DNA of 21,074 nucleotides from a virus (lineage: Duplodnaviria > Heunggongvirae > Uroviricota > Caudoviricetes), in IMG/VR virus record IMGVR_UViG_3300000358_000077; one strand, written 5' to 3'. How positions within the stretch are numbered: the first letter of the stretch is position 1; every line of letters starts with the position of its first letter. Position numbers and translations under genes: made by a program. Below are positions 1 through 21,074 of the stretch, piece after piece. Under the pieces are notes generated by a model that was given only the letters and a program-made list of their open reading frames with translations, was not told the DNA's origin and searched no databases.

Positions 1-1143
1 CTATGCTGTTTTGATATCTACGATAATCCAGTCTTTACCACGATCATCATTGTATCGGTCGGTCATTTTTCTGGATTTATGACCTAACAACTTTTGCGTA
101 TCCAGCCCCTGTTCCCGATATAACCGTTCTGACAGAGATCGCTGCTCATGAAATGTGGGCGCAGTTCCTGGCTCCCATTTTATGCCACATTTTTCCCTGG
201 CCTTTTTAAAAGCCGTTGTAAGAGTATTTGCAGAAACCTGGTCTCCTCTGTTTGCTTGAGAGGTAGTGTGACGGTAATGGACCAGATATTTACTAACAAC
301 AGCATCCCTGCACTGAGATATAACTTCACGAAGGGTAATATTCAGAGCATCGCATTTCAGGCTAAGCGGAATAGCAAGTTTTGAACCGGTTTTTTCCTGA
401 GTAATGTGCAACATGTCGTCCCATATATCAGAGAATTTCAAATTGCAGATATCGCCTAAACGTTGTCCAGTGACAAGAGCAAGTAGCATCCCGCATTTTA
501 AATAGGGCTGCCGTCTGCTTACGCTGTCAAATATTGCCTGCCATTCGGACAGTGATAATCTTTGGCGGTTTACTCGATTTCGCGGTTGTTTTGTTGCCTG
601 CGCTGGGTTAAATCCTGGCGGAACATGTCCTGCGTGTTGTGCTTCTTTGAAGACGTCGATCAACACCATTCTCACGACTTGCGCCATCCTGTTATGACCT
701 TCAGCCTTTACAGCATCAATTATTTCGGCAATATCAAGTGCGGTAATATCCTTGAGGTGTTGCATTCCACAATGCTCACGGAAGAGACGAATGGGTTTGC
801 CTTTTTGCCGATAGGAGTTGGGTCTTAGTTCATTATGTTGCAGCCTGTCCTCCTGGATAGAAATATATTTATCAAGCCATTCTGTCACCGTAATGTCTGA
901 GCGCCTGCCTTTCATTCTTTCCAGACGCTCATTGACGCTTAATATTTGTCGGGTACGTTGTTCAGCAATAATGGTATTTGCTTCAGTAGCAACCTGTTTT
1001 GCTTCATTCTCATCAGTTCCTAAACTATGAAAACGACCGGATAGTGGATGTTTGTATTGCCAATATACCTTTCCGGTTCGCTTATCTAATTTGCAATATA
1101 AATTGGGTATAGAGATTTTGTGAGATCGGGGTCTAGCAGCCAT
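1..1143 (-). CDS. int: Lambda-family tyrosine recombinase (phage integrase), 380 aa
   Basis: Full ORF with ATG at 1143..1141 and stop at 3..1. C-terminal region has the tyrosine-recombinase pattern (HEQRSLSERLY...LLGHKSRKMTDRY) resembling lambda Int, but the protein as a whole is not lambda Int. Overlaps the upstream xis-like ORF by 11 nt. Confidence 0.9.
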   Translation of the reverse strand: MAARPRSHKISIPNLYCKLDKRTGKVYWQYKHPLSGRFHSLGTDENEAKQVATEANTIIAEQRTRQILSVNERLERMKGRRSDITVTEWLDKYISIQEDRLQHNELRPNSYRQKGKPIRLFREHCGMQHLKDITALDIAEIIDAVKAEGHNRMAQVVRMVLIDVFKEAQHAGHVPPGFNPAQATKQPRNRVNRQRLSLSEWQAIFDSVSRRQPYLKCGMLLALVTGQRLGDICNLKFSDIWDDMLHITQEKTGSKLAIPLSLKCDALNITLREVISQCRDAVVSKYLVHYRHTTSQANRGDQVSANTLTTAFKKAREKCGIKWEPGTAPTFHEQRSLSERLYREQGLDTQKLLGHKSRKMTDRYNDDRGKDWIIVDIKTA

Positions 1144-1369
1144 CAGCGATTATCCGTTGGAGTTTTGGGTTTGCGTTGATTGGGAGTTGCGGTTCTGCAA
1201 GCGTTCCTACAAAACGGGAATTTCGGTCAATCATCCAGTAGCGACCAACTTTTATAGCGGGTGGGGCCATCATTTTCCCTTGCGCGTATTTTTTCAGAAC
1301 TCGCTCACTTGGTGCTAAGTCCCCAAATTCTTCTTTAGCCCAGTCCTGTAAAGTGATTAGTCGAGACAT
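1133..1369 (-). CDS. xis: Putative excisionase / recombination directionality factor, 78 aa
   Basis: Small ORF immediately upstream of and overlapping int (typical xis-int arrangement). ATG at 1369..1367 is preceded by an AGGAGG Shine-Dalgarno. The sequence is not lambda Xis; the assignment is positional. Confidence 0.55.
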   Translation of the reverse strand: MSRLITLQDWAKEEFGDLAPSERVLKKYAQGKMMAPPAIKVGRYWMIDRNSRFVGTLAEPQLPINANPKLQRIIADGC

Positions 1370-1449
1370 TTGTCCTCCTCTTAGCTGCTGAGGGAGTTTG
1401 TGACCGATATATCTGACATGATATTAAGCTTATGGCAGGTACATCTCTT

Positions 1450-1525
1450 NNNNNNNNNNNNNNNNNNNNNNNNNNNNNNNNNNNNNNNNNNNNNNNNNNN
1501 NNNNNNNNNNNNNNNNNNNNNNNNN
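1450..1525. other. Run of 76 N (unresolved or masked sequence)
   Basis: Literal N characters in the sequence. ORFs called across it in the six-frame track are artefacts. Confidence 1.
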
Positions 1526-1579
1526 GTCATAGAGATAAATTTAATGCTGAGAAATGCAGTATTGAATTTATCAATTTTT

Positions 1580-1819
1580 CTATTTCCTGCGTATGGCACG
1601 TAACTTCTTAATGTGTTCTGCCGTTTCGATCTCTTCTGCTATCCGATCTGCATCAGCTTTATTCACAGGTTCAAAGTCATGATTAAAGCGGAACATGCTG
1701 GCGATACATGTTCTGCCTTTTCGGATGTAGTGAACTTTGTTGTGGGTAGAACGCAGGATTTTGCAGGGAGTGCCGTGGTGATCGACGTACCAGGTGTTAG
1801 GAAAAATGATTCTGAACAT
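1580..1819 (-). CDS. Hypothetical small protein, 79 aa
   Basis: ATG at 1819..1817 preceded by a GAGGTG Shine-Dalgarno. Same orientation as the neighbouring early-left genes. No recognisable motif. Confidence 0.45.
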   Translation of the reverse strand: MFRIIFPNTWYVDHHGTPCKILRSTHNKVHYIRKGRTCIASMFRFNHDFEPVNKADADRIAEEIETAEHIKKLRAIRRK

Positions 1820-1866
1820 TTTTACACCTCAATTGGACGATGTTAAAATTTGCTGCTTTGAGGCCA

Positions 1867-2085
1867 TCACAGTCCCCATTGTTTGTTCTTAAGTTCGATC
1901 TCCTCCTGGCAACTTGCACAAGTCCGACAACCCTGAACGGCCAGGCGTCTTCGTTCATCTATCGGATCGCCACACTCACAACAATGAGTGGCAGATATAG
2001 CCTGGTGGTTCAGGCGGCGCATTTTTATTGCTGTGTTGCGCTGTAATTCTTCAATTTCTGATGCTGAATCAATGATGTCTGCCAT
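1867..2085 (-). CDS. DksA/TraR-family C4-type zinc-finger protein, 72 aa
   Basis: ATG at 2085..2083. Contains paired cysteine motifs CCECGDPI...CRTCASCQ typical of TraR/DksA zinc fingers, comparable to lambda Orf73. Confidence 0.8.
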   Translation of the reverse strand: MADIIDSASEIEELQRNTAIKMRRLNHQAISATHCCECGDPIDERRRLAVQGCRTCASCQEEIELKNKQWGL

Positions 2086-2134
2086 CTTTCATTAATCCCT
2101 GAATTGTTGGTTAATACGCTTGAGGGTGAATGCG

Positions 2135-2161
2135 AATAATAAAAAAGGAGCCTGTAGCTCC
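2135..2161 (-). terminator. Putative rho-independent terminator for leftward transcription
   Basis: GGAGC-CTGTA-GCTCC hairpin at 2147..2161, followed on the minus strand by a U-rich tract (plus-strand AATAATAAAAAA at 2135..2146). Lies just downstream of the 71-aa gene. Confidence 0.45.
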
Positions 2162-2183
2162 ATGATGATTTTGTTTTTCATGT

Positions 2184-2399
2184 TCACCGTTCCTTAAAGA
2201 CGCCGTTTAACATGCCGATCGCCAGGCTTAAATGAGTCGGTGTGAATCCCATCAGCGTTACCGTTTCGCGGTGCTTCTTTAGTACGCTACGGCAAATGTC
2301 ATTGACGTTTTTATCCGGAAACTGCTGTCTGGCTTTTTTGATTTCATAATTAGCCTGACGGGCAATGCTGCGAAGGGCGTTATTATGTTCTATTGTCAT
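2184..2399 (-). CDS. Hypothetical protein, 71 aa
   Basis: ATG at 2399..2397 with a GAGG Shine-Dalgarno 5 nt upstream, starting 7 nt after the stop of the 250-aa gene. The longer ORF in the track (2184..2537) overlaps that gene and is probably not the true start. Confidence 0.45.
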   Translation of the reverse strand: MTIEHNNALRSIARQANYEIKKARQQFPDKNVNDICRSVLKKHRETVTLMGFTPTHLSLAIGMLNGVFKER

Positions 2400-2406
2400 A
2401 TTGGCC

Positions 2407-3159
2407 TCACACTTCGAATGCCAGTTGAGGGGTAAAGACGTCCCGTTCAGCGTTGTAATTAAGTGAACTGGCACTGTTGAATGATTCAATGCGTTCCACA
2501 AGAACTTGCGTACGGGTTTCTTTACTTGCGGGAGCATATGGCGAACCTACCCAGGATTTGTCGATGCCTATATTTCTTGCGACGTTCGTGCTGTCTGCAG
2601 ACGAAAGCGGTACATGAGTAAAAATGTCTTTATTTAACATCCGTAACCCATGAATCTTGGTGATTGGGTAGCCGTACTGATCTACAACATGACGTATAAG
2701 ATCGCGTAGTTTAGCCCGACACGCTCTCGGTCGTTTTGCATCGTATTCCCCCATCGAGCCGATGCAGACGCGGGGAAACTCATGGCACAGACGAATAAAT
2801 CGCTCATCCGGTTCGTTCATGTGCCACACCGGAGCACCAATAAATTTACCGTGAGGCCATGCCGCAATCAGGGCGTCATTCTCTTCACTGGTTCTGCCGA
2901 TAACATCCGGGATAACCGCGAATGAGAAACGAGGGTGATTACCCCAGCGTTCAACAAATCTGTAATATTCATTCCAGTCTATGGCCTTGTTTTTTGTCCA
3001 GAATGTGAATGCACCATTATCAAGAGCAAATGATTGGGTGACTTCGGAAGCCAGATCAATCTGAGCTGGATTAGCAAAACTGATGAATGCGTGTCTGCCT
3101 TTCCAGGCTTTCAACGCACAGGTATCGGGAGTTATTGGACCACCGTGAAAATGAATCAT
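2407..3159 (-). CDS. Hypothetical protein, 250 aa, function unknown
   Basis: ATG at 3159..3157 preceded by a GGGAG Shine-Dalgarno. The start overlaps the stop of the upstream 52-aa ORF (ATGA). No motif I can assign with confidence. Confidence 0.6.
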   Translation of the reverse strand: MIHFHGGPITPDTCALKAWKGRHAFISFANPAQIDLASEVTQSFALDNGAFTFWTKNKAIDWNEYYRFVERWGNHPRFSFAVIPDVIGRTSEENDALIAAWPHGKFIGAPVWHMNEPDERFIRLCHEFPRVCIGSMGEYDAKRPRACRAKLRDLIRHVVDQYGYPITKIHGLRMLNKDIFTHVPLSSADSTNVARNIGIDKSWVGSPYAPASKETRTQVLVERIESFNSASSLNYNAERDVFTPQLAFEV

Positions 3160-3314
3160 ACACTCTCCCGTTTATTATTTATCTCCTCAGCCAGCCGCTG
3201 GGCTTTCAGCGGATTTCGGATAACAGAAAGGCCGGGAAATACCCAGCCTCGCTTTGTAACGGAGTAGACGAAAGTGATCGCGCCTACCCGGATATTATCG
3301 TGAGGATGCTTCAT
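3156..3314 (-). CDS. Small ORF, 52 aa, translationally coupled between exo and the 250-aa gene
   Basis: ATG at 3314..3312 overlaps the exo stop (ATGA); its TGA stop overlaps the ATG of the 250-aa gene. Not in the ORF track because it is under 60 aa; found by reading the minus strand. Same position as lambda orf60a. Confidence 0.4.
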
Positions 3315-3991
3315 TGCCATTGCTCCCCATATACAAAACCAATTTCAGCCAGTGCCTCGTCCATTTTTTCGATGAACTCCGGCACCATCTCGTCAAAACT
3401 CGCCATGTACTTTTCATTCCGCTCAACCACGACATAATGCAGGCCTTCACGCTTCATGCGCGGGTCATAGTTGGCAAAGTACCAGGCATCTTTTCGCGTC
3501 ACCCACATGCTGTACTGCACCTGGGCCATGTAAGCCGATTTTATTGCCTCGAAACCACCGAGCCGGAATTTCATGAAATCCCGGGAGGTAAACGGGCATT
3601 TCAGTTCAAGGCCGTTGCCGTCACTGCATAAACCATCGGGAGAGCAGGCGGTACGCATACTTTCGTCGCGATAGATGATCGGTGATTCAGTAACATTCAC
3701 GCCGGAAGTGAACTCAAACAGGGCTCTGGCGTCGTTCTCGTACTGTTTTCCCCAGGCCAGCGCTTTAGCGTTAACTTCCGGAGCCACACCGGTGCAAACC
3801 TCAGCAAGCAGGGTGTGGAAGTAGGACATTTTCATGTCAGGCCACTTTTTTCCGGAGCGGGGTTTTGCTATTACGTTATGAACTTCTGAAGCTGTGATGA
3901 CGCCGAGCCGTAATTTGTGCCACGCATCATCCCCCTGTTCGACAGCTCTCACGTCGATCCCGGTACGCTGCAGGATAATGTCCGGTGTCAT
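3311..3991 (-). CDS. exo: Lambda exonuclease (Red-alpha), 226 aa
   Basis: Protein [40 protein letters not shown]... is near-identical to lambda Exo as I recall it. 4-nt overlap with bet. Confidence 0.95.
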
Positions 3992-4773
3992 GCTGCCACC
4001 TTCTGCTCTGCGGCTTTCTGTTTCAGGAATCCAAGAGCTTTTACTGCTTCGGCCTGTGTCAGTTCTGACGATGCGCGAATGTCGCGGCGAAATATCTGGG
4101 AACAGAGCGGCAATAAGTCGTCATCCCATGTTTTATCCAGGGCGATCAGCAGAGTGTTAATCTCCTGCATGCTTTCATCGTTAACCGGAGTGATGTCGCG
4201 TTCCGGCTGGCGTTCTGCAGTGTATGCGGTATTTTCGACAATGCGCTCGGCTTCATCCTTGTCATAGATACCAGCAAATCCGAAGGCCAGGCGGGCACAC
4301 TGAATCATGGTTTTATGCCGTAACATTCGTTTGGGATGCGACTGCCACGGCCCCGTGATTTCTCTGCCTTCGCGAGTTTTGAATGGTTCGCGGCGGCATT
4401 CATCCATCCATTCGGTAACGCAGATCGGATGATTACGGTCCTTGCGGTAAATCCGGCATGTACAGGATTCATTGTCCTGTTCAAAGTCCATGCCGTCAAA
4501 CTGCTGGTTTTCGTTGATGATGCGGGACCAGCCATCAACGCCCACCACCGGAACGATGCCGTTCTGCTTATCAGGGAAGGCGTAAATTTCTTTCGTCCAC
4601 GGATTAAGGCCGTATTGGTTGGCGACGATCAGCAATGCGATGAACTGCGCATCGCTGGCATCGCCTTTAAATGCTGTCTGGCGAAGAGTGGTGATCAGTT
4701 CCTGTAGGTCGACAGAATCCATGCCGACACGTTCAGCCAGCTTCCCTGCCAGCGTTGCGAGTGCTGTACTCAT
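3988..4773 (-). CDS. bet: Single-strand annealing protein Bet (Red-beta), 261 aa
   Basis: Protein [48 protein letters not shown]... is near-identical to lambda Bet as I recall it. Confidence 0.95.
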
Positions 4774-4778
4774 CCGTT

Positions 4779-5075
4779 TTATACCTCTGAATCAATATCA
4801 ACCTGATGGTGAGCAATGGTTTCAACCATGTACCGGATGTGTTCTGCCATGCGCTCCTGAAACTCAACATCGTCATCAAACGCACGGGTAATGGCTTTTT
4901 TGCTGGCCCCGTGGCGTTGCAAATGATCGATGCATAGCGATTCAAACAGGTGCTGGGGCAGGCCTTTTTCCATGTCGTCTGCCAGTTCTGCCTCTTTCTC
5001 TTCACGGGCGATCTGCTGGTAGTGACGCGCCCAGCTTTGAGCCTCAAGACGATCCTGAATGTAATAAGCGTTCAT
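4779..5075 (-). CDS. gam: Gam (RecBCD inhibitor), 98-aa GamS form
   Basis: Protein [47 protein letters not shown]... is near-identical to lambda GamS. The upstream frame (..FRSSA before the Met) hits a stop quickly, so the long GamL form is not encoded. Confidence 0.9.
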
Positions 5076-5150
5076 GGCTGAACTCCTGAAAATGGCTGTG
5101 AAAATATCGCCCGCTAAATGCCAGGCTGATTAGGTAAACAGGAAAGGGGA

Positions 5151-5357
5151 TTAGTGATTCAGGCCGTTGCCGCGTCCGTCGAGAAAAACTTCCACGAGCA
5201 AATCACGGGTATAAGTGCGCTCGATGCCGCGATGCAGATAAAGCCGTCCGCGTAAATTAGCTGATGCAGTCCAGGTACCATCTTTGTGTTTGACCAGCAT
5301 TCCTGGCATGACCGCACCGCGATTAACGGTCTGCGTTCCGTAATGTTGATGAACCAT
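5151..5357 (-). CDS. Hypothetical protein, 68 aa, in the kil/cIII position
   Basis: ATG at 5357..5355 preceded by AGGAG with a 5-nt spacer. First gene downstream of the leftward early leader. The sequence is not lambda Kil or CIII as far as I can recall. Confidence 0.5.
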   Translation of the reverse strand: MVHQHYGTQTVNRGAVMPGMLVKHKDGTWTASANLRGRLYLHRGIERTYTRDLLVEVFLDGRGNGLNH

Positions 5358-5632
5358 AAAAACTCCTGCCCGTAAGCTGGGCTGCTGAACAAATAAGGGG
5401 TTGCGCAGTATCTGGCGGTGGATGGCCGCCGGTTGTCATAACTAAGTCGCCTCGTTGAAGCAACTGAGGTATGAAGTGTTGAGTTGATTTCAGCTGGTCA
5501 CACCGACGTTCACGCGTCCGTTTCACCCCTCGCACTCCCCGGAGCCTGCTGAAATTCAAGCTGCGGATCTAAGCGGTCATCGCAACGGTGAATCAGGTGG
5601 TTGCCGTATCGTTGTGTTGTTGCGACATGGTG

Positions 5633-5661
5633 ATAATAGCTATTGCTATTGGTGATATCAA
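5633..5661 (-). promoter_or_regulatory. Candidate leftward early promoter (pL analogue)
   Basis: On the minus strand: TTGATA (-35, plus 5656..5661), 17-nt spacer, TATTAT (-10, plus 5633..5638). Overlaps the TTGCTATT operator repeats. Confidence 0.45.
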
Positions 5662-5710
5662 TACTTATTGCTATTGTTAGATGTGTTTTGCTATTAAATG
5701 TTTGATAGCA
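5635..5710. promoter_or_regulatory. Left operator region (OL analogue): repeated TTGCTATT / ATAGCAA motifs
   Basis: TTGCTATT at 5643, 5668 and 5688, with inverted ATAGCAA copies at 5635..5640 and 5704..5710. The same 8-mer recurs twice between cI and cro. Confidence 0.5.
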
Positions 5711-5800
5711 AAAAGAATTAATTTTGTAACTTGAATCGCATAGCGATAACTGAAGCGAGGTCGTGGTGGTTTTTTGAACGGTTTGTGTGATGAGGGGAGG

Positions 5801-5828
5801 CAAAAGAAAACCCGGCACGGTGGCCGGG
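5801..5828 (-). terminator. Rho-independent terminator immediately after the 317-aa gene
   Basis: CCCGGC-ACGGTG-GCCGGG hairpin (5811..5828) followed on the minus strand by UUUUCUUUUG (plus CAAAAGAAAA at 5801..5810). Starts about 6 nt after the stop codon. Confidence 0.6.
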
Positions 5829-5833
5829 TATCT

Positions 5834-6787
5834 TTATTCGAATGGAAGATCTATTTGCCTTTGAGGATTCAACTGTTTTTTTACATGCTCAATTTCGAAT
5901 ATGGTTTTTATGGCATCTCCGATCATATATTGAGTTACTTTTAAATCTACAAGTAACATATCACCTTTAGAAAAATTTAAGGTGTTGTTATCAATATCGC
6001 TGATGAATTTCTGGTCTTTTATTTCAGCCAAAAAGCTACTGGCACCATCAGAAAACCGCCACCGGCTTCCTTCATTGAAGGAAATATTTTTAATTTGAAG
6101 GGCTTTCTCTACTGTGTACTCTGAAATTATTGATTCTGCTGGTAGATTGACTTTGAAATAATGTGCTTCTTGCTTGTTGATCGTCATGAATGTCAAACCA
6201 TCATCGACAGTAGAGGCAAAGCTGTCAATGCCTTCCTGCTCTAATGGCTTACTTATAACTTCTTGTAATGAAGAGCGAAGTTTAATATTTTTATAAAGTT
6301 CAATAACGTTACTGTCGTAGATCTCGCTTTCGTCATCAACAAAGACTTCGATGTTGCTATCAGGCAAATTGTGTAATTTTTTTATTTTCCTTGGACCTAT
6401 CCATTTTATCAGTTGAATTAGGCCTTTGCATATTTTTTCTTTAGAACCAGGACAGAGTCCAATAAAAGCAATCAAATTCGCAGCGGCTGTTGCTGAATCG
6501 CCGGATAAAAAATCAACAGCCTGTTTGAACCAAGATGTAGATGAGGCAACCAGATCTATTCCAAATGAGCCAGCTTTAAATGATGCATTGACTTTTACAG
6601 AAACAACAGTCTTGTTTCCGTAGAGAGTTTTACCGGCTTCCTCTAATGCATCTGATAGTGATAGAAGGGCAGGAGCAAGGTCTCGCACGTTCATTTCATG
6701 CGTTTCCAGTGCCGGACCGTCGTATACTATCCTGAACTTCATATCATTGGTTTCCGAATTGTTGCCCGCATCCATTATGGCATTCAC
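5834..6787 (-). CDS. Hypothetical protein, about 317 aa, in the rexA/rexB slot downstream of cI; function unknown
   Basis: Long ORF co-oriented with cI, followed by its own terminator, visibly AT-rich relative to flanking phage genes. Start is ambiguous: GTG at 6787, ATG at 6775 or ATG at 6742, none with a strong Shine-Dalgarno. No recognisable motif. Confidence 0.65.
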   Translation of the reverse strand: MNAIMDAGNNSETNDMKFRIVYDGPALETHEMNVRDLAPALLSLSDALEEAGKTLYGNKTVVSVKVNASFKAGSFGIDLVASSTSWFKQAVDFLSGDSATAAANLIAFIGLCPGSKEKICKGLIQLIKWIGPRKIKKLHNLPDSNIEVFVDDESEIYDSNVIELYKNIKLRSSLQEVISKPLEQEGIDSFASTVDDGLTFMTINKQEAHYFKVNLPAESIISEYTVEKALQIKNISFNEGSRWRFSDGASSFLAEIKDQKFISDIDNNTLNFSKGDMLLVDLKVTQYMIGDAIKTIFEIEHVKKQLNPQRQIDLPFE

Positions 6788-6848
6788 CTGATCACATATA
6801 CAGTTAATTTACGATATTGTCTTAAATCTTAAAACTTCTATTGTATGG

Positions 6849-7541
6849 CTACCCATGCTTCCTATACGTCTGCGGCATGCTCCCAATAACCTTACCGAAG
6901 ATGAACACCCGGTTCATCTCGTCTTTCTCGATCGGGTCCCAAGGTGAGTAGCTCTTGTTATCAGAGATAACCAGCAGCTTATCCTTCATCATTTGCAGAC
7001 GCTTTACATGGGCTGTGTCGTCGTACAGAAACGCATAGATACCATCACCGTCGAAAGATTTAACCGTGATATCAACGAACAGCAGATCACCTGGTTCGAT
7101 CGTTCCTGACATGCTGTCACCACGCACGTTAATGATGCGGATATTTTCCGCCTTCCTGCCATCGAACATGTGACGAGCATCGTCAAACGAGTACTCAACC
7201 GAGCGTAGAACTTCTACAAACTCACGATTGATGACACCCGGCCCGGCACTGACTTCTATATCAAGAACGTCAATCTTGAAGTATTTGGAATGGTTGACAG
7301 CAGGCTTCCCTGATTGTTGACCGTCATTTCTCATCGGGCCTATGCCTGATGAGAGCCACTCAGTTCGAACACCCAATGCATTAGCTATTTCAACAATTTT
7401 TGTTGAGCCGCGCGCGTTGCCGCTTGTCAGTCTCCAGATTGTGGGTTGAGCTACGCCAGACGCCTTTGCAAGAGCGCCTTGAGACATTCCAGATTGTTCC
7501 ATCGCTAGGTTTAAGCGATCAGCAAGAGTTTCTTTTTTCAT
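6849..7541 (-). CDS. cI: CI-type immunity repressor (N-terminal HTH, C-terminal S24 LexA-like peptidase domain), 230 aa
   Basis: HTH-like segment GMSQGALAKASGVAQPTIWRL. C-terminal domain has the autocleavage-type serine (RGDSMSGTI) and lysine (AHVKRL) motifs. ATG at 7541..7539 sits close to the predicted pRM start (near-leaderless, as in lambda). The track ORF to 7577 uses an upstream TTG. Confidence 0.85.
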   Translation of the reverse strand: MKKETLADRLNLAMEQSGMSQGALAKASGVAQPTIWRLTSGNARGSTKIVEIANALGVRTEWLSSGIGPMRNDGQQSGKPAVNHSKYFKIDVLDIEVSAGPGVINREFVEVLRSVEYSFDDARHMFDGRKAENIRIINVRGDSMSGTIEPGDLLFVDITVKSFDGDGIYAFLYDDTAHVKRLQMMKDKLLVISDNKSYSPWDPIEKDEMNRVFIFGKVIGSMPQTYRKHG

Positions 7542-7579
7542 AAGTTTTAATTTATACGCTCGCGTATTGATGGTCAAAA

Positions 7580-7640
7580 CACGTTTTGCTATTGATTGGG
7601 TTAATACGCATTGCTATTATCTATTCATTGCAATACCAAT
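7580..7640. promoter_or_regulatory. Right operator/promoter region (OR, pR, pRM analogues)
   Basis: TTGCTATT at 7586..7593 and 7611..7618. Candidate pR on the plus strand: TTGATT (7592..7597), 17 nt, TATTAT (7615..7620). Candidate pRM on the minus strand: TTGACC, about 15 nt, TATAAA, ending a few nt before the cI ATG. Confidence 0.5.
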
Positions 7641-7651
7641 AGGAATTGATA

Positions 7652-7879
7652 ATGACAAATCAAACCATTCAACTCGCAATCAGTATTACAGGTAGTCAAA
7701 AACGACTGGCAGATCTATGCGGTGTAGCCCAACCCACTGTTTGGCGTTGGCTACACGGTGGCGGAATTGATGCCCGCTATGTAATGAAAATTGTCTCAGC
7801 CACTGGTGGAAAGATTAAACCAGCAGATATTCGTCCCGACCTCGCACCATTGTTTAACGCGAGTAATTCTGCCGCCTAA
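7652..7879 (+). CDS. cro: Cro-like HTH regulator (YdaS-like), 75 aa
   Basis: Divergent from cI across the operator region. ATG at 7652 preceded by AGGA with a 7-nt spacer (the track ORF starts at an upstream TTG). HTH-like segment LADLCGVAQPTVWRW. Confidence 0.7.
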   Translation: MTNQTIQLAISITGSQKRLADLCGVAQPTVWRWLHGGGIDARYVMKIVSATGGKIKPADIRPDLAPLFNASNSAA

Positions 7880-7903
7880 ACTGCGGCGTTAACTGATAAG
7901 GCA

Positions 7904-21074: not shown

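Follow-up and report, generated by a model that had tools for sequence, protein, structure and literature searches.

The window analysed here, the whole 21,074-nt stretch of viral DNA (IMGVR_UViG_3300000358_000077), is the left half of a lambdoid prophage. On the minus strand its genes run in the order int (1..1143), xis (1133..1369), DUF4222, a DksA/TraR-like gene of the zinc-finger type, an orf61-like gene, a dpdA-like gene, orf60a, exo (3311..3991), bet, and gam, and the repressor, O/P replication, Q, and lysis genes lie farther right. The subject of this study is the dpdA-like gene (2407..3159, minus strand), the product of which is a 250-aa TIM-barrel protein that we place, with high confidence, in the TGT superfamily as a 'solo' phage DpdA. 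An earlier note on this DNA had located the gene in the int–exo accessory region, and it is indeed packed in the early-left array between exo and xis. The coordinates given in that note were exact; the strand, which it left unstated, is minus.

The ORF is intact in the window sequence, with 250 codons running from ATG to TGA. Direct reading of the sequence places a Shine–Dalgarno element, GGGAGAG, at 3163..3169 (minus); in the coding direction, 3160..3172 reads AACGGGAGAGTGT and runs straight into the ATG of the dpdA-like gene, with 5 nt between the end of GGAG and this ATG. The upstream neighbour and left border of the slot is orf60a/DUF1317 (3156..3320, minus; PF07026, E 2.1e-33), the TGA of which (3158..3156) overlaps the ATG of the dpdA-like gene (3159..3157) as ATGA. 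The downstream neighbour and right border is a 71-aa orf61-like gene (2184..2399, minus; phrog_303, E 1.5e-33), and 7 nt separate the TGA of the dpdA-like gene (2409..2407) from its ATG (2399..2397). The labels orf60a and orf61 are taken from the PhiR30_1 record. The GGGAGAG element, the ATGA overlap upstream, and the 7-nt gap downstream bear out the earlier description of a well-formed, translationally coupled gene.

The longest orf61-like ORF is a 117-aa reading (2184..2537, minus) that shares 131 nt with the 3' end of the dpdA-like gene; this form is annotated in Shigella phage SfI as gp33 (L001 6085..6438). Because the 71-aa form, with its ATG at 2399, matches both phrog_303 and the 71-aa orf61 of PhiR30_1 end to end, the 117-aa reading is probably an over-call. 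Beyond the orf61-like gene, a consensus scan found a terminator-like hairpin, GGAGCTACAGGCTCC then TTTTTT (2147..2161, minus), which is a pattern match only. A consensus scan of the minus strand upstream of the dpdA-like gene for a promoter of its own found nothing above chance, and we therefore rejected moron-type expression from such a promoter in the lysogen. From synteny, the dpdA-like gene appears to be expressed early from pL together with the red genes. The lack of an own promoter, the terminator-like hairpin after orf61, and the exo–xis literature are all consistent with this; exo–xis expression is reported to begin in the first phase of lytic development (PMC8614690).

The dpdA-like ORF is a genuine gene and not a chance ORF, because more than 6000 clusters at 90% identity contain homologous proteins of about 250 aa and because 894 representatives of 50%-identity clusters match the family at E<=1e-3 in an exhaustive HMMER scan. 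At 99% identity or above it was found in 100 of 5426 complete E. coli genomes, in all of which it is intact and 99–100% identical. Throughout the E. coli matches listed, the PGAP label is "hypothetical protein". The composition of the gene gave no distinctive signature of recent insertion (GC 0.45–0.52 versus 0.41–0.55 in the flanks).

Several other features of the window were recorded. At about 1450..1530, between xis and the DUF4222 gene, the bases are masked (N), which gives X in three frames, and this segment is unreadable. A 317-aa ORF without a Pfam match (5834..6787, minus) separates the early-left region from the cI-like repressor gene (6849..7577); it occupies the rexA/rexB position of SfI and lambda and is a candidate for a prophage-expressed exclusion or defence gene. 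At the cII position (7904..8449, plus), in place of a lambda-type cII, is a gene with a YdaT_toxin domain (PF06254, E 3.4e-30). Two large genes (10879..12426 and 12786..14084, both minus) sit between P (9528..10229) and a NinB-like gene, opposite in strand to the replication/nin genes. They encode a 515-aa HD-domain protein and a 432-aa protein with DUF4041 and T5orf172/MUG113 (GIY-YIG-like) domains, and resemble a pair of defence-type morons inserted into the nin region.

The dpdA-like gene looked "unknown" because Pfam, NCBIfam, and PADLOC returned zero matches for its product, as did the PDB sequence library when searched by phmmer with the single sequence and with two family profiles. The earlier note had left the family unknown, a verdict that can now be replaced, since PHROGs, profile–profile, and fold comparisons assign the protein clearly. 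The PHROGs match was to phrog_887 ('queuine tRNA-ribosyltransferase') over residues 1–245, with E 2.6e-98. At the nucleotide level, the gene and its flanks share 99.1% identity with SfI and with Escherichia phage PhiR5_1. The SfI gene for YP_009147480 shows 99.1–99.2% identity to the window gene, and RefSeq labels this ortholog 'queuine tRNA-ribosyltransferase'. Both YP_009147480 of SfI (NC_027339) and YP_007151699 of phage HK106 are catalogued as DpdA in Supplementary Data 1 of Hutinet et al. 2019 (PMC6884629), where they fall in the group with DpdA present and the preQ0/G+ synthesis genes absent.

More distant comparisons point to the same family. A BLASTP comparison with the solo DpdA of Salmonella phage 7-11 gave 35% identity (E 3e-35). 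A profile built from 60 diverse members of the dpdA-like family (A2) was aligned by hhalign to the DpdA of phage 9g over 154 columns with a probability of 98.2% (E 5.5e-14), pairing LDNGAF with LDSGAF, PVWH with PCFH, KIHG with KVHG, and SADS with SCDS. The family is also linked to 9g DpdA by tblastn at E 1e-5 in a small database. Neither the Pfam TGT model (PF01702) nor TGT sequences matched the protein, and hhalign of the family profile against the single E. coli Tgt sequence gave no signal (1.9%). The validated 9g DpdA likewise has no PDB sequence match, so that a missing TGT sequence match reflects divergence and not exclusion. Given the lack of an E. coli Tgt signal, the link to TGT therefore rests on the fold and on the bridge through 9g DpdA.

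The fold was examined with an AlphaFold2 model built from 51 homologues (mean pLDDT 83.5, pTM 0.84). The predicted alternation of strands and helices is that of a TIM barrel, and the (beta/alpha)8 barrel of the model is nearest to TGT-family structures. Foldseek searches of the PDB gave generic TIM barrels at E >= 1.4e-3 and were uninformative. Against predicted viral structures (BFVD) there were 29 matches at E<=1e-3, about one third of them annotated as queuine/queuosine tRNA-ribosyltransferase and most of the others unnamed; those with a functional name are almost all DpdA/TGT-like. A protein of Vibrio phage nt-1, presumed to be a DpdA2, was among them as a weak match (E 1.7e-4). As a separate observation, the top structural neighbour of the model is Cap10 (9ntn_B), a TGT-like accessory protein from type IV CBASS, slightly ahead of bacterial DpdA.

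Together, these data make it very probable that the protein is a DpdA-type member of the TGT superfamily. Within this superfamily it is nearest to the phage DpdA DNA-guanine transglycosylases, enzymes that exchange guanines in DNA for 7-deazaguanines and so evade restriction. The earlier note had held that homology to a housekeeping enzyme with no role in phage–host interaction would tell against its reading. Tgt proved to be a remote fold relative only, and the detectable relatives of the protein are phage DNA-modification enzymes.

Conservation of individual residues was counted over 100 representatives of 50%-identity clusters (all codons that follow are on the minus strand). Asp47 of the LDNGAF motif (3019..3021), the proposed general acid/base, is kept in 97 of 99 sequences and aligns with D72 of 9g. 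Asp85 of IPDVI (2905..2907), the proposed base-recognition Asp, is kept in 98 of 99 and sits right past model strand E78-82; in the 9g hhalign output it is not paired with an Asp, D114 of 9g falling three columns later. His113 of PVWH (2821..2823) is kept in 97 of 100 and aligns with H141 of 9g DpdA. His170 of KIHGLR (2650..2652), present in 91 of 98 and invariant in A2, aligns with His196 of 9g, the position at which the 9g motif KVHGFG places its His; the DpdA2 subfamily has no conserved histidine at position 196 (PMC6884629). Asp189 of SADST (2593..2595), the proposed nucleophile, is kept in 89 of 98 and aligns with D215 of 9g. In the model, D47, D85, H113, H170, and D189 are all found within beta-strands or immediately beyond their C-termini.

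Judged by motif and spacing, D47/F51, D85, H113, and D189 would correspond to D95/F99, D130, H181, and D256 of Salmonella DpdA, the match for H113 being read from its distance to the nucleophile. In that enzyme D95 serves as general acid/base and D256 as nucleophile, and guanine exchange is lost when either residue is mutated (PMC10164549). Likewise, D85 and D189 may be equivalent to D122 and D248 of Cap10, and H170/D189 appear to resemble its H226/D248 pair. The aspartates of a TGT active site (acid/base, base-recognition, and nucleophile) thus appear to be present as D47, D85, and D189. A zinc-binding Cys cluster is absent from the protein, which has cysteines only at 14, 125, 132, and 147 and no Cys/His after D189. 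Because the validated 9g DpdA also has no CxCxxC, a zinc site is not required of phage DpdAs.

We then asked what accompanies the gene. A Pfam scan covering 14 other ORFs (the four neighbours and ten large ORFs) found no FolE, QueC, QueD, QueE, QueF, ArcS, or YhhQ among the large ORFs of the window, and tblastn of the window with FolE, QueD, Gat-QueC, and QueE of 9g found nothing. With no preQ0 genes in the window, the dpdA-like enzyme has to rely on a base that the host makes. With the exception of Clostridium and Mycobacterium, the hosts of DpdA-only phages encode the whole queuosine pathway (PMC6884629).

In other lambdoid phages the flanks are common and the dpdA-like gene is absent. In PhiR30_1 the slot between orf60a and orf61 (L005 2338..2895) is occupied by a DNA adenine methyltransferase of the Dam family (PF05869, E 2.3e-56). 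The occurrence of a dpdA-like gene here and a Dam methyltransferase there suggests that this slot is a small site at which lambdoid phages swap DNA-modification cassettes.

A Vibrio prophage, in its early or int-proximal part, and metagenomic podovirus-like contigs carry relatives with 64–68% identity to the protein. No que genes were found beside the relatives in the Vibrio chagasii prophage, the podovirus-like contigs, or five IMG/VR loci of the DMCA/P0244 clade. Linkage to queD is confined to two cases. In the temperate Caulobacter phage DMCA, the segment L003 4705..5726 carries a QueD-like gene of 98 aa, the PTPS match of which is borderline (22.5 bits versus a Pfam cut-off of 22.4), and a more distant relative, with 39% identity, that begins where this gene stops. 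The metagenomic protein P0244 is a full QueD, with the CxxxHGH motif, fused to a DpdA-like domain. As a side point on both contexts, preQ0 cannot be made by QueD alone.

A 421-aa protein, P0233, joins an N-terminal truncated Dam methyltransferase of the D12 class (profile positions 1–201 of 253) to a DpdA-like part that has no counterpart of the first ~38 residues. Because both halves are truncated, P0233 is probably a recombination scar between alternative modification cassettes or a gene-call chimera. The Dam–DpdA (P0233) and GPD–DpdA (P0267) "fusions" were considered as clues to function and set aside; P0233, with both of its halves truncated, was not taken as strong evidence.

With respect to function, on balance we favour the reading that this is a solo DpdA expressed early from pL that would put a host 7-deazaguanine into phage DNA at a low level and act in anti-restriction. 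The gene would be transcribed with gam–bet–exo–orf60a from pL after infection or induction, and the enzyme would act on double-stranded phage DNA after replication, flipping a guanine out. D189 would displace the guanine to form a covalent intermediate in a double-displacement base exchange, with D47 shuttling a proton. A base from the host queuosine pathway (preQ0 or possibly preQ1), held by D85 and H113, would then re-form the glycosidic bond. The predicted outcome is that a minor share of guanines, probably lying in a sequence motif, would be replaced by dPreQ0 or one of its derivatives, and DNA marked in this way would be harder for the restriction enzymes of the next host to cut. In this scheme the gene, its family and fold, its conserved residues, its position in the operon, and the lack of precursor genes are observations. 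The DNA substrate, the identity of the base, and the level, timing, and protective effect of the modification are what we infer. The suggestion in the earlier note of an anti-defence function is plausible, in that the predicted modification of DNA to block restriction would be one.

Published measurements bear on the level of modification. The 9g DpdA alone in E. coli inserts preQ0 into DNA at 0.03–0.3% of G (PMC6884629). Two DpdA-only phages have been analysed chemically: Orion was unmodified and 7-11 contained dADG at 0.02% of G (PMC6884629). Among the 182 DpdA-carrying viruses of the 2019 census, DpdA-only phages are the most numerous group (76), and the authors of that census observed that solo DpdAs of gamma-proteobacterial phages cluster apart and may have diverged in function (PMC6884629). 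Our literature search for activity tests of DpdAs from lambdoid phages or the solo subgroup found none.

Foremost among the alternatives, and in our view unlikely, is that the same fold serves another substrate, for instance host tRNA or a protein-linked deazaguanine, on which the diverged enzyme would transfer or remove a 7-deazaguanine, so that the protein would be a host-takeover factor or an anti-CBASS/anti-Qat factor. Caution on this point comes from the fold comparison, in which the closest structure, Cap10, works on a protein-linked deazaguanine. A related and similarly doubtful proposal concerns the compact solo clade as a whole, the members of which are about 250 aa long, have no zinc domain and no precursor genes, and occur in temperate phages of Enterobacterales, Vibrio, and Aeromonas. 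These proteins might be base-exchange enzymes with a job other than bulk anti-restriction hypermodification, either placing a 7-deazaguanine 'epigenetic' mark that is rare, motif-specific, and imitates the self-marking of host Dpd systems or, like Cap10, acting on a non-DNA target (tRNA or a protein-linked deazaguanine). If the target were not DNA, the clade could counter defences that depend on deazaguanine, for example type IV CBASS or Qat.

The mark itself could also have another purpose. In Dpd systems the 'self' mark is preQ0, which bacterial DpdA places at less than 0.1% of G, and a DNA-modifying phage DpdA could mimic this mark (dPreQ0/dADG) and so escape Dpd-type restriction, as opposed to giving general protection. 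Low, motif-specific modification is what solo DpdAs seem capable of, and the dpdA-like gene is widespread in enterobacterial temperate phages, those of Salmonella included. However, nothing ties the gene to hosts with a Dpd system; bacterial DpdA depends on the DpdB ATPase, and the formation of dADG on DpdC, and the window encodes neither. We regard this version as improbable, slightly more so than a change of substrate.

The position of the gene between orf60a and orf61 raises the idea that it is a developmental modulator like orf60a, orf61, orf63, and ea22, or a decaying relic, with its chemistry irrelevant in either case. It does lie among the exo–xis genes, which are reported to influence lysogenisation and induction. 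However, the active site is conserved over thousands of homologues and in distant phage types, which argues for selection on catalysis, and a relic is hard to reconcile with a gene that is intact and nearly invariant across 100 E. coli genomes. We thus give this idea very little weight. Less probable still is that the protein is an unrelated TIM-barrel metabolic enzyme, of the aldolase or tryptophan-synthase-alpha type, carried as an auxiliary metabolic gene, since matches to these enzymes are weak and generic while the profile–profile homology to 9g DpdA is specific, the conserved motifs are those of DpdA and not the aldolase Lys or metal sites, and the named BFVD matches are almost all DpdA/TGT-like.

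Low-level modification of phage DNA by a solo DpdA stays our preferred reading. The practical gain from this analysis is a corrected annotation, from "hypothetical protein" to a known family of DNA-hypermodification enzymes. The gene does not represent a novel type of system but is a convenient test case for the role of solo DpdAs. Such tests would be easiest in a lambdoid prophage of E. coli, for which queuosine mutants, induction protocols, and restriction hosts are available, and newly described anti-deazaguanine glycosylases are also available for such work (bioRxiv 10.1101/2025.10.29.685425).

As a comparison with known systems, the protein is one third shorter than Tgt and archaeosine TGT (PF01702) and has neither their zinc subdomain nor their tRNA-binding domains. 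Cap10 (PDB 9ntn) acts together with Cap9, a QueC-like protein, and holds a CD-NTase by its deazaguanylated N-terminus; its resemblance to our protein is one of fold only, with 10% identity and no sequence-level match. No Cap9 or CD-NTase partners were found in the window, and PADLOC gave no match. The DpdA of Salmonella Montevideo (PDB 7ui4) has 413 aa and four insertions, including the 128-residue Ins8 with a structural Zn (PMC10164549), and needs the DpdB ATPase. By contrast, the phage protein, at 250 aa, has no room for Ins8, has no dpdB/dpdC-like genes nearby, and shows no sequence-level match to 7ui4. The Dam of PhiR30_1 (PF05869) occupies the same slot between orf60a and orf61 in an otherwise homologous early-left region and is also a post-replicative DNA modification enzyme, whereas its fold and chemistry are unrelated to those of the dpdA-like protein.

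Within the phage DpdAs, the nt-1 type (DpdA2) is without His196 and cannot be retrieved from DpdA1 by PSI-BLAST, whereas our protein keeps the His and can be retrieved against the DpdA1 of 9g. Because H170 aligns with H196 of 9g, which is absent from DpdA2, the protein is DpdA1-like and not DpdA2-like on the evidence of its sequence. With the validated DpdA1 of 9g/CAjan (Queuovirinae) it has in common LDxGAF, PxxH, KxHG (His196), and S/CDS, and both are without CxCxxC. The two are about 20% identical, the 9g protein being longer (317 aa versus 250 aa) through N- and C-terminal extensions. The 9g enzyme is encoded beside folE, queD, gat-queC, and queE and supports replacement of 25–30% of G, whereas the dpdA-like gene stands alone; the co-encoded FolE, QueD, QueE, and QueC that mark a complete 7-deazaguanine cluster of the 9g/CAjan type are not in the window.

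The closest systems are those that share this solo arrangement, since preQ0 genes are absent from SfI, HK106, 7-11, and the window prophage alike. The 7-11 DpdA (AEK81947), which at 35% identity keeps all of the motifs, is 234 aa long and comes from a virulent 90-kb phage. With HK106 YP_007151699 the identity falls to 36%, across 78% of the length. SfI YP_009147480 is practically the same protein, 99% identical and with the same position and neighbours. The protein is thus already known as a catalogued member of its family, at 99% identity, through the 2019 census, RefSeq, and PHROGs.

Follow-up and report, generated by a model that had tools for sequence, protein, structure and literature searches.

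The leader of the early left operon in this lambdoid E. coli prophage is a real, strongly conserved, non-coding pL leader, and the lineage that carries it has neither an N gene nor a put element. It occupies the ~270 nt between the predicted pL promoter and kil and consists of two parts, a lineage-specific 5' core and a 3' module that is shared with other phages. Textbooks present early antitermination by N as a feature of lambdoid phages, and to our knowledge put is the only alternative to N so far. Here we have a very common E. coli prophage lineage, viable isolates included, that uses neither of the two. We found no description of this leader in the literature.

There are two possible ways to look at this lineage. 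It may represent a natural N-independent design in which entry into the Red recombination genes and the toxic kil gene is under the control of a conserved leader alone. The other possibility is that a new RNA device acting on RNA polymerase is concealed in the leader. Either answer bears on the timing of prophage induction and the containment of kil toxicity in lysogens, as well as on the role that the three-hairpin module plays in phi80, HK639, P22-like and other phages.

The early region and the position of the leader

The window, i.e. the whole stretch of 21,074 nt that was analysed, contains the early region of a lambdoid E. coli prophage. The features that we refer to are listed in Table 1; the O and P genes lie on the + strand. 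The pL promoter was predicted where the first-pass annotation had it, and the claim that no credible gene lies between pL and kil was borne out as well: the ORF lists show no ATG-initiated ORF of useful length within 5358..5632. Transcription is predicted to start at ~5626, as relatives with three other types of promoter and operator join the conserved leader near this position. Just upstream of pL a strong terminator (5829..5810) closes the cI transcript.

Table 1. Coordinates of the early-region features in the window (position 1 is the first base of the window; paired segments are given in the direction of the leader transcript).
Feature	Position	Strand	Remarks
int	1..1143	-	left operon
xis	1133..1369	-	left operon
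Intrinsic-terminator-like hairpin	2147..2161	-	GGAGC..GCUCC, then UUUUUUAUUA; moderate, dG -8.6 kcal/mol
exo	3311..3991	-	left operon
bet	3988..4773	-	left operon
gam	4779..5075	-	left operon, after kil
kil	5151..5357	-	first gene of the pL operon; PHROG 294, E 1.3e-37; same annotation in relatives; start ATG 5357, Shine-Dalgarno AGGAG 5367..5363
Arginine-rich ORF (..RLRGVRGVKRTRERR..)	5323..5559	-	possible starts TTG 5559, GTG 5535, GTG 5526; probably not a gene
Shared intergenic module	5358..5476	-	three hairpins; C-rich, G-poor
Hairpin E	5363..5382	-	GCCC 5382..5379 with GGGC 5371..5368; abuts the kil Shine-Dalgarno
Hairpin D	5414..5430	-	GGCGG-CCAUCCA-CCGCC; dG -9.0 kcal/mol; nearly invariant across genera
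Hairpin C	5437..5473	-	15 pairs; predicted dG -14.8 kcal/mol
Lineage-specific 5' core of the leader	5477..5626	-	150 nt; C-rich 5' end, G-rich centre
Long-range inverted repeat	5484..5559	-	5559..5548 with 5494..5484; 11 pairs, one bulge; read from the sequence
5'-terminal inverted repeat	5579..5626	-	5626..5619 with 5586..5579; 8 RNA pairs, 32-nt loop; read from the sequence
pL promoter (predicted)	5633..5661	-	-35 TTGATA 5661..5656, 17-nt spacer, -10 TATTAT 5638..5633; promoter scan, 10/12 matches
OL operator repeats	5635..5696	.	TATTGCTATTG-like, 4 copies; pattern search
cI-like repressor	6849..7577	-	
OR/pR operator cluster	7584..7647		matches the OL TATTGCTATTG motif; pattern search
cro	7646..7879	+	
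cII/YdaT-like gene	7904..8449	+	
Q-like late antiterminator	16187..16876	+	

A few other characteristics of the window were recorded. Four runs of N of 60-76 nt each are masked (1450..1525, 9400..9473, 15670..15729 and 19977..20049) and leave the leader untouched. In the rexAB position between cI and pL there is a 317-aa ORF (5834..6787, - strand) with matches to the candidate defence family PDC-S42 (288 bits) and to PHROG 3243, and the terminator 5829..5810 stands after it. In relatives the position is taken by other genes, among them those for a SIR2 protein, a BamE-like lipoprotein and an ASCH-domain protein. The stretch between ren and ninB holds two inserted genes in reverse orientation (12786..14084 and 10879..12426, both - strand). 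They encode a PD-Lambda-1 defence protein (631 bits) and an HD-domain protein that matches a dGTPase weakly. On its way to Q the pR transcript has to traverse ~3.9 kb antisense of these two inserts. In the left operon the N-terminal half of a 250-aa ORF (2407..3159, - strand) matches a PHROG annotated as queuine tRNA-ribosyltransferase (E 3e-98), with no Pfam match.

Search for an N gene and for put RNA

The first-pass annotation had reported that no N gene is recognisable between pL and gam and had suggested that either a minimal N-like antiterminator or a cis-acting RNA similar to HK022 put may operate here. There is indeed no N gene in the leader. With PHROGs and Pfam we detected no N-like protein in the early region, where the other ORFs that we tested did not match an N family either, and annotated relatives have no CDS in the leader. 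For a lambda N-type protein one would expect a conserved ORF of ~100 aa just downstream of pL, and no such ORF is present. What we do find is the arginine-rich ORF, at the place and with the three possible starts described before, which is 68-78 aa long in the window. The motif KRTRERR follows directly after GTG 5526, though a short basic run alone is weak evidence, and GGGGAG (5540..5535) ends 8 nt before this start. The ORF has no PHROG or Pfam family match, and a comparison with 5.8 billion protein clusters returned only four near-identical E. coli matches, none of them named N. Gene callers almost never call it.

We compared this ORF across 85 unique leader variants, which had been gathered via an anchor outside the ORF. 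Its length is unstable. The first stop was observed at codon 20 (TAG) in 24 of the 85 variants, at codon 29 in six, where a 5-nt TCAAC insertion shifts the frame, at codon 39 in one, and at codon 67-68 in five, which are of the window type with a 2-nt deletion. In 48 variants the ORF continues in frame into kil, and in one the start is lost, with GGG in its place. Among the 84 variants scored for the start codon at 5526, 78 have GTG and five have ATG. The first 12 codons are invariant, third positions included, with the exception of one AAA/AAG change. As the synonymous sites are also invariant, this constraint acts on the nucleotides or the RNA and not on a protein. The polymorphic sites across the first 20 codons comprise four synonymous and six non-synonymous ones, and the diversity at the third positions of this frame is 0.039 compared to 0.021-0.025. 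A second small ORF, MTTGGHPPP from 5439, was considered and dropped: the nucleotides of its first codons are conserved, without synonymous variation, frame and length vary between phages, and three variants have a 1-nt deletion.

The signals that accompany N in lambda were not detected either. A pattern scan of both early leaders gave no boxA-like match, and in the same two leaders we found no stem of 4-6 bp with a GNRNA pentaloop that could serve as boxB. On the right side cro is separated from the next gene by a gap of only 24 nt, which leaves no room for a nutR/tR1 interval. The proposal of a minimal N-like antiterminator thus fails on the missing homologues beyond near-identical E. coli entries, on the unstable length of the ORF and on the lack of boxA and boxB. 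The arginine-rich ORF is probably incidental and not a gene.

The put RNA of HK022, HK639 and their relatives is a cis-acting antiterminator that binds the beta' zinc-binding domain of RNA polymerase (PMC9378689). In order to search for it we used a covariance model, R1, based on an alignment of 26 put elements taken from viral contigs and run with filters off. The controls scored 95 bits for HK022 putL, 88 bits for HK639 putL and 61 bits for HK022 putR. The best match in the window scored 5.7 bits (E 7.3) and lies inside bet, outside the leader; other members of the leader family were also negative. The leader does not show the put consensus (stem I GAACGGCSCG..GUCGG, stem II GGCG..CAAU), and the stem II signature GGCGGGnUCAGGAnGAnCGGCAAU is absent from it. 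A local alignment of the leader with a put-containing leader resulted in a score of 26 compared to a shuffle mean of 25.7, and so the resemblance of GAAACGGACGCG..CGUCGG to put was dismissed as chance. By these model and alignment scores the leader is not a member of the put family. The looser idea of a cis-acting leader RNA survives and has positional support: the core would cover ~+1 to +150 of the pL transcript, and in relatives this slot, ahead of the same module, is taken by putL. Viral contigs often contain put-like elements, with more than 120 stretches that match a strict pattern (among loci L139-L258).

A BLAST search for a second copy of the leader or for put elements in the rest of the window gave only chance matches of 8-12 nt. 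For the whole window no Rfam family reached its gathering threshold. When we allowed E values of up to 10 for 5300..5720, all matches were at chance level (ROSE, 16.5 bits with a cut-off of 45).

Conservation and structure of core and module

The leader was found in 2,235 of 5,426 complete E. coli genomes at 90-100% identity, mostly 90-99%, and 2,206 of these matches cover at least 80% of the query. Besides many E. coli prophages, isolated plaque-forming phages carry it: 4A7, 4C10 (Bievrevirus), 1W, 3W, Perceval and the PhiR series. The same leader is joined at ~+1 to at least three unrelated promoter/operator sets, and thus to different immunity types, and two further variants diverge in the first 35 nt only. 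Nucleotide diversity amounts to 0.34 for the promoter, 0.0245 for 5592..5477 and 0.027-0.030 for the module. For kil we obtained 0.018, 0.021 and 0.077 at the first, second and third codon position, so that the diversity of the leader is about one third of the third-position value in the same loci. These values point to a constraint on the core at the nucleotide level, although recombination that spread the core recently, and not selection, could account for part of its low diversity. The core does tolerate indels, namely an expansion of the TCAAC repeat and an 8-nt insertion in locus L089.

Two smaller observations concern the ends of the core. At its 3' end (5476..5490; alignment columns 152-156) the UCAAC unit is duplicated once more in L100, L027, L039 and L051, at the junction of core and module. 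Near its 5' end we noticed AACGAT (5608..5613, - strand, ~+14 to +19 of the predicted pL transcript), the sequence of the -10-like sigma-70 pause element of lambda pR'. It is absent from the divergent 5' variants L007 and L089 and hence may be a chance occurrence.

The first-pass annotation had described the leader as structured on account of two inverted repeats. Both repeats are real: TCGCAAC (5580..5586) and GTTGCGA (5619..5625) are exact reverse complements, and the long-range repeat has the reported extent, with the G-rich centre and a small hairpin (GACG/CGUC, 5518..5505) inside it. However, the folding energy is no better than that of shuffled sequences (z = -0.80 for 5340..5640 and z = +0.23 for 5477..5626), a 7-bp repeat within 270 nt is expected by chance, and the 5'-terminal repeat does not appear in the minimum-energy fold. 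By themselves, the inverted repeats are thus no more than chance would give. The conservation of the leader and the covariation in its 3' third do go beyond chance, and neither had been singled out before.

We checked the two core helices for covariation in an alignment of 68 sequences, in which they are 99.3% paired and all common stem polymorphisms keep the pairing via G-U. For the 5'-terminal repeat we observed A-U/G-U polymorphisms in 17 sequences and C-G/U-G in two. For the long-range repeat the common polymorphisms 5486 C/U and 5550 A/G are both retained as G-U pairs. Neither helix shows double or compensatory changes, for which the divergence is too low, and the data are thus compatible with the helices and not a proof of them. 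In 3.56 Mb of related loci a profile of the core (nhmmer) detected a single copy at each locus and no diverged one. In kil-anchored loci of Citrobacter, Kluyvera, Enterobacter, Silvania and Pseudocitrobacter there was no core homologue upstream of kil, which makes a deep covariation analysis of the core impossible.

The module has a much wider distribution. A search of the phage collection showed that 5475..5414 is common to HK225, phi80 and phages of Enterobacter, Klebsiella and Salmonella, while HK639 shares a shorter stretch (5441..5412); P22-like phages have the module as well. In the alignment with phi80, HK225, HK639, KO-TP1, S9-5 and ENT1 the homology begins exactly at CATACC (5476) and ends at the ribosome-binding site of the next gene. 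We define the module family, which is a family of the present analysis and not a published one, by CAUAC, a covarying hairpin, GUUAUGACAACC and GGCGG-CCAUCCA-CCGCC upstream of kil or a small ORF, all of which are present in 5476..5358. Further examples in related loci are L145 6241..6375, L259 2000..2141 and L005 1366..1500.

Across seven phages we detected compensatory double changes at nine of the 26 predicted pairs of the module, eight of them in hairpin C. When 27 variants of hairpin C were compared, 7 of 14 pairs showed compensatory double changes, with up to six pair types at one position, and all polymorphisms within the family keep the pairing. Hairpin C is thus a real structure backed by covariation. 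Hairpin D has no U-tract behind it in the window and is therefore not a canonical intrinsic terminator. For hairpin E, inspection of the alignment showed that the stem differs in relatives yet pairs (GCGC/GCGC, GCC/GGC); RNAalifold did not predict it across the seven phages, and within the family 98.2% of the cells pair. The module has a C/G ratio of 1.3-2.0, and a 60-nt stretch contains up to 11 YC dinucleotides. This composition is rut-like and the module looks like a Rho loading site, with the caveat that Rho sites are not reliably predictable from composition. In view of the strong covariation in hairpin C and the absence of an Rfam family, the module looks like an undescribed conserved RNA motif by itself.

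We then sorted the 110 usable occurrences of the module motif in a metagenome scan by the element directly upstream. An intrinsic terminator within 12 nt was found in 61 cases (51 distinct contexts), the core in 39, putL in 6 and something else in 4. In the six aligned relatives a canonical intrinsic terminator, e.g. GCCGCCTAACCAGCGGCTTTTTT, stands directly or 6 nt upstream of CATACC. In the five of them that are annotated it closes the first early gene(s); the window has neither the gene(s) nor the terminator. The put class is represented by L145 6155..6228, L266 7508..7581 and L271 2393..2466, where a single putL adjoins the module upstream of kil, with neither gene nor terminator ahead of the module and no putR within 13-14 kb. 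The order in L145 is pL, ~70 nt, putL (94.9 bits), 14 nt, module, a small ORF and a 67-aa ORF in the position of kil. There is thus one slot with three occupants: early gene(s) with a terminator (the N gene in phi80), putL or the core. The position of the core in this slot suggests an active role in cis, which is an argument from position only. The three interchangeable occupants also provide a direct experimental handle.

In the 4 kb that follow the module we found few strong canonical terminators, namely in 3 of 51 loci of the terminator class, 0 of 6 of the put class and 1 of 79 of the core class. The signals that N and put overcome there are consequently not obvious intrinsic terminators, and they may be Rho-dependent. 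For the window we found no terminator-like site on the + strand from pR to 9,800. The terminator-like hairpin 2161..2147 lies inside the left operon, between the exo-side genes and the TraR/DksA-like gene, xis and int.

Possible function of the leader and comparison with known systems

The account that we tentatively favour, and that we would call plausible rather than probable, is an N-independent architecture with the module as a gate for kil expression and the core as an element that acts in cis on this RNA. After loss of the repressor, RNA polymerase would start at ~5626 and run straight into kil-gam-bet-exo. Neither the early gene(s) nor the intrinsic terminator found ahead of the module in annotated relatives is present, and tR1 and a nutR interval are missing from the right operon as well; early expression would thus be N-independent by architecture. 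The module would form a cis-regulatory gate on the toxic kil gene, probably through Rho/NusG-sensitive attenuation of the untranslated RNA, to which RNA processing at hairpin C and control of translation at hairpin E may contribute. The core may stabilise the 5' end of the transcript, modulate the read-through of the module or do both. The plaque-forming phages with the same leader demonstrate that the design works. The absence of N, nut and put, the missing terminator of the relatives and the lack of any other visible early barrier are in line with this account, as are the constraint on a leader that is conserved in at least three immunity types, the covariation in hairpin C, the rut-like composition of the module and the silencing of kil in Rac as a precedent. 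On the other hand, 150 nearly invariant nucleotides exceed the usual need of a plain 5' UTR, the position in the N/put slot suggests a more active role, and the model leaves the passage of the left-operon terminator 2161..2147 ahead of xis/int unexplained.

A different explanation, which we regard as rather unlikely, is that the core could be an undescribed cis-acting processive antiterminator or anti-Rho RNA, an analogue of put and not a homologue, that modifies the emerging RNA polymerase so that it passes the module and later signals of the left operon. The core shares its slot with the terminator and with putL, which is separated from the module by 14 nt that contain no gene. As the put-carrying relatives have a single put in the left operon only, the single copy of the core is no objection. 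Conservation at the RNA level starts from ~+1 across immunity types and extends to the third codon positions of the sole ORF, phages with the leader are viable, and both the hairpin 2161..2147 and the rut-like module would be something to pass. Nevertheless, there is no excess folding stability, no compensatory change (at a divergence too low for it), no similarity to put in covariance model or alignment and no relative outside E. coli for a covariation test. Moreover, few strong terminators stand downstream in any of the three classes, so that a need for antitermination is no more than presumed. The more specific proposal that the core is a third solution to early antitermination, a cis-acting RNA unrelated in sequence to put that renders RNA polymerase resistant to both Rho-dependent and intrinsic termination in the left operon, in a prophage lineage that occurs in ~40% of complete E. 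coli genomes, we consider unlikely.

It is also conceivable, if distinctly improbable, that the core is a functionless remnant of a lost N-terminator cassette and that the block pL-kil-gam-bet-exo has only lately been distributed among E. coli prophages by recombination, so that the core merely looks conserved. The copies all share at least 90% identity and are restricted to E. coli, the structure statistics are unremarkable and indels are tolerated. Against this, the diversity is ~3 times below that of the third codon positions of kil in the same loci, and at ~+1 this one sequence follows several unrelated promoter/operator sets. No class-A leader in the 3.56 Mb of related loci is homologous to the core, which is therefore not an obvious remnant of a known N leader. 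Finally, translation of the arginine-rich ORF from GTG or ATG 5526 would yield a basic peptide of at least 16-20 residues, either a leader peptide that couples translation and transcription over the rut-like module or an RNA-binding ARM peptide. The spacing of GGGGAG, the preserved start codon, the nearly invariant first 12 residues and the slightly higher third-position diversity in its frame would fit such a peptide. We nevertheless judge it very unlikely, given the shifting stop codons and fusions to kil, the lost start in one variant, several indels, the invariance that includes synonymous sites, the ratio of synonymous to non-synonymous polymorphisms, the near absence of gene calls and the lack of homologues. 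Lambda N carries regions that bind NusA and RNA polymerase, and 20 residues are too short to hold them.

Returning to the gated, N-independent architecture, a functional precedent is found in the Rac prophage. Silencing of kilR by Rho and NusG is established there (PMC5793797), i.e. kil is guarded by termination, and the toxic gene likewise sits behind a long untranslated stretch. In contrast to this likeness, the Rac sequence has no similarity to the leader (alignment score 29 compared to a shuffle mean of 29.5), the gene order differs, and the Rho dependence of the leader is suggested by its composition only. In E. coli K-12 Rac a small RNA, KilS, is annotated ~175 nt upstream of kilR (L383 2906..3003, - strand). 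It is not homologous to the leader and constitutes another RNA feature ahead of a prophage kil gene.

The module itself can be compared with two annotated terminators. Hairpin D together with its flanking bases (5412..5441) shows 100% identity with a feature of HK639 that is a terminator by annotation only; in phi80 it falls in the stretch annotated as tL1 (record M11919), again by annotation only. The window differs from both in that hairpin D has no U-tract behind it. With put the leader has in common that it is non-coding and located just downstream of pL, and L145, L266 and L271 carry their one left-operon copy of putL 14 nt upstream of the same module. The core is, however, with its 150 nt twice as long as put, and it has neither the covariance-model match nor the stem II signature GGCGGGnUCAGGAnGAnCGGCAAU. 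The N/nut systems of lambda, P22 (gene 24), phage 21 and phi80 (M11919) differ from the leader, which has no conserved ORF, no homology to the N family, no boxA, boxB or nutR interval, and no canonical terminator before the module. Nevertheless the leader occupies the same slot as these systems, downstream of pL and upstream of kil/gam/bet/exo, its ORF begins with an arginine-rich stretch as lambda-type N does, and in phi80 the module that the window shares with it stands behind the N gene and the terminator of that gene.

What the first reader, a model, noticed from the sequence alone, without database searches (positions are those of the whole stretch)
5834..6787. Unknown 317-aa AT-rich gene in the rexAB slot downstream of cI
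In lambda the cI operon continues into rexA-rexB, an exclusion system, and this slot is a known moron hotspot in lambdoid phages. Here the slot holds a single AT-rich ORF with no motif I recognise, co-oriented with cI and followed at once by a strong intrinsic terminator. It is therefore likely expressed in the lysogen, a good candidate for a novel superinfection-exclusion or abortive-infection gene. Its start codon is ambiguous and no strong Shine-Dalgarno is present.
Basis: partly seen in the sequence, partly recalled or inferred. Interest (0 to 1): 0.8.

Follow-up and report, generated by a model that had tools for sequence, protein, structure and literature searches.

The report
Candidate phage-defence gene behind prophage repressor
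A real, strongly conserved 313-residue gene of unknown function sits in the swap-slot behind the repressor of an E. coli lambda-like prophage; two published computational screens already flag its family as a likely anti-phage defence gene, but nobody has tested it.

Summary
It sits inside the immunity region bracketed by the oL and oR operator clusters, which is the rexAB position.

It is a genuine gene: dN/dS is 0.03, and the family has about 5,300 clusters at 50% identity, all about 300 aa.

It is not unknown to databases:
- PADLOC PDC-S42 (an untested defence candidate), E 3e-86.
- NCBIfam NF053583, "LAPAL motif-containing putative phage structural protein".
- PHROG 3243.
- The identical protein, WP_000338655.1, is a "Predicted novel defense gene" in DefensePredictor (log-odds 6.4) but was not among the 118 units tested.

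Homologues sit directly behind at least five unrelated repressors in four genera. They also occur as low-GC inserts in Mu-like head modules and next to a Type III methyltransferase or a MADS-like gene.

The predicted structure has an acidic C-terminal OB fold, a hydrophobic, basic helix-loop-helix, and two domains with no significant match. No catalytic motif was recognised. It shows no homology to RexA, RexB or BstA.

Most likely it is a lysogen-expressed single-gene defence or exclusion cargo. The mechanism is unresolved. Interest is moderate.

The parts
5831..6848 (-). Exchangeable cargo cassette: a 73-nt spacer plus the ORF, lying between the cI stop and the shared operon terminator.
   Evidence: Homology to phages PhiR30_1, 4A7 and PhiR47_2 ends at window 5828-5830 on one side and 6849-6850 on the other. 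Those phages carry different genes in between.
5834..6775 (-). CDS of 313 aa (WP_000338655.1), LAPAL / PDC-S42 / PHROG 3243 family. The 317-aa reading starts at GTG 6787.
   Evidence: dN/dS is 0.03 against the Pseudocitrobacter copy. 5,310 family representatives.
6785..6789 (-). Shine-Dalgarno-like AGGTG, 9 nt upstream of ATG 6775.
   Evidence: Read directly from the sequence.
6536..6742 (-). N-terminal alpha/beta domain (residues 12-80). It carries the most conserved motif, YDGPAL-x4-M-x-VRDLAPAL (LAPAL is residues 33-37).
   Evidence: Alignment A1. AF2 secondary structure. Weak DUF7946 N-terminal similarity in 7 of 54 members.
6392..6535 (-). Hydrophobic, Gly-rich helix-loop-helix ending in a basic KW-x-GRK motif (residues 81-128). 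It is the only basic segment of the protein.
   Evidence: Block pLDDT (blocks of 10 residues) 51-85, mostly below 75. Kyte-Doolittle 19-residue maximum >= 1.6 in 25 of 54 members and 1.31 in this copy. Median pI 9.3 against about 5 for the other domains.
6146..6391 (-). Middle alpha/beta domain (residues 129-210) with no significant fold match.
   Evidence: AF2 block pLDDT 90-96. No significant matches other than to the OB fold in PDB or BFVD.
5861..6145 (-). C-terminal OB-fold domain (residues 211-305), acidic, with invariant W239, G244, D254, F257, K270 and D272.
5802..5829 (-). Intrinsic terminator of the immunity operon (hairpin 5810-5829 plus T-tract). It belongs to the conserved backbone, not to the cargo.
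   Evidence: -16.6 kcal/mol, z -3.0. It lies inside the block shared with the other phages.
6849..7541 (-). cI-type repressor (HTH_3 + Peptidase_S24), the upstream gene of the same transcription unit.
7570..7645 (.). oR operator cluster with divergent promoter-like sites (the pRM/pR region).
5627..5713 (.). oL operator cluster with a leftward promoter-like site (5661 to 5633).
7652..7879 (+). cro-like HTH gene, divergent from cI.

Best explanation
The gene is a stand-alone accessory cargo gene (a moron) of an E. coli lambdoid prophage integrated at icd. It is inserted between cI and the immunity-operon terminator, so it is transcribed with cI from pRM (and pRE) in the lysogen. Its most likely role is single-gene anti-phage defence or exclusion that protects the lysogen against other phages.

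**Shown**
- The anatomy of the cassette and its boundaries.
- Purifying selection on the gene.
- Family membership (PDC-S42, LAPAL_fam, PHROG 3243).
- Repeated capture of homologues behind unrelated repressors, and next to RM or MADS-like genes.
- Lower GC than the flanks almost everywhere.
- Absence of any recognisable enzymatic or canonical transmembrane domain.

**Inferred**
- Lysogenic expression, from operon geometry only.
- The defence function, from context and two published predictors.

**Speculative (about 0.2)**
The protein is an acidic, roughly 35-kDa cytoplasmic protein that works by binding rather than catalysis. The acidic C-terminal OB fold would recognise a phage protein (less likely ssDNA). 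The conserved N-terminal LAPAL domain, together with the hydrophobic, basic Gly-rich helix-loop-helix, would mediate oligomerisation or association with the inner membrane. The outcome would be either blocked entry or replication of the incoming phage, or membrane damage that aborts infection. That would make it a one-polypeptide analogue of the RexA sensor plus RexB membrane effector.
For: **Anatomy**
- The ORF, spacer and terminator are as described, and the spacer is unstructured.
- The gene lies within oL...oR, matching lambda's rexAB position.
- The cassette boundaries fall exactly at the cI stop and the shared terminator, with other cargo in sister phages.

**Real gene**
- dN/dS is 0.03.
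- 261 close hits and 5,310 representatives, all about 300 aa.

**Defence indications**
- PADLOC PDC-S42, E 3.4e-86, full length. PDC models were built from clusters containing at least one protein embedded in a BREX, DISARM or type I RM system.
- DefensePredictor lists the identical WP_000338655.1 at log-odds 6.42, above the stringent cutoff of 4, as 'Predicted novel defense gene'. A partial copy scores 8.9.

**Context**
- Homologues lie directly downstream of, and co-oriented with, unrelated repressors: E. coli Rac-like prophages, two Pseudomonas savastanoi prophages, Burkholderia, and Pseudocitrobacter, Yersinia, Serratia, Lonsdalea, Neopusillimonas and another Pseudomonas.
- They lie next to integrase or in the lysogeny module in Lactobacillus phage A2, a Listeria phage and a Bifidobacterium phage.
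- They lie immediately beside a Type III methyltransferase (L044, L059) or a mad3/mad8-like gene (L071).
- In Acinetobacter a homologue is 1.2 kb from a BstA_C gene.
- Gene GC is below the flanks in 69 of 74 loci.
- No conserved partner gene: 142 Pfam families among 144 immediate neighbours.
- Rare accessory gene: 34 of 5,426 complete E. coli genomes.

**Published precedent**
- The cI-N interval is a recognised hotspot that holds rexAB and bstA, and is driven by a highly transcribed lysogenic promoter (PMC8585504).

**Structure**
- AF2 mean pLDDT 84.5. OB fold. Hairpin hydropathy. Domain charges.
Against: - There is no experimental evidence of any kind, and I found no paper that tests the family. 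Brenes & Laub 2025, the most relevant paper, could not be read.
- Only 45% of the units DefensePredictor predicted gave protection when tested, and this gene was not tested.
- PDC systems are explicitly untested candidates.
- Some homologues sit inside Mu-like head-morphogenesis modules, co-oriented with late genes, and NCBI names the family 'putative phage structural protein'.
- Most of the 80 species-level loci have neighbours unrelated to phage or defence.
- No effector domain, catalytic motif or clean transmembrane segment was recognised. In this copy the hydrophobic hairpin reaches only KD 1.31 and has a charged loop.
- Lysogenic transcription is inferred from geometry, not measured.
Confidence: 0.6

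Rival explanations
1. The gene is an accessory gene that serves the phage or the host in some way other than defence. Examples are a counter-defence or host-takeover factor, a modulator of lysogeny establishment or induction, or a lysogenic-conversion factor affecting host physiology. On this view it is carried in the cI slot only because that slot tolerates cargo.
For: - The protein is acidic throughout, including its OB fold, as many inhibitor or mimic proteins are (my own knowledge).
- It has no recognisable effector domain.
- Many loci are not in defence islands.
- Transcription from pRE during establishment would also express it (established lambda biology, not tested here).
- The 45% validation rate of the predictor leaves ample room for this reading.
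Against: - Two independent defence predictors flag the family.
- Embedding within or beside RM or MADS-like genes is not expected for an anti-defence gene.
- Counter-defence genes are normally early lytic genes, whereas this gene lies upstream of pL and cannot be read from it.
- Characterised occupants of the same slot (RexAB, BstA) are defence systems.
Confidence: 0.25
2. The gene encodes a phage structural or virion-morphogenesis protein, as the NCBIfam product name says.
For: - NCBIfam NF053583 is named 'LAPAL motif-containing putative phage structural protein' and matches at 270 bits against a cutoff of 60.
- Homologues lie between the Mu G-like (Phage_tail_S) gene and the Mu I-like protease/scaffold gene, co-oriented with head genes, in at least three Mu-like elements (L016, L041, L086).
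Against: - In the window the gene is in the immunity operon, on the opposite strand from the late genes.
- In all three sequenced Gram-positive or actinobacterial phages it is in the lysogeny or moron region.
- Sister phages with the same cI lack it entirely, and only 34 of 5,426 E. coli genomes have it. It is therefore dispensable for virion formation.
- In the Mu-like loci it is a 12-15 point GC dip flanked by 75-280 nt intergenic gaps, the signature of an inserted moron.
- Defence genes inside Mu-like structural modules have a precedent in Tab (PMC10884400).
- There is no fold similarity to any capsid, tail or scaffold protein.
Confidence: 0.06
3. The ORF is a decaying or functionless remnant that happens to remain open.
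For: - The composition is atypical.
- The nearby SNIPE homologue in the same prophage is frameshifted.
- One E. coli copy of this gene is interrupted by IS1.
Against: - dN/dS is 0.03 at dS of about 1.2.
- Sixteen columns are invariant across 54 sequences down to 33% identity.
- There are thousands of full-length relatives of uniform length.
- The structure prediction is confident.
Confidence: 0.02

Closest known systems
PADLOC phage defence candidate PDC-S42 (Payne et al., bioRxiv 10.1101/2024.01.29.577857)
   Same: Full-length HMM match: E 3.4e-86, residues 15-316 against profile positions 3-300 of 302. It is a single-gene system. Members were found embedded in known defence systems, and I also see RM- and MADS-adjacent copies.
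   Different: None at the sequence level; the window gene is a member. The 'system' is a computational candidate with no experimental test, so membership confers no known mechanism.
NCBIfam NF053583 LAPAL_fam / PHROG 3243
   Same: 270 bits against a cutoff of 60. PHROG 3243 E 1.3e-116. The LAPAL motif is present at residues 33-37.
   Different: The 'structural protein' part of the NCBIfam name is not borne out by the window or by most other contexts. PHROG lists the function as unknown.
Lambda RexA/RexB abortive-infection system
   Same: Identical genomic position and regulatory logic: between cI and oL/pL, co-oriented with cI and ending at the immunity terminator. Both are lysogen-expressed cargo.
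   Different: No homology (hhalign probability 0.2% to RexA and 0.1% to RexB). This is one gene rather than two. It has no four-helix membrane protein like RexB, only a short hydrophobic hairpin.
BstA prophage abortive-infection protein (Owen et al. 2021, PMC8585504)
   Same: A single protein of about 300 aa encoded directly downstream of, and presumably co-transcribed with, the prophage repressor in diverse Gram-negative bacteria.
   Different: No KilA-N or BstA_C domain. hhalign probability 0.1% to a BstA_C protein. No aba-like self-immunity element was looked for or identified.
Other cargo of the same slot in sister phages (GevT/GevA in PhiR47_2; two hypothetical genes in PhiR30_1; a 353-aa protein plus an ASCH protein in 4A7)
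   Same: The same insertion point to the nucleotide, and the same cI/cro backbone and terminator.
   Different: Unrelated two-gene cassettes. No tblastn hit of the window protein in those phage genomes.
OB-fold proteins (RPA70N, Rim1/SSB, PriB, ExoVII large-subunit N-domain)
   Different: Only 7-22% identity. The domain is acidic (median net charge -5), unlike typical ssDNA-binding OB folds. The rest of the protein has no significant counterpart in PDB.

Membership tests
PADLOC PDC-S42 | Significant full-length match to the PDC-S42 HMM. | tested here: met
   E 3.4e-86, 287.5 bits, residues 15-316 against profile positions 3-300 of 302.
PADLOC PDC-S42 | Single-gene unit with no obligate partner. 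| tested here: met
   142 Pfam families among 144 immediate neighbours in 80 species-level loci. No neighbour family recurs in more than 6.
PADLOC PDC-S42 | Protects cells against phage. | not testable with these tools
   PDC systems are described as untested. The accession is absent from the 118 tested units of DefensePredictor.
NCBIfam NF053583 LAPAL_fam | Score above the curated cutoff, and a LAPAL motif. | tested here: met
   270.4 bits against a cutoff of 60. DLAPAL at residues 32-37.
NCBIfam NF053583 LAPAL_fam | Being a phage structural protein, as the product name implies. | tested here: not met
   The gene is encoded in immunity or lysogeny modules. Sister phages lack it. In Mu-like head modules it is a low-GC insert. 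No structural-protein fold match. Virion content itself could not be tested.
Lambda Rex (RexA sensor + RexB membrane protein) | Homology to RexA and/or RexB. | tested here: not met
   hhalign probability 0.2% and 0.1%.
Lambda Rex (RexA sensor + RexB membrane protein) | Location in the cI operon between cI and oL, ending at the immunity terminator. | tested here: met
BstA | N-terminal KilA-N-like domain and a BstA_C domain. | tested here: not met
   No Pfam hit in any of 54 members. hhalign probability 0.1% to a BstA_C protein.
BstA | Encoded downstream of, and co-oriented with, the prophage repressor. | tested here: met
   True in the window and in at least 10 homologous loci with different repressors.
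Membrane-anchored superinfection-exclusion proteins (Sie-type) | Signal peptide or a canonical transmembrane helix. | tested here: inconclusive
   There is no N-terminal hydrophobic segment. The central hairpin reaches KD >= 1.6 in 25 of 54 members but only 1.31 here, and it has a charged loop in the enterobacterial clade.
ssDNA-binding OB-fold proteins | OB barrel with a basic, aromatic nucleic-acid-binding face. | tested here: inconclusive
   The fold is present and K238, W239, R240 and K270 are conserved. The domain is nevertheless net acidic across the family. Binding was not testable.

The most novel reading that the evidence does not exclude
The LAPAL/PDC-S42 family is a very widespread immune protein (at least 5,300 clusters at 50% identity, from Enterobacterales to candidate-phyla bacteria and Gram-positive phages). 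It is non-enzymatic and most of it has no significant structural match. On this reading it combines sensor and effector in one polypeptide. An acidic OB fold captures a conserved phage protein. That capture releases the Gly-rich hydrophobic hairpin and LAPAL domain, which oligomerise in or on the inner membrane and collapse membrane potential or block DNA entry. This would be a one-gene functional equivalent of RexAB, occupying RexAB's own slot.
Probability: 0.15. Interest if true: 0.75.

Novelty: new variant of a known kind. Interest (0 to 1): 0.5.

Why it matters
The interval between cI and pL is the textbook home of rexAB and of BstA, and it is read from one of the most active promoters of a lysogen. 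This cassette is a third, unrelated occupant. Its family is large, uniform in length and structurally uncharacterised, and it is repeatedly captured by unrelated repressor operons, Mu-like late operons and restriction-modification loci.

If it is a defence gene, it adds a mechanism without any recognisable enzyme domain. It would also give a clean, single-gene system for studying how a prophage protects its host without harming its own induction.

If it is not a defence gene, it is a useful false positive for two widely used predictors (PADLOC PDC models and DefensePredictor). It would also be grounds to correct the 'structural protein' product name that PGAP is now propagating.

Tried and rejected
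**Sequence and fold searches that gave no functional lead**
- Pfam on the protein and on all 54 aligned homologues: only sub-threshold DUF2004 and DUF7946 hits.
- PDB sequence search with the single sequence and with the profile: nothing.
- BFVD viral structures: only uncharacterised proteins.
- AFDB50 was not available.
- Rfam on the whole window: no RNA family.

**Homology rejected**
- RexA, RexB and BstA.
- Tab: per the paper it is a small protein, on the minus strand between the terminase genes, with homologues only in JBD26-like phages.

**Literature**
- No paper holds 'PDC-S42', 'LAPAL motif', 'WP_000338655' or 'DUF7946'.
- A search for GevT/GevA returned only noise.
- Brenes & Laub 2025 (Cell Host Microbe), the paper most likely to have screened this prophage region, is not held. 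I cannot exclude that it or another subscription paper tested the gene.

**Other dead ends**
- Seeded phmmer and an iterated HMM for repressors found only some of the upstream regulators.
- A canonical transmembrane helix was considered and not accepted, because of the charged loop and the low hydropathy in this clade.
- An ssDNA-binding role for the OB fold was considered and down-weighted, because the domain is acidic family-wide.
Full report
**What is there.** The window is the early and immunity region of an E. coli lambdoid prophage integrated next to icd. The 5600-7000 segment (this gene, part of cI and the left flank) is 100% identical in NZ_OZ547223 and NZ_CP195434. The PGAP annotation of the surrounding prophage there reads int, xis, exo, bet, gam, kil, this gene, an XRE/S24 repressor, a cro-like HTH gene, replication genes, and so on.

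The better start is the ATG at 6775, giving 313 aa. PGAP uses it. The ME/MD N-terminus is conserved in the closest homologues. It is preceded at 9 nt by AGGTG.

The gene has 37.7% GC and 34% GC3, against 47.5% and 52% for the adjacent cI. The 73-nt spacer after the cI stop has no stable fold (z = +1.1). The hairpin that begins 4 nt after the gene's stop is a good intrinsic terminator: -16.6 kcal/mol, z = -3.0, followed by a U-tract.

A 49-nt repeat carrying clustered TTGCTATTG boxes occurs at 5627-5675 and 7570-7618, each with a promoter-like site. These are the oL and oR regions. The order is therefore oL, gene, cI, oR, cro, which is the order oL, rexB, rexA, cI, oR, cro in lambda.

**It is a swappable cassette inside the cI transcription unit.** Phages PhiR30_1, 4A7 and PhiR47_2 share the cI/cro backbone at 96-98% identity. 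Their homology to the window stops at 6849/6850 (the cI stop codon) and resumes at 5828-5830, inside the terminator hairpin.

Between those points they carry other genes:
- PhiR30_1 carries two hypothetical genes.
- 4A7 carries a 353-aa protein plus an ASCH-domain protein.
- PhiR47_2 carries the pair its depositors annotate as GevT toxin and GevA antitoxin.

The terminator thus belongs to the backbone. Whatever sits in the slot is placed between cI and the operon's terminator, and upstream of pL. Expression with cI in the lysogen follows from this geometry and from lambda biology. It was not measured.

**It is a real, constrained gene of a large family.**
- Against the 93%-identical Pseudocitrobacter copy, dN/dS is 0.03 at dS of about 1.2.
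- A word-indexed search found 261 relatives.
- An exhaustive profile search of 1.84 billion cluster representatives found 5,310 at E <= 1e-3 and 1,735 at E <= 1e-30. Nearly all of the best 150 are about 300 aa (range 229-354), and none is longer than 354 aa.
- A scan of one genome per species found 304 carriers. They span Gamma-, Beta- and Deltaproteobacteria, Melainabacteria, Nitrospinota and candidate-phyla bacteria.
- tblastn finds relatives at 27-33% identity in Lactobacillus phage A2, Listeria phage vB_LmoS_188 and Bifidobacterium phage PMBT6.
- In E. coli it is a rare accessory gene, present in 34 of 5,426 complete genomes, all at least 99.7% identical. One copy is cut by IS1.

**What the databases call it.**
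- Pfam has nothing for it.
- PADLOC matches PDC-S42 at 3.4e-86 over the full length.
- PHROG 3243 (unknown function) matches at 1.3e-116.
- NCBIfam NF053583, 'LAPAL motif-containing putative phage structural protein', matches at 270 bits against a cutoff of 60.

PDC systems are 145 untested candidates. They were derived from proteins embedded in BREX, DISARM or type I RM systems (bioRxiv 10.1101/2024.01.29.577857).

The identical protein, WP_000338655.1, appears in Table S5 of DefensePredictor (Science 2026, PMC13092281). Its mean log-odds is 6.42, above the stringent cutoff of 4, and it is labelled 'Predicted novel defense gene'. A partial copy in Table S10 scores 8.9. The accession is absent from Table S6, which lists the cloned and tested units. 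That paper reports 45% validation of the 94 units it cloned on prediction, out of 118 cloned in all.

I found no paper that tests the family. The most relevant subscription paper could not be read.

**Genomic context of relatives.** The strongest pattern is capture by repressor operons. Homologues at 35-60% identity lie immediately downstream of, and co-oriented with, unrelated repressors:
- a 155-aa CI_repr protein in E. coli Rac-like prophages;
- a 220-aa HTH+S24 protein and a 271-aa S24 protein in two different Pseudomonas savastanoi prophages;
- a 132-aa HTH_31 protein in Burkholderia;
- HTH or S24 proteins in Pseudocitrobacter, Trabulsiella, Yersinia, Serratia, Lonsdalea, Neopusillimonas and another Pseudomonas.

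In the three Gram-positive or actinobacterial phages, the gene lies beside the integrase or between lysin and attP/int. That is the classical moron region, never the structural module.

A second recurrent site is inside Mu-like head modules, between the G-like (Phage_tail_S) gene and the I-like protease/scaffold gene (L016, L041, L086). This probably explains NCBI's 'structural' name. There the gene is a 12-15 point GC trough with 75-280 nt intergenic gaps on both sides, which is what an inserted moron looks like. Defence genes inside Mu-like late regions have a precedent in Tab (PMC10884400).

Other copies sit directly upstream of Type III methyltransferases (L044, L059), downstream of a 1,086-aa mad3/mad8-like protein (L071), or 1.2 kb from a BstA_C gene in Acinetobacter.

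Beyond these the neighbours are heterogeneous: 142 Pfam families among 144 immediate neighbours. There is no partner gene. Gene GC is below the flanks in 69 of 74 loci, with a median difference of -6 points. Together this describes a mobile, self-contained, single-gene cargo.

**The protein.** AlphaFold2 on a 54-sequence alignment gives mean pLDDT 84.5. The model has four parts:
- **Residues 12-80:** a beta-alpha-beta-beta domain carrying the family's signature, YDGPAL-x4-M-x-VRDLAPAL.
- **Residues 81-128:** a low-confidence helix-loop-helix.
- **Residues 129-210:** an alpha/beta domain with block pLDDT above 90.
- **Residues 211-305:** a five-stranded barrel with an inserted helix.

No catalytic constellation was recognised. 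The invariant polar residues are D19, D254, K270 and D272, with near-invariant R31, D32, R167, K238 and D243.

The protein is acidic (pI 5.0), and so is the OB domain across the family (median net charge -5). That makes a protein-binding OB fold of the RPA70N type more plausible than an ssDNA binder.

The only basic segment is the 81-128 hairpin (median pI 9.3). It consists of two short hydrophobic, Gly-rich helices ending in KW-x-GRK. Its 19-residue hydropathy reaches the transmembrane threshold in 25 of 54 members. In the window copy it reaches only 1.31, and the loop there is charged (GSKEK). I read it as an oligomerisation or peripheral-membrane element, not a canonical transmembrane helix. 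This is unresolved.

The family profile has no detectable similarity to RexA, RexB or a BstA_C protein (hhalign probabilities 0.1-0.2%).

**Interpretation.** I put the defence or exclusion reading at about 0.6. The reasons are:
- the position in the lysogenic operon;
- the cassette-like exchange with other cargo;
- repeated independent capture behind unrelated repressors;
- adjacency to RM or MADS-like genes;
- compositional foreignness;
- two independent published predictors;
- the precedents of rexAB and bstA at the same site (PMC8585504).

The mechanism is conjecture, at about 0.2. I propose binding of a phage component by the acidic OB domain, coupled to oligomerisation or membrane action of the N-terminal half.

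The main rival, at about 0.25, is a non-defence accessory role for the phage or the host. The 'structural protein' reading (about 0.06) and the 'dead ORF' reading (about 0.02) are poorly supported.

**Novelty and interest.** The family is already catalogued as a candidate by PADLOC, DefensePredictor, PHROGs and NCBIfam, so the finding is not a discovery of an unknown gene. What remains open is whether it defends, and how. The protein has no characterised homologue, most of it has no significant structural match, and the family is very large. I rate it a new variant of a known kind (cargo of the prophage immunity region), with moderate interest of 0.5. It is a good experimental target rather than a surprise.

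Noticed in passing
window 12786-14287 (-): A PD-lambda-1/SNIPE homologue (PADLOC E 4e-190; DUF4041 + T5orf172/MUG113 nuclease) is split by a frameshift. One part is a 78-aa ORF carrying the N-terminal transmembrane helix (14051-14287). The other is a 432-aa ORF carrying the DNA-binding and nuclease parts (12786-14084). Most of the 131 E. coli genomes with this gene annotate one intact CDS; a 99.9%-identical allele spans one nucleotide more in its record (1,652 vs 1,651 nt). The SNIPE paper reports that a version lacking the transmembrane helix cuts host DNA, so this allele is either dead or interesting.
   Followed up: partly
window 10879-12426 (-): A 515-aa HD-domain protein lies in a 26-35% GC island next to the SNIPE homologue, between the replication genes and the nin region. 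Hits are Pfam HD and HD_assoc_2, PHROG 35128, and only sub-threshold similarity to dGTPase/dNTP triphosphohydrolase models. It may be a second defence-type cargo gene of the same prophage.
   Followed up: partly
L100, L101, L102 (phages PhiR30_1, 4A7, PhiR47_2): The same cI-to-terminator slot holds unrelated two-gene cassettes in sister phages. One is annotated GevT toxin / GevA (ASCH-domain) antitoxin. The exchange points coincide to within 1-2 nt with the cI stop and the terminator.
   Followed up: partly
L016 6001-6942; L041 6001-6936; L086 6001-6906: Homologues recur as low-GC inserts between the Mu G-like (Phage_tail_S) gene and the Mu I-like protease gene of Mu-like prophages. This looks like a second hotspot for this cargo and is the probable origin of the 'structural protein' product name.
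   Followed up: partly
window 6200-6228 (-): A promoter-like site (TTGACA-17-GATGAT, 10 of 12) lies inside the ORF, just upstream of an in-frame Met that precedes the OB domain. It recalls pLit inside rexA. However, the number of such sites in the region is not above chance (4 found, 5.4 expected).
   Followed up: no
L005-L008 (Acinetobacter), 6001-9067: The Acinetobacter homologue lies in a small island with a weak HIRAN-like gene and a BstA_C-domain gene, between housekeeping genes. It resembles a defence islet or a prophage remnant.
   Followed up: no
L065, L083, L094, L095, L097 (Burkholderia): Five Burkholderia loci share a homologous small ORF (145-203 aa) immediately downstream of the gene. 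It is probably the GNAT acetyltransferase family that five neighbour ORFs hit in Pfam, though I did not map those hits to loci. This suggests a conserved site in that genus. The link was not examined.
   Followed up: no
E. coli NZ_CP041425 (hit H90): One of the 34 E. coli copies of the gene is interrupted by an IS1A element.
   Followed up: no
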